From a virus: a stretch of 64,000 bases of DNA. The stretch's first letter is position 1, and the number at the start of each line of letters is the position of its first letter. The stretch covers positions 32,001 to 96,000 of the IMG/VR virus record IMGVR_UViG_3300017774_006254. One strand, written 5' to 3'. Below are positions 1-64,000 of this stretch, piece after piece. The notes under the pieces are model-generated. The model had not been told where the DNA came from, did not search any database, and saw only the letters and a list, made by a program, of their open reading frames with translations. The position numbers and the translations under genes were made by a program.

Positions 1-92
1 AGTACCCCAAACGACATTACGCCCACCTCAGCTCCGTAGAGCCAAGATGGGCGCAGTGTCATGTGTGAGCGGAGAAGGCTCCGCTCATGTCC

Positions 93-905
93 TCAGAGGA
101 CGTCGCGGGAGTGGATGCCGTCGATGAGGTACTTGACGTCCTTCTCGATGTCATCGCGACCCGCCGTCGACAGGCCGGTGCCCGAGGCGCCCGACGCGAC
201 GATCGTTCCGCCAGGACCGTTGCCCCACGCGTCGTTGTTCGGCACGAGGCCGTTCAACTGATCCACAACCGACGCGCCCGAAGCCTGGCCGATCGGCGAT
301 GCGATCGCGATGACGACGAAGCCCTGACGAGGCGGAATGAGGATCGGACGCGCAAGACGCATGAGCGCCGAGCTGGTGGGCACGCCGTTGTTCGCGCGGG
401 GAAGGCGCGAATCAGCGAAGAAACCATCGAGACCACCAGCAAACGGCGTGTACGCCGTGTACGTGGTGAGCTGGGGCTTGTCACCAGCTTGGAACTGCCA
501 GAACAGCTGGTTCTGGGTCTGGTGGTAGAGCTTGTGCACGCGGTTGATGCGGTCTCCGGAGACCGTGCCAACTGCGCCAACCGGCGTCGCGTTGCCCGCG
601 TTGATCGCAGGGAAAGTCTGGTCCGCGCCGGTCGTCGAACGCGGCGACTCGGTATTGAACCTGAAGTACGTCCAAACGCGGACCGCGAGGGTCACGAACG
701 TCTGGTCGGAGGGGAAGAAACCACCGGTCGTCAGGTTGCTGACGGCGATGTCCGCACCCTGCTTGGTGAAGAGCTGCGAGCGGCTCTGCACGGCCCCGAA
801 CACGCCCACGTTCGCCTGACGGAGGTCGCCCTGACCGTCTACGCGAAGGAGGGAATCGTAGAACGGCTGATGGATGCGTTCCCTGGTACCAACAATTTTC
901 GGCAT
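93..905 (-). CDS. Putative jelly-roll major capsid protein
   Basis: ORF from MPKIV (ATG at 905). The pattern QPFYD...QLF...SNL..GGFFP...F...AVRV recalls jelly-roll capsid proteins of tailless viruses. It is beta-rich and lies downstream of the membrane-protein cluster. Confidence 0.5.
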   Translation of the reverse strand: MPKIVGTRERIHQPFYDSLLRVDGQGDLRQANVGVFGAVQSRSQLFTKQGADIAVSNLTTGGFFPSDQTFVTLAVRVWTYFRFNTESPRSTTGADQTFPAINAGNATPVGAVGTVSGDRINRVHKLYHQTQNQLFWQFQAGDKPQLTTYTAYTPFAGGLDGFFADSRLPRANNGVPTSSALMRLARPILIPPRQGFVVIAIASPIGQASGASVVDQLNGLVPNNDAWGNGPGGTIVASGASGTGLSTAGRDDIEKDVKYLIDGIHSRDVL

Positions 906-1067
906 CTTGACTTGCTTTCCAAGTGTGTTGAATGTACTACTCAACACCGGTCCCGCTGATTGAGGATTCCACGGTCCATCCATGGAGCCCACGACCCAAA
1001 ACTTCGCAGTGGTACGGAGCTTTTGCCTTGCGGCTACTGGGTCGCATGATTTGCGCTTGGCTGACTA

Positions 1068-1883
1068 TCAGCCGAGCATTCCGGAGAAGATGTGACGAGC
1101 GAACACGCCGCCCGCGTAGCCCTGATCGCCCGAAGCGAAAGACTTCGAGACGCGGCGGACCTGAGGCCTGGACTGCATGGGAATCGCGCCGTCCGTAGGC
1201 GTGATGGTGGTGACCGCTTCCATGCGGTTCATCGAGCTGTCGACTGCACCTTGGTCACCGGGCTCGCCAAGGTCGCCGATGCCAGAGATGCCGTCGCCAG
1301 AGTCGCCGAGGCCGCTCATCGGCTGATCGACGTACTCACCGATGCCAGCCGCGGCGTACATCGTGCCGAGACCAAGCATTCCCTTGTAAGGCGCGCCCGC
1401 GTGGGAGATGTCGTATCCACGACCCATCCCAGAGAGCATGCCTTCGTTGTAGTAGCCCGCCGTAGCCGTTGGAGCCGCAGTCGCCGGAGCGCTTGCGACA
1501 GCCGGAAGGATGGCAGCTGCTGGTGAGCCGCCGAGCATCGGCATGTTGCGAATGAACGATTCCGATGCAGCAAGCCCCGCTCCGATCACCGCCGCATTGG
1601 CCATTGGGCCGCTGACGAGGGAAGGAAGCGAACGCTGGGCAGCGAAGTAGGCCGGGATGAGAACGGCCGCAGCGGCAACCTTGCCATACCGTGGGTCGGC
1701 AAGCAAGCTGATTTTGCTGGAGGCGATGTTTCCAGCGACACGGGTGGCGACAAAGCCAACCGTGCCACTGAGAACCGGACTTACGACGTCCCGCACGATG
1801 TCAGAGTCCAAGAAATTCTTGAGAATCCGACGGACTCCCCGCTTCGAGCGGGCATTTTTGCGACTGGTACGGCGACGTGCCAT
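1068..1883 (-). CDS. Virion membrane/core protein, paralog of the C-terminal part of 1931..4696
   Basis: Basic N-terminus, 2-3 hydrophobic segments, an EYVDQPMSG motif and the C-terminus GYAGGVFARHIFSGMLG, shared with the neighbouring ORF. Confidence 0.7.
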   Translation of the reverse strand: MARRRTSRKNARSKRGVRRILKNFLDSDIVRDVVSPVLSGTVGFVATRVAGNIASSKISLLADPRYGKVAAAAVLIPAYFAAQRSLPSLVSGPMANAAVIGAGLAASESFIRNMPMLGGSPAAAILPAVASAPATAAPTATAGYYNEGMLSGMGRGYDISHAGAPYKGMLGLGTMYAAAGIGEYVDQPMSGLGDSGDGISGIGDLGEPGDQGAVDSSMNRMEAVTTITPTDGAIPMQSRPQVRRVSKSFASGDQGYAGGVFARHIFSGMLG

Positions 1884-1930
1884 GAGGAACTCCTTGAGAG
1901 ATGTTGCTGCTGAAGCTCAAGAGCCTAGGC

Positions 1931-4696
1931 TCAGAGCATTCCGCCGAAGAGATGACGTGCGAACACGCCGCCTGCGTAGCCCTTGCCCTCTGGCGTGACG
2001 AGCGATGCGTTGATCTCGCGATCAAGCGGCATCTGGCCCGTGACCGGAAGCGCTCCGGAGACTGGCATCTCGATCGACGCCCACGGCGGCTGGCGCTTGG
2101 AGTACATGGCGGCCAGGTCTGCATCCGCTTCGCCCGAGCCCATTTCATCGGACCCGAAGCCAGCTGCGGCCTCCATGACGCCGCCTTCCATGGCGTTCAT
2201 GGCGCCATCAATTCCGGCCATGTTGCCCGGATCGATGCCCTCGGCGTACGAGCCGACGCCCGCTGCCGCGTACATCATGCCCATGCCGCTCATCGGCTGA
2301 TCGACGTACTCGCCGGTGCCTGCTGCGGCATAGAACGCGCCCATGCCGTTCATCGGCTGGCTGACGTACTCGCCGATGCCGTTGACGTACTCACCGAGGT
2401 ACGCAGCAGCGCTTGTTCCCGCCGACACGCGCTGAATGACGCGGTCAGCGAGGGCCAGGCCCATGCCGGTGACGAGTGCGCCACGATGACGCCTCACGAT
2501 GCCCACCTTGGTCGCGAGACCAAGCGTTGCAGCGATGCCGAGGATGTTCGCGGCGATCTTGGTGTTCGAGGCGCCCGAAGCGTCCGAAGCGCCCGAGTCA
2601 AGCATGCCTCGGACCGCGCCGATGTTCGCGACACCGTTCGAGAGCAAGCGTGCTGCGATGAAACCAGCGGTGCCGCCAAGAACTGGCGTTGCGACATCAA
2701 GGATCGCGCCCATGCCGTTGCGACGAACGCCACGACGCGAACCACGACGACGACGTGAGCTGCGACGATTCATGACCACGTACTTCTGATTCCTGCGCAT
2801 CGACGACCTCTTTCTCGACGAACGACGCCTTTTGTTCGCCGTCATCTTCCTGCTTGACTTCCTGGACTTGCGCCGCCCGTACCATGCGGGGGGCTTGCGC
2901 CAACGGCTGTAGCGCCTGCGCTCCGCGTATCCACCAGTGGTGGCGCGTGCGTGCGCGTCCTTCGCAGCTCCGCCGAAGCGGAATTTGCGCACGTACGAGT
3001 GCTGCGAGACGTGCGGCGGAACGAGGACCGGATAGCCCGCGTTGCGGAACTTCCTGCCGGACTTCGGGCCGTACTCGACGAGCTGGTAGTAGCGGCCCTT
3101 GGGCGTGCCGACTCGGCTGGAGCCTGAGCCTCGGTACTTGACCTTCGAGACGGCCAGCATGTTGCGCGTCAAGCGCGAGCCACGACGGCGCGAACCACGG
3201 CGTGATCCGCGACGCGAACCGCGACGCGAACTGCGGCGCCTGTTCATGACCACGTACTTCTGGTTGGCCGTCACACGACGACGCGAACCACGACGACGGC
3301 GTGAGCCTCGACGCGATGAACGACGACCATTGGCCGTGGCGTACATCACATTCTTGCTCATGCGACGGCGCGAGTTCCGGCGAACCGAACCCCGACGCGA
3401 CCTGCGACGACGGCGACCGTTGGCTGTTGCGTACATGGTGTTCTTGCTCATCCTGCGACGTGAGTTGCGACGAACCGCTCGGCGCGAACCTCGGCGCGAC
3501 GAACGACGTGACGATCGGCGCGACGCGCGACGCGACCGGCGACGACCATTGGCCGTCATGCGGCGCTTCCTGCGACCACGGTACGTGGCGCCAACCGCGT
3601 AGCCACGCTTCGAGGAACCACGGGGCTTGCCACGCCTGCTGGTGAGACGACCAGCCGAACGCGGGATCGGGTAGGTGAGAATGCTCGGGCGTCCAGAACG
3701 GCTGAGCGGAAGTCGACCAACCCTCGTGATCGTGGGCATCAGCCCGCGCGTGAGGTACTTGTCGATGTACTCGCGGCCCGTCGTGCGAACACGCTTGCCA
3801 TGAAAGTAGCGCTTCTTGCTGGCGCGCCTGCGGGACGAACGGCGACTGCGCTTGCGCCCATTCGCCTGCATGCGGCTGTTGCGGCGACGGCGCGCTGCTG
3901 CACGCGAAGCCCTCGTCGAGTGGCGCTTGCTTCCGCGAGCGACGGCCACACGGCGACTGCCCCTGCGCGAAGACTTCTTCGAGGTCTTGCGTGACGTCTT
4001 GCGGGCCCTCTTCTTTGGACCAGTGCCAGCCTTGCGCGTGAGCGCGGCCTTGCGACCAGCCCGACGACGCGACGTGCGACGCGCTGATGTCTCGCGAATC
4101 GAAGCTCGGCGACGAGCCTTTCCGCGAGGGGTCTGCCTCGATGCGCGACGGCGACGACCACGCGACGAAATGGACATGCCACCCGCCGAACGCGTCTCAG
4201 TCACAGCCTCATGATCTTGACCACCACGAGCAGCTGCGCCCATTCCTGCGTACATCTCGTCTTCGTCGAACCCGTAGTTGCGACGAAGCCCATTGGACTT
4301 CATTGCCTTCCTCAGGGCGCTGATGTTGTATGCCATTCCACTTCTCCTCTTAGGGTTCCTGAGCATCGAGCCAGGGATCGCTTTGGTTAGGACCGTTCCG
4401 TACTCATCGGTCGCGTAGAGACGAGCTTTGCCTCGGCCCTTTCCGGTCTTGTCCGGATGACGCTCCGCCCAAGACTTCGCACCTTGCAGCGTCCTGTACT
4501 GCGGGCTTTCATGGATCTGCTTCCTACGACCAGAGATCCATTGAAATGGATTTTGCTGCGGAGGACGGCCTGTGTTCACGACAGTCAGCGCATTGACCCC
4601 AGGGTTCGAACGAAGACCACGATTCGGCTCCATGCCAGGCGATCTCTCGTACTGGCGCGCCGACTGCTTGGTGCTTCGTTTGTAGACTAGGGCCAT
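1931..4696 (-). CDS. Arg/Ser-rich protamine-like DNA-condensing core protein with a C-terminal membrane domain
   Basis: 921-aa ORF with roughly 500 aa of RRSSRRGSRR-type low-complexity sequence, then hydrophobic helices and GEYV repeats. There is an internal RBS (GAGGAG) and ATG at 4336. Confidence 0.75.
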   Translation of the reverse strand: MALVYKRSTKQSARQYERSPGMEPNRGLRSNPGVNALTVVNTGRPPQQNPFQWISGRRKQIHESPQYRTLQGAKSWAERHPDKTGKGRGKARLYATDEYGTVLTKAIPGSMLRNPKRRSGMAYNISALRKAMKSNGLRRNYGFDEDEMYAGMGAAARGGQDHEAVTETRSAGGMSISSRGRRRRASRQTPRGKARRRASIRETSARRTSRRRAGRKAALTRKAGTGPKKRARKTSRKTSKKSSRRGSRRVAVARGSKRHSTRASRAAARRRRNSRMQANGRKRSRRSSRRRASKKRYFHGKRVRTTGREYIDKYLTRGLMPTITRVGRLPLSRSGRPSILTYPIPRSAGRLTSRRGKPRGSSKRGYAVGATYRGRRKRRMTANGRRRSRRASRRSSRRSSRRGSRRAVRRNSRRRMSKNTMYATANGRRRRRSRRGSVRRNSRRRMSKNVMYATANGRRSSRRGSRRRRGSRRRVTANQKYVVMNRRRSSRRGSRRGSRRGSRRRGSRLTRNMLAVSKVKYRGSGSSRVGTPKGRYYQLVEYGPKSGRKFRNAGYPVLVPPHVSQHSYVRKFRFGGAAKDAHARATTGGYAERRRYSRWRKPPAWYGRRKSRKSSRKMTANKRRRSSRKRSSMRRNQKYVVMNRRSSRRRRGSRRGVRRNGMGAILDVATPVLGGTAGFIAARLLSNGVANIGAVRGMLDSGASDASGASNTKIAANILGIAATLGLATKVGIVRRHRGALVTGMGLALADRVIQRVSAGTSAAAYLGEYVNGIGEYVSQPMNGMGAFYAAAGTGEYVDQPMSGMGMMYAAAGVGSYAEGIDPGNMAGIDGAMNAMEGGVMEAAAGFGSDEMGSGEADADLAAMYSKRQPPWASIEMPVSGALPVTGQMPLDREINASLVTPEGKGYAGGVFARHLFGGML

Positions 4697-5043
4697 TTGG
4701 ACACACGTTCGCCTCTCGACCCGCCGTAGCAGGGAGGGACACGCCCTAGGTCTTCGATGGTTAAGCTACTGTGTCGGGGTACTCAAGTCCAACTTTTTCG
4801 ATGTCTGACAGTTATTTTGCGAGATCAGCGCTGCGAATGGCGACGTTTTCGCTTCGGCGAACCGTTGACGCACATGACGCATGTATCCACCGCGAAAGAT
4901 CCGCTCAGCACGAAGCAAGCTGTCGCCACACCAGACGCCCTCGAACCAGATATCAGCGGCTTCTTCGGCACGTTCCGCTAGGGCGTCCGACGTGTCTTCG
5001 CGCACCGCGACGCGCAGCTGCACCCGTGGGCCGTTGGCACGCA

Positions 5044-5358
5044 TCAGTCGTCCTCCGGCTCTCGCCGAGGATCTATGGTGGGTTTCTTGAGAATTCTTTC
5101 CAAGCGCTGATGTGACTGCTTGATGGTCGACTGCACGTTCCGAAGAATCGCCGCATCCGTCTGCTGAGCCGGAGGCTTTTCTTTCGTGATCGTTGTCAGT
5201 CCGAGCGCAAGCTCGCAGTCCTGAACGCGCTGTCTTGTCCTAGCCAAGTCTGACTGAAGCTTGGCGACCGCGTTCACAGCGCCTTTGACCAGCTCGTCCG
5301 ACTCTTTGATATGGGCTTGGAGTCGAATAATGAGCTTTTGCGTGGCGTCGTCAGACAT
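5044..5358 (-). CDS. Coiled-coil hypothetical protein
   Basis: Heptad-like sequence, tightly packed in the operon. Confidence 0.55.
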   Translation of the reverse strand: MSDDATQKLIIRLQAHIKESDELVKGAVNAVAKLQSDLARTRQRVQDCELALGLTTITKEKPPAQQTDAAILRNVQSTIKQSHQRLERILKKPTIDPRREPEDD

Positions 5359-5360
5359 GG

Positions 5361-5687
5361 TCAGTCTTGGTGCGCTCCACGCGACAGGAGCTGATCGATT
5401 GACTTCATCACATGCCGCATGTCCGCTTGGACCGTCGCAATGTCCTCGCGCTTGGCCAAAGTGCCAAGCTGAACCTCCATCGAATTGAAGCGCTTGTCCA
5501 CCTGAGCTTCCAACGCAACGACGGTTTTCGACGAGGCGAAAGCGACCTCAAATTCCTTGCGGATTTTCGCGTTCTCTTCGTCCAGCATGGACTTGACGTC
5601 GTTCTTGATCTTCATCCCGAGCGCCCACAGGAAGAACGGGACGATGATGGTTAGGCCTGTTTGGATATGAGTCCACTCGATAGTCAT
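5361..5687 (-). CDS. N-terminal transmembrane plus coiled-coil protein (holin-like or membrane-associated)
   Basis: MTIEWTHIQTGLTIIVPFFLWALG TM segment followed by a coiled coil; start abuts the upstream stop. Confidence 0.5.
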   Translation of the reverse strand: MTIEWTHIQTGLTIIVPFFLWALGMKIKNDVKSMLDEENAKIRKEFEVAFASSKTVVALEAQVDKRFNSMEVQLGTLAKREDIATVQADMRHVMKSIDQLLSRGAHQD

Positions 5688-6355
5688 CATCCGTCGATCC
5701 CGTCCTTGAGAACACACAGTCCGCCGCCAGCCATAACCATCAGGAAACCATCCTTCGGCGAGTAAAGGGCGAGCATGTCTCCCTTCGGCGTGCAGTAGAG
5801 GTAACAGCCGCGAGGGTTGATCTCGTAGACCTCGTTGTCGTCGAAACGCTCGACGAAAACACCGAGGCAGTATCCAAGAAGCGTCAAAGCTCCTGGGGCG
5901 CGGACAGGGAGCTTCTCAGCTTTAGCTGGCGCTGCCCTGCGTTTGCCACCGATGGTGCTCTTTGACGCCTCACGTGCAGGCTCGTACGCAATGACGCCCT
6001 TGCCAAACTCGTACTCCTTGTCGGAGCCGCCACTGCTGTCGTCGTGAACGTGCTTGTAATCTTCGTCGTCGCCGTCTTCATGCCACTTGTCAGTGCGGTA
6101 CATCGTGGATACAACTTGTCCAACGGGTACCACTGACGTGGGCAGGTCGTGATTCAGCTCGACGGTCCTGAGCGGGCGCTTTGCATGAAAGGTCTCGTAT
6201 CGACCCATGGCCCCGTCAAGATCTTTCCCGTGCCGTCCCGAGACTTCATCGGGGTCGATGTCGCGACCAACGTGACTCGTGTCCATCGAAGCGCGGCCAT
6301 TCAGTGTGGACCCGTTGGGCGCAAGGCCCGTGTCTGCTTTGCGTAGGAATCGCAT
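5687..6355 (-). CDS. Hypothetical virion protein
   Basis: ORF from MRFLRK, preceded by a GAAGAAG RBS-like sequence, in the structural operon. Confidence 0.55.
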   Translation of the reverse strand: MRFLRKADTGLAPNGSTLNGRASMDTSHVGRDIDPDEVSGRHGKDLDGAMGRYETFHAKRPLRTVELNHDLPTSVVPVGQVVSTMYRTDKWHEDGDDEDYKHVHDDSSGGSDKEYEFGKGVIAYEPAREASKSTIGGKRRAAPAKAEKLPVRAPGALTLLGYCLGVFVERFDDNEVYEINPRGCYLYCTPKGDMLALYSPKDGFLMVMAGGGLCVLKDGIDG

Positions 6356-6356
6356 A

Positions 6357-6698
6357 TCACTTCTTCTTCCGAAAATGATAGTACAGCGCAACCACGCTTG
6401 CACCAGCTGCGAACATGAGCCAGGGCGATCCTGTCACGCCGCTGATCGCGCCAGCATCGTCGCCCAGGTCCATCATGCTGTTTGGTAAGCGCCGGATTTC
6501 TCCATGCGGCAAATGGTCCCATCCCATGAATGCAGCGCCTCCAGGCAACGGCTTCACATCCGTGTCCGGATTGGCGCCGATAGGGCTGTCTACGATAGGT
6601 TTCGGCGGAAGAGCATCATCGCCGACGGAGACATGAGCCGGAGTCGTGTAGATTCCGTACGCGTTTCTGTCCCAGTTCCATACGGAGTAGAGCGCCAT
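6357..6698 (-). CDS. Small C-terminally anchored membrane protein
   Basis: DLGD motif, then TM segment WLMFAAGASVVALYY and basic tail RKKK. Confidence 0.65.
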   Translation of the reverse strand: MALYSVWNWDRNAYGIYTTPAHVSVGDDALPPKPIVDSPIGANPDTDVKPLPGGAAFMGWDHLPHGEIRRLPNSMMDLGDDAGAISGVTGSPWLMFAAGASVVALYYHFRKKK

Positions 6699-6752
6699 TT
6701 TGACTCGCTGTTGTGCACCAAGGCGCCCACCGTCAAGGTAGCACGGTCTCGC

Positions 6753-7142
6753 TTATCCACGCACTTGGATTCGAAGCATAGCTTTCAGTAGTGCGCGCAG
6801 GCCCGGAACCAAATCGAGCTTCAGCGCGTCTTCGGCATCGGCCCAGCGCATGTCGCTCGATTCCCAGTTGGGTTTGGGAGTGCCAGTCCACGCTGTGCAC
6901 ATGTACGTCGTCAGAGTGCCCCATTTACCTCTGGACTCGGCCACTTTTAAGAGCCCTTTTACTCGCAAATTAGCTTCTTCGAGGGTCTCGCGGATGACTG
7001 CCTGTCGCGGTGTTTCTCCGGGATCGACCTTCCCCATGGGGGTATTCCACCGGTCCGGCATCCATGGGGCTGTCGAGCCTCGACGCAGGAGAAGGATGCG
7101 CCCTTGCTTGTCCACAAGGATGCAAGCTGCGGCGTCCGTCAC
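6753..7142 (-). CDS. Nudix hydrolase
   Basis: Nudix box GKVDPGETPRQAVIRETLEEANL; GTG start overlaps the upstream TGA. Confidence 0.85.
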   Translation of the reverse strand: MTDAAACILVDKQGRILLLRRGSTAPWMPDRWNTPMGKVDPGETPRQAVIRETLEEANLRVKGLLKVAESRGKWGTLTTYMCTAWTGTPKPNWESSDMRWADAEDALKLDLVPGLRALLKAMLRIQVRG

Positions 7143-7423
7143 CTGACCGCTCGTCGTGAGTTCTTCTTCATGTTCGACGCGCCGAAAAAGACAGCGGCTG
7201 CGACGCCCACAAGGCCTGCCCAGCCAAGCACCACTGGCCACCCAATAGCCTGCCGAGGAGGTGGCGTTGGGTCTGAAGCTTGCCCAAGAGCCCGAGCTTG
7301 AGCAATCTCCATTGGGGAGTGGCGACAAGGTGCCGTTGAGATCCGCAACTCGTGGGGTCCCATACAGCGACACCTCGACGTCACGACACCGCACCGGCAT
7401 CTCTCGATGTAGTGGCCCATCAC
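7139..7423 (-). CDS. Small membrane protein with Cys-rich N-terminus
   Basis: CRC..CRC, ALGQ, TM helix, tail MKKNSRRAVR. Confidence 0.6.
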   Translation of the reverse strand: MMGHYIERCRCGVVTSRCRCMGPHELRISTAPCRHSPMEIAQARALGQASDPTPPPRQAIGWPVVLGWAGLVGVAAAVFFGASNMKKNSRRAVR

Positions 7424-7719
7424 TTCCTTCGGAAAGCGAAGAAAGCTCCAACGCCAAGCAGGAGCGCTCCACCGATGAGGTACGGGGTGTACGAGACCTC
7501 AGGCGCCTGTCCGTATGGGAGTCCGGTCGCGGGGTTGATCGCGCCGTACGGCATGCCTGTCGCCGGGTTCATTGGAACCTGGCCTGCGGTTGCGGAAGGA
7601 TCGGCAGCTGGAGGGGTTCGCCCCGCTGCGATGAGCTGCGCCGCAGCGGTACCCACTGCGGTCGTAATTGCCGCGACATCCTCAGCTGTGGTTCCCATCG
7701 ATCTTGCGTACGACATCAT
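7420..7719 (-). CDS. Small membrane protein (MSY family)
   Basis: MSY start, NPATG(M/L)PYG repeated twice, C-terminal TM and FRRK. Confidence 0.65.
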   Translation of the reverse strand: MMSYARSMGTTAEDVAAITTAVGTAAAQLIAAGRTPPAADPSATAGQVPMNPATGMPYGAINPATGLPYGQAPEVSYTPYLIGGALLLGVGAFFAFRRK

Positions 7720-7910
7720 CTACTCCTTCGGTTGCGTTTGACACGACGACGAGCAACTGCGTATGCCGCCCAGCTCAAGGCAACCGCTGCGACTCCAAGT
7801 GCGATTGTACCGCCGATGACAGTGTTCGCCACAGACGTGACGGTCTGCTGAATGGCATGCTCAACAGCTGGCGTGGACTGCCCAAGAGCGCGAATGTGTT
7901 GGTAGCTCAT
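7716..7910 (-). CDS. Small membrane protein (MSY family)
   Basis: MSYQHIRALGQ, TM helix, tail VKRNRRSR; ATGA coupling. Confidence 0.65.
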   Translation of the reverse strand: MSYQHIRALGQSTPAVEHAIQQTVTSVANTVIGGTIALGVAAVALSWAAYAVARRRVKRNRRSR

Positions 7911-8539
7911 TTTCGCCTGTTCCTTCGCACTCGTCCACGAGGGCTGTAAGCAAGAGACCGCGCCGTCCGCTGCGACACGTAAACGGCCGCCCCAACAAGA
8001 CCAATGGCTACCACAGCCGCAGAGCCGATGATGAGAGGCGAGGTGGGAGGTGTCAGACCAACCGTGTCTGGTGGATCTTGCGGAGATGTGCGCGGCGGAG
8101 GATCGGGGACCGGACCGACCGGATACACGTAAACGTCATCCCGAAGGGGAGGCATGATGATCCTGTATCTGCGCAGAATGATTTGTGATCGCGGGCTGAT
8201 CTCCAACGAGGCCCGAAGCAAAGCATCTCGAATGGAGGTCGCATAAGCCACAGCGGGACGCTCACTCGTCGGCCTCCAGCGCGCATACAAAAAACCACCC
8301 GTGACCCACCTGACATCAAGAACAGTCCCCATAGAAGACAGCGTAGACCGAACGATCGCTTTTGCCGTCTCAGCCTGCTCTGGGGTGATGTTCCTGACGA
8401 CCAAGTTTGCGTCGAGAGCTGGGACAAACCCATAAAGCCCAACGCCAAGCCTCGTGACGCCAACAGAGAGACCTTGGACCTCAGTTGTGTTTGCTGTCGG
8501 AATGGAAACCGGAGTTTCGCCAGAAAGTGCGTAGCTCAT
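7907..8539 (-). CDS. Membrane-anchored virion protein (MSY family)
   Basis: MSYALSG start at 8539, C-terminal TM, tail VRRNRRK. Confidence 0.65.
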   Translation of the reverse strand: MSYALSGETPVSIPTANTTEVQGLSVGVTRLGVGLYGFVPALDANLVVRNITPEQAETAKAIVRSTLSSMGTVLDVRWVTGGFLYARWRPTSERPAVAYATSIRDALLRASLEISPRSQIILRRYRIIMPPLRDDVYVYPVGPVPDPPPRTSPQDPPDTVGLTPPTSPLIIGSAAVVAIGLVGAAVYVSQRTARSLAYSPRGRVRRNRRK

Positions 8540-9102
8540 CGAAGCCTCCTGCGGCGGTTGAACGTGAGCTTGGACAGCGTCTTGATTCTCGCGTAGTTGT
8601 TCAACAAGTACCCCGCACTCACAGCGCCTGCGATACCGATGACAGCCCAAGCCATGAGCGTGTAGTTCGCCGAACGAACAAGATTTGGTTGCTCATCCTC
8701 AGAGAGCCGAGCGTACTGCGTAGGACTTGATCCCGTCAGCGCTCTGTATCGATCTTCGAGCAGGTTGTACCTGTTGACGTACTCCTGGGCCGGAGAGATC
8801 GATCCTTGCGCCCACCATGTAGAAGCCGTGTGGTTGAACGCGAGCCACTGATTTCGCAGCTCGTCCCAGTCAGCGAGAAACCGCGTGCCGACAGCGTTGG
8901 CTCGAAGCGCAGCTCGCCGTGGGATGATGTCACGGTCAAGAGACGTGATCTGCCCGTTGATCTGGTTCAACCACGCCCTGACTTCGCCAGGAAGCCAAGC
9001 CAGCCGACTCGGAGTCACCAGTTCGCCAAGAGACGAACGATTCGAGCGCATCGAGCACCCGCAACCGAGCCCATGCACGTGCGGGCGCAGTGCGTAGCTC
9101 AT
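8536..9102 (-). CDS. Membrane-anchored virion protein (MSY family)
   Basis: MSYALRPHVHGLG start at 9102, helical domain, TM, tail LTFNRRRRLR. Confidence 0.65.
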   Translation of the reverse strand: MSYALRPHVHGLGCGCSMRSNRSSLGELVTPSRLAWLPGEVRAWLNQINGQITSLDRDIIPRRAALRANAVGTRFLADWDELRNQWLAFNHTASTWWAQGSISPAQEYVNRYNLLEDRYRALTGSSPTQYARLSEDEQPNLVRSANYTLMAWAVIGIAGAVSAGYLLNNYARIKTLSKLTFNRRRRLR

Positions 9103-9647
9103 GACCGCCTCCGCCTCCTGCGGTTCGCGCGCACCGGTGCTCCTGCAAGCATGAAGTACGCACCCAAGCCAACGAGAGCCGTGCCACCAAGGATCCACGG
9201 AAGGAGGCTCCTTCGACTCACCTCGACCTCAGCAGGCTTCTCCTCCAAAGCTGACTCTGAGGTCGCCGAAGTGTTCCCTTGGGGCCGTGGCGTGACCGTT
9301 GGATCGGCGACCCGCTGGAGAGCCTCAAGACGGGTCGCCAGAGTCTTGGAAACGAGAACACGCGGCGTAACTGCGATGTTCGTTGGGAACGTGGACGGCA
9401 CTGGCAGTCCTGGTCCCGCTTCCGTCAGACCAGCAATCGTTAGGGGGCCTGCACGACCGTCGACCGCGATGGAAGCCTGCCCCCGAGAAGCGCGGAAGGC
9501 GTTGACGGCACGTTGAGCCCAGGTGGCCGTGGTGTCCCAGTACCGAGCGTCAGGTGCGTATGCGCGCCGTTCCCGATCGGGGCCCAAGGCCGTCGATGCG
9601 GTAGGCACGAACGAGTAGTCGATTGCTTGACCCAGATACGACATCAC
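9099..9647 (-). CDS. Membrane protein with peptidoglycan-binding-like motif (MSY family)
   Basis: AQRAVN...IAVDGRAGPLT resembles PG_binding_1 (VDGxxGPxT); TM; tail VRANRRRRRRS. Confidence 0.6.
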   Translation of the reverse strand: MMSYLGQAIDYSFVPTASTALGPDRERRAYAPDARYWDTTATWAQRAVNAFRASRGQASIAVDGRAGPLTIAGLTEAGPGLPVPSTFPTNIAVTPRVLVSKTLATRLEALQRVADPTVTPRPQGNTSATSESALEEKPAEVEVSRRSLLPWILGGTALVGLGAYFMLAGAPVRANRRRRRRS

Positions 9648-9683
9648 ACCCTCTTCTCGCAGCGATCACCTCGCGGCGTTTCT

Positions 9684-10355
9684 TCAGATCTCTTGCCCGT
9701 CGTCACGCAACGCGTCGACGTAATCTTCCCACTGCTTTCCACGTTTTCCAGTGGTAGCTGGGTACAGGCCAACCGTGCCATCGCTGTGCACGATCGCCGA
9801 AAGGCCTTCCTTCTTGCACAGCTTCTCGAAGCCCTTGTCCACCTTGTAGGCGGGCTCGAACTTGATGTTGATCAAAGGAGAGATCTCCTTGAACTTCGCG
9901 CGCTTTGCATCGTCAGCATCGCTGAAGACCTTTGCTCCCGCGACACCGGCCTTTGCGAAGTAGCGAGTCACCTGGTCAGCGAAAGCACTACGACTCGGAC
10001 TCCACCCTCCCGCGCTCTCGCCCTCATCCGGAAGTGCATACGAGGCAGACCCCTCGTCCTCATCATCACGGCTGTTCTTCGTAGGAGCCTTGATGTTTTG
10101 AAGCAAGAAGTACCCGCCGATTCCAGTGCCGACGGCGGTAACCAGCCAGCCCCAAATTGGGAGCGGGCCCATCTTGCGCTGCAAGAACCCCGTCTCCTGG
10201 ATTGGAGCGGGAGCTTGCGCGAGAGACAAGGGGTAAACCGGCATCCCGTTCACGTTCATCATGGGCGCAGGCTGCGCCGCCATGACCGGAGTTGGAGCTG
10301 GAGCCGCTTGCCCGCCGCCGTAGATTTCATCGAGATCGAATTGTTGTTCAGTCAT
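9684..10355 (-). CDS. Single-pass membrane protein
   Basis: TM LPIWGWLVTAVGTGIGGYFLL followed by a soluble domain. Confidence 0.6.
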   Translation of the reverse strand: MTEQQFDLDEIYGGGQAAPAPTPVMAAQPAPMMNVNGMPVYPLSLAQAPAPIQETGFLQRKMGPLPIWGWLVTAVGTGIGGYFLLQNIKAPTKNSRDDEDEGSASYALPDEGESAGGWSPSRSAFADQVTRYFAKAGVAGAKVFSDADDAKRAKFKEISPLINIKFEPAYKVDKGFEKLCKKEGLSAIVHSDGTVGLYPATTGKRGKQWEDYVDALRDDGQEI

Positions 10356-10415
10356 GCCCAGCCTTCAATTGTGAGTTCGAGATCCACCCAAAGATCTCGT
10401 CAGGTTCAGAACAGC

Positions 10416-11492
10416 TCAGTCCCATCCCATGTCGAGGCTTCGGACTTCCCCGGGCTTCGCGATGCGCACGTTCTTTGGCTTCAACGTGACGGTCATCCCG
10501 CCGCCCCTGTGGGTATTCGGCTTGCCCATCTCAGTGGCCAGTCGCGTCGCTTCAGTTTTGCTCGAAGCCAAGGCAGTGTTGTATCCGCCGCCGACCCAGT
10601 TCCACACCCACAGCTTCTTGGTGCTCTTGGGACGCGGGTTCCGAGTGACACGTCGCGAACTGGACTTTCGCTTCCGCTTTGGAATCGAGAAGGTCGTCTC
10701 TTGGGTTTTGATCTTGCAGCCAGGCCCGTGGCCGCGCTTGCCCAAGTCGGGCTTGCCACATGACGGACACGGAAAACTGCCAGCGTTCATGCGCATGCGT
10801 GATCGGCGCCTCGACCCGCGCCGACGCCTATTTGGCGTAACCACCCTCTTCGGCTTCAGGGCGAAGAATGCAAGCGCCCCCACAGCGAGCGTGCCTCCCG
10901 CGAGAACACCCCACATCGGGATGCCTCCAACGGTCTGCGTGAGGAAGGTTGGTTCAGCACTGCCGTCGTAGTACGGCTGCGCTCCAGGCATAGCGCCGGG
11001 AATGGTCGCTGGAGTGGTCGCTGGGGCCGGAAACAAGCTCGTCAGCAAGCCCGTCACCGCCGAGGTCGCAGCTGCCCCCGCATTCGCACCGCTGGAAGCA
11101 CCAGGGCTACTGGATGCGCCAGGAGACGAGGGAGGCGACCCGTACGTCCAGGCGTGCGTGTTTGTGACGCGCGATCCTGAAAGCAGAGCTTGAATCTGCG
11201 CGCCCATGCGAGCGAAGGCCTGATTCACAGCTTCGCCAGTCAGCGCACCCGACGCACGGACGGTCACCCAGAGACTGCCCGCGGGGACGCCACCAGGCGC
11301 AGAAGGGCCGCCCCAACCACTGCCGACGATCGTCCCTGGGAACGAAGCTGCGGCGGTACGCAAGGCCTGAAGCTTCTGCTCAGCCGTGCCGTTGGCTTGA
11401 ACAAGGAATCCGCCGACGAATTGCTGACCTGGCACGTAGCTCGCGCCCGTCGCCAAACCACCAAGACCACTGAACCCTCTTGTGTAACTCAT
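10416..11492 (-). CDS. Membrane virion protein with Arg-rich tail and CxxC motif (MSY family)
   Basis: MSYTRGFSGLGG start at 11492; TM; VTPNRRRRGSRRRSR; CPSCG...HGPGC. Confidence 0.65.
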   Translation of the reverse strand: MSYTRGFSGLGGLATGASYVPGQQFVGGFLVQANGTAEQKLQALRTAAASFPGTIVGSGWGGPSAPGGVPAGSLWVTVRASGALTGEAVNQAFARMGAQIQALLSGSRVTNTHAWTYGSPPSSPGASSSPGASSGANAGAAATSAVTGLLTSLFPAPATTPATIPGAMPGAQPYYDGSAEPTFLTQTVGGIPMWGVLAGGTLAVGALAFFALKPKRVVTPNRRRRGSRRRSRMRMNAGSFPCPSCGKPDLGKRGHGPGCKIKTQETTFSIPKRKRKSSSRRVTRNPRPKSTKKLWVWNWVGGGYNTALASSKTEATRLATEMGKPNTHRGGGMTVTLKPKNVRIAKPGEVRSLDMGWD

Positions 11493-11848
11493 CGCCTGCT
11501 CCTTGGGCGCCTGTTGGCGCGAACTTGCCTCGACGGCTTCAGGGTGTTCCATGCGAACAGCCCAAAGCTGCCAATCGACAACGCGAGTCCAATCAGCGAG
11601 TAACGCTCCATCCGCTGGGCTCGCTGCTCTTCCTTCGACAACTCCGTGACTTGGCCAAGGTGCGACGACTGAAGGTACGGACGACGCGGTCCGAGATGCT
11701 CAGACCGAAGACGAGGCGGCTGCGTGGTGTAGATGAATTGCGACACCGAGCCCCGCTGACGCTGCGGCTGACTGAGGTCCGCAAATACCCACGGGTTCGT
11801 AACTCCCCATGGCTGATAGCCAAGGGCTCTGTTCACTCGGTAGGTCAT
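11489..11848 (-). CDS. Small membrane protein (MTY)
   Basis: MTYRVNRALG, HLGQ, TM, tail VRANRRPRSRR. Confidence 0.6.
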   Translation of the reverse strand: MTYRVNRALGYQPWGVTNPWVFADLSQPQRQRGSVSQFIYTTQPPRLRSEHLGPRRPYLQSSHLGQVTELSKEEQRAQRMERYSLIGLALSIGSFGLFAWNTLKPSRQVRANRRPRSRR

Positions 11849-12117
11849 CACTCCTCCTGACCGCGGCGAATGCTCTTCGCGACGTTCTTCTTGATACGAG
11901 GCATGAGCCAACCCCAGACCGCGTAGCCAATTCCAATTCCCGTGGCAACTCCCAATGGAATCGTGAACGCAGGGCGCTTGTACCAAGCAAGGGCGCTGGT
12001 ATCGACTTGCCCAACGCCGTACAAGGGGACAACGCCTGCTGCCGCTGTGCGGACGCCGGTCATGTTCTGTGCGTAAGCCTCACGAGCTTGAGGCGTGACG
12101 AAGTCCTGTGCGTTCAT
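11848..12117 (-). CDS. Small membrane protein
   Basis: YGVGQ, TM, IKKN plus basic tail. Confidence 0.6.
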   Translation of the reverse strand: MNAQDFVTPQAREAYAQNMTGVRTAAAGVVPLYGVGQVDTSALAWYKRPAFTIPLGVATGIGIGYAVWGWLMPRIKKNVAKSIRRGQEE

Positions 12118-13541
12118 CGAAGTCCAGCCTTCCTCGCAAGCTTCTTGGCGTTGCGCGTGATCGACTTGCGGTTGCTCCAGGCGAAGTAGCCACCAATGCC
12201 GATCGCTGCTCCGATCAGCAAGCGTGTCGGCGTGATGAACGAAGGCGAGGCGGGAGCCACGGGCTCTGCTGTGACCTGGCCCATGCCAGCGACAGCCGCC
12301 GAGCTGAAGAGTGCCCCGAGGTCACCCTTCATTGCATTCTGGTCGCGCACCAGCGGACCAAGATGCGCCGCCGCCGCCGCCTGCATCGGAGCGCGAGTGC
12401 GCCTTACGCTCGTCGACAGACGATCGAGGTTCGGAAGCGATCCTTTTGACCGAGCGACCCCCTGAAGGTCTTTGACCGTTGCGTGCATGATGGCATGCGC
12501 GAGCGTGTCTTCGAGCGCCGACTCGGGCTGCTGCCCAAGGTCCACGAGCCGCTTGGCTGTGCTGCCAGTGCGAGCCGCTGTTCCAGCCCCGAGAGAGTCA
12601 GCTGCCTGAGCGACGAACCTCGACCGCTCCTTGGGAGCCAAAGACCTCGCCTCCGTCATGATGAGACGAGCGGCCTTCCGTCCGAAAGCTTCGACGTGGC
12701 TGCGTGGACCAGACTCGCTCTGACGCATCTCTGGCACAGGCTTGGAGACGAAGGGCGAGTACCCAGGCTTGTACGAGTTGACGTTCGTGGCCAGCGTCAC
12801 GCCGCCAGCCGAAGGCTGAACGACACGCCACTCATTCGCGGTTGTGTCCCACATCTCACTCTGTTGGACGCCAAGATCGTCTTCATCCGCGAGGTAGGCA
12901 GGTAGCGCGTACTGGTTTGCGAAGGAGCCGTCACGCGGACGCCACGTAACCCCTTCTTCCATGTCAAACACGCCGCTTCCGATCGTGCTCTGTGTCGAGT
13001 CGTTGAACTCGTAGCTCTCGCGATCGTACAGCATGTCAGAGGGGATTCCCTCGTTCGATGGCTGCTGGTTGCGGTTGCCATGCCAGGACGCTGGGGGAAC
13101 CTGAACGTCATCGTGGACTTCGAGAACTTCTGGCTCGTTGTGCATATCGTCTCGCGCGAACTTTCTGGGCGGGCTCATGTCAACATCGCCGAGGTTTGAG
13201 TCTCGGAGTGCCATGTCCGTCCGTTGCATCGAATGAGGGCGGTAGCCTACCGCGCTTCCTGGGCCCCAAGGATACGAGCCGTAGGTGGTCGCAGCCGCGT
13301 CCGGACTGTCCACGTCGTCTGCGATCTTGAATCGAGACATGCCTTCGACATCTGGAGCTGGAGCTGCGCCGGGGTTCCTTCCTGGAGTCGACAGTGTGTC
13401 TTCCTGAAGGTCGTCATCGAGGAACGATGAACCTTGCCCATTGGGACCACGGGCGTAGTCCTGCGCGTCAAGGTTCGCGTTGCCTCGCATGGTCGGAATG
13501 GCCATGTCGCCATCATCGTCAAACCCGTAATCGTTACTCAT
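12114..13541 (-). CDS. Membrane-anchored protein with acidic N-terminal half
   Basis: RBS GAGGAG before MSNDY; helical domain related to the two upstream paralogs; AGMGQ, TM, ITRN plus basic tail. Confidence 0.65.
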   Translation of the reverse strand: MSNDYGFDDDGDMAIPTMRGNANLDAQDYARGPNGQGSSFLDDDLQEDTLSTPGRNPGAAPAPDVEGMSRFKIADDVDSPDAAATTYGSYPWGPGSAVGYRPHSMQRTDMALRDSNLGDVDMSPPRKFARDDMHNEPEVLEVHDDVQVPPASWHGNRNQQPSNEGIPSDMLYDRESYEFNDSTQSTIGSGVFDMEEGVTWRPRDGSFANQYALPAYLADEDDLGVQQSEMWDTTANEWRVVQPSAGGVTLATNVNSYKPGYSPFVSKPVPEMRQSESGPRSHVEAFGRKAARLIMTEARSLAPKERSRFVAQAADSLGAGTAARTGSTAKRLVDLGQQPESALEDTLAHAIMHATVKDLQGVARSKGSLPNLDRLSTSVRRTRAPMQAAAAAHLGPLVRDQNAMKGDLGALFSSAAVAGMGQVTAEPVAPASPSFITPTRLLIGAAIGIGGYFAWSNRKSITRNAKKLARKAGLR

Positions 13542-13553
13542 GTCTCTCCTCAC

Positions 13554-14252
13554 TCACTTCAACAGGAAGTATCCGACGCCGAGGGTGGCCACAACTGCGC
13601 TTCCGCCCATCAAATAGAGGCGAATCTGCGCACTGCGCGCGTTGGCCTGGTTGGCTGATGCCTGAGCCGCTGCCGCTGCCTGAGCCATCTGAAGGTTCGC
13701 CTGAGCTTGCGCCGCCGCCGCCGCTGCCTCGCGACTCTCGCGCCCACAGTCAAGCTCTCCTCCAGCAATAGCCGATCCGATGCTTAGTACACCGCCTACG
13801 ATTTGACCGTACACGGGAATGACACTGGCCACGCCACCGACCGTCGACGCGCCGCTCGCAATGCTACATGCGGTAGCTCGGTCATTCGCGGAGAACGCGC
13901 CTAGCGCCTCTGCTCCGTGGATACGTGCCGCATCCATCCGAAGCGACTCGATACCTTCGCCACGCTTGAAGTTCGCGATGGCAAGTCGGATCGCGTCGAA
14001 CAAAGACTGGTCGTTGCCTTTTCCAGACGATACGATCTCCTGGTACATCCGATTGACATGGCGAGCCATGCCAGGAGCGATAGCGTCCAGGCTATTGCTG
14101 ATGAATCTGCGGCGTACATCAACTGGCTTCCGTGCCGCTTTGAGTAGTAGCTGCGAAGCGCGCAGTGATGCGTTCGCAAGTACCGCGTCGTGTTGCGCCG
14201 CGGAACCTACCGTCATGGCCCTTGACGGGCGAGCTGCTAGTGAGTACGTCAT
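13554..14252 (-). CDS. Membrane-anchored virion protein (paralog of 14252..14902)
   Basis: MTY start, FDAIRL motif, Ala-rich helix, C-terminal TM. Confidence 0.65.
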   Translation of the reverse strand: MTYSLAARPSRAMTVGSAAQHDAVLANASLRASQLLLKAARKPVDVRRRFISNSLDAIAPGMARHVNRMYQEIVSSGKGNDQSLFDAIRLAIANFKRGEGIESLRMDAARIHGAEALGAFSANDRATACSIASGASTVGGVASVIPVYGQIVGGVLSIGSAIAGGELDCGRESREAAAAAAQAQANLQMAQAAAAAQASANQANARSAQIRLYLMGGSAVVATLGVGYFLLK

Positions 14253-14902
14253 TACTTCAGAGCGATCTTGGCTGCGACAGCTAGCGCCAAAATCCCAGCG
14301 ATTCCGACGCCCGCATAGAGTACCGTGCGATTCGTCTGCGCGCCCGTGTTTAGCCTTGCCATCTCTAGGGCGGCGGCGGCCTGCTGCGCGGCCACTTCAG
14401 CTTGTAGGCGAAGGGTCGGGAGGTTGCAATTCCCAATCGCCGCTCCAGCATTCGCTCCTCCGACGATGGAGGTGTCTGCTCCAGATCGAAACGCTCCAAC
14501 CCAGCCGCCCGTGCTCGCTGAGAGCGAGGCACCTGTGCAGGCAAACGTGTTCGCATCCGCGGCGAAGTCGCCAAGCCCCGACATGCCACGAGCCGCCTGA
14601 CTTCCAGCCCATTCCTGTAGGCGATTGGCGAGCACGAGCCGAATCGCGTCGAACACCGCTTGATCCGGAGTGCGCGTGCGAGAGATGATGCCGATCTTTG
14701 CGATCGCTTCGTCTCCCATCTTTGGCCACAGGTTGTTCAGGCGGTTGCGAAGCCAAGCCATTCTGGATGAAGCGTCAACCTTGGCCATGTGGAGCATGAC
14801 TTCGCTCGCCATGAGCGAAGCTTTGCTCACGAACGGATCTGTCTGAGCAAGCTGCCCCGAGACGACTTGCCCGAGCCCAGCCATTGCTTGTGCGTAGCTC
14901 AT
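14252..14902 (-). CDS. Membrane-anchored virion protein (MSY family)
   Basis: MSYAQAMAGLGQ start at 14902, FDAIRL, MSGLGD, C-terminal TM. Confidence 0.65.
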   Translation of the reverse strand: MSYAQAMAGLGQVVSGQLAQTDPFVSKASLMASEVMLHMAKVDASSRMAWLRNRLNNLWPKMGDEAIAKIGIISRTRTPDQAVFDAIRLVLANRLQEWAGSQAARGMSGLGDFAADANTFACTGASLSASTGGWVGAFRSGADTSIVGGANAGAAIGNCNLPTLRLQAEVAAQQAAAALEMARLNTGAQTNRTVLYAGVGIAGILALAVAAKIALK

Positions 14903-15234
14903 CGACTTCTCCGACGCGACTTTCGGCCGCTTCTGTTCTTGGTGACACCAGGACGCGCAAAGCCTTGCGTGAACGCAATCACCGGGACAACAACAGGGAG
15001 CATCGCGCCCCCAAGAAACCACGCGAGCGTCCACCCGAGGTCGCCGCGATTCCGCTTGTACCCATGGTACGCAGAAACCGCTGCGCTGATAGTCGAGAGT
15101 CCCCAACCAGCAACCACCATCGCTCCTGTCGGTCGGAACGTGACGGTGATCGGAGACGGAACTGAATCGATCGCCTGTCCGAACGCTGAGAGGCCGATTC
15201 CGGGACCGTCGTAGTAGTTCGTCTTGGTGGTCAT
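14899..15234 (-). CDS. Two-TM membrane protein
   Basis: AYHGYKRN between two TM helices; tail VTKNRSGRKSRRRSR. Confidence 0.65.
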   Translation of the reverse strand: MTTKTNYYDGPGIGLSAFGQAIDSVPSPITVTFRPTGAMVVAGWGLSTISAAVSAYHGYKRNRGDLGWTLAWFLGGAMLPVVVPVIAFTQGFARPGVTKNRSGRKSRRRSR

Positions 15235-15235
15235 A

Positions 15236-15832
15236 TCAGTCAATCTCGAAAATGGTGTATTGCTTGATCCGACGAAGCATATTCCCTGTCCGGCGCCCCG
15301 CAACAGGATCGAGGACCCACCACTGCTTCGTGCGGGGATCTTGAGCACGCGCAAAGACGTGCGTATGAATTTTCGGCTCGCCAGCCAACTGCGGCTTGAA
15401 GCCACAAGTGACAAACTGACCTCGGGCCCCGATTGTCAGACAAGATGTAGCAATCGCGAGAGCGATGTCGTCACAGTCGCAAGCGGCACGCCCCGCAAGG
15501 GCATCAGCCAGAATACGGTCGGGACTGCGAATCAGCTCAACGTGCAGAGGATCGCGCGTGTACCTGGTTGCGTTTCCCCACCAGCGGGAGATCGCGATGC
15601 ACTCGCTCGAATAGTCCTTCGGCCGCACGTTGTTGATGATCTGTTCCGTGTGTCTGCGGAAACTGATACTGCGCTCCCCCTGCAACGCATTCTGCACCAT
15701 CACTCGCGGGTCGACGAGACCCTTTGCGAGGTTGATCATCACGGCAACAGTGTGATCAGTACCTCGGTATGGTTCCGTGGTACCAACTGCGTTGTTGTAG
15801 GTCGGTGAGTATGAGTTTGCTCTGAGCTGCAT
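15236..15832 (-). CDS. Transglutaminase-like cysteine protease (candidate maturation protease)
   Basis: Catalytic-triad motifs ACDCDD, HTHVF and WWVLDP; YTRDP upstream. Confidence 0.8.
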   Translation of the reverse strand: MQLRANSYSPTYNNAVGTTEPYRGTDHTVAVMINLAKGLVDPRVMVQNALQGERSISFRRHTEQIINNVRPKDYSSECIAISRWWGNATRYTRDPLHVELIRSPDRILADALAGRAACDCDDIALAIATSCLTIGARGQFVTCGFKPQLAGEPKIHTHVFARAQDPRTKQWWVLDPVAGRRTGNMLRRIKQYTIFEID

Positions 15833-16054
15833 GCAGATACCTGTGCCCAGGCGCCCACATGAAGTCTCGCACGATCTCTACTCAGCGCGCAAGGAAACGA
15901 CTCGACCTTGCCTTGTCCCTGTCACCTGGCCCTGGACGCTCCATCCGCTCGAAGCGAGCCTCAAGTTCTCGTCCAATTGCCTCGCCTTGTCGCATAAGCT
16001 CTGCCACTTCCGCTCTCGTGAGAGTGCGCGGTTTTGAGACTGGCGAGCCTTGCG

Positions 16055-16393
16055 TCATCTGGTCGACATCTTCTTGCCGTCACGCTTCAGGAATTTCGGA
16101 GTCTCTGTCTTTCGTTCCATGATGGGACGCGCTTGCGCAATCAACTCCGCACGCACCGAGATCGGTCGCTCGCCCTGCCACGTAGTCACAAGGGTGAACT
16201 GGCCGCCTTCCGGTATCTCGATCGACCGCATCAGCTTCGACGGTATCGTGTAGGTACTACCGTCGTGAAAGCGAACGTGCGCCCGCTCCCCTTGGTACTT
16301 GACAACCATTGCTGGTTTTCGTTCCTCACGCGGGGGAGCGGGCGTCGCATAGCTGCCAAGCCCTCGAAGACCCTTGGAAGTCGGGGCAGACAT
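16055..16393 (-). CDS. Hypothetical protein
   Basis: Coupled ORF in the operon; LRGLGSY motif. Confidence 0.5.
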   Translation of the reverse strand: MSAPTSKGLRGLGSYATPAPPREERKPAMVVKYQGERAHVRFHDGSTYTIPSKLMRSIEIPEGGQFTLVTTWQGERPISVRAELIAQARPIMERKTETPKFLKRDGKKMSTR

Positions 16394-16665
16394 TAGGCCT
16401 GCTCGGTCTCCTTCGACTGCACGAAGCCCCAGAGGCGCATCATCTTCATGGGGTCTTGCATGATGGATCGGAATGCCTCCTTGGCCCCAGATGCATTGTC
16501 GCCGACGAGTTCGCCAAGTTCAGCAACGACTGCATCCATCTCCTGCATTTTTTCACGCAGGAGTGAGTCCGGAGCTTCCAAGTTCAAAGCCACGAGAAGC
16601 TCCTCGCCGATGGCGATTGCCCTCATCGCTTTCTCTCCGACGCCCTTCAGCTCTTCTTCGGTCAT
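16393..16665 (-). CDS. Hypothetical protein
   Basis: Coupled helical ORF. Confidence 0.5.
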   Translation of the reverse strand: MTEEELKGVGEKAMRAIAIGEELLVALNLEAPDSLLREKMQEMDAVVAELGELVGDNASGAKEAFRSIMQDPMKMMRLWGFVQSKETEQA

Positions 16666-19088
16666 TGTTGCAATCCTGCGGAAATACGAGCAAAAGCTTC
16701 GAGTACGAACTTCTGTCCAGCGGGCGTTGCGCCTGCCGAATTGGGTGCGGTCTCCATGATACCACGAGCGATATCCTCAGGCTTGTAGACGCTCACGACT
16801 TGGCGCAAGGTCGCCGCGGGCCAGTCTCGCAGAACCGCCTCTGCGAACTCTTCTGGTTCGTCCGCATTGGAGACCGCCTTGTGGACCAGCGTGGAGAGGA
16901 GGGTGAGCCCTTGCCGCTCTTGTGAAGTCATCGTGCGCGCGACTCGGGCTGGCGGCTCTGGTGGCGGCGCAGGTGGCTGATCGAAGATCGTCGGTTCTTG
17001 ACGCCGCTCTGGGCGCCTCTCAGGGCGACGCGGTTCTTCTTCTCCGCCGCCTTCCCACGGTGGCCTGCGCCGCGTTGGAAGCGGTTCGGAGCCGTACTGA
17101 CTGGGCTCCGCGAAGTTCTGCGTTGCCGACACGGTCTTCCGGCGCGGTGGCTGTGCGAGGTCGTCCGCGTCAGGAATTCCTTGGCGTCTCGGCGCTACAA
17201 CTGACTGTCTGCGCGGGGGAAGCATGCGTCCTTGCGGCGGCGCTTGCATCGCCGCTTTCGGAACAAGCCCCAGTCCTCCTTGCGGAGTCTCGATCACAAC
17301 CATCTCTCCGTTCGGAGTGTTGACGATCTGGCCGACGGTGTACTGCGGCGCTTGCTGCGGCGCTTGTTGCTGGGGTGCCATCATGGCGCCGATTACCTGC
17401 ATCAGCTGTGGCAGTCTGTCTGTCACACCTTCGGCAAGTTGCGTCTTCCAGTCGTCGCCCGTTGGAGGAGAGATTCCGCCGCCACTGCTTCCGCCGCTGT
17501 TCGACGGCACGCCGAAAGCGTCCCGAAGCTCGTTCGTCTTGTGGAGCAGGGCGATCGGATCGCTGTTGTCAACCATGCGACTCTTCATGTCGGCGCCTTC
17601 ACTTCGAAGGCGATCGATCTCCTGCTGAAGCCATCCAGCGCGGTTCTCCATGCTCGCGACGACTGTCTGGTGACGGCTCTCCCAGTTCTGGTTTGTCGTG
17701 GAAAGCTGCATTTCCATGCGGTCCTTCCACGCGCGGTCTGACGCCTCGTTCAATTCTCGATGACGCTCTTGGTCGCGGCGACGCTCTTCGCGTTCGTTCT
17801 TGAGCAGGTCTTCGATGCGTTCTTCACGGCGCTTCGCCTCGGTCCTGTCTGCTGCAAGCTCTCGTTGATGGCTCTCACGCATCGAAGAGAGTTCTTGCGC
17901 GTGCGACTGCCGCATCGAGTTGACCAGGTTGTCGTGCTGCTTCGACTGCGTTTCCAGCAGTTGCTGTGTCTGCGCGCGAACAGCTTCGAGATCGGTCTGG
18001 TGCTTTGACAGCACGCTTTCCAGCATGCGCTCGGCGGACTTACCGCTCTCCCCCTTGTCACCGCTGCCTTGCATCAGCGCGAAGATGTTTTTGATTGTTT
18101 CAGAGGGCGATTCGCGCTGACGGTCCATTTCTTCCTGTCTCTCTCGGATGATTTTCATCTCCGCTGCCTGAACGCTCAGCTGTTCCTGGAGATACCGACG
18201 CTCCAGTTCAGAGCGCTCTTTTTCCGCCCTCACCAGATCGTCCGCGCGTTGCCGTTCCATGTCGATCAGGGGGCGCATGTTTGCTGTCGCGATCTCAGCC
18301 ATCTTCGACGCGCGCTCCTCAGAGCGAATGCGTTCCTGACGTTCGTCCTTGGCCAACTCAGTTGCCATTTTCATGGCCACTTCTGTCGACTTCGGATTCT
18401 CGGCTGCGGGATAGTGCATCTGTGGGATGGATGCTGCTGCCGCCGACTCGCGAGCGGCCACGGCTGCTGCGCCGTTCTGAATCGCCCTCGGCTGACGATT
18501 AGAATTCGGGTCTCCAGCCAAAGAGATCGTGATCGAGTCGTAGTGCTTGAGCACTTGCGGCTTGTCTGGGGTCGGGCCCATCACGACGATGCGATACACG
18601 CCGCCGCCGTACTCGGACATCAGGAACTCTTCAGTGAGAACCTGCTGCCACGTGTCGTAGTACCCATCTGCCTTGATCCCGCCAGGAAAAATCTTTGGCC
18701 AATTCCTGTAGAGGTAGAGGCAATACTCGGTTGTCTGCCCGATGTTGTACTTGGACATCAAGTCGCCGAGAGACTTCTCTTTCTCGACAACTTTCATCAC
18801 TTTCTGCGGAGGAAGGATGGCATCCAGAACTTCGGAAGAAACCGTCTCCTTGGGCTCTCTCACCCTCGGCGCACGCCTTGGCTTCGGTGCTTCCTCGGCG
18901 TCGATGTCCTGCACCTTCTCCTCTTCGTCATCCTCTTCCTCCTCGTCGTCGTCCTCTTCGCGAGCGCGTACTCGCGAAGGCGGAAGACTTTGAGGTGCCG
19001 TGACAACACGTCGTGTTCCAGCTCCAGAAGCGCGAGACGCGATGTCTGCAACTTCGTCGTCGATATCAAACATCGTCGACATTTTCAC
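16662..19088 (-). CDS. Large coiled-coil protein (scaffold or tape-measure-like)
   Basis: 808 aa: acidic N-terminus, globular domain (EYGGGVYRI), long E/R/Q-rich coiled coil, Pro-rich C-terminus. Confidence 0.65.
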   Translation of the reverse strand: MKMSTMFDIDDEVADIASRASGAGTRRVVTAPQSLPPSRVRAREEDDDEEEEDDEEEKVQDIDAEEAPKPRRAPRVREPKETVSSEVLDAILPPQKVMKVVEKEKSLGDLMSKYNIGQTTEYCLYLYRNWPKIFPGGIKADGYYDTWQQVLTEEFLMSEYGGGVYRIVVMGPTPDKPQVLKHYDSITISLAGDPNSNRQPRAIQNGAAAVAARESAAAASIPQMHYPAAENPKSTEVAMKMATELAKDERQERIRSEERASKMAEIATANMRPLIDMERQRADDLVRAEKERSELERRYLQEQLSVQAAEMKIIRERQEEMDRQRESPSETIKNIFALMQGSGDKGESGKSAERMLESVLSKHQTDLEAVRAQTQQLLETQSKQHDNLVNSMRQSHAQELSSMRESHQRELAADRTEAKRREERIEDLLKNEREERRRDQERHRELNEASDRAWKDRMEMQLSTTNQNWESRHQTVVASMENRAGWLQQEIDRLRSEGADMKSRMVDNSDPIALLHKTNELRDAFGVPSNSGGSSGGGISPPTGDDWKTQLAEGVTDRLPQLMQVIGAMMAPQQQAPQQAPQYTVGQIVNTPNGEMVVIETPQGGLGLVPKAAMQAPPQGRMLPPRRQSVVAPRRQGIPDADDLAQPPRRKTVSATQNFAEPSQYGSEPLPTRRRPPWEGGGEEEPRRPERRPERRQEPTIFDQPPAPPPEPPARVARTMTSQERQGLTLLSTLVHKAVSNADEPEEFAEAVLRDWPAATLRQVVSVYKPEDIARGIMETAPNSAGATPAGQKFVLEAFARISAGLQQ

Positions 19089-19632
19089 TCACTTCTGACG
19101 AGTCCGCGGCGGCATCGCCTGAGGCAGCTTCCGGCTCCGCATCGCCCTCAGTGGGCTTCTCGTCGTCTCGCGTGCCCATCAGATCTTCTGCAAGATCCTC
19201 GATGCTCTCGCTGCAACGGTTGAAGGCCGCCTGAAGCTCCTCGTCGTCAGGGTACTTCTTCTGAAGAAGAGAGCCTAGCGCGAAGAAGTCTTCCTCAAGC
19301 GCTTCCAGAGCTTCAGCACCGGGGACAATCAGCTCGCCGTTGGCCCCCTCGACAGGAGTGCCGAGCTTCGCCAGTGCGCCGCCGTACACCTGGCGCATGC
19401 TCAAGACCTGCTCTTCGGTGCTCACCGCGAGGGTGTAGATGTCGAAGAGGCCCTGGCCCATGAGCGTGACGATGTCTTGCAGGCGCGGGTAGAGGAACTG
19501 CGCGAGGAACGCCTTGAGCTGCTCCGGCTTGGCGAACTCCTTGTCGCGGACAAGCTTCTGACGATCTTCCTTGAGCTTGCCGATCAGGTTGACGAATTCT
19601 GGAGCGAGGGGGACTTCGTTTTCTTGCGCCAT
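19066..19632 (-). CDS. Hypothetical acidic helical protein
   Basis: ORF from MAQENEV with an RBS-like sequence. Confidence 0.55.
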   Translation of the reverse strand: MAQENEVPLAPEFVNLIGKLKEDRQKLVRDKEFAKPEQLKAFLAQFLYPRLQDIVTLMGQGLFDIYTLAVSTEEQVLSMRQVYGGALAKLGTPVEGANGELIVPGAEALEALEEDFFALGSLLQKKYPDDEELQAAFNRCSESIEDLAEDLMGTRDDEKPTEGDAEPEAASGDAAADSSEVSENVDDV

Positions 19633-19664
19633 TTTGGACTCTTCTTTCTGATGGATCTGGTGGA

Positions 19665-20189
19665 CTAAAAATCGAGCTTTCCGCTCTTTTCTGAGGTTTC
19701 GGCCGCCAGGTCTTTCTGACGCTGGCGGAAGTCTCGAACGATGCGAATCGAGACGAGATCTTGCGGGCTCCGAGCGTTGCACGCGTAGACGTTTCCGCGG
19801 TGCTCCCACTGTTCGGATCCAGTGGCGAGCCAGCGGCAAAACTGCCGAATCTGGCGCATCTCGCCAAAGCCTTTTGCGACGCCATCAGCTGGCAACACGA
19901 GCGTGACCAAGTGCACGCACTCGGGGCGCGTTCCGTCGGATGACTCTGCGCAGATGAAATTGGCGTCCGTAAGGCCGTCTTCTTGTTCTGGAGGGCCATC
20001 TCCACCGACAGCAGGCATGCCGTCCGCTGCCATGCTGACTCCGACGAATCCGGTCTTGTAGTATTTTGACGAGTCGACCTCCATGCGCTGCTGGCCGTGG
20101 TGTCCGACCTCGGTTTCGCTCAGATCTCCTGGCTGATCTCCGCTTTCAGGCGAGTTGGGGTCGAAGATGCCGTTCTCGTTGGGATTCAT
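19665..20189 (-). CDS. Hypothetical Cys-containing protein
   Basis: ORF from MNPNENG, first gene of the leftward operon. Confidence 0.5.
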   Translation of the reverse strand: MNPNENGIFDPNSPESGDQPGDLSETEVGHHGQQRMEVDSSKYYKTGFVGVSMAADGMPAVGGDGPPEQEDGLTDANFICAESSDGTRPECVHLVTLVLPADGVAKGFGEMRQIRQFCRWLATGSEQWEHRGNVYACNARSPQDLVSIRIVRDFRQRQKDLAAETSEKSGKLDF

Positions 20190-20460
20190 CTGGCCGACCT
20201 TAGGGAGTGGGCCTTGACAAGGCAACGCGTTAGTTTTTATCGGCACTGCTCGCCGACTGAAGAGCCTAGAAAACGTGTACAGAACGGCTAGGCGATGCCC
20301 GGGCTTTTGAGGGGAGGGTGCCTGGGCCCCGAGGTTTAGTACCTGGGCGCCCAGGTCGAGCTGCCCCCCGCTGGCTGCGCCAGCTCGGCGGAGAGACGGG
20401 CCGCTCGGGCGGATCGAGGGGCGCGGGCGCGGGGCGCAGCGCACCCGCACGCATACACCG

Positions 20461-20500
20461 CACGCGCGAGGGCGCGCGAGGGCGCGCGAGGGCGCGCGAG
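20461..20500. repeat. Tandem 10-bp repeat (GGCGCGCGAG x3 plus one variant)
   Basis: Read directly: CACGCGCGAG GGCGCGCGAG GGCGCGCGAG GGCGCGCGAG. Confidence 0.85.
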
Positions 20501-20706
20501 CGATGGCGAGCCTAGCCTTCACGCGTCAAGGTCGCGCGAGGGACGCGCGAAGTGTCGGGAAAGGTCGCGCGGCGGCGAAACAGCCCCCAGGGGGGCGCCC
20601 GGAAGGGGCGCCCGAAGGCCTCCGAAGGCCGAAAGCGGCGGCCTATGGGCCAGCGGCGGCCAAAAGTCGGGGGATAGTGCCCCCGAAAATAATCGTTTGG
20701 CATCGC

Positions 20707-20734
20707 TTGACACCGCGTGAGCCGTGGTTAAGAT
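20707..20734 (+). promoter_or_regulatory. Sigma70-like promoter for the rightward early region
   Basis: TTGACA-16nt-TAAGAT. Confidence 0.55.
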
Positions 20735-21523
20735 AGCGATGTGCCCGGGCCATTGCCCGGACGCCTCGCCCGGTTCGCCGGGTGAGTGATAGGGCGCCTC
20801 GCACTGTAGGTGGCGCTTTTGGGCGTGTAATCTCTCCCATAAGAGAGACTAACGCAGCGGATCTACCGCGCAACGTTCGGCGTGTGTCGACGGTGCAACC
20901 TAGGCGGATTGACTCTAACGCGCTTGCCTTCGGGCGAGGTGTTGGGGCGGTACCGGCCGCACTAGGGCGGATTGGATCGCGGCGACCCCTAAGAGCGACG
21001 CCACATCCCAGCGAGCGACGGAAAGTGTCCTAGGCGCTTTTCGTCAAGCTCTACCTATGCCCGGTGAGCCGGGTTCACCCTAGCGGGTGACGCTTAGCGA
21101 GTGCGACGAGCACGCGAGAGGACTCTTGCGCGCTGGTCCTGCTCTCTAATCGAGCGGGAAAGGTTGACCGTATGCGCCTTTGTTCTTTGTGCGGCGAAGA
21201 TCTGGATCACGCGCCGCAAATTTTCATCCACGAGTGCAATCGCTGGGCGTTAGGTGCGCCTCGCCGATTGCGTCCGCCCGCCCCATCGCTAGGGGTTCAC
21301 CGTTACGGGCGTGGCGTGCTCCACGTTCTTTCGCTGGAACGCAGAATTGCGGGCGGTTCCGTGGTGCGGGTTGCCCGTTGCCAGGATAACCCCGCGCAAC
21401 GCTTGGCCGATGGCTCGATCCATCCGGCGCACCGTGCGGGGTTTGCGTGGGATGAACCAGCGCAAAACGTGATCGCGCTAGTCGATCTTTCGGTTCTGCG
21501 CTTTGTGATGAGCCGATAACGGC

Positions 21524-21628
21524 CCGGGCAAGCTCCGCGCTTGCCTTTCGGCGAACGTCTCAGATCTCCCGATCTGGCGTGTTCGCCGGGAGATAACCCG
21601 GCCCAGAAAGGTCAGATAATGACATCCA
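21524..21628 (+). repeat. 105-bp structured leader repeat, copy 1
   Basis: Identical to 22308..22412 except at 3 nt; contains hairpins, an RBS and ATGACATCCA. Confidence 0.9.
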
Positions 21629-22302
21629 TCGAATCCGCCGAAACGCTTGAGCGTCCGCCCACGGTGCGCCGCGCATCGCGCGAAACCGAGGTTCCCACCA
21701 TCGCAGAAGCGCCCGCACCCGTGCGCATGATGGGCGAGCGTGGTTTGCTCCTCACGCGTGAGGACCAAGAGCGCTATATTCTCGCCGGAACGGTCGACGC
21801 GGCGGGGCATGCCCACGGCGGGCGAATAACGGTCGTGTCGCGTGCGACCTCCAAGCGGTTCACCTTTCAGATCAAGCCCCCTTCTTCTGGTCGACGCGGC
21901 GACCGTTGCCAAAAGTGCGTCGGCGGTTACTTACGCGGCGACAGTCGTTATCCGTGCTTCGCTTGTGGCTCGACGGGGATCGTCGGATCTGCACCCCCGG
22001 AGCGCTTTTTCGTCTCGGTTTTGACCGGGTGCGACAATACGCGGGACTACACCTTTATCGGACAGATCGTAACGAGCGGATCGCGCCGCTACGACCACGG
22101 AAAGCGGGCTCATATCAGCCCGGACGCGCCCAGCGGCAAGGCTGCAACGTGGTACTTCTCTCGTGTCATCGGTCGCGGGGATGTGTCATCGGTCGAAGTC
22201 TGGCATGACTCGACGTGCGGGCGCTGCGGGAGAGACCTCACCGACCCCGATTCGATCTCGCGCGGCATCGGCCCCGATTGCTGGGAGAAAATGGGGTTCT
22301 AA
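21619..22302 (+). CDS. Zn-finger protein with DUF6011-like C-terminus
   Basis: CGRCGRDLTDPDSISRGIGPDC plus an internal CxxC...CxxC. Confidence 0.7.
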   Translation: MTSIESAETLERPPTVRRASRETEVPTIAEAPAPVRMMGERGLLLTREDQERYILAGTVDAAGHAHGGRITVVSRATSKRFTFQIKPPSSGRRGDRCQKCVGGYLRGDSRYPCFACGSTGIVGSAPPERFFVSVLTGCDNTRDYTFIGQIVTSGSRRYDHGKRAHISPDAPSGKAATWYFSRVIGRGDVSSVEVWHDSTCGRCGRDLTDPDSISRGIGPDCWEKMGF

Positions 22303-22307
22303 GGCCA

Positions 22308-22412
22308 CCGGGCAAGCTCCGCGCTTGCCTTTCGGCGAACGTCTCAGATCTCCCGATCTGGCGTGTTCGCCGGGAGATAACCCGGCCTAGAAAGGTCAGA
22401 CTATGACATCCA
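22308..22412 (+). repeat. 105-bp structured leader repeat, copy 2
   Basis: Direct repeat of 21524..21628. Confidence 0.9.
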
Positions 22413-22675
22413 AGAAAAAGCGCCCTAGCGGCTCCCTTGTGGACGCATTCGGCGCAGCATTCGGCAAGTACATCGAGGCCAGCAGTACCTCGCACCTTGC
22501 AGCGGCAAAAGCCGCGCACGCTAAGGCGGTCGAAGGCGGGGAAAGCCTCGCAACGCTTCACGATTGGGCGAACAAGATCGGCGATCGCGTGATGCAAGAC
22601 ACGTGGCCAGACGAACGCGCCAATTTCTGGATGCCACCCATGCGAGCGGGAGCGGGAAAGAAGGCTTCGCGATGA
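22403..22675 (+). CDS. Hypothetical early protein
   Basis: Starts within leader repeat copy 2. Confidence 0.55.
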   Translation: MTSKKKRPSGSLVDAFGAAFGKYIEASSTSHLAAAKAAHAKAVEGGESLATLHDWANKIGDRVMQDTWPDERANFWMPPMRAGAGKKASR

Positions 22676-23514
22676 CGGCCCCCGAATTCAAGGCTGGCGA
22701 TAGGGTGCGCAAGTCCTACGGCGCCGCCGTGCCGGGATCGACGGTTTACACCGTGGTCAGCGTTGATACAGTTTTCGACTGGAAATCCGCAAAGCATGTT
22801 CCACGGGTCAACGTCGAGTGCCCCAAAGGGAAGGCTTACGCGCGGTATCCACACACGCTCGTCAAGGTTCCAGACGAAGACAACGGCTCCAGCCAGAAGA
22901 AAGAAGGTTTCGCGATGATTATCCCCGAATTCAAGCACACGACCTCCCCGCGACGACTCGGCCGTGACTACGTCACGGCGTCAATCAAGTGGGAGACCTA
23001 CGGCGGAAACAAGCACCCGCACTTTTCGATCTGCGGGACCGTTTACGGGCCGGAACGGATCAGCGGCGAAACGCCGATCACGATCGACGGAAAAAGCTAC
23101 TGGCCACATTCGGGCGGCCAGGTCAGAGAAGCGATCAGCCTTGCCTTCCCCGCGCTCGTGCCCTTCCTCCGCTGGCACTTGTGCGATCCTGATGGCCCCA
23201 TGCATTACCGTGAAAACGGGCTTTACCAGGCCGAATTTGTGTTCGGCGTATCCAAGTGGGAAGCGCCAAACTACGACACACGGAAGGCGTTCGCGGAAAC
23301 AGTCGTGCTCGGGGCAGTTGAGGGCGATGCATTCCCCGCCGTCATCCTCTCCGACGATGAGCTTTCCCCGGCCGCGCACAAGGCGGAGGTGCATCGGCAG
23401 GTGGGCGCATGGCTCGACGCACGGCGGCCCGCCCTGCTGGCCCAGTTCGCCAGCGATATGCGCAAGGTGATCGATCTCTGCGCGAAAGGGGAGCTTCGCA
23501 ATGCGCAAACTTGA
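22672..23514 (+). CDS. Hypothetical protein, possibly two fused genes (second start at 22915)
   Basis: Duplicated RBS plus start motif, in frame. Confidence 0.55.
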   Translation: MTAPEFKAGDRVRKSYGAAVPGSTVYTVVSVDTVFDWKSAKHVPRVNVECPKGKAYARYPHTLVKVPDEDNGSSQKKEGFAMIIPEFKHTTSPRRLGRDYVTASIKWETYGGNKHPHFSICGTVYGPERISGETPITIDGKSYWPHSGGQVREAISLAFPALVPFLRWHLCDPDGPMHYRENGLYQAEFVFGVSKWEAPNYDTRKAFAETVVLGAVEGDAFPAVILSDDELSPAAHKAEVHRQVGAWLDARRPALLAQFASDMRKVIDLCAKGELRNAQT

Positions 23515-24004
23515 AGCGACCGACGTGGAATTCACGATCTCAGTCGAGCCTGAAGATACGCCCGTGCGCGGTAGCTTCGCCTCCGGCGACGCCGATGCGG
23601 ATCGCGCGCTTGAGGATGATATCCTCGCTCGTCTCGCCTCGGGTGACGTGTGGGCGTGGTGTCACATCACGGTCACCGCAAAATGGGAGAGCCCAGACGG
23701 TACCGTTTACGGGGGGCGGGACACCTTGGGCGCGTGCTCCTACGCGAGCGAAAAGGACTTCATCGCGTGCGATGACTATTACCCCGACATGAGGGGGCGT
23801 GCCCTTGAAGAACTTAACGAGCAGATCCCCGCTACCCCGCTCGACGGCGCTTTGAGGGCGCTCGACTTGACGGAAGCTAGGCAACTTCTGCGCGACATCG
23901 CCATGCGCCTTTCTGGCCGCGCGTACGACTCCGACGCGTGCACGGATGTTGCGCGCCTGCTGGCAGCTGCTGGCCTCCCAGTTGAAAGCGAGCTTACGCC
24001 ATGA
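23501..24004 (+). CDS. Hypothetical phage protein
   Basis: RBS GGGGAG; DVWAWC...DTLGACSY motif. Confidence 0.6.
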   Translation: MRKLEATDVEFTISVEPEDTPVRGSFASGDADADRALEDDILARLASGDVWAWCHITVTAKWESPDGTVYGGRDTLGACSYASEKDFIACDDYYPDMRGRALEELNEQIPATPLDGALRALDLTEARQLLRDIAMRLSGRAYDSDACTDVARLLAAAGLPVESELTP

Positions 24005-24237
24005 ACAAGCCATGGCGCGGCGTTCGTCGCGACGGCCAACGTGAAGCGTTGCGAGTCCGAGCGGCGGCAGTGGTCCAGGCGTTGACCGGATCGGAGCGCT
24101 TTGACGTGGTTCGTTGCGGTACCGCATTCACGACGTATGAGGAGCACGGATCTCGCGCGTGTGAATGGATCCGGGAGATGTGCGCGGCGTGGCTCCGCGA
24201 CAATCGTGACATGCCCCGATCCTGCCCCTGGTAGGGG

Positions 24238-24274
24238 TTGACGCTCCCTCTAATCGTTATTACTTTCGACACAC
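24238..24274 (+). promoter_or_regulatory. Repeated phage promoter TTGAC-N16/17-TACTTT-CNACACAC
   Basis: TTGACG-17nt containing CTAATCGTTAT-TACTTT-CGACACAC. Confidence 0.7.
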
Positions 24275-24294
24275 CCCACCCCAGGAGAACGACC

Positions 24295-24888
24295 ATGTTT
24301 GAAGAGAATCAGAAGTTGATCGACGATGCGAAAGAGCTTGAAACCCTTCGCGCAGATAAGGCAGCACTCATCGCCGAGCTTCAGGCGATTCGCCAAGAGC
24401 GCGAGAACGAGATCAACGACGATGCACTCGAAACCGAGTGCAAAGAGATCGCGCAAAGCGCTTTCGATGAGATCACCGGGCTTCATGAAGACGACGCGCC
24501 CGAAGACCTGCGCGACGAGTTCGATCAGTACATCCACGAGACGATCGACGGCCACGATTGGCTTATTCACCCGAAGAAGACGCACCAACTGTGCGCCAAT
24601 TGCGACGTGTCAGACGGTGAAGCATTCCTCGCTGACGTCGGCGCGGGCGATTCGCCTGATTACGACAAGTTTGCCGTGACGCTCGCCTATGGCGAGATGA
24701 AGGCTCGTGCAATGAGCGCGCTCGACGACTTGATCGAAGAGTGGAACGACGCACACGAGAACGACGAGGATGAAGAAGAGGACGGCGGCAACGAGAGCGA
24801 GGAGCCCGAAGCGACTGACGCGGATCTGACAGACGTGGAGATTGACGAGCGTGCTCAACGGATCAAGGACGGCGAAGAGGACGCGTAG
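24295..24888 (+). CDS. Highly acidic Ocr-like DNA-mimic candidate
   Basis: DQYIHETIDG motif, helical acidic core and poly-D/E tail resembling the T7 gp0.3 pattern. Confidence 0.5.
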   Translation: MFEENQKLIDDAKELETLRADKAALIAELQAIRQERENEINDDALETECKEIAQSAFDEITGLHEDDAPEDLRDEFDQYIHETIDGHDWLIHPKKTHQLCANCDVSDGEAFLADVGAGDSPDYDKFAVTLAYGEMKARAMSALDDLIEEWNDAHENDEDEEEDGGNESEEPEATDADLTDVEIDERAQRIKDGEEDA

Positions 24889-25394
24889 CCCGCTGATGAT
24901 GGCCCCCTGGTTAGGGGCCGAAACTCGCCGCCGCGAGTCCGGGAAACCAAACGAACGAGGGAACATGCTTGATAACGATCTGAAAGCGTCCGAAGAGCCG
25001 CTCGATTACCACTATTCAAATTTGCTGGATCAGATGGCCAAAATGATCGGGTGGGAACGACTGGCAAGAGAAGTCGAGCGCAAGGCTTGCATTGATATGC
25101 GCTTCACGCGCGAGGAATTTCGGGCGAGCTGCAAGGCTGTCGCGGAGCGCTCAAAGCCATGAGCAGGCCGCACGCGAAGTCGCGCCACGAGCGCAGGAAA
25201 CACAACGCCCCGAGGTGCCCAAAGTGCAACGACCAAGGCGCACGCCCCGTGGTTGTCCCCGGCGGCCCGTATCAGTCCAAGCTCGCCCCGTGCCCCTACT
25301 GCCAAGCGGGGAAAGCGATGAAAGCGCACATCGCGAAGCTTTCACCGAAGGAAGCAACGACGGCGCTCGTCACTGGCGTACCAGGAGAAAAGCG

Positions 25395-25805
25395 ATGACG
25401 GGCCTCCTTTGCTTGTGGTGTGACGATCGCCTTCCCGGCCCCCTTGCGGCTCAGGTATGCCTTCGATGCGCGCCGCTCGGAAACATCGTGCACCACTGCT
25501 GCGCGGGACGTAACCACCTTCCGACGTTCTCTTCGCTCTCATGCGCCACGTGCGACGAAAGCGCGACACGGCTCGCGAGGGTGCGAGCAGAGATTGCGCC
25601 CCAGATCGCCGATCTGGAGAAGATGATTAGCGACCATATCCGAGACTGGCACAAGCCGTGGCCGGGAATGAACTTCGCGAAAGCGATCGTAGGCCGCATG
25701 TTCACCGGCGCGCTCGACGATCTCAACCGCAGGTTGCAGGAAGAAGAGCGGTGGGCCACGCGAATCGAGCCTGTTCTCAACTACTACCAAACGGAAACGC
25801 CATGA
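25395..25805 (+). CDS. Cys-rich hypothetical protein
   Basis: Multiple CxxC pairs; ATGA coupling. Confidence 0.5.
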   Translation: MTGLLCLWCDDRLPGPLAAQVCLRCAPLGNIVHHCCAGRNHLPTFSSLSCATCDESATRLARVRAEIAPQIADLEKMISDHIRDWHKPWPGMNFAKAIVGRMFTGALDDLNRRLQEEERWATRIEPVLNYYQTETP

Positions 25806-26272
25806 CAGACCTCGACGCTCTAAGCGACTCCTCGCCAGCGCTGCGCAAGCTACTCGCCGAAGCAAACGCCGCCGCTCACGAAGTTGGGCGCGCGATCGTA
25901 ACGCTGGAGAAGGCCCAAGCCCGCCAGACGAAGGCCAACGCAGCGGTACAAAGCTACATCGAGCACTTGCGGAAGATCCACAAGCCTCAGATCCCTCGCG
26001 CGGGCATCGCTTGTTGCGGCGGCATGGGGGACGGCTCCGACTGCGCGCCCAGTTGCGCCGCGTACTGGACCAAGCAAACAACCTCGCCCTTCAAGGTTGG
26101 CGACCTTGTAACCCTGAACTACGACTCGCCTGACATTGTGAATGCTCGCGTGAAAAGCATACAACCGTCGTTCTTCGACATCACGAAGAGAAGCGTCACC
26201 GTCAAGTGCACACGCACGGGCTCGACGCAGACTTACGCGGAGGATGAACTCGTCGTCGTAGTCGAGCCTTAG
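25802..26272 (+). CDS. Hypothetical protein
   Basis: Coupled start; C-terminal FKVGDLV SH3-like segment. Confidence 0.5.
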   Translation: MTDLDALSDSSPALRKLLAEANAAAHEVGRAIVTLEKAQARQTKANAAVQSYIEHLRKIHKPQIPRAGIACCGGMGDGSDCAPSCAAYWTKQTTSPFKVGDLVTLNYDSPDIVNARVKSIQPSFFDITKRSVTVKCTRTGSTQTYAEDELVVVVEP

Positions 26273-26278
26273 TCACCA

Positions 26279-26351
26279 GTCCCCATAGCTCAGCGGATAG
26301 AGCAGGTGCTTTCTAAGCACTTGGCCGGGGGTTCGAATCCCTCTGGGGACG
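26279..26351 (+). tRNA. tRNA-Arg (TCT)
   Basis: Cloverleaf: acceptor GTCCCCA/TGGGGAC, D arm GCTC/GAGC, anticodon arm GGTGC-TT-TCT-AA-GCACT, T loop TTCGAAT; no encoded CCA. Confidence 0.92.
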
Positions 26352-26724
26352 TACTTACAACGCGAGGATACATGCGAACCAAGCGCAAGCAGAGAGCCCG
26401 GAACCGTCACGCCACAGTGCAGTTGCCCGAGGAGCCAAACGAGTTCCCTGGACTCCGGCCCACCTGGCTTCGCAGGTGACAGCGTGACGAAGACGATTCT
26501 TTTTGAAACCGCGATGTACCATGAAGCGTTGCGACGCATATCAACGGCCTGGGATCTCCCACATGTTGCCGCTCGCATGCGCGAAGTAGAGGACGGCCGC
26601 CCGCTATCGGGGATCGATGCTGCGCAAGTGCTAGCAGAACGCGCGTCATGCAGACTGGAACTGTGCGCATCGCTCGACTACTGGGAGAGCTTCGGCGGGC
26701 AACAACAAAATAACGATTAGGCCA

Positions 26725-26761
26725 TTGACACCGAAGCTCTAATCGTTATCTTTCTACACAC
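26725..26761 (+). promoter_or_regulatory. Repeated phage promoter inside an 11-bp inverted repeat
   Basis: TTGACA-16nt-TATCTT-TCTACACAC; inverted arms ATAACGATTAG (26710) and CTAATCGTTAT (26739). Confidence 0.7.
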
Positions 26762-26793
26762 CAGGGCGCCCCCTACGGCGCCGGAAAGCAAAC

Positions 26794-27165
26794 ATGCCGA
26801 AGAAGAAAGAAAAAGATCCCGTGGTCACGCGCCTGGAAGGCGAGGTGCGCATGCTGTCCGAGTTCGTGAAGGTGCTTGAATCCGGAGCGAATCACGAGAC
26901 ATTCGTACACCATCGCCTGACCGCTCACCTGTATGCGATCAAGAACGGCGATCCTCTCGTTCGCCTCATCGCGTTTGACACTGACGGAAGCGTCATGTCG
27001 CGCGAACTTCGCTGGGCCCCCGAGTTCTTGGAGAACCCGTGCAAGGGCCTTCTCACCATCACAACCATGACAGACGGCAAGACCACGCCGCACGATCCCG
27101 AGCTTTGGGCGGCCTACTTGGAGTGCGCGACGGCATTCGGGCACGGATGCGGGACAGTGTCATGA
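26794..27165 (+). CDS. Hypothetical protein
   Basis: ORF directly after the promoter and GGCGCC hairpin. Confidence 0.55.
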   Translation: MPKKKEKDPVVTRLEGEVRMLSEFVKVLESGANHETFVHHRLTAHLYAIKNGDPLVRLIAFDTDGSVMSRELRWAPEFLENPCKGLLTITTMTDGKTTPHDPELWAAYLECATAFGHGCGTVS

Positions 27166-28030
27166 CACCGTTTGAAAAGGCATTCGATGTAGTTGCGGCC
27201 AAGAAGCAGGGTCAGTTGACTCTCGCCACGGTCTCATGCGCCATCGAACTCATCAGCGAAATGCTGGAGGAGAGAGCCGATGACGACGAGGCACATCGCC
27301 AAGAGGTGGAGCTTCTTCGAGACGAGAACAAGCTCCTTCATGCGCGGCTGGATCTGATCAAGCGATACGCCGACCTCTCAAATGAACAGGGGAGAGTATG
27401 AGCCAGTCCATCGATCCAGAAACGCTCGACGTTCTTCGCAAGCGAGCACGAGAAAAAACGATCTGGGCGGCCTACCAGAACGTGGCGCTCGACTCTTCGA
27501 ACGCTGGCCACATCCAACTTCTCATGGTGGGAGAAGGATGTACCTACAGCACGCCCCCCGCCCAGTACCCTGCCGATACCGCCCACGGGGCCGGGTGGCG
27601 CTACAAGTTGGCAGGCACCGTCAACCTTGAAACAGGAGTCGTCTCGTGACTGACAAGGTCAAAACACGGCCCAGGCCAGTTCACTTCCAGCTGTACCAGA
27701 AGGCGTCCGTGATCGCGTGTTCGAGCACATCGTTGCTCAGCACGCGCGACAAGTCACAAGTCACCTGCAAGCGGTGCAAAAACTCCACGTCCTTCAAAGC
27801 GAACATCGCATGCACCTAGCACCATGGCACCGCTGCGTGCTCATCGTCAAAGAGCTGAAGTCCGAAGCGCAAGCGCGGGCCGAGTACGACCGAGCCGTGA
27901 GAGCGCATATCGCCGCTGGGATCCTCCGAAGCTCAAGTCTCGATCGCGAGGTTCAAGTACGTATCACCCGCCCCAAAGGATGGGGTCACGACGGAAGAGC
28001 ACGCTACGGCGTGTGGACAAGGGAGAAGTC

Positions 28031-28681
28031 ATGTTGACCACCGATGAAGCGAAGAAGGTCGTTCACCCTACAACCGAAGAGTTGACGGCCAAGCTCGTGA
28101 AGTTCTCCGGGAGCGGACAGATCGACGACTTCGAGGACGATTACGGCACGTGGAAGCTGCGCGAGCCGATCCTTTGCGAGGGGCCAGTTTTCCTATTCAT
28201 CCGCACGCTCGACGTGCGGGAGGCGGGACTCGCCCACGGCCACAAGTGGGGCGCTGAAGTAATCGCCGTGAGCCCGTTCCTCGCGACTGACGCGGCTATT
28301 TGCGACGCTCTTCGTTCGTCCGGCGACTACATGTCGGAACGTTGGAGCGATAGCGATGGCGAGGCCAGGATCGCCATGCTCTGCGATGCGCTCATGTCGT
28401 ACGGAGTCCAAGCCGTTCTTTTCAGCAAGACAAGCACCCGCGCGATCGGCCCCTTCCGAGCTTGCTTCAACGAGCTTGCCAAGATGAGCATCGTGTTTGG
28501 CTTCTACGCCGACCAAACGCTGAACGCCATCGGGGACACCGGGTGGGAATTCATGAAGGGGACCTACGGCTTCCAGAAGAAGGAACCCTTCCGAAAGCCC
28601 GCTGGCTTCCAAGCCAAAGTCATCCGGTGGCTGAACACCCACTACCCAAAACGCGTTGCGTTCCACAACGAAGAGAGCTGA
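28031..28681 (+). CDS. Hypothetical protein
   Basis: RBS GGAG before MLTTDE. Confidence 0.55.
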   Translation: MLTTDEAKKVVHPTTEELTAKLVKFSGSGQIDDFEDDYGTWKLREPILCEGPVFLFIRTLDVREAGLAHGHKWGAEVIAVSPFLATDAAICDALRSSGDYMSERWSDSDGEARIAMLCDALMSYGVQAVLFSKTSTRAIGPFRACFNELAKMSIVFGFYADQTLNAIGDTGWEFMKGTYGFQKKEPFRKPAGFQAKVIRWLNTHYPKRVAFHNEES

Positions 28682-28984
28682 CATGAAGCCTGCCGCTGAA
28701 AAATGGGCCGTCGTGAAGCCAGTGCGAGTGTTCGAAGAGATGGTCGTTTCGACTCATCGGACAGAAACGGCCGCGCAGAAGAAGCGCGATGCGCTGAATA
28801 ACGACTCTGCGAAGATCGTGCGCGTCGATTCTGGTTACTACGAATTGATCGATCTTCCATGGGGCTTGTCGATTCGCCCCCGATCGAAGTAGCTACGACC
28901 CGGCGAACACCGTTCGCCGCTTGGTCCAGACGGCTCCACGCGAGACTTCTGGACCAGGCGCAACCCCCTGGACTGGAGAACCCC

Positions 28985-29359
28985 ATGAACCGACTCTTTT
29001 TCGCCCTCGTTGCCATCCTCGCCATCCCTGCGTGCTGTCCCCCAGTCGACTGCCCCAAGCTGGAGCCCGCAGATCTCATCACCGCGACCACCATCGAAGG
29101 CCGCTTCGGCACTTGCGGCGCCATTGCCCCCGATGGACTCGCGTACTGCGGCGCGTACAACCCTGACGCGGATGCCAGCGCGCCCGCTTGCTACGTGGAC
29201 GGGTGGGCGTGCCAGGGCGTGATGATGGCTGACGGCTCGCTCCTCTCGCGACTGGACCTGCATGGTCCGATCAACGGGCGGACGATTACCGCGACCGGCA
29301 TCGGCTACCTGCGCGACGGCACGACTTGCGCTGCGAGTTACACCATCACACTCGACTGA
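28985..29359 (+). CDS. Putative lipoprotein
   Basis: Signal peptide MNRLFFALVAILAIPA-C with a lipobox-like Cys; Cys-rich beta domain. Confidence 0.55.
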   Translation: MNRLFFALVAILAIPACCPPVDCPKLEPADLITATTIEGRFGTCGAIAPDGLAYCGAYNPDADASAPACYVDGWACQGVMMADGSLLSRLDLHGPINGRTITATGIGYLRDGTTCAASYTITLD

Positions 29360-29870
29360 GCGCAAAAGCGACAAGCCAAGCGTGTTTACGTGAAGAAAAC
29401 GAAAGCAAAGCCCTGGAACGAGAAGACGTTCGACCCAACAAGCACATACGAGTTCACGCTGAACGGCATGCTGTTCGTGCGCTCGACCACGCTAAACGTA
29501 GACGAGGTCAACTACTTCACCATCCTCGCGGAAACGTCATGGCGGAAAGGGCACCTCGTCACCCTTTGGTTCCGCAAGAGCGCCAACAGCCAGAGGAGAT
29601 GGACGGCGTACCTTTGGGACGCGAAACCAGGACGCGGCAAAACCCCCGATTTGGCAATCGCGGATGCGATGGTGCTGGCGTATCGCAAGCTTCGCAAGGA
29701 AGAGCTGGAACTGAAACGGGTACGCGACGATCTCGTGCATGCGGGCCTTGCGCTGCGTGAGAACGCGCTATGACCGATCGCAACCGTTACTCTACGATCC
29801 TGCCGAGCCCGCTCATTCGCATCGAGAACGGCCACCCAATTTCTACTTGAGCACCCAGGTCGTTTCGCCC

Positions 29871-29907
29871 TTGACGCTGTCAGACATAATCATTACTTTC
29901 TACACAC
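29871..29907 (+). promoter_or_regulatory. Repeated phage promoter
   Basis: TTGACG-17nt containing TAATCAT-TACTTT-CTACACAC. Confidence 0.7.
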
Positions 29908-29917
29908 GGGAGACGAC

Positions 29918-30319
29918 ATGAACAAGCTTTCGAAAGAGCAAGAGAGGCGGGTATCTGACCTGCGCGCACGGTGGCTCACGGCAAAGGCGGAGCTTCGCGC
30001 TCAAGAAGAACTCGCGAACGAAGAGATCTCGGTGATGGAAGCGGCGCTAGGCGAGAGGATTGACGGTCTGAACGCTTTGGTCGAAGAGGCCAATGCTCTG
30101 CGCGAAGAGATTGCCAGTGCCGCGCAAGAGTCACACGACGCGAAGTCGGAGAAGTGGCAGGAGTCTGATCGCGGATCGAACTTCAGCGACTGGATCTCTT
30201 CGTGGAACGAAGAAGTCGAAGAAGTCGAGCCGATTTTGCTCGACCGCATCGAGCGCGCCATCGATCTCCCGGAAGATCTTCTGTCAGAAGACGAGTACCC
30301 AAGCGAGCCAAGATCCTGA
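29918..30319 (+). CDS. Acidic coiled-coil protein
   Basis: SEKWQESDRG motif; follows promoter and RBS. Confidence 0.6.
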   Translation: MNKLSKEQERRVSDLRARWLTAKAELRAQEELANEEISVMEAALGERIDGLNALVEEANALREEIASAAQESHDAKSEKWQESDRGSNFSDWISSWNEEVEEVEPILLDRIERAIDLPEDLLSEDEYPSEPRS

Positions 30320-30593
30320 ACGGAGAAAAGATGACTTGTCCATCATGCTCGCGCGAGACGTTCCGTGGTTTTGGCCTTTGTGAGTCGTGCGCTGCGCGAA
30401 AAGCAAAGCAGCCAGAGAGACGCTCGCTCTCCCGGTCAGAAATGCGGGCAGAGTGCAGTGACGCAGAATTTAGCGACTTGTGCGCCGCCGTGGCCGACAG
30501 TGGTGGTGCCCTCTACTGGGTTGCCTGACCGCATCCCCCAGATACTACTTACGACACACGAAGGCGCCCCTTACGGCGCCCAGGAGAGAGACA

Positions 30594-32042
30594 ATGACGC
30601 AGGTTTATTCGATGAGCATCATGGGCGTTACTGGCCGCCTCGCCGCCGTAGCGCACAACCATGATGACAAGGCGCTCCGCGTTAGTGGCGTGTCAGACGT
30701 GGTGGCACGAGACCTCCTCGTCCGTGCCAAGGCTGCCCTGCACAGCTATCAGCTTCAGGCAAAGCCGACGGGTGTCGTGACAATCGAGCATCGCGGCGGG
30801 CCCGCAACGCAGTACGACTTGGCGGTGGCCATCGCTTCCGCCGTCCACGGGGCGCCCGTTCCCGACGACACCGTGTTCCTCGGAGAACTCTCGTTCAGCG
30901 GAGAATTGCGCCCGATTCGCGGTCTCATTCCGATGCTCTTGGAGGCCCGGGAGACGGGATTCTTGAAGCGCGCAGTGGTCCCGATGTCGCAACTTCACGA
31001 AGCTTCCATCGTGACCGGCATCGACATCCGTGGCGCTCGCTCACTCGCCGAAGTTATGGCGAATATGCGAACCAACGACTTGCCAAGCGCTCCCGAGTGG
31101 AAGCATCCGCCGTCCATCTTCACGCCTGACCTCGAAGAGATGGTCGTGAACCCGCTCGTCATCCGCGCGATGGAGATATCCGCTGCCAGTGGCCTCGGGT
31201 TGCTCCTCATGGGAACCAATCGGAAGACCACGGCGCTTGCCCGGTGCATGCCTGGGATCTTGCCAGCGCTAACACCCGAGGAAGCGCTCGACATCGCCGC
31301 CATTCAGAGCGCAGCTGGCATTCGAGTTGAGCGTTTCACAAGTCGCATGCGTCCTTTTCGAGCGCCTCATCACACCGTGTCGGCCCCTGGTCTCACTGGC
31401 GGAGGCAAGCCCGTGCACGTTGGAGAAGCGAGCCTTGCAGACGAAGGCGTGCTCTTTCTCGACGAGCTTCCAGAGTTCCGCCGACAAGTGCTTAGCAGCC
31501 TGTCCGATGTGATCGGCAATGGAAGCGCGACGTTCCTCGAAGGCGAGACCAAAGTTCGTCTGCCAGCAACCACGCTGCTCATCGCCGCGATGTCACCGTG
31601 CCCTCGCAGGTGCTTTGCAGTGAACTACCCCCTCATCGACGCTGACGGGAAAATGGGCAGCAAGCCCCCTTGCCGGTGTCCCCTTGACCGCGTGAACGCC
31701 TGGATGTCACGCATCACGCCGATCGTGCAACACCTCCCGCTTTGCGTAGACGTCGACTCGCCCGGAGAGGTGCGATCGCAACCGTCCAGCGTCATCCGTG
31801 AACGAGTGGCCGCCGCGCAAGAGCGATGGCAGGCGCAGGACGAAAGCCCTTCCAAGATGCCGATCTCCGATGATGCACAGCGTGAGCTTGCGGCGCTATT
31901 CGGGCGCAATCAGTCGATAGGGCGACAGATCGCAACCGCCATCGCGCACCTTGCTGGTTGGCCGATCATCGCAGAGAAGCACGTGCGCGAAGCCCGTGAG
32001 TTCTCAACTGCGGTGCAGCACTTCCCGAAGCTTTCGCCATGA
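30594..32042 (+). CDS. ComM/YifB Mg-chelatase-like protein with degenerate ATPase motifs
   Basis: YDLAVA, LGELSFSGELRPIRG, RPFRAPHHTVS, GEASLADEGVLFLDELPEF; Walker A is replaced by MGTNRKTT. Confidence 0.85.
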   Translation: MTQVYSMSIMGVTGRLAAVAHNHDDKALRVSGVSDVVARDLLVRAKAALHSYQLQAKPTGVVTIEHRGGPATQYDLAVAIASAVHGAPVPDDTVFLGELSFSGELRPIRGLIPMLLEARETGFLKRAVVPMSQLHEASIVTGIDIRGARSLAEVMANMRTNDLPSAPEWKHPPSIFTPDLEEMVVNPLVIRAMEISAASGLGLLLMGTNRKTTALARCMPGILPALTPEEALDIAAIQSAAGIRVERFTSRMRPFRAPHHTVSAPGLTGGGKPVHVGEASLADEGVLFLDELPEFRRQVLSSLSDVIGNGSATFLEGETKVRLPATTLLIAAMSPCPRRCFAVNYPLIDADGKMGSKPPCRCPLDRVNAWMSRITPIVQHLPLCVDVDSPGEVRSQPSSVIRERVAAAQERWQAQDESPSKMPISDDAQRELAALFGRNQSIGRQIATAIAHLAGWPIIAEKHVREAREFSTAVQHFPKLSP

Positions 32043-32226
32043 TCATCAAGCTCCGCGAACTCATCGTACTGCACAGTTCGCAACGCAGGCTCTATCTAGG
32101 AATTTCGCTCCCAGCATGGCCCGAATTCACGTTCTGGCGTGACACACGCTCTCGCAAAACCAAGCGCGCCATCGAACGCGCAGATCGCAAAGCCCTGAAA
32201 CGACAACGCCGCGAAAGCGGAGAAGG

Positions 32227-33165
32227 ATGATCCCAATGACCGACGCAACCGAGACTGAAACCCACGAAGAATCCACCTCGAAGAAGAAGCAGCTGATCGA
32301 CGGCAAGCGCTCACCGCTGTTCCTGGTCGACCCTGAGACGCTGACGATCATCGGCGTGGACACCGACGACAAGCAGGGCGAGCACCCGCTGTGGGACGAG
32401 CGCGCGTTCGAGCCGCTTGCAGAGACGATGGTTTTGAACATCATGGCTTTGGGCGTTCAAGAGCCGGTCATCGTCGTGGTCGAAGGCAAGGACAAGGACC
32501 GCAGGTCCATCATCGTCGACGGCCGAAGGCGCTGTCTCCATGCTCGTGAGGCAAATCGTCGCCTCAAGGCACTGGGAGAAGAGACGATTCCCGTCCCGGT
32601 CATCGCGAAGAAGGGCATGAGCGAAGAGGACCAGTCCATGGTCATGGTGAGCCTGAACGAGCAGCGCGCCGAAGACTCCATGATGATCAAGGCTGCGAAG
32701 GCTGCCCGCATGCACTCGCGTGGTGTCTCCGCCGGAAAGCTCGCGATCGCGTTCGGCGTGAACGTCCAGAGCATCGAGCTGTGGATCAAGATCAACAGCT
32801 TGAGCAACGCGACGAAGGAGATGATCGCCGAGAAGAAGATCAGCCCCACGGCCGCCGCCGCTTTCGCGGGGATGAGCGCCGCCGACCAGAAGACTTCCAT
32901 CACGGAGTTGCTTGCCGAGTCCGCCGCGACCGGTGAGAAGCCCACCGTCGAGCGTGCAAAGCAGAAGGTGAAGGCCAAGCGCAACGAGAAGAACGGCACG
33001 ACCGTCGAGGTGACTGGCGTTGCTCCGAAGCTGCGCGTTCTCAAGAAGGTCATCGAGAACGGCGCGGGCGTGCTGAGCGATGACTTCATCCGTGGCTTGC
33101 GCGTCGCGATTGGGGACTTGAGCCCCAGTGCGATCAAGGGCCTTCAAGAGCTGATGCGGAAGTAG
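32227..33165 (+). CDS. ParB-like protein
   Basis: GVQEPVIV...IIVDGRRR ParB N-terminal motif, then an HTH-like region. Confidence 0.75.
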   Translation: MIPMTDATETETHEESTSKKKQLIDGKRSPLFLVDPETLTIIGVDTDDKQGEHPLWDERAFEPLAETMVLNIMALGVQEPVIVVVEGKDKDRRSIIVDGRRRCLHAREANRRLKALGEETIPVPVIAKKGMSEEDQSMVMVSLNEQRAEDSMMIKAAKAARMHSRGVSAGKLAIAFGVNVQSIELWIKINSLSNATKEMIAEKKISPTAAAAFAGMSAADQKTSITELLAESAATGEKPTVERAKQKVKAKRNEKNGTTVEVTGVAPKLRVLKKVIENGAGVLSDDFIRGLRVAIGDLSPSAIKGLQELMRK

Positions 33166-33591
33166 TCATGAACACGAACGAACCCAAGCCCGAGTCCCCC
33201 GAGCTGGACGAACCCACACGACTGCGTCTGGTCGACCACGCGCGAGAGGAGTACGCCAATGACGACCTGGAGATCGACGACAACGCGAAGGTCTCACTGA
33301 ACGACGAGGGCGGCGCCTGGATCGCGGCTTGGGTCTACGTCCGACTCGAAGACTTGCCAGATAACAGCGCAGCGTCAGCAGCGGAGAGCGACACATGACT
33401 ACTTCGAAACCGATCCTGAAGAAGATCGAAGAAGCCCAGAAGGGTGATCGGGTAGAAATCACCTATCGAGGCGAGAAGGTCACCGGCAAAGTCATGCTCG
33501 TGAAGAAGGACGGCACGGTCACGGTGGCCACAGAAAACCACTCTGACCCGGACGTGGGCTGGGTCGACGTTCGTCTGCCAAAGAATACGGG

Positions 33592-33627
33592 TTGACAGTC
33601 ACGTCGTAATCGTTACTTTCTACACAC
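33592..33627 (+). promoter_or_regulatory. Repeated phage promoter
   Basis: TTGACA-16nt containing TAATCGT-TACTTT-CTACACAC. Confidence 0.7.
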
Positions 33628-33662
33628 ACGAGAAGTCGCCTGATACGGCGCAGGAGAATCTG

Positions 33663-34787
33663 ATGAGCAACGAGTCCGCACCACGCGTCCCCAACCGCAA
33701 GCCCGATCACCCCGTCGACATGAAGGAAGATCCGATCGGAACTCTTCCCGATCAGAAAGATGTCTGGAACGACAAGTCATTCGCCTCCCTCGACGATGCG
33801 ATCGATTGCGTGCTCGCTGCCCATGAGAAGGATGGGCCACGCACGGACGTGAAGATCGAAGACGTGAACAAGTGGATTGCGAGCGCGTACTGCGGAAGCT
33901 CTTGCTTCTACCGCCCAGGCGAGGATTTCCTCTTGCTGCGAGGTACCGCGTTCGCTCACTTGTGCGAGCGTGCCAAGGCGCCGCCGAGGTACTTGCAGAG
34001 TATCCCGATGATTCACTCGCTTCCCGCTCTCAACTGGGGCATTCGCAAGCAGACAGAAGGCACGGCTCTCCTCCGGCTCGTCAATGGCGATGAGGTGCGA
34101 GCCATCCTCTCTCATCGCTACGCGATGCTGGATGACGCAGTGGCGCTCCCGCAGCTTCGCGACTGCCTGAAGATGATCGACCTTCTCCCGAAGGTGTCTA
34201 CGCGCGTTGTGGCGACTGGCCTCACGACGCTCGTGCGCCTCTCACTCCCGGAAGATGAAGCGCAGGAGGTGAACGGAGAGATCGTCGACGTCTCGTTCGA
34301 TCTGACCAATGGCGAAGTGGGCAATCGCGCCGTCGCGCTTTCACCGTCGATCTACCTTCGCAGTCGAAATACATCCGCTCGCCGTAAGGGTCTCCGCCTT
34401 CGGCACCTCGGATCCCCCGACCGCATGGAGCTGGAATTCCAGGAAGCGATGCCCGCTATCCTGGAAGAGGCAGAGCTGATGCGAAGTCAGCTCGTTGATA
34501 GCGTCGACAAGATCATCAAGAACATGGCTGCCGAAGCGGAGAGCTTGCGGACGCTTGGTCTCTCGATCGCTGAGGCTCGGGATGTCGTGCGCACGATCGC
34601 CCGCGACTCCAACGTCACTCTCCCGAACGACACGAGCGAGTGGGAGGCCCCGCTGAAGGCGATGACAGGCGTCAACGCTTACGACGTCTTCACCGCCATC
34701 ACACAGCTCGGCGACGAGCGTCCGAACGAGCGCCGGTTGGATCTGGAGGAGTCGGCTGGACGCTACCTGAATCGGGTGTCGCGATGA
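33663..34787 (+). CDS. DUF932-like protein
   Basis: RAILSHRY...LTNGEVG...RHLG pattern typical of phage/plasmid DUF932. Confidence 0.65.
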   Translation: MSNESAPRVPNRKPDHPVDMKEDPIGTLPDQKDVWNDKSFASLDDAIDCVLAAHEKDGPRTDVKIEDVNKWIASAYCGSSCFYRPGEDFLLLRGTAFAHLCERAKAPPRYLQSIPMIHSLPALNWGIRKQTEGTALLRLVNGDEVRAILSHRYAMLDDAVALPQLRDCLKMIDLLPKVSTRVVATGLTTLVRLSLPEDEAQEVNGEIVDVSFDLTNGEVGNRAVALSPSIYLRSRNTSARRKGLRLRHLGSPDRMELEFQEAMPAILEEAELMRSQLVDSVDKIIKNMAAEAESLRTLGLSIAEARDVVRTIARDSNVTLPNDTSEWEAPLKAMTGVNAYDVFTAITQLGDERPNERRLDLEESAGRYLNRVSR

Positions 34788-35293
34788 CCCTCGGCGCAGC
34801 GATCAACTCGATGGTCATCACAGGCATCACGGGCACGGCGAAGGCTGTCACACCGGCCTGGAAGCTCGCGAGGATCAGCGAACGCGGCGAATGGAACCCG
34901 ACCGTCACTGACGGGAAGTTCTTTCTCGATCACACGGAACTCGTCTTCGGCCTGTACGCATTCGACAGCAATTCCCACACGTACTGCGCGGAGATCACCC
35001 CTTCGTACGAACTGCACAGAGTCGGCTCCGACTACACGCTTTCAGAAGCTGGACACGCTCTCTCTGACGAAGACCGAGAGAGGCTCTACACCATCCAGGA
35101 CGAAGCGAACGTCGACGCTGATTGCGTCATCTACATCCATGTTGGAGTCGTAGAGCGCTTGATTGGCGCTCATCCGGAGAACTTCAAAGACGTCGAAGTG
35201 GACCAGGACGCGCTCGGCGCTGATGACCCAACTCTTGCCGCCGTAGACGAGATCCGAGAGCGCGTCTGCACTGGCTCACTCAGCTTCTACTGA
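34784..35293 (+). CDS. Hypothetical protein
   Basis: ATGA-coupled ORF. Confidence 0.5.
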   Translation: MTLGAAINSMVITGITGTAKAVTPAWKLARISERGEWNPTVTDGKFFLDHTELVFGLYAFDSNSHTYCAEITPSYELHRVGSDYTLSEAGHALSDEDRERLYTIQDEANVDADCVIYIHVGVVERLIGAHPENFKDVEVDQDALGADDPTLAAVDEIRERVCTGSLSFY

Positions 35294-35362
35294 TCCTTCA
35301 CGTTTCTGTTCCGCAACCATCAACGAAGGCGCCCCTTACGGCGCCAAGAAAGAGTCCCCTAC

Positions 35363-36502
35363 ATGTCGAACGATCACATCATCGCCGCGCAGATCTGCGT
35401 ACAGGCCCGTTTCGCTCTCTTCCTCTGGGGCGCCCCAGGCATCGGCAAGACGGCCGTACTCGAAGAGCTAGCCCCGATGCTCGACGAGAAGATCTGGACC
35501 GTCCTCCTCTCGATCCGCGAGCCCAGCGATCAGGGCGGCCTGCCGATCATCCGCCCGAACGGCGTCACCATGCACCCGCCCCTGTGGGCTCATGAGTTGA
35601 ACCAAGAGCAGAAGGGGATCGTTTTTTGGGATGAGTTCAACACAGCCCCCGCAACAACCCAGTCGTCAGCCTTGCGCATCATTCACGGCGGCTATGCCGG
35701 TGACATGAAGCTCCCTCGTGAGACAAGCCACGTCGCGGCCGGAAACCCACCCGAGGAATTTCCGGGAGGTTTCAACCTGACAGCTGCCATCGCGAACCGA
35801 TGGGTACACATCCGGTGGCCTCTTCAGCCCGCCATCTGGTGCAGTGGGATGGTCTCTGGCTGGGAGTCGCCCCCCGTCGTGCAGGTGCCCGCAGATTGGC
35901 GACGCAAGGTTCCCGTCAATCGCGGTCTCATTGCCGCCTTCATCTCTCAGCACCCCGAGCTTCTTTTGTCCTACCCAACGTCGCGAGTTGAGCAGGGCAG
36001 GGCATGGCCTAGCCCGCGCACCTGGGAGCGAGTCGCCTTCCTGATCGCGGCCTGCGATGCAGCTGGCTACCACGTGAAGTCCGAAGTCACGCGCCTGCTC
36101 GTTCTCGGATGCGTTGGAGAGGGTGCAACGATCACGTTCTACACCTGGCTCAACGAGCAGGACTTGCGTGACCCCGAGGAGTACCTCGCCGAGCCGTACA
36201 AGACGCCACTGCCTGACCGTCAGGACAAGGTGATGTCGACGCTGATGTCCGTCTGCGCCGCAGCACTCAGCAAGTCCCACGCAGACGCTGAACGCGCAGG
36301 AAGGTGGGTGACCGCATGGAAGGTCATCGGGCGCGTGATGGACTCCGCTCCTGACTTGGCAATCCCCGCAGCACGCATCCTCGCTACGGTGATCACGACA
36401 GATCCCGCGCTCAAGAGCGTCAAAACCAACTTGCCTCCAGAGCTGTCCAAGATCCTCCCGTTCCTGGAGGAAGCCAAGATCGATCACAAGAAGTCGCGAT
36501 GA
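35363..36502 (+). CDS. MoxR-like AAA+ ATPase
   Basis: Walker A GAPGIGKT, Walker B VFWDE, AAGN, AIANRW, PSPRTW. Confidence 0.88.
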   Translation: MSNDHIIAAQICVQARFALFLWGAPGIGKTAVLEELAPMLDEKIWTVLLSIREPSDQGGLPIIRPNGVTMHPPLWAHELNQEQKGIVFWDEFNTAPATTQSSALRIIHGGYAGDMKLPRETSHVAAGNPPEEFPGGFNLTAAIANRWVHIRWPLQPAIWCSGMVSGWESPPVVQVPADWRRKVPVNRGLIAAFISQHPELLLSYPTSRVEQGRAWPSPRTWERVAFLIAACDAAGYHVKSEVTRLLVLGCVGEGATITFYTWLNEQDLRDPEEYLAEPYKTPLPDRQDKVMSTLMSVCAAALSKSHADAERAGRWVTAWKVIGRVMDSAPDLAIPAARILATVITTDPALKSVKTNLPPELSKILPFLEEAKIDHKKSR

Positions 36503-37911
36503 AGAAGAACAAAAACGTCAAAGCGGAGGAACGAGTTCGGGTAGCTCGCGCTAGAGCCTCATTTCTTCGCGGCTACTTCGCGAGCGCGCTCTACGCGCTG
36601 ATTCCAATCGAGTCGGAACTGGTCCCGACGATGGCCGTAGACGTCTACGGGCGACTCTATTACAGCCCCACGTTCGTCCTCAGCGTGACAGTCGACGAGC
36701 TGACAAGCGTGTGTCTTCATGAGGTGGGGCACAAGCTTCGTCGCCATCATGAGCGGGCAGACGCCATCGGGGTAACCGAGGCAACGCACACGATTGCGAA
36801 CTGGTGCCAAGACGCGGAGCTGAACGATGACCACGCTGACGAGGTCAAGAAGTTCAAGGACGTGGCAGCTTTGCCCGGTAGCCCGTTCTACCCTTCAACC
36901 TTCGGGTTCGAAGATGGAAAGATGTGGGAGACCTACTACTTCGAACTGCTCAAACAGGCGCTTCCGTTCAACCCGTCACCTTCGACTGACCCGTCGGCCA
37001 AAGGATCTGGTGAAGGTGACGGCGACGGGTCTGGCGACGGAGACTCCGACAGCGAAAAAGGCTCCGGATCTTCGAAGAGCAAGGGCGAAGACAAGGACGG
37101 CAAGGGCTCCTCTCCCGCCAAGTCCGGAAAGGGCGGCTTCGACGCAAGCGGAAAGCACAACTGCGGCTCCGCAGCTCATGGCGTGAAACAGCCGTGGGAA
37201 CTCGGGGCACCTAACGCCGATGGTTCCAACGAAGGTCTGGAAGATGGCGACTGGCGCAACATCGAGCGCATCGTTGCTTCTGAGATCAAAGCGGAAGCTG
37301 CCAAGGGAAGAGGCACCGTTCCCGGCTCGTGGGTTGACTGGGCGAACGAGCTTCTCAGGCCGGTCCATGTCCCATGGGATCAGGAACTGAGCGTACTAAT
37401 GAAGCACTCTGTGAATACCGTTTCTGGCAGGGTCTTTCACTCCTACGCTCGACCGTCTCGACGACAGAACCCCGAAATCGTCTTCCCTTCGATGCGGAGT
37501 CCAGTCCCGTGCATCGCGTTCATCGGGGACACGTCTGGGAGCATGAGCGGCAGAGCTTTGGGCCTTGTCCGTGGCGTAGTGCAAGACATCTGCTCGGATG
37601 TCCAAGCAGACCTTCGCTTCATCGCGACTGACATGGTGGCTCATGATGCGCAGCGAGTCACCGACGGCCACTCTCTGGAGATGAAAGGACGTGGCGGCAC
37701 AGACATGCGCGTTGGCTTTGCCGCTGCTGAAGAGATTTCGCCTTCGGTAGACATCATCGTGATCGCCACTGATTGCGATACGCCGTGGCCTGAAGTCGAG
37801 CCGATGGTGCCAGTCATCGTGTGCGCCATCGACGCTTCGGAATATGCCATCGCAGCCATCCCTAAGTGGGCAACTGTGATCATTATCGAGGAGGACGCGT
37901 GTCAGTCGTAA
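36499..37911 (+). CDS. Metallopeptidase-like plus vWA domain protein (DUF2201-like), MoxR partner
   Basis: HEVGH zincin motif, G/D/S/K linker, MIDAS DTSGSM, GGTD, TD. Confidence 0.85.
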   Translation: MKKNKNVKAEERVRVARARASFLRGYFASALYALIPIESELVPTMAVDVYGRLYYSPTFVLSVTVDELTSVCLHEVGHKLRRHHERADAIGVTEATHTIANWCQDAELNDDHADEVKKFKDVAALPGSPFYPSTFGFEDGKMWETYYFELLKQALPFNPSPSTDPSAKGSGEGDGDGSGDGDSDSEKGSGSSKSKGEDKDGKGSSPAKSGKGGFDASGKHNCGSAAHGVKQPWELGAPNADGSNEGLEDGDWRNIERIVASEIKAEAAKGRGTVPGSWVDWANELLRPVHVPWDQELSVLMKHSVNTVSGRVFHSYARPSRRQNPEIVFPSMRSPVPCIAFIGDTSGSMSGRALGLVRGVVQDICSDVQADLRFIATDMVAHDAQRVTDGHSLEMKGRGGTDMRVGFAAAEEISPSVDIIVIATDCDTPWPEVEPMVPVIVCAIDASEYAIAAIPKWATVIIIEEDACQS

Positions 37912-39084
37912 GGGCCAAGAAGACCGCCACGCAAGCCGTGGTCGATGAAACCTCTGCGTCCGCCTGGAAGGCGCTCCTGGAGGCCGCGCAAGCGGTTGAC
38001 GCGATGGTCTGGCGCGCAGAAGGCCAGGGGTCCGGCTGCGAAGTCCAGGCAGCCACCATGCGCCAGCACCTCACCAAGGTTACACGCCTCACCCCGGCAT
38101 CGACGGTAGAGAGCGCCCGCTCCGCCGTACCACCCAAGTGGTCCTTCATGGACTACAAAAAGGCCGCGACGGTCTGCGTCGAGCTGCGACTCATCGTGCT
38201 CGAAATGTCGTCGAAGCTTGTTGGTATTTGCCCCGAGATGGACAAGGTTCGGGGAGACGCTCTGCTGAGCGTCGTCGCGAGCACTGAGGCCCTGGGGCCG
38301 TACACAGAGCTGTGCAAGAGAGAGCGTTCTTTCGAACGTCTCGTTGGAGACGAAAGCGATCGCCGAAGATCCTGAATGTGAATGAACCGTCGACAATCGA
38401 CGGAGAAAGCGTGACAAACGTGAAGAAGAACAAAGAGCCGGTACAAGTTGGTCGTTCGTTGGTTACATGCGCCGGAAGCACTGACGGGAAAAAGCACTAC
38501 GTCTGCTACTACGCCGATGGGACCGTGACGTGTGGATGCGGAGAGAGCGCCATCGAGAGCGCTGCCCGCGCCGGAGCACTCGTGCGCCTTGGAGGATCGG
38601 AACCAACAGAGCGAACCTGCGCGTCACTCGCCTGTTTCCTGATGTCCACCCTCCCCGGACTGATCGGTAGCGATGACTGGCAAAATTCAGAAGGGTGGAA
38701 GAGCTACAGCTCTCTCGCGGTGACGCAGGACGTCTACGGCTTCATCCAGAGCCAAGACCCACGAGCGAAAGCTCGCTCTGTCGCAACGAAGGAGATCTTG
38801 AAGTGCAAGAGCTACCGCGATGGGATGACGCGAGACGACTTCGCCGAAGAGCTGCACTTCAGCAACGCCGACCCGTCTGAAGGAACTCAAGTCGCCGCGT
38901 TCTCCTCAGACACATGGTCCATCCCACTGGCCACCGACTGGCTGGAGAGCGTCGCCAAGAAGGGCATGGCTCTGTTCAAGGGCATGTTCGTCGTCGCCAT
39001 GGAGAACGAGTCGCTACTGGCGATCGCTGGCTCCAACGACGAGGGTTTTGTCATTAAGCGGTTTTCGCGCCTGGAAGGTGCGCA

Positions 39085-39618
39085 GTGACCTCCGCTTTGT
39101 ATCGCGCGTTTTTGATCGGCTCGCTTCGTTTGAACGAGCGGGGCCAGATTGCACTAACGCAGGTGCACGTCAGTCACAGGCCTACTCATATGAACTACGC
39201 GAGAGCTAGTGTTCTTCGTGTCAAGAAAGAAGACGTGACAGAGTTCGATCTACTGGAGAGTCCGGAGTTCAACGACTTTGAGGAGGCCAAGCTCTGGATC
39301 GAAGGGGCGTACAAGGGCCGCTTCCCGAAGCTTGCGAGCGCTCTCTCGATTACCGAGAGCAGTGACGTGGCGAGCCAGGCGAAAGCGCAAGCCCCGAGCA
39401 AGCCGAAATGCCGCGAGTGCGGTGGTACCGACCTTGAATGGCAGTGCATGCAGTCGAATCGTGGCGGAGCGGTGAATGGACGCCTGCGACTGAACGAAGT
39501 GAGCACGGTGTTCGTGCTGTCGTGCACTGAGTGCTCAGAAGACGTGCGCAGGGTGAGCGGAGATGACGTGGCGGCGTGGATGACGACTGCGAAGTTGTCG
39601 CCTGAGGTGGCGACGTGA
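39085..39618 (+). CDS. Zn-ribbon-containing hypothetical protein
   Basis: CRECG...CTEC. Confidence 0.5.
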   Translation: MTSALYRAFLIGSLRLNERGQIALTQVHVSHRPTHMNYARASVLRVKKEDVTEFDLLESPEFNDFEEAKLWIEGAYKGRFPKLASALSITESSDVASQAKAQAPSKPKCRECGGTDLEWQCMQSNRGGAVNGRLRLNEVSTVFVLSCTECSEDVRRVSGDDVAAWMTTAKLSPEVAT

Positions 39619-40814
39619 GCCTGATGTCCGTGGATATGACCAACGCGAAAGAGCGCGACGCCCGCCTTCCAGACGGCCGCCTGAGCCACGACGGACATCC
39701 GTTCCGCGCCCCCATTGTCTTCAAGGCGTCATGGAGAAACGCCCAAGGGCACGCGATGACCGGTCGGTTGCGCACCAACCGAGTCCAAAAGCGCTGGTGG
39801 TACGAAGACGGCTACGACGAAAGCCCAAGCTTCTGCGCCAACAGGGCTTCAACTAGTTCGCCACGCATCGCTCAGGGATGGGCAGATGCAATGGCTGTGA
39901 TGAGTCAAACAACAGCACCCCAGATCACCAAAGGTAAGTCATGAAGGTCAAAATCACCGAGTATCGCGGGTTCCTGGCGATCGAAGCTTTGGAACCTGAG
40001 ACGCCGCATCCCGACTGGGCGCCCATTGGTCCCGGCCGCTTTGGTTGCGTGGTCAACAACACGAAGACGAATCTCGGCATCAGCAAAGAAGCGATGCTCG
40101 TGCTCTCCAAGTTGCCCAAGAGCAGAGATTCGATCGGGAACATCATGTGGTTCACCACGAAGTCGCCCTCGGGGGAAGCGGAGGGCGCGGCCTTCGGTTG
40201 GATGGGCGGCGCGCTGTGCATCATCGGGCCTGACGCAGACACAGACCGCTCCACACGGATGCACCAAGGCCAGCACATCGACATCCCCAACGACACCTCC
40301 GCAATCCTGCGTGATGCCATCGATCTGGATCTGGAGAAGAAGCCATGAGCAAGATGATTACACTCCTCGACGGGTTCTCCCCGTCTGACATCCAGAAGAC
40401 CTGCATACTTCTGGCGTGGAGGGCTCGCGCAGAGCTTTCAATCGCCGAACAGAACCCCGACATGATCTTGCCGATCAGAGGGGGTCACGTGTCCAACGCG
40501 ATCTCAGCGCTGAGCGCCGCGATCGACCTCATCGGCCCGCAGAAAAAGATGGACCGTGCGCGCATGCTGCTGGACGTCGCCAAGTACGCCAGCGAAGCCA
40601 GCGAAGCTCACCTCAACGTCGCGGGCAACGCCGCGTTCCTCGTTCCCTCGATGCCCGAAATGGCGAAGAGGGCCGAGCACGCCCTTCTCATCTTCACGAA
40701 GTCGACCGAAGCCGCTCGCAAGGACGCGCATCGCGCGCTGGCCGAGCTGTGCGAGCTGTTCCCCGAGTCGGTCCCTGTCGAAGCACACCCGGAAATCGTC
40801 CAGGAGAACGTCTG

Positions 40815-41705
40815 ATGTACGCCGCGAAAGTTCTAGCCGACTCAATGGCCCCCAACGGTGTCCGCCTCGTGACCATGGAAGTCACGTTCCCCCGCTTCAT
40901 CCTGGCGGAATTCAATACGCATCGAATGTTCTCGCGGAACAGCGCGTCGAGCCGCGCTATCCCACTTGAGCGCCGCATCGCTCAAGTGCGTGCCAACCCG
41001 TTCGTTCCAGAAGCCTTCGGCGCCAACAAGAGCGGGATGCAGGCTGGCGCCGACCTCGGCGGCTGGAAGGCAGTCGTCGCACGCTGGCTCTGGCTTCTGG
41101 CCGCGAAGTTCTGCGTCTTGATCGCTTGGGGCATGAGCCACCTGGGCATTCACAAGCAGCACGCCAACCGCGTCATCGAGCTGTGGGCTTGGCATACCGT
41201 TGTCGTGTCGGCGACGGAGTGGGAGAACTTCTTCCGGCTTCGCACTCACAAGGACGCGCAGCCCGAGATGCAGATCGTGGCGAAGATGATGCGCGACGCG
41301 CACACGAGCAGCGTCTCCCTGCTACTCAAGGAAGGCGACTGGCACCTGCCCTACGTCACGAGCGACGAGAGGTCTTCCCTGTCGGAGAGCCAGGAGGTCG
41401 CGCTCAGCGTGGTGAAGTGCGCAGCTGTTTCTTTCGAACGGCAGAACACAGAGCGAACTCGCGAAGCTGTCACAGCGCGCCACGACGCGATGATCAAGTC
41501 GGCTCACTGGTCGCCGTTCGAACACGTTGCGCAAGTGGGCTCCGAAAGAGACGTGGACAAACTTGGCCTCTTCAAGATGGGCGAGGACGATTTTATCCCC
41601 GAGTTCATCGGCAACTTCCGGGCGCCGTGGGTCCAGTATCGAAAGAGGTTTCCAAACGAAGAGGTCTGGGAGCATCTGGAGTACGTGCCGGGGGCAAGTG
41701 TCTGA
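40815..41705 (+). CDS. thyX: FAD-dependent thymidylate synthase
   Basis: PRFILAEFNTHRMFSRNSASSRAIP, HKQHANR, NFFRLR, HWSPFEH. Confidence 0.88.
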   Translation: MYAAKVLADSMAPNGVRLVTMEVTFPRFILAEFNTHRMFSRNSASSRAIPLERRIAQVRANPFVPEAFGANKSGMQAGADLGGWKAVVARWLWLLAAKFCVLIAWGMSHLGIHKQHANRVIELWAWHTVVVSATEWENFFRLRTHKDAQPEMQIVAKMMRDAHTSSVSLLLKEGDWHLPYVTSDERSSLSESQEVALSVVKCAAVSFERQNTERTREAVTARHDAMIKSAHWSPFEHVAQVGSERDVDKLGLFKMGEDDFIPEFIGNFRAPWVQYRKRFPNEEVWEHLEYVPGASV

Positions 41706-42078
41706 CGTCGAAAGCGAACCGAAGCCGTGCGCCAAGTGTCCTTATCGCAAAGACGCCCCTCTCGAACTCTGGAGCCCAGAAGAGTTCCAGAACGTGCTCG
41801 AACAGGACAAAGCGATGGTTGGGCATGTGTTCGGCTGTCACAAGTACATCAAGAGGAAGCTCGCTGGCGAAGCGACTCCTCTCTGCGCAGGGTGGGTCCT
41901 CGACCAACTCAAGCGCGACCTTCCGTCGATTGCTCTGAGACTTTTGATCGCAAAGAGCGACAACCCTCAGCAGTCGTTTGCCCAGTTGCAGTCGGTTTCA
42001 TCGGACGGCCTTGACATGTACGAAACGATCGAAGACATGTGCGCCGCAAACGGAGTTGAAGATGACCAAGATCCCTGA
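41698..42078 (+). CDS. DUF6283-like Cys-rich protein
   Basis: PCAKCPYRKD...FGCH...CAGW. Confidence 0.6.
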   Translation: MSDVESEPKPCAKCPYRKDAPLELWSPEEFQNVLEQDKAMVGHVFGCHKYIKRKLAGEATPLCAGWVLDQLKRDLPSIALRLLIAKSDNPQQSFAQLQSVSSDGLDMYETIEDMCAANGVEDDQDP

Positions 42079-42706
42079 AATGCCTCCCATCTACACGTTC
42101 ATCGGAACCAAGTTTCGCTTTCTCGACGCGGACCCGAAGGACGTCTCGCTCATCGACATCGCCCAGTCGCTTGCCATGACGTGCCGCTACAACGGCCACA
42201 GCCTCCGCCACACGTCAACGGCAGCTCATTCCGTCCGCGTTGCAGAGCGAGCGCTCCAGGAAACCGGGGTACCCGGTATCGCCTGGCTCGCGCTCATGCA
42301 CGACGCTCCCGAGGCGTACGTCGGAGACATTCCCACGCCACTCAAGCACGCGATGCGCATCGTGTGTGGGGAAAAGAAGAGCCCATTCGACACCATCGAA
42401 GACGCGGTCACCGCTGTCGTCGCGCAGGCGCTTGGACTCGACGAAAAGATCACCGGAAGATACTCGCTCAGGGAAGCCTGGGCCATTGTCAACGGTCTCG
42501 ACTACGAAGACTTCATCGCCGAAGCCAGTGTTGAGTGTCGTCAGCCAAAACGCCTGGTCCCTGAAAAAGCGATCTACCCCACCGGCCACACCGCCAAGCA
42601 AGCGCGAGCGCTGTGGCTACGTACGGCTGCCAAGTACGCCCCCACGACCGAGTTGCTTGTTCGCGTCCGAAGTGCCCAAGCGTACTTCCGAGGAGCGCAT
42701 CAATGA
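42062..42706 (+). CDS. HD-domain phosphohydrolase (YfbR-like 5'-deoxynucleotidase)
   Basis: DIAQSLA..CRYNGH, AHSV, LMHDAPEAYVGDIPTPLK. Confidence 0.85.
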   Translation: MTKIPEMPPIYTFIGTKFRFLDADPKDVSLIDIAQSLAMTCRYNGHSLRHTSTAAHSVRVAERALQETGVPGIAWLALMHDAPEAYVGDIPTPLKHAMRIVCGEKKSPFDTIEDAVTAVVAQALGLDEKITGRYSLREAWAIVNGLDYEDFIAEASVECRQPKRLVPEKAIYPTGHTAKQARALWLRTAAKYAPTTELLVRVRSAQAYFRGAHQ

Positions 42707-44487
42707 CCTTCCGTGTCTACAGGTACGGCTTGCAACCGCCCATCGAGAACGCGGAACTTGTTCGAAGCCAATTTGTCCTGGCTCACAAGTACCAGAACAA
42801 GCTCATCGAGATCGAAATTCAGCAGCGCGCAGAGGTGCGTGCTCTGTCTGCCAGGCACGGCGTCATCCCTGAGCTTGAAGCCAATGCCAAGGCTGCCGTC
42901 GACAGCGTCGACAAGCTCTTGGCAGAAATCAGGGTCCTGAAGTCGGCATCGAGAACGCGGGTCGTGCCGCAGGAACTCAAAGACCAGCTCGCCGCCGCGA
43001 AGGTAATCAAGAAGGAGACGCGAAATGCTCTCCAGGCGGCGCGCTACGAGACGCGCTCCGACACCGCGATCGCAGCCATCAGCAAGGAGATTCAGGAGAA
43101 GTACCTCGCAGCGCGCAAAGCAGCTCGTGCCGCTAACGGTCTCTACTGGGGCTCCTATCTGCTGGTCGAAGACGCAGACGACGCGCGGCGCAAGATGCCG
43201 TTCTACAAGGGCATCGAGCCGAATGACCCCCGCTTCGTGCGCTGGTCGGGTGAAGGTGCTGTCGGAGTGCAGATGCAGAAGGGGCTCCCGGTGGAAAGTA
43301 TCTCCACATCAAGGCACATTCGCATCGACCCCCGTCAGGCTCCTCCAGGAGTTGACCCTGCAAGCAAACGCTCCGCGAAGCGCTCGTACTGCACGCTCCG
43401 AATGCGCGTCGAAACGAATGATGACGCCACCAAGACACCGGTGTGGGCAGCTTGGCCTATGGTGTTCCACCGGCCCCTGCCAGAAGGCGGCGTGATCAAG
43501 CGAGCAGCCGTGCACATGAGGAAGATCGGCCCGCGAGAAGAGTGGTACGTGCTGTTCTCGGTCGATTTCAGCGGGGCTCCCGCGACTCCAGCTACAACAG
43601 AGCGAGTAGCCGTTGACATCGGATGGCGAGTGACTGAGGACGAAGGCATCTGCGTCGCCACTTGCGTCTCAGACAGCGGAGAGATCACGCGACTCGTCTT
43701 GGACAAGAAACTGCTGTCTCAGGCGAAAAAAGCGGAAGAGCTTCAGTCCATCCGAAAGAGGAACTTCAACGAAGCCATCGTAGCGCTCGTGAGCCAAGTT
43801 CACCTGGCAACCAATCCACCGGACGGGAGCGCGCCCACGATGCTGCTGCCAGAGTGGTTCCCTACGAACCTGATGCAGTGGAAGTCGGAGCAACGCTTTG
43901 CGGGCCTGGTGCACCAATGGGCGACCAATCGTTTTGAAGGCGACGAAGAGATCTTCACCGCCGCAGAAGCATGGCGCATCCACGACCGACACCTGTGGGA
44001 CTGGGAATGCAACCAGAGGTCAAAGGCTCTCCGTCACCGACGAGAGGTGTATCGAATCTTCGCGGCTCGACTTTCAAACAAGTACGCGCAGATCGTCCTC
44101 GAAGACTTCGACCTCCGGAAGGTGGCTCAAGTCCCAAGCGTTGAGAATCAAGTCGGCGACAACGAGCAGGCTCGGGCGAACCGACACTCGGTCAGCGTGA
44201 GCGAGCTGCGGCTCTGCCTGGTCAACAAGTTTGTAGACCGTGTATCCATCGTGCCCGCCGAGTTCACAACCAAGAGGTGTGCTCACTGTGGCCATCTGAA
44301 CACCTGGGACCAGGCGAAGTACGTCAGCCACACGTGCGCCAGCTGCGGTACCACTTGGAACCAAGACGAGAATGCGGCGCGCAACATGCTCGCTTACGAG
44401 AGCCCGCCTGTTGAAGCCAAAGCCCCATCCAAGGGTCGATGGATCAAAGCTAAGGAGGCGAAGAGGGAGCGAGAGGCGGCCGAGTAA
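42703..44487 (+). CDS. Cas12m-like (type V-M / TnpB-derived) RNA-guided effector
   Basis: 594 aa; long helical REC region, LYWGSY, RFVRWSGEGAVGVQMQ, RuvC-I AVDIGWR, RuvC-II VLEDFD, Zn ribbon CAHC...CASC, RuvC-III QDENAARN. Confidence 0.8.
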   Translation: MTFRVYRYGLQPPIENAELVRSQFVLAHKYQNKLIEIEIQQRAEVRALSARHGVIPELEANAKAAVDSVDKLLAEIRVLKSASRTRVVPQELKDQLAAAKVIKKETRNALQAARYETRSDTAIAAISKEIQEKYLAARKAARAANGLYWGSYLLVEDADDARRKMPFYKGIEPNDPRFVRWSGEGAVGVQMQKGLPVESISTSRHIRIDPRQAPPGVDPASKRSAKRSYCTLRMRVETNDDATKTPVWAAWPMVFHRPLPEGGVIKRAAVHMRKIGPREEWYVLFSVDFSGAPATPATTERVAVDIGWRVTEDEGICVATCVSDSGEITRLVLDKKLLSQAKKAEELQSIRKRNFNEAIVALVSQVHLATNPPDGSAPTMLLPEWFPTNLMQWKSEQRFAGLVHQWATNRFEGDEEIFTAAEAWRIHDRHLWDWECNQRSKALRHRREVYRIFAARLSNKYAQIVLEDFDLRKVAQVPSVENQVGDNEQARANRHSVSVSELRLCLVNKFVDRVSIVPAEFTTKRCAHCGHLNTWDQAKYVSHTCASCGTTWNQDENAARNMLAYESPPVEAKAPSKGRWIKAKEAKREREAAE

Positions 44488-44529
44488 TGGGCGCACGTGC
44501 ACGAGCATGGGGGACGTCTCCTGCCTGGT

Positions 44530-44685
44530 GGTAGTGCGGCAAGTGCAATCGCGAGCGCGATCACAAGAACTTCGCCAAAGCAGGACAGCCAGTTCCCACC
44601 GGCCGTATCAAAGGAAAAGTCACGAGTCCGCACGTGCAGTACAGTCGTGACCATCCGACGTGATCGCAGCACTTACACACTTCTG
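44530..44685 (+). ncRNA. Putative structured RNA immediately downstream of the Cas12m-like gene
   Basis: Nested complementarity AAGTGC/GCACTT, GCGATCAC/GTGATCGC and GTCACGA/TCGTGAC. Confidence 0.4.
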
Positions 44686-44775
44686 CGCGCACCTTTCATT
44701 CGTTCGGATGTTCCCCGACGAAGCAGTCAAGTCAGGTCTGTTTTCCGAAATGCAACTAGATCGCTGGAGAAAACG

Positions 44776-45021
44776 ATGAACACAACAAGACCATACGTGG
44801 TGAAGTCCGGAGACACACTGTCTCGAATTGCCACGGACCATGGCTTGTCTTGGCGTGCTCTCTACGACTCACAAGAGAACGCCGACTTTCGAGCGAAACG
44901 TCCGGACCCTCAGAAAATCTTCGTTGGCGACGTCATCAACATTCCAGAGAAGAATGTAGCTCTCCGCAGGCTCGGGACGGTTGCCGAGCTGGACCCGTTG
45001 TGGTCGCCGATCAAGGTCTAA
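44776..45021 (+). CDS. LysM-domain protein
   Basis: YVVKSGDTLSRIA...DPQKIFVGDVINIP; RBS GGAG. Confidence 0.85.
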   Translation: MNTTRPYVVKSGDTLSRIATDHGLSWRALYDSQENADFRAKRPDPQKIFVGDVINIPEKNVALRRLGTVAELDPLWSPIKV

Positions 45022-45035
45022 CCGCAGTACACGAA

Positions 45036-45288
45036 CTCGACGCGTCGAGGCATTGGTTGGTGGACAAGTGGCGCTCGCGTCCGAGGCGAGACAGATCCAA
45101 ACCGCTTGGAGTATCCAAGACCCGAGGACAAGCTTTGAAGGCCGCTCGGCGCCCAGCCGAGACCGTAACGGAGTTTCGGCGACAAAGACGAGACGAGATC
45201 ACCGTCCGCAAAAGCAGCTCGACGCTCCAAGTCGAGACCTGGATGCTCGCTGTGCAAGCGCAATGGCATCTCGGCGCCCAGCCGAGAC
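45036..45288 (+). CRISPR. Degenerate CRISPR-like mini-array of hairpin-AC units
   Basis: Seven hairpins of the form CTYG...CRAG-AC; CTCGGCGCCCAGCCGAGAC occurs exactly twice (45145, 45270); intervening sequences are unique. Confidence 0.5.
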
Positions 45289-45339
45289 GAAAGGATCGCA
45301 CACGAATGCGCCTTGACTGGCCAACTGTTACACTTGGCC

Positions 45340-46152
45340 ATGTCTTCACGTCAGCGCAAAACCAGCCGAAATCCCGAGTCCAAAAATCGTCGCGTAACGA
45401 TTAGACCAGGGCTAATCTCTGGGCCTGGATTCAAAGCCACCGCCTACAAGGGATCCGATCCCACCTTCAAAGGTCGTATCGCAGTTCTGCGTGGCTCCGG
45501 GATGACTGAGTTCCCCAACGTGCAGCAGCTCACTCGCATTCTGCGCGAGGAGGGCATTTCACCTTCCGCCGCTGAGCAGGCCTTTGGCTCGAAGAAGATG
45601 AAGAAGAACGGCGGCGCGGGGAAGACCGTTCGCCATGGCTACCTCAAGATCGGCGGCATGGAAGCAGCCGAGTACAAGGGTCCCGAGAAGAAGCTTACTG
45701 GCAAGATTCACATCTCGGCCCCCGGCATCAGCGCTTACAAGACCGTGAGCGAATTCCAGCAGATCGCCCAAAAAATCGGCATCGACATGGAGGACCTTGT
45801 CGCGGCGTTCGGGCACATGTTCGAACTCGAAAAGCCAGAGAAGATCGACGCCAAACTCACGTACGGACCGAAGCGCATGAAGCTTGGCCACGTTGGGCCT
45901 CGCGGCGTGAGCTTGGGGACGAAGCAGGGAAGCCTAGTCTTGCTCGATAGCCAGAGCGGTCAGATTGTCTGGGGCGTCATGGAGGAGTCCAAGGCAATTC
46001 GCAACATGGCGACGAACCGTGAAGTCTCCGTCGCAAGCGTGTTTACCAAAGCGAAGTCACTGAGGATTCCAGCACAAGCAGTCTACGACGCATTCGGGCA
46101 CATGCTGAGTGCCGAGGAGCGTCGAAAGCTTGTTACTTCATTCCATCGCTGA
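45340..46152 (+). CDS. Basic protein with three internal repeats
   Basis: Units end in EQAFG, VAAFGHM and YDAFGHM. Confidence 0.6.
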   Translation: MSSRQRKTSRNPESKNRRVTIRPGLISGPGFKATAYKGSDPTFKGRIAVLRGSGMTEFPNVQQLTRILREEGISPSAAEQAFGSKKMKKNGGAGKTVRHGYLKIGGMEAAEYKGPEKKLTGKIHISAPGISAYKTVSEFQQIAQKIGIDMEDLVAAFGHMFELEKPEKIDAKLTYGPKRMKLGHVGPRGVSLGTKQGSLVLLDSQSGQIVWGVMEESKAIRNMATNREVSVASVFTKAKSLRIPAQAVYDAFGHMLSAEERRKLVTSFHR

Positions 46153-46154
46153 CG

Positions 46155-46204
46155 TCTGTCGAAAGTAGTTGACGGCGAGATCCGCGAGAACTACTTTCGA
46201 CAGA
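46155..46204 (+). promoter_or_regulatory. Promoter inside a 16-bp inverted repeat; probable leaderless transcript
   Basis: TCTGTCGAAAGTAGTT-18nt-AACTACTTTCGACAGA; TTGACG-17nt-TACTTT; ATG at 46204. Confidence 0.7.
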
Positions 46205-46545
46205 TGACTCTGAAATCCCGGCTCAGTGCCCTAGCTGAAAAGTGCGCTGAGTCCATGCATCGGGCTGCCTGGGAAGCTCTGACTCGAACGACGGCTTTCC
46301 GTCAGAAGTTCGACGCGGTAGCCGACTCTCTGTCTCAGATCGAGATTGCGATTTCGAACGTGGAGGAAGGCGTTCTGAATCAGTTTCCGGCGAACGAACA
46401 CCGTGCCGATCTGTTGGAAGCTCTCGCGCTAATTCGCAAGACGCTGAACCTCACAAGGGAGGCCGTTGCTGGTGTTTCCGGTGAGTCGAAAGTTGTTGAC
46501 ACAGAGAGTGCTCCAACCTACAAGGTTTCGAATGAGCCTCAGTAA
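46204..46545 (+). CDS. Hypothetical helical protein
   Basis: ORF starting at the predicted +1. Confidence 0.5.
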   Translation: MTLKSRLSALAEKCAESMHRAAWEALTRTTAFRQKFDAVADSLSQIEIAISNVEEGVLNQFPANEHRADLLEALALIRKTLNLTREAVAGVSGESKVVDTESAPTYKVSNEPQ

Positions 46546-46744
46546 AAAGTTCATCGAATCCGGGCTGTTGAGCACTGGCGCCGTCGCAAAGAGGTGCGGT
46601 GTCGACCGGAGTACACCGTTCGTTTGGATCAAGTCCAAGATGCTCAAATCAACGAAAGTTGATGGCTACATTGGGGTCAAAGAGAGTGACCTCAAGAAGT
46701 TCCTTTCGATCTACAACGTGAACGGAGAAAAGAAGAATGAGTGA
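46532..46744 (+). CDS. Excisionase/MerR-like HTH DNA-binding protein
   Basis: LLSTGAVAKRCGVDRSTPFVWIKS...VKESDLKKFL. Confidence 0.7.
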   Translation: MSLSKKFIESGLLSTGAVAKRCGVDRSTPFVWIKSKMLKSTKVDGYIGVKESDLKKFLSIYNVNGEKKNE

Positions 46745-47990
46745 TTCCGAATTGGTGACTACAACGCCGCTTACGGCGGCTGAGCTTGAGTCGTATGGCG
46801 TCATCATGCCTCTCGCGAGTGCTGCGCAATTGCGTCGAGTCCACGCTGAGAAGCAGGCAATGTACGCGGCGATCCTCGACGAGAACGACTACATCTACGT
46901 GGTCGCGTTTCAGGAGGGAGGCAAGGCAAAGCAGAGCGTCTATGCTCTCAAAGAGCACGCTGAGAAGGCCGCCGACGCATACAAAGTGAAGGTCATGGCG
47001 AGCCCGAAGAAGAGTGGCATCACGAAGCTCGCTGCCGCTCTTGGCATCGAGTGCAGGCGCATTGACGGCGGCGGAGTGCCAAAGGAGCCAGGAGCAAATC
47101 ACTCCTGGGTTCTTTACGAGGCCAAACACGCGAAGACGGGGCGAACTGCCGAGGGCATCGGATGGTGCGACAAGTCCGAGCAGGGCGGGAAGATTGCCAC
47201 GCACGCGATGCTCGGGACGGCGGACACGCGCGGATTCAACCGTGCGGTCTTGCGCCTCTCAGGGTTCGGAAACGTGTCAGCTGAAGAGGTTCTTGGAGGC
47301 GAGGACACCATGGTGCAGTTCTCCGACCCAATCGCAACTTCACAGCAGAAGGCTGCCGCTCTCCCCGCGCCTTCCGATGAAAGTGTCATCATGGCGATGA
47401 GGGGTTGGGCGGAAGAACTCGCTCGGCGCCCTGAAGGGCTTCAGCCAGCCGCACAGCAGTCCACAAGGGCTGCGAGAGAGATGAGGGCCAAGGCAGCCCG
47501 TGGGGCTTACACGGAGGCCCGTGTGATGGGTTCGATGGGATTTGCGTGGGACGGCCCAGCTCAGGACTCACCAGCTCACGAGCTGTTCAACGTTGAACCG
47601 CCCACCATCACCGTCGACGATGTCACGCGCTCCGCCAAGCTCATCGCTGCCACGGAGACCAAGCCTGTGGGCTGGGATCTGAGCGGGATGTCCAACGCTC
47701 ACGAAGAGAACCGCACGGAAGAGAAGCCGATCACGCGCGAACAAGGCGCCGCTGGCGTTCCTGCCGCGAGCGTTCCGCTTGCTGCCACTCATGGCGCGGG
47801 CTCCGACACCATCAGCCAAGCTCAGCAGAAGATCCTGAGCGCCGCATTGCTCGGGCGACTCGGAACACGAGAAGCGTGTCAGGCGTGGCTGATGACACAT
47901 GCAAACGTCGAACGAAGCGCTTTCGTTCGTCAAAACCAGTACGACGCTCTGCTGAAGTTGCTGGAAGAAGGAGACAAGAAGAATGCCTGA
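46737..47990 (+). CDS. Putative ssDNA-annealing/recombination protein
   Basis: TAEGIG...TADTRGFNRAV...SAEE resembles annealase-type motifs; lies before an SSB-like gene. Confidence 0.45.
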   Translation: MSDSELVTTTPLTAAELESYGVIMPLASAAQLRRVHAEKQAMYAAILDENDYIYVVAFQEGGKAKQSVYALKEHAEKAADAYKVKVMASPKKSGITKLAAALGIECRRIDGGGVPKEPGANHSWVLYEAKHAKTGRTAEGIGWCDKSEQGGKIATHAMLGTADTRGFNRAVLRLSGFGNVSAEEVLGGEDTMVQFSDPIATSQQKAAALPAPSDESVIMAMRGWAEELARRPEGLQPAAQQSTRAAREMRAKAARGAYTEARVMGSMGFAWDGPAQDSPAHELFNVEPPTITVDDVTRSAKLIAATETKPVGWDLSGMSNAHEENRTEEKPITREQGAAGVPAASVPLAATHGAGSDTISQAQQKILSAALLGRLGTREACQAWLMTHANVERSAFVRQNQYDALLKLLEEGDKKNA

Positions 47991-48471
47991 AGTGAAAATT
48001 GGTTACGCGAAGATCACCGAGCCCGAAGCGGCCAAGAAGCCGCCGAAGAAGCCGCCCGTCGCCATCGGCACGTACAAGGCCGTGATCGCGGGCGCGCCCC
48101 TGGGCGTGACGAAGGGAACGCCACTCCAGAAGCTGGCTGTCGAGTTTCAGATCATCTGCGCAGCAGAGACCGGAGACATGGCAGAGACCGGTCGTCGCGT
48201 GTACCAGGACTACGTGCTTGAGCCCGACCCGGCAAAGCCCGACTGGGATGACCAGCGGCGCTTCGAGCTGCGCAGCCTGCTTGATGCCTCTGGCATCAAA
48301 TACTCCGAAGGGGCGTTCAACAACGATCATCTCGTCGGATGCACGGTGCTCATCTCGGTTATCCATCGCCTCGGAAAAGAGGTCGACCAGGACACTGGCA
48401 CGTTCCCCAAGTTCGCCAACATCTCCAAAGTCGACACCGCGGAGCCGATCAATCCAGACGAACTGGTCTGA
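47983..48471 (+). CDS. DUF669-like SSB candidate
   Basis: GTYKAVI...EFQI...GRRV beta-rich fold with an acidic end. Confidence 0.55.
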   Translation: MPEVKIGYAKITEPEAAKKPPKKPPVAIGTYKAVIAGAPLGVTKGTPLQKLAVEFQIICAAETGDMAETGRRVYQDYVLEPDPAKPDWDDQRRFELRSLLDASGIKYSEGAFNNDHLVGCTVLISVIHRLGKEVDQDTGTFPKFANISKVDTAEPINPDELV

Positions 48472-48490
48472 CCTGTTCCTCGGCAGCAAG

Positions 48491-48528
48491 ACGGCCCGTG
48501 ACTCATCATCATCGGGCCGTTTTCTTTT
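48491..48528 (+). terminator. Rho-independent terminator
   Basis: Stem ACGGCCCG/CGGGCCGT followed by TTTCTTTT. Confidence 0.7.
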
Positions 48529-48537
48529 GGAGTGTGT

Positions 48538-49383
48538 ATGAGCCCAGTCTTCTTGATCGACATCTCCTCGTACCTGCATCGCGCAATGCACGTGATTCAC
48601 GGAAAGCTTGCCTCTGAAGCCGATCCGTCAGACATCTCGTTCACCGTTCACGCAGCGAACATGCTCGCCAACACCATGTTTCGACTTCACATCGAAAGAA
48701 TGGCCGTGGTGTTCGACTCGACCGAGCCATCAGCTCGGTGCCAAGTCTACCCGCAGTACAAAGCCGACAGGAAGCCTCACACTCCTGTGTTCGCGGCCCA
48801 GATGCCTCGGTTCATGGCAGCCCTGGCTGACGTCGGAGTAAGCGTCTTCGAAGAACCTACCTTCGAAGCCGACGATATCATCGCGACTCTGGTAGGAGAT
48901 GAAAGAGTTCCGTACTCGATCGTGTCACACGACAAAGACCTGCTTGCTCTTGTCGACGATGCGTCAGAGGTGGCCGTCTACAACCCAACATCTGACAAGT
49001 GGCACCGCATGGATGACATCTTCTCCAAACTGGGAGTGTTTCCATGGCAGTTGCATGACTACATGGGACTAGTCGGAGACACGTCAGATGGAATCCCAGG
49101 CGTTCCTGGGATTGGAGCCAAGACCGCTTCAGCTCTCGTGGTGAAGTACGAAACGCTAGAACGTATCTACAGCGCGGAATGTCGCGAGCTTGTAGAAGAT
49201 GATCTGTCCAAGAAGCAGTTCTCTTCGCTTATTGAGAGCGAGGAAGTGGCTTTCTTGTCCAGGAGTCTAGCCAAGCCAATCATCTGCCCCGAGTTGATTA
49301 TGGTTGGGCATGGGCCCCTCTCTGCGCCGAGTCCCGACAGGATACGAACGGCCGTACAAGACTACGAGAGGAGGAATCGCTGA
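48538..49383 (+). CDS. 5'-3' exonuclease (PolA N-terminal / FEN family)
   Basis: LIDISS, VVFD, YKADR, FEADDII, SHDKDL, LVGDTSDGIPGVPGIGAKTA. Confidence 0.92.
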   Translation: MSPVFLIDISSYLHRAMHVIHGKLASEADPSDISFTVHAANMLANTMFRLHIERMAVVFDSTEPSARCQVYPQYKADRKPHTPVFAAQMPRFMAALADVGVSVFEEPTFEADDIIATLVGDERVPYSIVSHDKDLLALVDDASEVAVYNPTSDKWHRMDDIFSKLGVFPWQLHDYMGLVGDTSDGIPGVPGIGAKTASALVVKYETLERIYSAECRELVEDDLSKKQFSSLIESEEVAFLSRSLAKPIICPELIMVGHGPLSAPSPDRIRTAVQDYERRNR

Positions 49384-52300
49384 TGCCTTTGGTGCGGACG
49401 ACCCACAACTTCGAACTTCCGATGACGCCTCGGAGCCCAGACGTTCGTACCTGGACGCCTCAGATGGGCACGCAAGACCTCGTGTACTCGCTTGCTGTTG
49501 GTGCTTGTGCTCCGACAGCCGAGACACAACTTCAGCGGCGCGCTGTCGAGGCCGTGAGCGTTCCATTGGCCAAGTCAGGAGGCGGCTCTGTCGTCACGAT
49601 GAGACCATACCAGAACGAGGCCATCGAAGCCGTTTCAGCGGCCTGGAAGAGTGGTTCGAAGTCGCCATTGATTGTCTTGCCGACGGCTTGCCACCGTGCC
49701 GGACAAGGCGTCCTCATGATGGATGGAACCGTTAGAAACGTAGAAGACGTGCAAGTGGGAGATGTCCTGCTCGGGCCAGACTCCAGGCCTCGAAATGTCC
49801 TCAAGACGCACCGCGGGTTCGGTCAGATGTTTGAAGTCATCCCTGTAAAAGGAAAGCCCTTTGTCGTGAACGGCGAACACGTGCTCACGCTGTACCGAAC
49901 CCCCCAGAAGCCCAACGCTAAGTACCCAAGTCAAAGATCGGCCATCGTTGACGTGACGGTGAATGATGTACTGACCAAGTCAAAGACATGGCGTCACATT
50001 CACAAACTGATCCGAGCGAGCGATGTAGAGTTTTCCGTCAGAGAGGCCCCGGTCATTCCTCCGTACTTCCTCGGCCTTTACATCGCAGACGGCTCCATGG
50101 CACAGCCCAATCAAGTTGCAGTGTCCAAGCCGGACCCGGAGGTAAGAGCTGCCTGCATGGAGCTTGCGGAAAGCTGGGGACTCAACATGCGAACGGACGT
50201 CGGTGGGAGTGGTTGCCCTTCGCATCACCTCTCAGGACTCACGTCTCCAGGAAAGACTCGCGGAGACAACCATATCCTGACGGAACTTCGCAAGCTTGGC
50301 CTCATGAACATTCCCTCCGAGGAACGCTTCATACCAGACAGTTACAAGTTCGGGTCGATTGCGGTGAGAAGAGAGCTTCTGTCCGGCTTCTTAGACGGAG
50401 ACGGACATCTCCATCGAACTGACTACGACGTCATTACGAAATCGAAGCGACTGTCCGATGACATCGTCTTCGTAGCTCGGAGCCTGGGGCTTGCTTCGTA
50501 TTCCGCTCCTTGCGTGAAGGGGTGCCAGAACGGGTTCATCGGGAATTACTTTCGCGTGACCGTATCCGGGGAAACCTCAAAACTGAAACTGAGGATACCG
50601 CGCAAGCAAGCGCCTCTCAGAGCCCAGAAGAAGAATCCTCTCGTTGCTGGATTCAGCGTGAGAAGACTTGAAGAGGAGCCGTTCTTCGGCTTCACACTTG
50701 ACTCAGATCACCGATACCTGCTTGACGACTTCACGATCACGCACAATTCGGGAAAGACGATCATCTCCGCCGAAATCATGGCTCGCACGTACGCGGGCTC
50801 TGGAGAGAAGAGCCTGTTTATTGCGCATCGTGAGGAACTGCTCACTCAAACGGTCGACAAGGTAAGGCTAGTGAGTCCCAACACTCGCGTTGGGTTGGTG
50901 CAGGGGAAGATTGCAGAGTTCGGCCGCGATGTGACCGTCGCCTCGATTCAAACGGTCGGCCACAGTAGCAAGAAGAAGCTGCGTGAACTCATCGACGGCG
51001 GACCGTACAGAACCATGATCATCGATGAGTGTCATCACGCTACGGGCAAACAGTATCGCGATGTCATCTCCGCGTTGATGGAAGCGAACCCCTCGATGCT
51101 GATCATGGGAATGACAGCAACACCCGGCCGGTCCGATGGCCTAGCTCTCGATGCCGTGTTCGACTCGGTGGCATTCGAGAAGGACATCTTCTCGATGATC
51201 CGCGAGGGATGGCTCGTTCCTCCCGTTGGCTTCGCGCAGAAGATCGATGTCGACCTCGACAAGGTTGCAACAGGTAACGGTGACTACGTATTGAGTCAGC
51301 TGTCGAAATTGATGAACACGCCCAAGGTCAACCGCGCAGTTGTCGAAGCGTGGCAGACGCATGGGCTCGACCGGAAATTCATCGCCTTTGCTTGCGACGT
51401 CGCTCACGCAAAAGCCCTAGCGCAAGAGTTCAACGACAGTGGATACCCCGCAGCGGCCGTCGACGGGAAGATGAAGAAGACGGAACGCAAGAGCATACTC
51501 ACTGCATTCCGCGAAGGCGCATTGAAAATCCTCGTGAACTGCAACATCTTGATCGAGGGGTACGACGATCCAAGCGCCGAAGGAGTCCTCTTCGCGCGCC
51601 CGACACAGAGCCAGGGCCTGCACATCCAGTCGCTCGGAAGAGGACTTCGCCTGTTCCCTGGGAAGACAGAGTGCCTGGTGATCGACTGCGTTGGAAACAG
51701 CGCGAAGCACCGCCCAGTGCAGCTCGCTTCCCTCGTCGGCTTTGATCCGCAAAGGAAGTACAAGGGCTTCGCCGGGTTCGGAAACGAGGAAGAGGAAGAA
51801 ACTGAGAAGCCAGCCGAAGTAGGCGTCGACGATGCTCGACTTGGTCAAGCGTCAGAACTTGGATTCGGATTCGCTCCGCTGAAAAGCACGTACCAGTGGA
51901 GAGAAACTTCTTTGGGGTGGATCATCCAGATACCGAAGATCGGCTACTACCTAGTCGCATGGAGCGACAAGACCAAGGTGATGGCCACGATTCGCTTCTA
52001 TGACCAAAGAAAAGGGCGCAAAACAGACAAGCCTCGCGAGGTGACCCGAATGCCGATCGAGTTCGACATGGCCTATGGGCTTGTTGAAGGAGAACTTGAC
52101 CGAATGTTCCGCGCCAAAGACTTGCGACGCGAGGAGAAGAAGGACGAGACAGGCGCAGACCTCGTCTCGTTCGTCCCGCTCGATGATGGTCTGGATGAAG
52201 ACCTGTCCGTCAGAGAAGAGCAGATGCTCAAGGACGCCGAGTGGCGAAACAAGCCCAAAACAGAGAAGCAGCGAGAGTGCCTCGAATCGCTGGGCGTGAA

Positions 52301-52505
52301 GATGAAGACGATGCCCGAGCTTGCTGGAGAAGCCAGCGACCTAATCACCATTATGCGCGTTGAGAAAGAGCTGAAGATGCGCGTGCCCGCGACGCTGAAG
52401 CAGCTGAACTTCCTTCGCTTCCACGGTATCCCGTTCTCCGAAGACATCACCAAGGGCCAGGCCGCCAAACACATCTGGCTTCATCGAAAGGCGACTGAGG
52501 TATGA
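49383..52505 (+). CDS. SF2 (DExH) helicase containing an intein
   Basis: RPYQ, LPTA|intein|SGKT, IIDECHH, MTATP, EGYD, QSLGRGLR. Confidence 0.92.
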   Translation: MPLVRTTHNFELPMTPRSPDVRTWTPQMGTQDLVYSLAVGACAPTAETQLQRRAVEAVSVPLAKSGGGSVVTMRPYQNEAIEAVSAAWKSGSKSPLIVLPTACHRAGQGVLMMDGTVRNVEDVQVGDVLLGPDSRPRNVLKTHRGFGQMFEVIPVKGKPFVVNGEHVLTLYRTPQKPNAKYPSQRSAIVDVTVNDVLTKSKTWRHIHKLIRASDVEFSVREAPVIPPYFLGLYIADGSMAQPNQVAVSKPDPEVRAACMELAESWGLNMRTDVGGSGCPSHHLSGLTSPGKTRGDNHILTELRKLGLMNIPSEERFIPDSYKFGSIAVRRELLSGFLDGDGHLHRTDYDVITKSKRLSDDIVFVARSLGLASYSAPCVKGCQNGFIGNYFRVTVSGETSKLKLRIPRKQAPLRAQKKNPLVAGFSVRRLEEEPFFGFTLDSDHRYLLDDFTITHNSGKTIISAEIMARTYAGSGEKSLFIAHREELLTQTVDKVRLVSPNTRVGLVQGKIAEFGRDVTVASIQTVGHSSKKKLRELIDGGPYRTMIIDECHHATGKQYRDVISALMEANPSMLIMGMTATPGRSDGLALDAVFDSVAFEKDIFSMIREGWLVPPVGFAQKIDVDLDKVATGNGDYVLSQLSKLMNTPKVNRAVVEAWQTHGLDRKFIAFACDVAHAKALAQEFNDSGYPAAAVDGKMKKTERKSILTAFREGALKILVNCNILIEGYDDPSAEGVLFARPTQSQGLHIQSLGRGLRLFPGKTECLVIDCVGNSAKHRPVQLASLVGFDPQRKYKGFAGFGNEEEEETEKPAEVGVDDARLGQASELGFGFAPLKSTYQWRETSLGWIIQIPKIGYYLVAWSDKTKVMATIRFYDQRKGRKTDKPREVTRMPIEFDMAYGLVEGELDRMFRAKDLRREEKKDETGADLVSFVPLDDGLDEDLSVREEQMLKDAEWRNKPKTEKQRECLESLGVKMKTMPELAGEASDLITIMRVEKELKMRVPATLKQLNFLRFHGIPFSEDITKGQAAKHIWLHRKATEV
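49689..50747 (+). mobile_element. Intein with LAGLIDADG homing endonuclease (353 aa)
   Basis: Starts CHRAGQ and ends ITHN before Ser; LAGLIDADG-like motifs FLGLYIADG and LLSGFLDGDG. Confidence 0.92.
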
Positions 52506-53158
52506 GTTACAACGTTTGGTTCACTGAGCCGTACTTGATTTTGGACACGGAGACGACTGGAACGACGAGCAAAGATCGCGTCGTTCAGCTAGGCCTGTCG
52601 CTGTTTGATCAGGGGAAGCTCATCAAGACCCACTCCGCGATGTTCTGGCCTGGAATTGAGATCCCAGAAGAAGCGACGGCCATCCACGGAATCACAACCG
52701 TGCAAGCTTCTTCTTGTCCTCTCTGGGCGTCGAGCATCGTCGACATCATCCGGCTCTCAAGAGGCGCGAACGTTGGCGCGTATCACGCGGACTTTGATAA
52801 GGACATGATTCACAGGGAGATGTCGCGTGTACCGATGGACCTCTCGATGTTCCCTGTATTTCAGCAAGACCACCGTTGGATCGATCCGCTTGTCTGGGTC
52901 AGACACTTGGACAGGTTCGTAAAGGGCCAAGGCCGCCACAAGCTCGCCGCCACATGCGCGCGAAGAGGGATACCCCTGCTCAACGCCCACGAGGCAGTAG
53001 CCGACTCTACGGCCGCCGGATTCCTCCTGTGGGACATGCGTCACGACATCGGGGAGATGACCGTGAGTGAGCTACTTCGGCAGCAAGCACTACTAGCCGA
53101 AGCCCAGGAACGTCAGTTCCAGGCGTGGAAGGCCAGAGAGAGCAGCATCGGGCGATGA
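52502..53158 (+). CDS. DEDDh 3'-5' exonuclease (DnaQ-like)
   Basis: LDTETTG, YHADFD, AHEAVAD. Confidence 0.9.
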   Translation: MSYNVWFTEPYLILDTETTGTTSKDRVVQLGLSLFDQGKLIKTHSAMFWPGIEIPEEATAIHGITTVQASSCPLWASSIVDIIRLSRGANVGAYHADFDKDMIHREMSRVPMDLSMFPVFQQDHRWIDPLVWVRHLDRFVKGQGRHKLAATCARRGIPLLNAHEAVADSTAAGFLLWDMRHDIGEMTVSELLRQQALLAEAQERQFQAWKARESSIGR

Positions 53159-53742
53159 CAGCTCCCGAAGAACCGGTCGCCGAGATAGAAGCCCTGCGAC
53201 GGCTCGGGGCTCGCACTGGAACTTGCCTTCGATGTGAGAAGAAGTTCATCGTTCCAGCGGTTGGAACATTCATCGTAGACCAGCATCGTTCCGAGGGCGG
53301 ACCGCGGAGCAGATACGCTTGCTCGCTTCAGTGTGCCATTGAGGCTCTCGAATTCATGACCGATGGTTACGTGTGGCGAGACGGATTACTGGGCGGGTAC
53401 CCGTACTACGAAAAATGGCCAACCCTGGAGAGCAAGCTCGGCCTGTGCACAGAGACCGTCAAAGCGAACTTGATAGCTGCTGGCTATCAACTCGAAAGCT
53501 GTCACGCGTGCAAAGAGCGCTATGTCCTCACGTCCACAAATTTTGTTGTCATGGGCTGTGACCCGAGCGTCGACTACGACTTCGACTCTGGGATGATGAT
53601 CGCGTTGCCAGTGTGCTCGTACAAGTGCGGGGCCCATGTTCTAGCAACGGGCCCGTTCGGGGAATCAAGCGTCCTGCTGAGAGGCGACAATCCGGTACTC
53701 GACAGGAGGACTATCGATGGACGCAGACAAGATCGATTTTGA
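53155..53742 (+). CDS. Cys-rich protein with two CxxC...CSxxC units
   Basis: CLRC...CSLQC and CHAC...CSYKC. Confidence 0.55.
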   Translation: MTAPEEPVAEIEALRRLGARTGTCLRCEKKFIVPAVGTFIVDQHRSEGGPRSRYACSLQCAIEALEFMTDGYVWRDGLLGGYPYYEKWPTLESKLGLCTETVKANLIAAGYQLESCHACKERYVLTSTNFVVMGCDPSVDYDFDSGMMIALPVCSYKCGAHVLATGPFGESSVLLRGDNPVLDRRTIDGRRQDRF

Positions 53743-54106
53743 CTGGCGATCCTGGCGATCGCGCCATGAGCAGGTGCTTGCCCTCAATCGCCTTGGAGCA
53801 CACATGTTCGTTTGTGACTGGTGTGGCGAGGTGACCGATGCCGACGCCGTGTGGATTCAAGTCTACTGCGACAGTGGCACATTCGTCCCTGGACATCACT
53901 GCTCTCTCGGATGCGCCGTCGAATATGCGAAGTCGGAATCGGACTCCGCATCCATCACCACGTTCATCTCTTCTTCTGGCTTCCGTCTCGGCACTGGATC
54001 CTTCACAAAAATGGGGCACTTCCTGCTCTCACTAAGCGCTAACGGCGATCACATCTGGATCAAGGAGAGGGTTCGCCAACTTCAAGACTTGGGAGAGCTT
54101 GCGTGA
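53717..54106 (+). CDS. Cys-rich CxxC...CSxxC protein
   Basis: CDWC...CSLGC. Confidence 0.55.
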   Translation: MDADKIDFDWRSWRSRHEQVLALNRLGAHMFVCDWCGEVTDADAVWIQVYCDSGTFVPGHHCSLGCAVEYAKSESDSASITTFISSSGFRLGTGSFTKMGHFLLSLSANGDHIWIKERVRQLQDLGELA

Positions 54107-54423
54107 AGCCGGATTGGAAAGACGTACTTCGAAAAATGGCGTCCGTCGCAATTCCGACGTGTGTCGAATGTAGTTCGGAGTATGATGCAGAGGACAGCTT
54201 TCTCGTGTACGAGAAAACGTCCACAACGCAACGCGTTCACGAGGGTTACTGCTCCATGCACTGCGCTATTCACGCCGCACACAAGATCGATGCTCTCTAC
54301 ATGCGTGTCGGCCCTGCTGTCCTTGTCGACGAGCCATGGGCAACCATCTCCGACGGCGACTGGGATGTCTCTGCCGACGGAAAAGAGAGACTGATCGAAG
54401 AGACCTCCGAGGGCCTGAGGTGA
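54103..54423 (+). CDS. Cys-rich CxxC...CSxxC protein
   Basis: CVEC...CSMHC. Confidence 0.55.
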   Translation: MKPDWKDVLRKMASVAIPTCVECSSEYDAEDSFLVYEKTSTTQRVHEGYCSMHCAIHAAHKIDALYMRVGPAVLVDEPWATISDGDWDVSADGKERLIEETSEGLR

Positions 54424-55568
54424 GCTTCTCATTCGAAGAGAAGGTACGGCTTCTGCGCGAGCTGACGCGCTCTTGTGACGATGCGTACGCGCTTCGTACG
54501 CATAAGAACAACGGATGGTCATGGCGTCCGGTGTACGCGCCACTATCCGACAACGCGATCGCGCTCCATCTCAAAGGCCATATCGAAATAGGGAGCTACG
54601 CGCTCGTGCCGAACGGTAACGGACTACTTCCAAACGTCTGGTGGATCGGCGCCGACTTCGATGGGAAAAAGCAGTACACCGAGTGGGAGCGAGACGTGCA
54701 GAGGACAACCGAGTTCCTCATTGAGACAGGCGCACCGCTGAGCGTGAACCTGTCACGAAGCGGCATGGGCGCCCACATTCGAGTGCTGTTCAAGGAGCCC
54801 GTTCCCGCCTGGATGGCGCGACGATGGTTCAACGCGTGGCTAGAAGAAGCGGAAGTTCTCACCTCTGACGACGACCTACACGACGGAACTCCGCAGAGCT
54901 TTGACCGGTTGATACCGCCTCAGGACTTCTTGACGACCATGATCGAAGCCGACGGCAACAGGTCTGTCGGAAACCTACTCGGATCGCCACTGAACAAGAA
55001 GTGCGCAGAAGAGAACAACGGCGGGTCTTTGGTTCTGGACCCGTACAAGGTCGTAGAAGGAGACTTCACGCCCGACGGAATGCACTGGGAACATGTCGAA
55101 ACGGCCCTCAACAACCGAACCTGGGGCGTCGCGGAACTGCAAAGAGCGCTAGACGATGCACCTGGCTCTCCAGCGTCTACTCCACCGTCGTCCAACTACA
55201 AAACACGACTTCCGATTGTCACAGGAGACAGCGGGCAACTCGGCTACACAATGATGTTCTGCGAGTTCATGCGGCACATGCGCGATCCGCGAAATCAGAC
55301 CTATCAGCTATGGGTCGCCCTGGCCTCACAGCTGCACCGTTTTGGTCCCTCCGGAAACGAGGCGTTTCACATGATCAGTAGCGCCTACTCCGGCTACAAA
55401 GCATCGGAGACTGAGCGCAAGTGGAACGAGACGGCGAACATGCGTCCGATTCGCTGCGACACCCTCGTGTCATGGGGATACCGGTGTCCGCACCTCACGA
55501 CGATCCGCTGCGGGGGCGCGAAATGCCCAACTTATTTCGCCGAACATACGTTCGCAGAAATCCTGTGA
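54420..55568 (+). CDS. AEP-superfamily primase with PriCT-like, Cys-rich C-terminus
   Basis: HLKG..IGSY, ADFD, SRSGMGAH, PPQD; C-terminal W..LA...KW...CDT...CP...C...CP. Confidence 0.75.
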   Translation: MSFSFEEKVRLLRELTRSCDDAYALRTHKNNGWSWRPVYAPLSDNAIALHLKGHIEIGSYALVPNGNGLLPNVWWIGADFDGKKQYTEWERDVQRTTEFLIETGAPLSVNLSRSGMGAHIRVLFKEPVPAWMARRWFNAWLEEAEVLTSDDDLHDGTPQSFDRLIPPQDFLTTMIEADGNRSVGNLLGSPLNKKCAEENNGGSLVLDPYKVVEGDFTPDGMHWEHVETALNNRTWGVAELQRALDDAPGSPASTPPSSNYKTRLPIVTGDSGQLGYTMMFCEFMRHMRDPRNQTYQLWVALASQLHRFGPSGNEAFHMISSAYSGYKASETERKWNETANMRPIRCDTLVSWGYRCPHLTTIRCGGAKCPTYFAEHTFAEIL

Positions 55569-55710
55569 CATCCACCATAGGTAGTAGGAGATATCCACCC
55601 GGAGCACTACGACCAAGCGAATCAACACGGCACGAACTTCGCGCCTCAGTACGGCCCTTGACCGAGCCACATGAGCATGGTTCTGTGCCGATTCACCCAT
55701 AGACGCAAAA

Positions 55711-55745
55711 GCGCCCCAACCAGTTTAGCCGACCAGTTGGGGCGC
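55711..55745 (-). terminator. Possible terminator hairpin on the minus strand
   Basis: Inverted repeat GCGCCCCAAC/GTTGGGGCGC preceded by AAAA on the plus strand. Confidence 0.4.
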
Positions 55746-55857
55746 GGAGCTAAGCAGTGACAACTGCTGAACTCTTTAGACAAAAGAGCATCACCTCAAT
55801 GTCCGACAGCGACGTTAGTACGCCTAATAAGCACTGTCCAGTCCGCCGGGTATTTGC

Positions 55858-58800
55858 TTGTCGTTGAACAGCAATGATCCGTACGACAACCCGTACGGAG
55901 ACTTCGATCCCGACCTGACACGGGCGCACGCACACGAAGCCGCTATCGTGGCGCAAGAACGCGCCCTCGAAGTTCGCTCATGGATCGCACTCCACGCTCA
56001 AGGCGATACGAGCAACATCATCGCTCGGTCGGCTCGCAAAAGCGCCAACTTTTCAGCGGAAAAACTAGACAGGACGGCAAGTCTCGCCCTGGCCTCTTTT
56101 GAAGCCGGAGAAGCTGCGACAGCTCCAGAGGAAAAAGCAGTCGCATACGACGCTGCTATCGAGCACTACATCGCCGCGAACAAGATCTACAGCGAAGTCG
56201 CAGAAAACGCTTACCTCGAAGCAGCCGCAGCAAGACCCGACCCCGCTGAACTACCCATCGTAGAACCACCACTGCCAACCACTCAAGACTGGAAGTCCGT
56301 TTCGTCTCAAGTGAACGTGGAAACCATGCGGTGGGCCGCCAGCGTGCGCGGGCAGACGGGGAAGATGTTGATTCTTCGCCCATCTCCAGGAACAGGAAAA
56401 ACGCACTCGATGTGCGACCTGGCGATTAACGAACAACGACTGCGACAGCGCGTCGTATTTGCTGCTCGCACCAAAGACGTCTTGTGCGAGGAGCTAGAAC
56501 CGCGCGTACGAAAAAGCGGGCCGTTCGTCCGACTGCACGTGATCCAAGGTCGCGACGCAACATCCTGCTGGAACTTCGCCAACGTGGAGGCTGTGCAGCA
56601 GCACGGATACGCCCCAGGTCGGACCGTCTGCTTTTCTTGCGACCACCATCCGCGCGTCGCCTTCTCTGTAGGGGCAAACATCTGCCCCTACTATCAAACG
56701 CGTATTCGCGCGCAGAACGATACGAACTCGGCGCGAAGAGGAATGCACGAGTACCCCATCATCCTTACGACCCACTCCGGATTCCTAGCAGCCGTGGACT
56801 CCGGAGGCGGAATGTACGGCCAGTTCTGGCCGTGCGACACCCTGCTGATCGACGAAGATCCAACGGAATCATTCGAGCCAGAAGTCATCGTGAACCAGCG
56901 CCACGCTGCATTCACGTCAGCGAATCCAGTCGACCGACCGGCAGTCGTGATGGCAGCGATGCTGCGTTCGGCTATCGACCTGGCCAGCATAGAACGCAAG
57001 GCTATGCGTGACACCGCCTGGAAGTCGACAGACGGTGTCCAAAGTCCAATCCACAATCGACTCGGAAGCGTCTACGCAGGACAAGCTCTCCATGACCTCC
57101 TGTCCCGCGTTGCCACCGGTGCCTTTGGTCAACAGTACAACGTGCGAAGCGCCATCCAAGTGCTTCGTGACGTCAGCGACAGCCATGCGCAGCCCGCCGT
57201 CGGCGCGCTCTTCGGGGCAACCACAGCGGCGGCTGTGAGCCTCGTAGTGCCCCCACAGGGCCTCGCAAGGACCGGCGAGGCCCTCTTCGAAGAGATCTCG
57301 ATGCGGGCGAATCTGAGACGCTACGTCTACCAACAAGTCCACGGCCGAGAACTGCCAATCGCCACGGCACCTGAAGTCGAAAAAGAATTGTCGGAGCGAG
57401 TCGAGACGCTAGACACCGCGTATCGAGTCCGACTCGAATTTGCCAGAGACGAATGGAGGTTCGTCGTCCAAGGATTTACAGACATGCGAGACCAGACAGC
57501 CAACGTTGTCGTAGGAGACGCATACGCCCACGTTGAACACTATCGCCAGGTGTTCGATAAGCCTGCAACCACGTCAGACCCCAACTACGTAGACCCGGTC
57601 ACGGTATGCTCGTTGGTTGCGAAGTTCCCGGAAGGAAGCCTTGTCTGGCGCCTTCGAACGCAAGCGAACATCACGCACCTGCTCAACGAAGGATGGCAGG
57701 ACCACGCGGCTATCATCGGGGAGGTTGTAAGCCAGTTGGAGGGCAAGAAGGTACTTGTCTACGGGCACCGGTCCCTCAAAGAGCGCATCGAAAAATTGTT
57801 CGACGATCATGCTGGCTTTGGTACCGACGAGTGGGCGTTCGAGCACTGGTGGGGCGGTCGCGGCAAGGATCATTACCGCGACTTCGACGCTGTACTTCTA
57901 GTGTCAGAACCCATTCAGAACATCGACGGCATGCTGCACAAAGTCAACGCACGTGCTGCCCGAGAGACCGCTCGCTTACTTGCCCAGAACAAGAAAGAAG
58001 AGGCTCTAGTCGAGGGGCAGAAGATCACCTTCTCGACGGGCAAAATGAAGGCTTCTTTTGCTCATACGATGAGGCTCCCTGGCACACATTGGCGCGTGCG
58101 CCAGGAGCACGAAAGACAAAATGTCAGTGAATTGGCGCAAGCTTCTCATCGTGTTCGAGGGCTGATTTCACCCAAGCTGATGGTGATCTTGGGTCAAGAA
58201 ATCGAGCTGACTCGGGACACCATCGCAGCTGCTGTCACGACAGTTCCGGCCAGCCAGCCAGATTCTTCGGGCTCAACGAAGGGTCCCAGCAAGGTGACTG
58301 ATCGGATGATGGACGGCTGCCTGACTGCCGCCGAAGCGTTTGCGTACATGGAGCAAATCGAGGAGCACTTTGGCTGCTGGAGTCCAGCGTTTCTCCATGC
58401 TTTTACTGCTGTTGAGGTATCCAGCGTGCTCGGCGCTATTGGGACCCGAAACTACAAAATGGCACCCAGTTCTTCCTCAGGTGTGACAGGTCGTCATAGT
58501 TCAGGGCGACCTATTATAGAAGAGGCTACTAATAGGTCGCCCTGGACTATGTCAGACTGTCACAGTTGCGGGGCCGTTAGACCTCAACGAGATGATGGAG
58601 ACTCAACCCAGGAAGCGAGTGTTTTGCCCCAGGTCAGACCAGGTCAGATTGTGGATGCAGTCGGACACGGTGCCGGACCCAGTGACCGGGGGACCTGCCA
58701 AGTGTGCCACTCACCTCTCCAACGCGAGGTTGTGCCACTCGCATTGATGCAGCGAGTTTGGTTCCCTCCGACACGGTGGAAGAACCTCTACCAGCTCGCT

Positions 58801-59037
58801 CAAAACAACATGAAGAGACTGCACCAGGCCAGCGGCATGGCTCGCCAAGAATTTAAGTTCCAAGGCAAGTACCGTCCTTCATGGGAAGACAAAGCTCACC
58901 AGGGGTACGCATGGTACTCTCGACACAGTGCCCAACGAGGACACGACTCGTTCGTCGAAATCATGGAATGCCAGTACGGTGTTCACACGACCACGGGACT
59001 TGTTACTCCAAACAAGAAACAGTTCGTTCCGTTTTGA
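55858..59037 (+). CDS. Large helicase-like replication protein
   Basis: Walker A PSPGTGKT, Cys cluster CWN...CFSC...CPYY, Walker B LLIDED, QASHRVR. Confidence 0.65.
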   Translation: MSLNSNDPYDNPYGDFDPDLTRAHAHEAAIVAQERALEVRSWIALHAQGDTSNIIARSARKSANFSAEKLDRTASLALASFEAGEAATAPEEKAVAYDAAIEHYIAANKIYSEVAENAYLEAAAARPDPAELPIVEPPLPTTQDWKSVSSQVNVETMRWAASVRGQTGKMLILRPSPGTGKTHSMCDLAINEQRLRQRVVFAARTKDVLCEELEPRVRKSGPFVRLHVIQGRDATSCWNFANVEAVQQHGYAPGRTVCFSCDHHPRVAFSVGANICPYYQTRIRAQNDTNSARRGMHEYPIILTTHSGFLAAVDSGGGMYGQFWPCDTLLIDEDPTESFEPEVIVNQRHAAFTSANPVDRPAVVMAAMLRSAIDLASIERKAMRDTAWKSTDGVQSPIHNRLGSVYAGQALHDLLSRVATGAFGQQYNVRSAIQVLRDVSDSHAQPAVGALFGATTAAAVSLVVPPQGLARTGEALFEEISMRANLRRYVYQQVHGRELPIATAPEVEKELSERVETLDTAYRVRLEFARDEWRFVVQGFTDMRDQTANVVVGDAYAHVEHYRQVFDKPATTSDPNYVDPVTVCSLVAKFPEGSLVWRLRTQANITHLLNEGWQDHAAIIGEVVSQLEGKKVLVYGHRSLKERIEKLFDDHAGFGTDEWAFEHWWGGRGKDHYRDFDAVLLVSEPIQNIDGMLHKVNARAARETARLLAQNKKEEALVEGQKITFSTGKMKASFAHTMRLPGTHWRVRQEHERQNVSELAQASHRVRGLISPKLMVILGQEIELTRDTIAAAVTTVPASQPDSSGSTKGPSKVTDRMMDGCLTAAEAFAYMEQIEEHFGCWSPAFLHAFTAVEVSSVLGAIGTRNYKMAPSSSSGVTGRHSSGRPIIEEATNRSPWTMSDCHSCGAVRPQRDDGDSTQEASVLPQVRPGQIVDAVGHGAGPSDRGTCQVCHSPLQREVVPLALMQRVWFPPTRWKNLYQLAQNNMKRLHQASGMARQEFKFQGKYRPSWEDKAHQGYAWYSRHSAQRGHDSFVEIMECQYGVHTTTGLVTPNKKQFVPF

Positions 59038-59042
59038 GGCCT

Positions 59043-59606
59043 ATGCACATCGTAAAGATCCCAGATGAGCTTTTGAATTGGGGCAAGTCGTCCGTGTCCA
59101 CACGGTTCGCTCGACCATGGGCGACAGAACTTGAACGCTTGAGCGCGCGGCCAATTTCTGACGAGCGAGGGTTTCGCGAGTTGATGTCCAACTTCGAAGC
59201 CCTTTGTGTCGAAGCCGTCAGAGCGAACAGACCCGAATTGCTTGACGGTGTAGATCTTCTGTCGGCCGAGTACATCGGCCTCAAGTACAAGTTCGAGTTT
59301 CTCGGCAAGCAAATTGGCGTCGGACATGGCGAGAGGTACTCATGGACCGAACTTCGAGGAATACTGGAGACAGACGATCCGGAGTCGGCGCTGATGGCCG
59401 TTGATCGAGCAAAAACGTTACTGGAGCAGGCTTTTCCGCACGCACGACTACAAGTGCATGACGCGCAAGAGGTCCAGGTTTCCTGTTCGGCTTGCCAGAC
59501 CACAACCTCACGAGTCATGCTGGACACCGCCCAGTCCAGTCTTTGTGGCCCATGTTGGGTAACGCTTACGGACGCAAAGCCCCTGACCTTCAAACGCAAG
59601 CGGTAA
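59043..59606 (+). CDS. Hypothetical protein with C-terminal Zn finger
   Basis: CSAC...CGPC. Confidence 0.5.
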   Translation: MHIVKIPDELLNWGKSSVSTRFARPWATELERLSARPISDERGFRELMSNFEALCVEAVRANRPELLDGVDLLSAEYIGLKYKFEFLGKQIGVGHGERYSWTELRGILETDDPESALMAVDRAKTLLEQAFPHARLQVHDAQEVQVSCSACQTTTSRVMLDTAQSSLCGPCWVTLTDAKPLTFKRKR

Positions 59607-59610
59607 ATCC

Positions 59611-60318
59611 ATGAGTCGAGGCGCTGAGTTTGGTGATGTAAAGCCGCTGAGGACACAAGGTGGTCCACTTGGCGTCACGCCTTTTACGATTTTGCCAGCG
59701 GCTTCGTTTGGGTCCGGTGATGCCATCAACACCGCGTTCATCCAACAGGTTTGCCCGCTGAACAGCTTCCGACTTGGCCAGCAAGTCTTTTTTTGGCTTG
59801 GAGTCGTTCCGGGACCGGGCGGAATTTCGCCATGGGCAAGCCGCGTGCGTCTGAAGTTGTGGTGGCTTCGTCCAAACAAGCAGTACCGAGCGCCTGGCGT
59901 GAATGGGTGGCTGCCTATCGACAAAGCTACGTTCGGAGATGGTCCGGCTCCGACGTCAGACTTCACAGATAACCGTTACTGCTGGATTCCGAGTCCTAAG
60001 CGACTTGACGTGACTCCGTACGGTACTGCGCCTCCGGCGGTTCCTCCGCTTCCGAATAGCGACTCGGCCCTTCTGGATGACTGCCTTGTGCTCGACCTGC
60101 CCGACCCTGGCAATCCGGCGTATCAGGCTAAGTTCGTGTCGCCCCAGGTGGTTTCGCGCTGGACATCGTTTTTCTACCCAGCGATGGGCTACTCTTTGGG
60201 CATGACGTGGGACGCGACGGGCGGCGGGCAGGGCACAGTGCCAGCGACGCTAAGCATCAGCCTTAACTGGGCAGTCGGCACTCTGGGAGGTTCTAACTAC
60301 CAGGAGTCGGTCGGCTGA
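59611..60318 (+). CDS. Putative virion (vertex) protein
   Basis: Pro/Trp/Gly-rich beta protein heading a coupled structural-like operon. Confidence 0.4.
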   Translation: MSRGAEFGDVKPLRTQGGPLGVTPFTILPAASFGSGDAINTAFIQQVCPLNSFRLGQQVFFWLGVVPGPGGISPWASRVRLKLWWLRPNKQYRAPGVNGWLPIDKATFGDGPAPTSDFTDNRYCWIPSPKRLDVTPYGTAPPAVPPLPNSDSALLDDCLVLDLPDPGNPAYQAKFVSPQVVSRWTSFFYPAMGYSLGMTWDATGGGQGTVPATLSISLNWAVGTLGGSNYQESVG

Positions 60319-61574
60319 TGGGTAGCCGCGGCATACCGAGGATCTCTTCTTCTGGAGGTGGCGGAGGTCCGCCTCCAGGCGACAGTCAAGACCGCTTTGC
60401 TCCGAAGTACATGGTGGGAAACGAACTGGCGGGAGACACTGCTCCGGCCTATTCGGCGGGCGGCTTTGTTTACATCTTGGATCCTGGCGATGGCACTGGC
60501 ATTGAAGCGGCCCTGGCGCTTGCCGCTATCAACCCAGGTGACATCAGCGTGCGCCCCGGAGTCTACGATTTTGCCGCCGGAGCCGCCGTGATGCCATTGT
60601 CGGTTCCGGATGGAGTGCGGATCACAGGTTCGGGTCCTGGCACCTGCGAACTCCGCAGCCGTACCAGTGGGGATCAGGGTATTTTCGAGCTTGGTACCCA
60701 AGTGGGCATCGAGGACATTGCTTTTGTAGTGCAGAGCGCTGGTGAGGCGATCTATCTCGGGTCGCAAGCTGTCATCACAAACTTGGGCGATGGTGGCGGT
60801 TACGTCGCTCGCTGTACGTTCTCGCTTTCACTGGCAGCCGCGTCGGTGCTTCGTGCGTGCGTGCTTGATGGTGGTCCGGGGTCTTTTGCAGTGCGGCAAT
60901 GCTCTGGTACTGGTCCGAGCGTCGGAGGCTTGGATCCAGATCTGTGGATCTCGTTCGTCGTTGCCGCAAAGACTGGAAGCGGTCGCCTTACGATGCCTGG
61001 AAACGCGGTCGTTGGCTTCGACGTCGGCCTTCTGTGTGACGACGTAGCAGGCGTCGACGATGTGCTCGTGCAAGACCTTTCTGCAACGGCCTTTGCGCTG
61101 TATGCGGTGTACCAGCGCGGCTATGGTTTTCTGGGTCTGTCCGACTGCTTCTTCTTGCTCGAAGATGTGACCGCAGGCGTGGTTGTGTTTGGCGCTGCGA
61201 TTGTTGGTCCTGGTTCTACCCCGGGCTCGCATATCATCGATTCGACGATAGCTTCGTCTGCGGGCACGCAGACCGCACCCGCTGTACTCATTCGATCTGG
61301 CGCTGGTGGTGGTTACACCCGAGTGCAGAACAATCTGATTACGTGGGATCGTGTGGGCGCCGTGGTGTCGGTCGGAACGGCATCGGGGTCGTGCAACTAC
61401 AACCTGATTCAGAACAATCAGATCTTCAACGTGAACGCAGATCCCGTGGCTGCCGGTGTGGAGATCTTCAACAACGGCTGCATCTCCAATATCGTCTCGA
61501 CGAACGTAATCGTTGCGTCGATTCCTGTGGTGAACAACTCTACCTCGACGCAGATTATGGGTAACACGCCATGA
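60318..61574 (+). CDS. Beta-helix (pectin-lyase-like) spike protein
   Basis: IEAAL...ISVRPGVY...ITGSG start motif, G/V/N-rich repeats, NLIQNNQI. Confidence 0.65.
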   Translation: MGSRGIPRISSSGGGGGPPPGDSQDRFAPKYMVGNELAGDTAPAYSAGGFVYILDPGDGTGIEAALALAAINPGDISVRPGVYDFAAGAAVMPLSVPDGVRITGSGPGTCELRSRTSGDQGIFELGTQVGIEDIAFVVQSAGEAIYLGSQAVITNLGDGGGYVARCTFSLSLAAASVLRACVLDGGPGSFAVRQCSGTGPSVGGLDPDLWISFVVAAKTGSGRLTMPGNAVVGFDVGLLCDDVAGVDDVLVQDLSATAFALYAVYQRGYGFLGLSDCFFLLEDVTAGVVVFGAAIVGPGSTPGSHIIDSTIASSAGTQTAPAVLIRSGAGGGYTRVQNNLITWDRVGAVVSVGTASGSCNYNLIQNNQIFNVNADPVAAGVEIFNNGCISNIVSTNVIVASIPVVNNSTSTQIMGNTP

Positions 61575-62107
61575 GCACGGTTACCCCTGCCATCCAGCCC
61601 CGCAATGGGCACCCTCGAAACTGGGGCAATTACCCATCAGCGGCTGTGCTTCCAAATGCTGCTGGGTGGCCTGGTGGCCCATTACCCGGAGGCGTCAATC
61701 CCACGACTGCGGCAACGCCTTTGGAGCTTGGCGACACGGCCATCGTAGTGGGAGTTGGCCCCTATTGGTGCTTCTCCGCAGGCACTCCTGGGCTTCTGGA
61801 TGCTGTTTGGCTGCCGGTTGGGAGTAGTTCCCCGATTTCGGTAGTGCAGTTGCCGTTCACAACACTGCCCTCCGAGAAACCGGTCTGGTCCAAGACGTTC
61901 TCCGTGGTCGACGCTCGGGTGACACCAGCCAGCGTGATTGTGGTATCCCAGTCCGGGAACACGGCAACGGGACGCGTGGGCAATGATCTCGAATGGGATC
62001 AAATACTCCTTGGAGCGGTCGCAGGAACAGGCTCATTCGAGGTCACAGCATACGCAGTTCCAGGGCCCATCGTGGGCAATCGCGTCATCATCTACCAAAT
62101 TTTCTGA
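61571..62107 (+). CDS. Putative spike-associated protein
   Basis: Coupled ORF; DARVTPASVIVVS...GSF.V beta domain. Confidence 0.5.
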   Translation: MSTVTPAIQPRNGHPRNWGNYPSAAVLPNAAGWPGGPLPGGVNPTTAATPLELGDTAIVVGVGPYWCFSAGTPGLLDAVWLPVGSSSPISVVQLPFTTLPSEKPVWSKTFSVVDARVTPASVIVVSQSGNTATGRVGNDLEWDQILLGAVAGTGSFEVTAYAVPGPIVGNRVIIYQIF

Positions 62108-62113
62108 GGCACC

Positions 62114-63583
62114 ATGGCAGTCATTGATACAGGCTCCGATACCGCTGGCAAGGCAAACGTAGACTCCGCGTTCAACCTTCGGGTTAACACTCCGGGGTAC
62201 TCCAGCACAGGTGTGCCCGTGGGAGGAGGTCCGGAGAACGGCCCTGCGATGTTCAGCGAAAATGATGCGGGGACCGCAACGGGCACTCGCAGCGTCATCT
62301 CTCCTGAGACTGACGACGATTTCCGACTTCGCGTCGTCTCCGACATGATTTTCGACACGGAGATCTTCAACTACGCCGCCCAAAACACTGGCAAACACAC
62401 GCTTCTCAACACAACGCTTACAGCATCCTTCGGAGCGACAGGTCTTCTGACGAACGCCGCGGGCACAGGTGGCGTTAACACCGGCCTGACATTCGGCACC
62501 TACGCAACATTTCCGCTGCTCGGCGCCGCGGTTTTGTACTTTGAATTCATGCTGTCGCTCACGCAGCAGCCACCGACGAACACTGTGGTGAATTTTGGCG
62601 CATTCACCCGAGGCGCCGCGACGGGCTATGTCCCGACGGATGGGGCTTACTTCCAGCTGGAAAATGGCCTGTGGCAGGGCGTGCTGATGATCAATGGCGT
62701 GCCTACGTACGTACCCTTGGCCGCCGCCGCCATGGCGTACACCGAAGGCAACGTACGCCAGTACATCGTGTCGATCCACCCGAGACATGTTGAGTTCTGG
62801 GTCAACAACATCCTCGTGGGCGCTGCCGTTGTTCCGGTTGCGCAAGGAATCCCGTTCCTTTCGTCTGCGCAACCTCTTTCCTTGAGCCACAGCATCATTG
62901 GTGGCAACGCCAGCATTGTGGACTTCCGTGTTCTTCTGAAGAATTACACGGTTTCCATGGGCGGGTTCCAAGTTGCTGACGACTTCGGCGCAATCGGAAA
63001 CCGAATGTATGGCTCCTACCAGGGCCTCAGCGGTGGCACGATGGGGTCTCTTGCGCAGATGCCGAACGGGCTTGGAGTGGCGCCGACGGTAGCGTTGCCA
63101 ACCAACAGCAGCGCAGCGGCGCAGCAGGTGGGTCTCGGAGGTCAGGTATGGGAAACCGATACGCTGGCCGTGCTGACAGACGGCATCATTTGCTCGTTCC
63201 AGGTACCTGCTGCTTCCACCTCGGTGGCAGGAAGAAGGCTTCGTGTCACGGGCGTGAAGATCGATAGCTTTGTACAGGTCACGCTCACAGGAGGCGGATA
63301 CAACGCGGTGTGGTCGTTGGCGTTCGGACATACTGCGGTCTCCCTTGCCACTGGCGAAGCAGCGGCTACCAAAGCGCCTCGGCGATTGCCCTTGGGTTCG
63401 AATGCTGTGGCGGCGAACGCAGCAGCGCTCACACAACTTGCGACTATTTTTCTCGACATGAGCGCCTCTCCCGTCTACGTGAATCCAGGAGAATTTATCC
63501 AGGCGGTCAAGAAAAAGGTGGGCACCGCTCCGTCCGCAGGTGTTATCGCCCATACCATCGCCATCATCGCGTCGTGGGAGTGA
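62114..63583 (+). CDS. Putative receptor-binding/virion protein with lectin-like domain
   Basis: G/A/T-rich beta protein; DGAYFQ...VEFWVNN lectin-like pattern. Confidence 0.5.
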   Translation: MAVIDTGSDTAGKANVDSAFNLRVNTPGYSSTGVPVGGGPENGPAMFSENDAGTATGTRSVISPETDDDFRLRVVSDMIFDTEIFNYAAQNTGKHTLLNTTLTASFGATGLLTNAAGTGGVNTGLTFGTYATFPLLGAAVLYFEFMLSLTQQPPTNTVVNFGAFTRGAATGYVPTDGAYFQLENGLWQGVLMINGVPTYVPLAAAAMAYTEGNVRQYIVSIHPRHVEFWVNNILVGAAVVPVAQGIPFLSSAQPLSLSHSIIGGNASIVDFRVLLKNYTVSMGGFQVADDFGAIGNRMYGSYQGLSGGTMGSLAQMPNGLGVAPTVALPTNSSAAAQQVGLGGQVWETDTLAVLTDGIICSFQVPAASTSVAGRRLRVTGVKIDSFVQVTLTGGGYNAVWSLAFGHTAVSLATGEAAATKAPRRLPLGSNAVAANAAALTQLATIFLDMSASPVYVNPGEFIQAVKKKVGTAPSAGVIAHTIAIIASWE

Positions 63584-63827
63584 CATGACCAAGGATGCAG
63601 CGCTGGCTCAGAGGGTTGAGGACGCGGTCACGGCTCAGTACGCACTTCCAGGCTGGGAACTCTGCAATGAAATGCAGTTTGCAGCGGACACTCAAGAGAT
63701 TCTGCAAAATGACGAGCGCTGGTTGTCGGAGCGCAAGCGCCGAGAAGCGCTTCGAAAAGCGCTTAGCGGTTTGCAGTAACACTTGAATTAAACTTGCGTG
63801 CGTCGAAAGTATGAGTAGGGTCGGGGC

Positions 63828-64000
63828 ATGAAAAAAGCCCTACTACTAGGCGTTCTGACTGTTGCGTTTGCGATCGGAGCGGGGATTGCCCACGGAGATG
63901 ATGCTCTGGTGGCTGACGAACCGCCCCTTACACCCGAACAGCACGATCTCTACCTCGCTGTCTCTCGGGTGTGTGCGAACGAGGCGTTTGGACATCCAGC
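63828..64000 (+). CDS. Secreted protein, partial (possible cell-wall hydrolase)
   Basis: Signal peptide MKKALLLGVLTVAFAIGAGIAHG, then LAVSRVCANEA; cut off by the window end. Confidence 0.35.
   Translation, partial: MKKALLLGVLTVAFAIGAGIAHGDDALVADEPPLTPEQHDLYLAVSRVCANEAFGHP

Follow-up and report, generated by a model that had tools for sequence, protein, structure and literature searches.

A Cas12m effector and two compressed repeat arrays in a 161.5-kb virus genome

Does a large virus carry an RNA-guided effector of its own, and if so, with which guides and against what? The question is raised by a gene for a 594-aa protein in the 64,000-nucleotide stretch of DNA analysed here (the window; positions 32,001 to 96,000 of IMG/VR record IMGVR_UViG_3300017774_006254), which the initial annotation had described as Cas12m-like, and by the repeats that follow this gene (Table 1).

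Table 1. Features of the cas12m locus (window positions) and the second array (genome positions)
Feature	Position	Strand	Evidence or remark
HD-domain gene (YfbR-like 5'-deoxynucleotidase)	41978..42706	+	Pfam PF12917, PF13023; start codon uncertain
cas12m (type V-M effector), 594 aa	42703..44487	+	phmmer, AF2, Foldseek
RuvC-I Asp305 codon (VDIGW)	43615..43617	+	sequence, homologue comparison
RuvC-II Glu467 codon (LEDF)	44101..44103	+	sequence, homologue comparison
TNB zinc ribbon CxxC...CxxC, C526/C529/C545/C548	44278..44346	+	Pfam PF07282, E 2.2e-9
RuvC-III Asp555 codon (QDEN)	44365..44367	+	sequence, homologue comparison
Decayed small Zn-ribbon ORF	44487..44777	+	TAG at codon 16, later TGA
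Small LysM-domain gene, between cas12m and mini-array	44776..45021	+	orthologue PF01476
Whole mini-array, ~6 units	45064..45310	+	covariance model, hairpin scan
Repeat 1, CTCGC-loop-GCGAG-AC	45064..45092	+	covariance model, 26 bits
Repeat 2, CTTGGA-gta-TCCAAG-AC	45095..45121	+	covariance model, 23.2 bits
Repeat 3, GGC..CTCGGC-GCCca-GCCGAG-AC, pseudoknot GGC/GCC	45135..45163	+	covariance model, 36.6 bits
Degenerate repeat, TTCG...CGAG-AC	45165..45194	+	hairpin scan only, below model threshold
Repeat 4, CTCGAC-gctccaa-GTCGAG-AC	45208..45238	+	covariance model, 35.6 bits
Repeat 5	45260..45288	+	covariance model, 35.6 bits; aligned with L003, L004
Second array, ~33 repeats	genome 143,682-146,099	-	loci L002, L055

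The replicon that carries cas12m is a complete virus genome of 161.5 kb, an IMG/VR record with terminal repeats. Since the TerL_ATPase and HK97 capsid Pfam models found no match in these 161.5 kb, its designation as a virus depends on how IMG/VR classifies it, on its terminal repeats, on CheckV and on gene content; PHROGs and Pfam gave no structural annotation over 30 large ORFs. A 24-kb part of the window had no megablast match among GenBank phages, and Rfam revealed one tRNA elsewhere in the window and otherwise no match. The cas12m gene lies in a same-strand cluster of thyX, HD and replication genes. Its ATG shares 4 nt with the stop of the HD gene (caATGAcc), and both gene order and overlap are fixed across three phages (the window genome, L003 and L004), in agreement with the coupling to a thyX-HD operon read earlier from the sequence. 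Among the neighbouring genes queried, Pfam matched thyX and HD only; the small LysM gene, which has a GGAG 6 nt 5' of its ATG, is assigned through PF01476 in its L003 and L004 orthologues. The gene is present in a single copy and no Y1 transposase was found in the whole 161.5-kb genome, in line with the reported lack of a transposase nearby; it is not part of an IS element. The complete genome also holds no Cas1 (PF01867) or Cas2 (PF09827); that part of the initial annotation stands, but it is not distinctive, the absence of cas1/cas2 being the norm for subtype V-M (PMC10691335).

The 594-aa protein is a full-length Cas12m. It contains the motifs GLYWGSY and RWSGEGAVGVQ, as had been noted, and its best match in the PDB by phmmer is 23vw_A (E 1.8e-80, residues 6-566), with Cas12m2 also matched over its full length (E 6.5e-32, residues 3-565) and TnpB 8bf8 matched in the Zn ribbon only (E 0.42). 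Structure prediction, proposed earlier as a check, gave an AF2 model (pLDDT 86.4) with a long helical REC insertion (helices 17-144) and a Cas12m fold: the Foldseek TM is 0.75 to 8hhl (Cas12m2) and 8pm4 (GoCas12m), and 0.34-0.42 to Cas12f/TnpB. The protein thus lies squarely within the family by sequence and by fold, and not in a lineage between TnpB and Cas12m as had been suggested.

Downstream of the gene, a structured RNA had been proposed at 44488-44775. This candidate was rejected: it shows no folding energy in excess of chance, with 173 of 200 shuffled versions folding equally well (z +1.10), and the interval instead aligns to a 90-aa CxxC...CxxC ORF which is intact in L004, frameshifted in L003 and decayed here. 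Nor is 44488-45310 a single RNA locus, because the LysM gene (44776-45021) separates cas12m from the array. The atypical mini-array itself withstood scrutiny, the covariance model recognising five repeats with confidence between 45064 and 45288 (E 2e-7 to 6.5e-4), the first of them ~580 nt 3' of cas12m; run with filters off, it found no other credible repeats in the 64-kb window. The unit of L004 homologous to the degenerate repeat has a better stem, and the "spacer" of Repeat 5 reaches into the 5' region of the gene that follows, whose ATG is probably at 45340. A search at 44300-46300 for inverted repeats complementary to the array repeats revealed no anti-repeat or tracrRNA candidate, and a promoter scan of 44400-45500 no sigma-70-like promoter.

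Across the 161.5 kb, covariance-model matches are restricted to two places, the mini-array and a second array lying 68 kb from cas12m and ~47.7-50.1 kb past the end of the window; the model found no solitary repeats scattered at gene junctions elsewhere in the genome. The second array has small ORFs interleaved with its 5' part and a leader-like sequence of 43 nt that is conserved in three phages; it is situated upstream of a 1594-aa ORF.

Neither array has the regular V-M layout of near-identical ~36-nt repeats and ~30-36-nt spacers. The repeat handle is ~26 nt, comprising a 3-bp pseudoknot stem between 5' flank and loop and a 5-7-bp hairpin ending in GAGAC, a geometry matching that of the solved PmCas12m and MmCas12m2 crRNAs. 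Units measure ~41-48 nt and spacers ~13-17 nt, with a modal hairpin-to-hairpin gap of 23 nt; in some units, here and in L005, gaps of 2-14 nt leave almost no spacer. The repeats of both arrays diverge in sequence, and hairpin and pseudoknot are kept by covariation. In the pseudoknot helix, which played no part in unit selection, pairing reaches 91.9% and 16 changes are double-sided. Counts for the hairpin stem are circular, since the units were chosen for possessing one. Whole-structure measures of the repeat units were reached by none of 500 shuffles.

Relatives display both forms of array. The closer ones (53-89% identity) have the compressed form, and more distant viral relatives have regular arrays of ~61-75-nt period on the same strand, directly downstream of cas12m. 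These regular arrays have the same hairpin as the compressed ones (CTCxxx-loop-xxxGAGAC), and in all 8 of those inspected the loop is complementary to the 5' flank of the repeat. Spacer columns of the mini-array are 89-92% identical to those of relatives, against 63-78% at four-fold degenerate sites of the flanking genes and 51% at those of cas12m. In comparison with two related phages some spacers are conserved and others replaced, and some second-array spacers are identical at 16 of 16 positions while the adjoining repeat has changed. That the viral genome holds a Cas12m together with its cognate crRNA arrays is, in our judgement, very probable.

The reading that we favour, and regard as probable though well short of secure as a whole, is that of a virus-borne type V-M CRISPR-Cas12m system without an adaptation module. 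Both arrays would be transcribed and cut into short crRNAs, with little or no 3' trimming since the Cas12m heteroduplex is only 17 bp. The crRNAs would lead Cas12m to PAM-flanked DNA, where, by analogy with the D-E-D orthologues, tight binding would block transcription or replication and no cutting would follow. The guides appear to be inherited, not freshly acquired, because the repeats have diverged, as expected without homogenisation by Cas1-Cas2, and a subset of the spacers is conserved in relatives. Targets would lie outside the phage genome, in the host chromosome or in competing mobile elements. A more specific version is possible, if doubtful: the array would be an inherited, non-adaptive set of ~40 pre-trimmed minimal crRNAs (~26-nt pseudoknot handle, 13-17-nt guide), its units maintained through selection that acts on RNA structure and, in a core subset, on guide sequence; during infection the set would direct Cas12m to fixed loci of the host or of competitors, and some repeats might serve also as Cas12m handles on phage transcripts.

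A nuclease-active Cas12m lineage, whose D-E-D RuvC would cut the target and so destroy host or competitor DNA rather than silence it, is unlikely. The initial annotation had correctly listed all three acidic residues (D305/E467/D555) and the Zn ribbon, whose four cysteines are invariant or nearly so, and had taken the intact triad as a possible sign of nuclease activity. It is no evidence of cleavage: the four D-E-D Cas12m orthologues assayed in vitro bound DNA only and did not cleave dsDNA (PMC11013384), and the PDB entry of the nearest solved homologue, 23vw, which is likewise D-E-D, calls it a "DNA-binding protein". Among the 120 nearest homologues position 305 is D in 109 and N in 11, and the whole triad is kept in 106, which suggests that the site has some role, conceivably catalysis; two-metal DNA hydrolysis was raised as possible for D-E-D clades by Omura et al. 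(PMC10442227). On the other hand, catalysis is dispensable in this clade, because the triad is lost in 14 of the 120, with D-to-N loss having occurred repeatedly. In Cas12m2, moreover, the non-target DNA strand binds in the RuvC pocket (PMC10442227), which could account for conservation of the site.

For the favoured reading, guide length counts both ways. A 17-bp heteroduplex is both the solved and the optimal length, but spacers of 13-17 nt are at or under that optimum, and in Cas12m2 a duplex of 12 bp occurs only as an intermediate (PMC10442227). Improbable as well is the view that the arrays mainly yield handle-only RNAs and not DNA guides, acting either as decoys for a host Cas12m, in the manner of an RNA anti-CRISPR, or as Cas12m-binding or processing tags on phage transcripts. 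The very short and in some units nearly absent spacers are in its favour, as are the fruitless target searches described below, the small ORFs among the units of the second array and the position of the last mini-array repeat just 5' of the next gene. Yet this phage has its own Cas12m, of a kind linked to regular arrays across the family, no solitary repeats are dispersed at its gene junctions, and several spacers are more conserved than nearby synonymous sites and the adjoining repeat, a constraint of which a pure decoy would have no need.

Target searches do not point to the phage itself. With blastn-short and seed counts, no protospacer was found for any spacer of both arrays in the genome or in the fetched relatives. 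Matches of at least 12 nt from the PAM-proximal end numbered 0 against 0.7 expected (36 spacers, genome outside the arrays), blastn-short against the phage's own genome gave chance 14-mers only, and matches in all fetched relatives were to homologous array units only. A further 130 spacers from the regular arrays of IMG/VR relatives had no match in all the DNA collected here, and three of these 130 spacers, scanned across IMG/VR, hit their own arrays only. For the short spacers of this phage itself, an exact 16-mer is expected by chance hundreds of times in 596 Gb (our estimate), so that a match in public collections would be uninformative. Self-regulation, in which guides aimed at the phage's own promoters or genes would time their expression as in TldR, would fit with guides that look hard-wired and conserved, with the lack of an adaptation module and with an effector placed among nucleotide-metabolism and replication genes, but the want of seed matches and of anything beyond chance 14-mers makes it very improbable, and it is disfavoured. 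An ordinary IS200/IS605 or IS607 TnpB with an omega RNA is refuted: Pfam and NCBIfam detect only the C-terminal region common to TnpB and Cas12f, but the full-length sequence and fold are those of Cas12m, and the gene is a single copy without Y1 transposase, at a fixed syntenic position with a 4-nt overlap in three phages, accompanied by repeat arrays in place of a single omega RNA.

The Cas12m silencing system favoured here can be set beside those already described. Like the V-M effectors MmCas12m2, GoCas12m, MsCas12m and PmCas12m (8hhl, 8pm4, 23vw; PMC10442227, PMC11013384, bioRxiv 10.64898/2026.03.26.714355), it has ~600 aa in a WED/REC/RuvC/TNB fold, a repeat with a hairpin and then AC in its 3' part and a pseudoknot to the 5' flank, no anti-repeat detected beside the array, no cas1/cas2, and in D-E-D a known variant of the active site. 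Unlike the characterised systems, it is carried by a 161-kb virus, its ~26-nt repeats are mutually divergent, its spacers are ~13-17 nt as against ~30-36 nt, and its units are divided between two arrays, the second at a distance of 68 kb from cas12m. MvCas12m of myxophage MV-1, claimed as the first phage Cas12m (bioRxiv 10.64898/2026.09.14.751636), is also phage-encoded, has a D-E-D triad (D305/E463/D555) and an adjoining array, and lacks cas1/cas2 (in MV-1 also cas4), and protospacers were found for neither; MV-1, however, is described as temperate, and its array is regular (a single consensus repeat, eight spacers), whereas the arrays here are compressed, degenerate and two in number. In phage Rctr197k (GenBank KX853510, 2016), a Cas12m homologue, 34% identical over 95% of its length, was labelled "similar to transposase" and has an annotated CRISPR of 1.5 kb next to it. 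There, too, the array closely follows the gene on the same strand, with CTCAGA-loop-TCTGAG-AC at the end of its repeat, but it is regular, with a 36-nt repeat and a ~72-nt period. Virus-borne mini-arrays, solitary repeat units and RNA anti-CRISPRs (PMC11656645) share the short arrays and the lack of adaptation genes, but make use of host Cas proteins and copied host repeats, whereas the matching effector here is encoded by the virus.

The effector itself contributes little that is new: V-M systems have already been described on mobile elements, as have D-E-D variants and phage copies (a 2026 preprint, a 2016 GenBank phage). The unusual part is the design of the arrays, which are compressed guide arrays with repeats that keep only the RNA fold. 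A CRISPR finder built for near-identical repeats with spacers of at least ~30 nt is likely to miss or fragment such arrays. The ~40 natural repeat variants in one genome are in effect a mutational scan, made by nature, of the crRNA features that Cas12m requires, and this matters for the compact base editors and CRISPRi tools being developed from Cas12m. For the biology of the phage, conserved short guides without adaptation genes raise the question of what a large phage silences in its host or its rivals. If the arrays are indeed an inherited set of minimal crRNAs, they would constitute a natural, hard-wired CRISPRi regulon and would define a minimal Cas12m scaffold.

The open reading frame of the putative effector contains the GLYWGSY and RWSGEGAVGVQ motifs, a RuvC acidic triad of D305 (VDIGW), E467 (LEDF) and D555 (QDEN), and Zn ribbon cysteines C526/C529/C545/C548. 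Its ATG shares bases with the stop codon of the gene directly upstream (caATGAcc), which carries HD/YfbR-like domains, while a ThyX gene lies farther upstream on the same strand. These features, listed in the initial annotation, are all present in the sequence. Pfam and NCBIfam matches are restricted to the C-terminal TnpB/Cas12f-type Zn-ribbon region. Using phmmer against PDB sequences, full-length matches were obtained to 23vw_A ("CRISPR-associated DNA-binding protein Cas12m"; E=1.8e-80), Cas12m2 (6.5e-32), GoCas12m (2.3e-28) and UnCas12m4a (6e-22), with the alignment to TnpB/Cas12f confined to residues ~510–565. An AlphaFold2 model (28 homologues as input; pLDDT 86.4) gave TM values of 0.75 on Cas12m2 and GoCas12m versus 0.34–0.42 on Cas12f and TnpB. 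The genome holds one copy of the gene, and no Y1 transposase was found across the whole genome. Because of the full-length matches, the fold, the single copy and the absence of this transposase, the protein is a Cas12m, as first proposed, and not the TnpB-Cas12m intermediate that had also been entertained.

The triad is D-E-D in 106 of the 120 nearest homologues, with loss of a residue in the other 14 (5 NED, 3 DEE, 2 NDD, 2 NAD, 1 NPD, 1 NHD); gradual RuvC inactivation has been noted in subtype V-M (PMC10691335). Four D-E-D Cas12m orthologues show PAM-dependent binding and no dsDNA cleavage (PMC11013384), and the RuvC pocket of Cas12m2 accommodates the non-target DNA strand (PMC10442227). Since D-E-D orthologues bind without cutting, the pocket holds DNA and the site is repeatedly lost, the intact triad is no sign of a nuclease; by analogy, the Cas12m described here most likely binds DNA without cutting.

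The positions of the features are collected in the table.

Coordinates of the Cas12m locus, its arrays and associated features
Feature	Position	Strand	Remark
cas12m (594 AA)	window 42703–44487	+	
CxxC...CxxC ORF	window 44487–44777		interrupted by TAG and TGA
Small LysM gene	window 44776–45021		after decayed CxxC ORF
Mini-array, five covariance-model units	window 45064–45288		
Helicase with intein (1040 AA)	window 49383–52505		superfamily 2 (ResIII/Helicase_C)
Second Cas12m-type array, ~33 repeats	genome 143,682–146,099	-	upstream of 1594-AA ORF
Its covariance-model units (~33)	genome 143,682–146,051	-	
Longer insert, second array	genome ~144,643–144,842	-	L002 ~3643–3842
Longer insert, second array	genome 145,351–145,617	-	
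Compressed arrays of relative L005	L005 7798–7949 and 8914–9044		four units each

A structured RNA had been proposed downstream of cas12m. This candidate (44488–44775) was rejected: its predicted fold is no more stable than those of shuffled controls (z=+1.10), and it aligns with a 90 AA ORF having two CxxC pairs in two syntenic relatives, intact in L004 and frameshifted in L003. The ORF may be a dispensable accessory gene in decay.

Downstream of the LysM gene lie hairpins of the form CTCGxx-loop-xxCGAG-AC, and on the minus strand a genome-wide scan showed the same motif clustered at 143.7–146.1 kb. When the unit was turned into a covariance model, it recovered only these two loci in the whole genome, plus two weak stray matches, and with filters off it revealed no additional credible match in the 64-kb window; dispersed solitary copies of the repeat are absent from this genome. 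The atypical mini-array of the initial annotation is thereby placed as five units. Pairs were counted in 35 aligned units from this genome and L005, a relative whose Cas12m is 53% identical. A 3-bp helix of the 5' flank with the first loop bases, which played no part in choosing the units, was 91.9% paired with 16 double-sided changes (e.g. flank GC/loop GC vs flank GT/loop AC); counts for the hairpin stem are circular, the units having been selected for possessing it. This flank-loop helix is the same pseudoknot that solved structures of Cas12m crRNAs display.

The gap from the end of one hairpin to the start of the next has a mode of 23 nt, and the median spacing between consecutive 29-position model matches is 13 nt. 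The repeat includes ~6–10 nt upstream of the hairpin, and therefore the spacers are roughly 13–17 nt and the units about 41–48 nt, some units having almost no spacer left. Solved Cas12m complexes contain a 17-bp heteroduplex (PMC10442227 for Cas12m2), and the optimal guide length of PmCas12m is 17 nt. Given these lengths, the units look like nearly mature crRNAs placed end to end. In four of 36 spacers the first three bases are ATG.

The second array (loci L002 and L055) is on the strand opposite to cas12m, 68 kb away from the gene and 47.7–50.1 kb past the end of the window. Longer inserts are interspersed in its 5' half. Among them is a small ORF of ~70 AA (MIDKTSEEFQ...) that begins 21 nt downstream of one repeat and runs through the following one; the ORF is probably a true gene lying within the array, since its differences from the copy in L058, a locus of a close relative, fall mostly at third codon positions.

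More than 300 homologues of the protein were found, and 45 IMG/VR loci carry one. Clustered hairpins occur downstream on the same strand in 13 of these loci, all more distant (25–46% identity), with a mostly regular period of ~61–75 nt and the hairpin end GAGAC common to all; in the eight arrays inspected among them, the 5' flank of the repeat can pair with the loop. Rctr197k, a GenBank phage of 2016, encodes a homologue that is 34% identical and annotated as "similar to transposase", adjoining an annotated CRISPR with the same hairpin type. The compressed form is found in the closer relatives L005, L003 (89%) and L004 (86%), the last two being syntenic with the window; both also possess the second array at the same position, upstream of a homologue of the giant ORF. 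The two arrays of L005 lie either side of a gene whose NPPF motif suggests a DNA methyltransferase, and the 13-nt conserved 5' flank of the first (TTCACCACAACCG) leaves spacers of only 11–18 nt. One viral contig (IMGVR_UViG_3300032770_000005, 152.9 kb; L007 and L035) carries two Cas12m homologues ~49 kb apart.

Using a criterion of <=3 mismatches in 16, 8/30 spacers of the second array recur in one close relative and 5/30 in the other, and 11 are common to the two relatives; other units are inserted, deleted or replaced between phages. A 43-nt leader-like sequence at its 5' edge is identical in the three phages and occurs nowhere else in the genome. Mini-array spacer columns are 89–92% identical to those of the relatives, compared with 51% at the four-fold degenerate sites of cas12m and 63–78% at those of its neighbours (HD, LysM and the downstream genes). 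Some second-array spacers are 16/16 identical while the adjacent repeat is altered at several positions. Spacer identity exceeding that of four-fold sites, together with the changed repeats, points to selection on the sequence of some guides, in a small sample whose last "spacer" overlaps the 5' region of the next gene. The cas12m product is as similar to the relatives as its neighbours are (86–89%), and the gene may have recombined differently or accumulated synonymous changes faster.

Spacers showed no match to the phage genome outside the arrays (12-nt seeds: 0 observed vs 0.7 expected by chance), and in the relatives examined only homologous array units matched. Spacers from the relatives' regular arrays had no match beyond their own arrays, either in the DNA collected for the analysis or in three IMG/VR scans. 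By our estimate, 16-mer searches of collections of hundreds of gigabases are not meaningful. A September 2026 preprint claiming the first phage Cas12m likewise reported no spacer matches for its MV-1 system (bioRxiv 10.64898/2026.09.14.751636).

The IMG/VR virus record, of which the window covers bases 32,001–96,000, is 161,502 bp long, carries direct terminal repeats and is rated 100 for completeness by CheckV. ORFs without a recognised family are the majority; recognisable genes include ThyX, HD, a MoxR/VWA pair, an intein-bearing helicase, a SNF2 helicase, methyltransferases and one tRNA. The intein of this helicase combines Hint domains with those of a LAGLIDADG homing endonuclease, and the interrupted gene is conserved in the relatives. 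TerL_ATPase and HK97-capsid Pfam models gave zero matches in the genome, and 30 large ORFs gave no structural PHROG or Pfam match. The designation as a virus follows the IMG/VR classification and gene content. Cas1 and Cas2 were missing from the whole genome, in agreement with the initial annotation.

Type V-M systems come with arrays but no other cas genes and are often on plasmids (PMC10691335), in which the subtype is strongly enriched, with some examples in prophages (2024 review). The MV-1 protein has 610 AA, a D305/E463/D555 triad and an adjacent regular array of eight spacers. Because V-M systems without other cas genes and a phage Cas12m have already been described, the effector is a further member of an established kind. 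The compressed arrays, which conserve structure only and have very short spacers, are a variant of which no description was found in the V-M literature examined. The system is a genuine type V-M CRISPR-Cas12m system carried by a virus, and its guide arrays, which are compacted to an unusual degree, are apparently inherited; its significance comes from the way the arrays are built and from the question of what they target, rather than from the effector or its triad.

Follow-up and report, generated by a model that had tools for sequence, protein, structure and literature searches.

The question raised by this locus is what is specified by a row of seven small hairpins of mutually different sequence, lying in a 320-nt stretch without genes in the genome of a phage. 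The window, that is, the whole stretch of 64,000 nt that was analysed, corresponds to positions 32001-96000 of one virus record of 161,502 bp, which has direct terminal repeats and is rated complete; the GC content is 59%. The hairpin region, which we call array A, is embedded in a plus-strand block of nucleotide-metabolism and replication genes. The gene order is ThyX, an HD phosphatase, a 594-aa ORF, a LysM gene, the 320-nt stretch with the hairpins of array A and then, downstream, genes of no known family, a 5'-3' exonuclease and an intein-containing helicase. The helicase (49383-52505, 1040 aa, ResIII/Helicase_C) is split by an intein that carries a homing-endonuclease domain (Hom_end_hint, Hom_end, LAGLIDADG), and the same arrangement is present in the two related phages used for comparison below (L003 and L004). 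Elsewhere in the window, a tRNA-Arg gene (anticodon TCT, 26279-26351), its only tRNA, is located where the ORFs switch from the minus to the plus strand, and the 10-nt unit CGCGCGAGGG occurs three times in tandem at 20463-20502. An Rfam scan of the window returned nothing beyond the tRNA.

Judged by homology, the 594-aa ORF clearly encodes a Cas12m protein. A search of the PDB gave nearly full-length matches to Cas12m (23vw_A, E 3.9e-81), Cas12m2 (8hhl, E 4.5e-32) and UnCas12m4a (E 2.2e-22), and Pfam detected a Cas12f1-like TNB (zinc-finger) domain; cas12m is the only TNB-domain gene in the complete genome. If the upstream GTG at 42613 were the start codon, the protein would have 624 aa. An alignment of 30 sequences shows conservation of the RuvC residues D305, E467 and D555, and since this D-E-D triad is intact, the phage protein could in principle cut DNA. 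All Cas12m proteins tested so far, including those with the D-E-D triad, bind DNA without cutting it. Searches of the complete genome gave no match to Cas1 or Cas2 and, at E<=0.1, none to the Nop domain of Tas proteins; a protein scan of viral contigs found no relatives of this Cas12m. The LysM gene that follows cas12m has syntenic counterparts of 85-89 aa in both L003 and L004. The 290 nt from the cas12m stop to the LysM ATG (44497-44777) are open in the LysM frame, which yields a 174-aa ORF from a GTG at 44497; in both relatives separate ORFs of 52 and 90 aa are called in this region. None of these ORFs matched a known family.

Array A and cas12m share a strand, and the 549 nt that separate the cas12m stop from the array contain one small gene. 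An earlier note on this DNA had described seven hairpins at 45036-45288, separated by 22, 12, 23, 11, 23 and 31 nt, and both the positions and the distances were confirmed. Six of the units end in AC and unit 1 in GC; four are strong and three weak. The hexamer CGAGAC occurs five times within 200 nt at array A, as compared to 37 times on the same strand of the entire 64 kb, and is absent from the other strand at this site. In addition, the density of perfect 5-bp hairpins followed by AC on the plus strand of the whole genome peaks here. The cluster of hairpins is far beyond what chance would give. Fourteen units of this phage that have equal length were used to build a covariance model (R1) in which the hairpin is the sole specified structure; local E values range from 1e-9 to 1e-12 for units 4, 6 and 7, and those of the other units are listed in Table 1. 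Near-identical direct repeats of ~36 nt with spacers of ~30-38 nt are not the case here, as the units differ from each other and recur at periods of 29-50 nt. A generic direct-repeat search of the window detected one two-copy 24-nt family at this site and no canonical CRISPR array anywhere, which makes it plausible that standard CRISPR finders would miss the array, as had been predicted. A terminator scan gave no plus-strand site in array A, each stem being followed by AC and non-T sequence, and no sigma-70-like promoter was detected upstream. Folding of the whole array A region as RNA was no better than that of shuffled sequence (z -1.1), a result that is uninformative.

Table 1. Coordinates of cas12m, of the elements of array A and of the second array. 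Positions refer to the window unless stated otherwise; E values of units are from model R1.
Feature	Position	Strand	Basis or remark
cas12m gene, 594 aa	42703..44487	+	PDB sequence search, Pfam, RuvC alignment
Small LysM-domain gene	44778..45021	+	Pfam LysM, E 7e-9; between cas12m and array A
Unit 1, weak palindromic hairpin ending in GC	45036..45051	+	Hairpin part alone fits model, E 0.26; absent in L004
Guide room 1, 17 nt	45052..45068	+	Unit 1 to pseudoknot strand of unit 2
Unit 2 handle (pseudoknot strand, linker, stem-loop, AC)	45069..45092	+	Model match 45064-45092, E 9e-4 locally
Short gap, 7 nt, too short for a guide	45093..45099	+	
Unit 3 handle, weak; CTTGGA/TCCAAG stem, 3-nt loop	45100..45121	+	E 0.13
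Guide room 3, 18 nt	45122..45139	+	Kept in both relatives; one change in first 17 nt in L004
Unit 4 handle, GGC-cg-CTCGGC-GCCca-GCCGAG-AC	45140..45163	+	Model match 45135-45163, E 1.7e-9 genome-wide; identical in both relatives
Short gap, 6 nt	45164..45169	+	
Unit 5 handle, degenerate variant ...AAGACGAGAC	45170..45194	+	E 0.08
Guide room 5, 18 nt	45195..45212	+	2-3 positions differ among the three phages
Unit 6 handle, AGC-ag-CTCGAC-GCTccaa-GTCGAG-AC	45213..45238	+	Model match 45208-45238, E 7.6e-7 genome-wide
Guide room 6, 26 nt	45239..45264	+	Length varies in relatives via internal indels
Unit 7 handle	45265..45288	+	Model match 45260-45288, E 1.3e-9 genome-wide
Putative last guide, first 17 nt after last handle	45289..45305	+	0-1 change in both relatives; 17-nt length taken from published Cas12m work
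6-bp hairpin GGCCAA...TTGGCC	45319..45339	+	Hairpin scan; just 5' of ATG of next gene (45343)
Second array, ~30-33 Cas12m-type handles	Genome 143,682-146,051 (L001:4683-7052), outside window	-	Motif scan and R1

Alignment of 34 units, taken from both arrays of the phage, revealed a second helix next to the hairpin. A unit consists of a 3-nt strand, a 2-nt linker and a stem of 5-6 bp with a loop that opens in the complement of the 3-nt strand, followed by AC. The three nucleotides located 5 to 3 nt 5' of the stem are complementary to the first three of the loop and form a pseudoknot with them. Its innermost pair (8-17) is C-G in 20 units, U-A in 12, U-G in 2 and unpaired in none, and the outer pair (6-19) is G-C in 15, A-U in 7 and G-U in 3. 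When the partners are slid by 1-3 columns, pairing falls from 94% to 21-40%, and the observed covariation score was reached by none of 500 shuffles. In the hairpin stem 96% of the cells are paired and both-side changes are found in four of the six pairs, in agreement with the proposal in the earlier note that the stems covary between units. Since R1 encodes no pseudoknot pairing, the covariation of the pseudoknot is support from outside the model. The sequences of the handles have drifted, then, and their pairing has been kept; no fixed sequence from the 5' end of the canonical 36-nt repeat is retained in the phage units. The excess of G-U over A-C cells (12 against 5) fits an RNA transcribed from the given strand. 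Unit periods are distributed evenly over the three reading-frame phases (12/10/10), which argues against a protein-coding repeat.

The same note had likened the stem followed by AC to the 3' handle of Cas12m repeats, and this agrees with the crRNAs of Cas12m2 (PMC10442227) and PmCas12m as well as with the repeats beside homologous cas12m genes. The Cas12m2 crRNA has a 6-bp helix of C(-22)-C(-17) with G(-8)-G(-3) as well as a pair of G(-23) and A(-2), and its guide follows C(-1) (PMC10442227). The PmCas12m crRNA has pairing of G(-28)-C(-26) with C(-17)-G(-15) and of C(-23)-C(-20) with G(-6)-G(-3). The predicted unit fold matches the topology of these solved structures.

Because the handle starts ~5 nt 5' of the hairpin, with the 3-nt strand pairing to the start of the loop, the gaps between hairpins overstate the space that is available for a guide. 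We therefore define guide room as the distance from AC to the pseudoknot strand of the next unit. The gaps had been taken as spacers; as hairpin distances they are right, but the real guide room in array A is 17, 7, 18, 6, 18 and 26 nt. Values of 15-19 nt make up 14 of the 32 in the second array, with a mode of 17-18, and in the second array of a relative 9 of 21 values are 16-19 nt. For published Cas12m proteins, the heteroduplex is 17 bp, the optimal guide has 17 nt and processing takes place at guide positions 17-18. The space after AC, mostly 17-18 nt, thus equals the length of the Cas12m heteroduplex and agrees with the trimming site, and since this spacing equals the published guide length, the arrays are packed as tightly as the guide allows. 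The last 4-5 nt of each guide room contain a semi-conserved CAA motif from the repeat, and so the freely variable part may be just 13-14 nt. Units 3 and 5 lie only 6-7 nt past the preceding handle, which leaves those preceding handles without a useful guide.

The relation between these units and cas12m was examined with R1 on other contigs. The earlier note had proposed a covariance model across homologous loci and had expected such hairpins next to homologous effectors, and R1 indeed matches repeats downstream of cas12m homologues. On 22 other contigs (173 kb) with homologues 25-43% identical to the phage protein, 22 of 22 matches at E<0.1 are located just 3' of cas12m on the same strand; among them are canonical arrays of 36-nt repeats, one of which has 11 identical copies at a period of 71-75 nt. 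Repeats beside homologous cas12m genes end in G-CTCRNN...NNYGAG-AC. For example, the Rctr197k virus has a Cas12m of 34% identity with an annotated CRISPR array directly after the gene, and its 36-nt repeat ends in G-CTCAGA-(9 nt)-TCTGAG-AC. The sequence upstream of unit 7, GCAATGGCA, is the same as in the canonical repeats of L017 and L019-L021. Closer homologues, with Cas12m of 46-53% identity, were tested at E<0.05: in L005, L006 and L007 only 2 of 24 matches fall outside the arrays downstream of cas12m, and in L078 and L079 most matches lie in one such array. Since a model built from this phage alone finds the repeats beside other cas12m genes, the phage units are homologues of the 3' part of the V-M repeat. 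The nearest Cas12m clade shares the packing seen in this phage, with unit periods of 40-50 nt in L079, save one interval of 84 nt, 35-43 nt in L078 and 31-48 nt in L005. Along the array L007:6936-7929, beside a 46%-identical Cas12m, the stem changes from TGCAGC/GCTGCA through CGCGAC/GTCGCG to CTCCGC/GCGGAG, and the period shrinks from 72 nt to 49-61 nt; this array looks like an intermediate between the canonical and the compact form.

Applied to the complete genome, R1 gave 34 matches at E<0.05, all of them in two arrays and on the strand of the adjacent genes, with the best match outside both arrays at E 0.097. Three of these matches are in array A (a fourth there has E 0.14) and about thirty in a second array, which lies 66 kb from array A and cas12m. 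Together the two arrays hold roughly 35-40 guides, and the genome has no adaptation genes. Three stretches of 190-290 nt in the second array are free of units, and near L001 4625-4660 the array ends at a palindrome with a T-run behind it. It includes a 72-aa ORF (L001:5604-5822, minus strand) flanked by two near-identical units, each of which is followed by A-A-G/A-TGGAACGG; a related phage, L047, has a called 72-aa gene (L047:7265-7483) at a similar spot in its own array. These ORFs and other small ORFs in and around the second array belong to no Pfam or PHROG family. Around L001 5600-6200 three guide segments share their first 11 nt, AAGTGGAACGG, and then diverge, and a fourth starts with AAATGGAACGG; the shared starts could reflect related targets or a recent duplication of units. 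Of the 33 guides in this array, three begin exactly with ATG and three more have ATG in the first three positions, where by a rough estimate about one is expected, which may hint at targets located at gene starts.

Array A is kept in syntenic position in two phages with Cas12m proteins 89% and 86% identical to that of the present phage. Unit 1, which L004 lacks, may be a decayed unit or an unrelated hairpin following lysM. In L003, unit 3 and the preceding gap are deleted, so that units 2 and 3 are fused, and an extra unit with its guide is present. Unit 2 of the present phage has a G-G mismatch at the top of the stem; the fused L003 unit mends it with a proper C-G and has A-U in place of G-U in the pseudoknot. 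Unit 7 of L003 shows a double compensatory change, from CTCGGC/GCCGAG to CTCAGC/GCTGAG. The degenerate unit 5, a variant type with ~6 further occurrences in the second array, corresponds to a proper 5-bp hairpin in L004. Between the relatives loops vary and stems stay, as is the case for unit 6. Several indels in array A are not multiples of three, which argues against coding. Such differences are of the kind that would be expected of an RNA array under selection. The second array shows another pattern: the 89% relative has 22 units in it, and only about 8 of the 33 guide segments of the present phage recur there at no more than one mismatch; a more distant phage that shares its flanking gene has no array at that place. 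By this comparison the second array has evidently turned over most of its guides, whereas array A is conserved. The description of the hairpins as a fixed cassette thus holds for array A but not for the second array.

We conclude that the segment 45036-45288 is probably a type V-M CRISPR-like guide array in a compact, degenerate form, the effector of which is the Cas12m encoded by the phage. By analogy with the orthologous systems, array A would be co-transcribed with cas12m and lysM, and Cas12m would cut the transcript into RNAs of ~45 nt, each composed of a handle and a guide. Where two handles are separated by a mere 6-7 nt, the RNA produced would lack a usable guide. The resulting complexes are predicted to bind complementary double-stranded DNA beside a PAM and to block transcription or replication, probably without cutting.

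Targets of the guides were searched for in the phage itself, in related loci and in large sequence collections. Forty guides compared to the phage genome (seed-anchored exact and best 17-mer matches) performed equal to shuffled controls. Self-targeting or self-regulation is accordingly rejected at this level of complementarity, and the suggestion that short guides repress the phage's own promoters is not supported, as none of the guides fits the phage genome better than the shuffled controls. Comparison with ~135 kb of related loci gave no match of this phage's guides beyond chance, and the guides of the relatives likewise miss this phage. Exact 17-mer scans of IMG/VR with seven guides gave 0, 0, 1, 4, 2 and 4 matches among those listed; they were taken as chance, as the contigs, of 31-66% GC, are not related to the phage and the scattered matches have neither a handle nor a flanking motif or type of gene in common. 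For the last guide, a 20-mer had at least 10 matches in five independent loci of the JGI metagenomes, which were also taken as chance since none has a handle and the two that were examined are inside ORFs with Calx-beta and GDSL-lipase domains. The second array as BLAST query against 5 MAGs with cas12m homologues and 301 Myxococcota genomes gave noise in a weak search that scored two candidates per genome. An isolated handle-like 24-mer in a myxobacterial contig of 72% GC was rejected, there being no phage genes around it. No protospacer was found in these searches, so that no PAM could be derived. Since the phage itself is not targeted, the guides are presumably directed against the host or against competing mobile elements.

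A different explanation would be that the hairpins are unused leftovers of a canonical CRISPR array in decay. Three weak units, two gaps of 6-7 nt and irregular spacing would fit such a relic, as would the lack of targets found and of adaptation genes. However, both helices are held by compensatory changes, not only across the 34 units but also between orthologous units of related phages, six loci retain the modal spacing of 17-18 nt, and compact arrays are present in all six examined loci with a Cas12m more than 50% identical. We therefore regard decay as unlikely. Still less probable is a role as RNA decoys, i.e. RNA anti-CRISPRs of the solitary-repeat type that soak up a Cas12m or related effector of the host. 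RNA anti-CRISPRs in the form of repeat units are known from phages (review PMC11656645), and some handle pairs of the present array leave no room for a guide. Against this, the phage's own matching Cas12m adjoins the array, most units leave exactly the guide length of Cas12m, and between related phages the guides differ and the handles stay, a change for which a decoy has no need.

Very improbable, and slightly more so than decoys, is that the units are Cas12m-dependent RNA processing sites at which long transcripts are cut, e.g. for freeing small ORFs, instead of guiding to DNA. The position of array A inside an operon and the long unit-free stretches of the second array, one of which holds the 72-aa ORF between duplicated units, could be explained in this way, as could the similarly placed gene in L047; most units, however, are 17-18 nt apart, without genes between them. 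Least probable of all are elements unrelated to CRISPR (terminators, REP-like palindromes, operator sites of a DNA-binding protein or a TIGR-Tas array), since, even though short GC-rich palindromes are common in phage intergenic DNA and TIGR arrays also keep structure over sequence (10.64898/2026.09.09.750476), the stems are not followed by T-runs or associated with a plus-strand terminator-like site in array A, the motif is confined to two arrays instead of being dispersed and follows cas12m in unrelated contigs, the pseudoknot and the G-U pairs point to RNA of this strand, and there is no Nop/Tas gene.

If the two arrays indeed supply guides to Cas12m, a further step is conceivable, which we put forward tentatively. 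The arrays may form a library of ~40 guides of 17-18 nt which, without adaptation genes, changes by gain, loss or replacement of whole units from one close relative to another and, in the course of infection, serves for multiplexed, non-cutting silencing of host genes or rival elements, the diversity of the handles reducing recombination between units. In nature, such a library would parallel the non-repetitive guide arrays that have been engineered and would involve guide renewal without Cas1-Cas2. That a phage without Cas1-Cas2 combines a small conserved array with one of 30 units that changes fast allows the question of guide renewal without adaptation to be asked, and if the host were identified, the ~40 guides would reveal what the phage silences. 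The guide-array interpretation would further mean that a CRISPR array can persist with only the fold of the repeat RNA and a minimal guide length. Since finders that depend on repeat identity miss such arrays, type V systems of phages may be under-counted. A handle of 24-29 nt with a guide of 17-18 nt, in units with non-identical handles, may also serve as a template for compact, recombination-resistant multiplex repression arrays based on Cas12m.

Among known systems, the CRISPR mini-arrays and solitary repeat units of viruses are similar in being phage-borne repeats without adaptation genes. They copy the repeat of the host, need the Cas proteins of the host and have 1-2 spacers, usually against related viruses, whereas the phage described here has its own effector, about 40 units and no match to the relatives tested. 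TIGR-Tas systems also occur in phages, keep structure over sequence and are missed by CRISPR finders; unlike these, the present phage has no Tas (Nop-domain) gene, and the fold of its units is that of a Cas12m crRNA. TldR, reportedly a small RuvC-fold, RNA-guided transcription repressor of the TnpB lineage (Wiegand et al. 2024), is similar in using short, genome-encoded guides which are not acquired and in a presumed action by binding DNA rather than cutting it. TldR differs in using one long omega-type RNA with a single guide, as compared to tens of short crRNA-type units and an intact RuvC triad here.

The closest relationship is with type V-M, of which systems are known on plasmids and in some prophages. 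In September 2026, a phage-encoded Cas12m with a canonical array was reported for myxophage MV-1 (bioRxiv 10.64898/2026.09.14.751636). Similar to the present phage, MV-1 has a Cas12m of ~610 aa with RuvC residues D305/E463/D555, no cas1, cas2 or cas4, and a search for protospacers found none (bioRxiv 10.64898/2026.09.14.751636); by its description it differs in that the arrays described here lack a consensus repeat usable by repeat-based tools. The canonical V-M systems (MmCas12m, Cas12m2, GoCas12m and PmCas12m) share with the phage locus a homologous effector, the same two crRNA helices with a terminal AC and the absence of adaptation genes, and the published systems need no tracrRNA. They have identical repeats of ~36 nt, spacers of ~35 nt and a period of ~72 nt, as in L002, L022 and L017, whereas the repeats of this phage are reduced to a handle of 24-29 nt, differ from each other, recur at periods of 29-50 nt and leave a guide room of 17-18 nt, and a second large array is found 66 kb from the effector. 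No V-M arrays combining structure-only repeats, handle-only repeats, a guide room of 17-18 nt and a distant large array were found in the literature searched, and this combination of four features marks the phage locus as a variant of type V-M, not as a new system.
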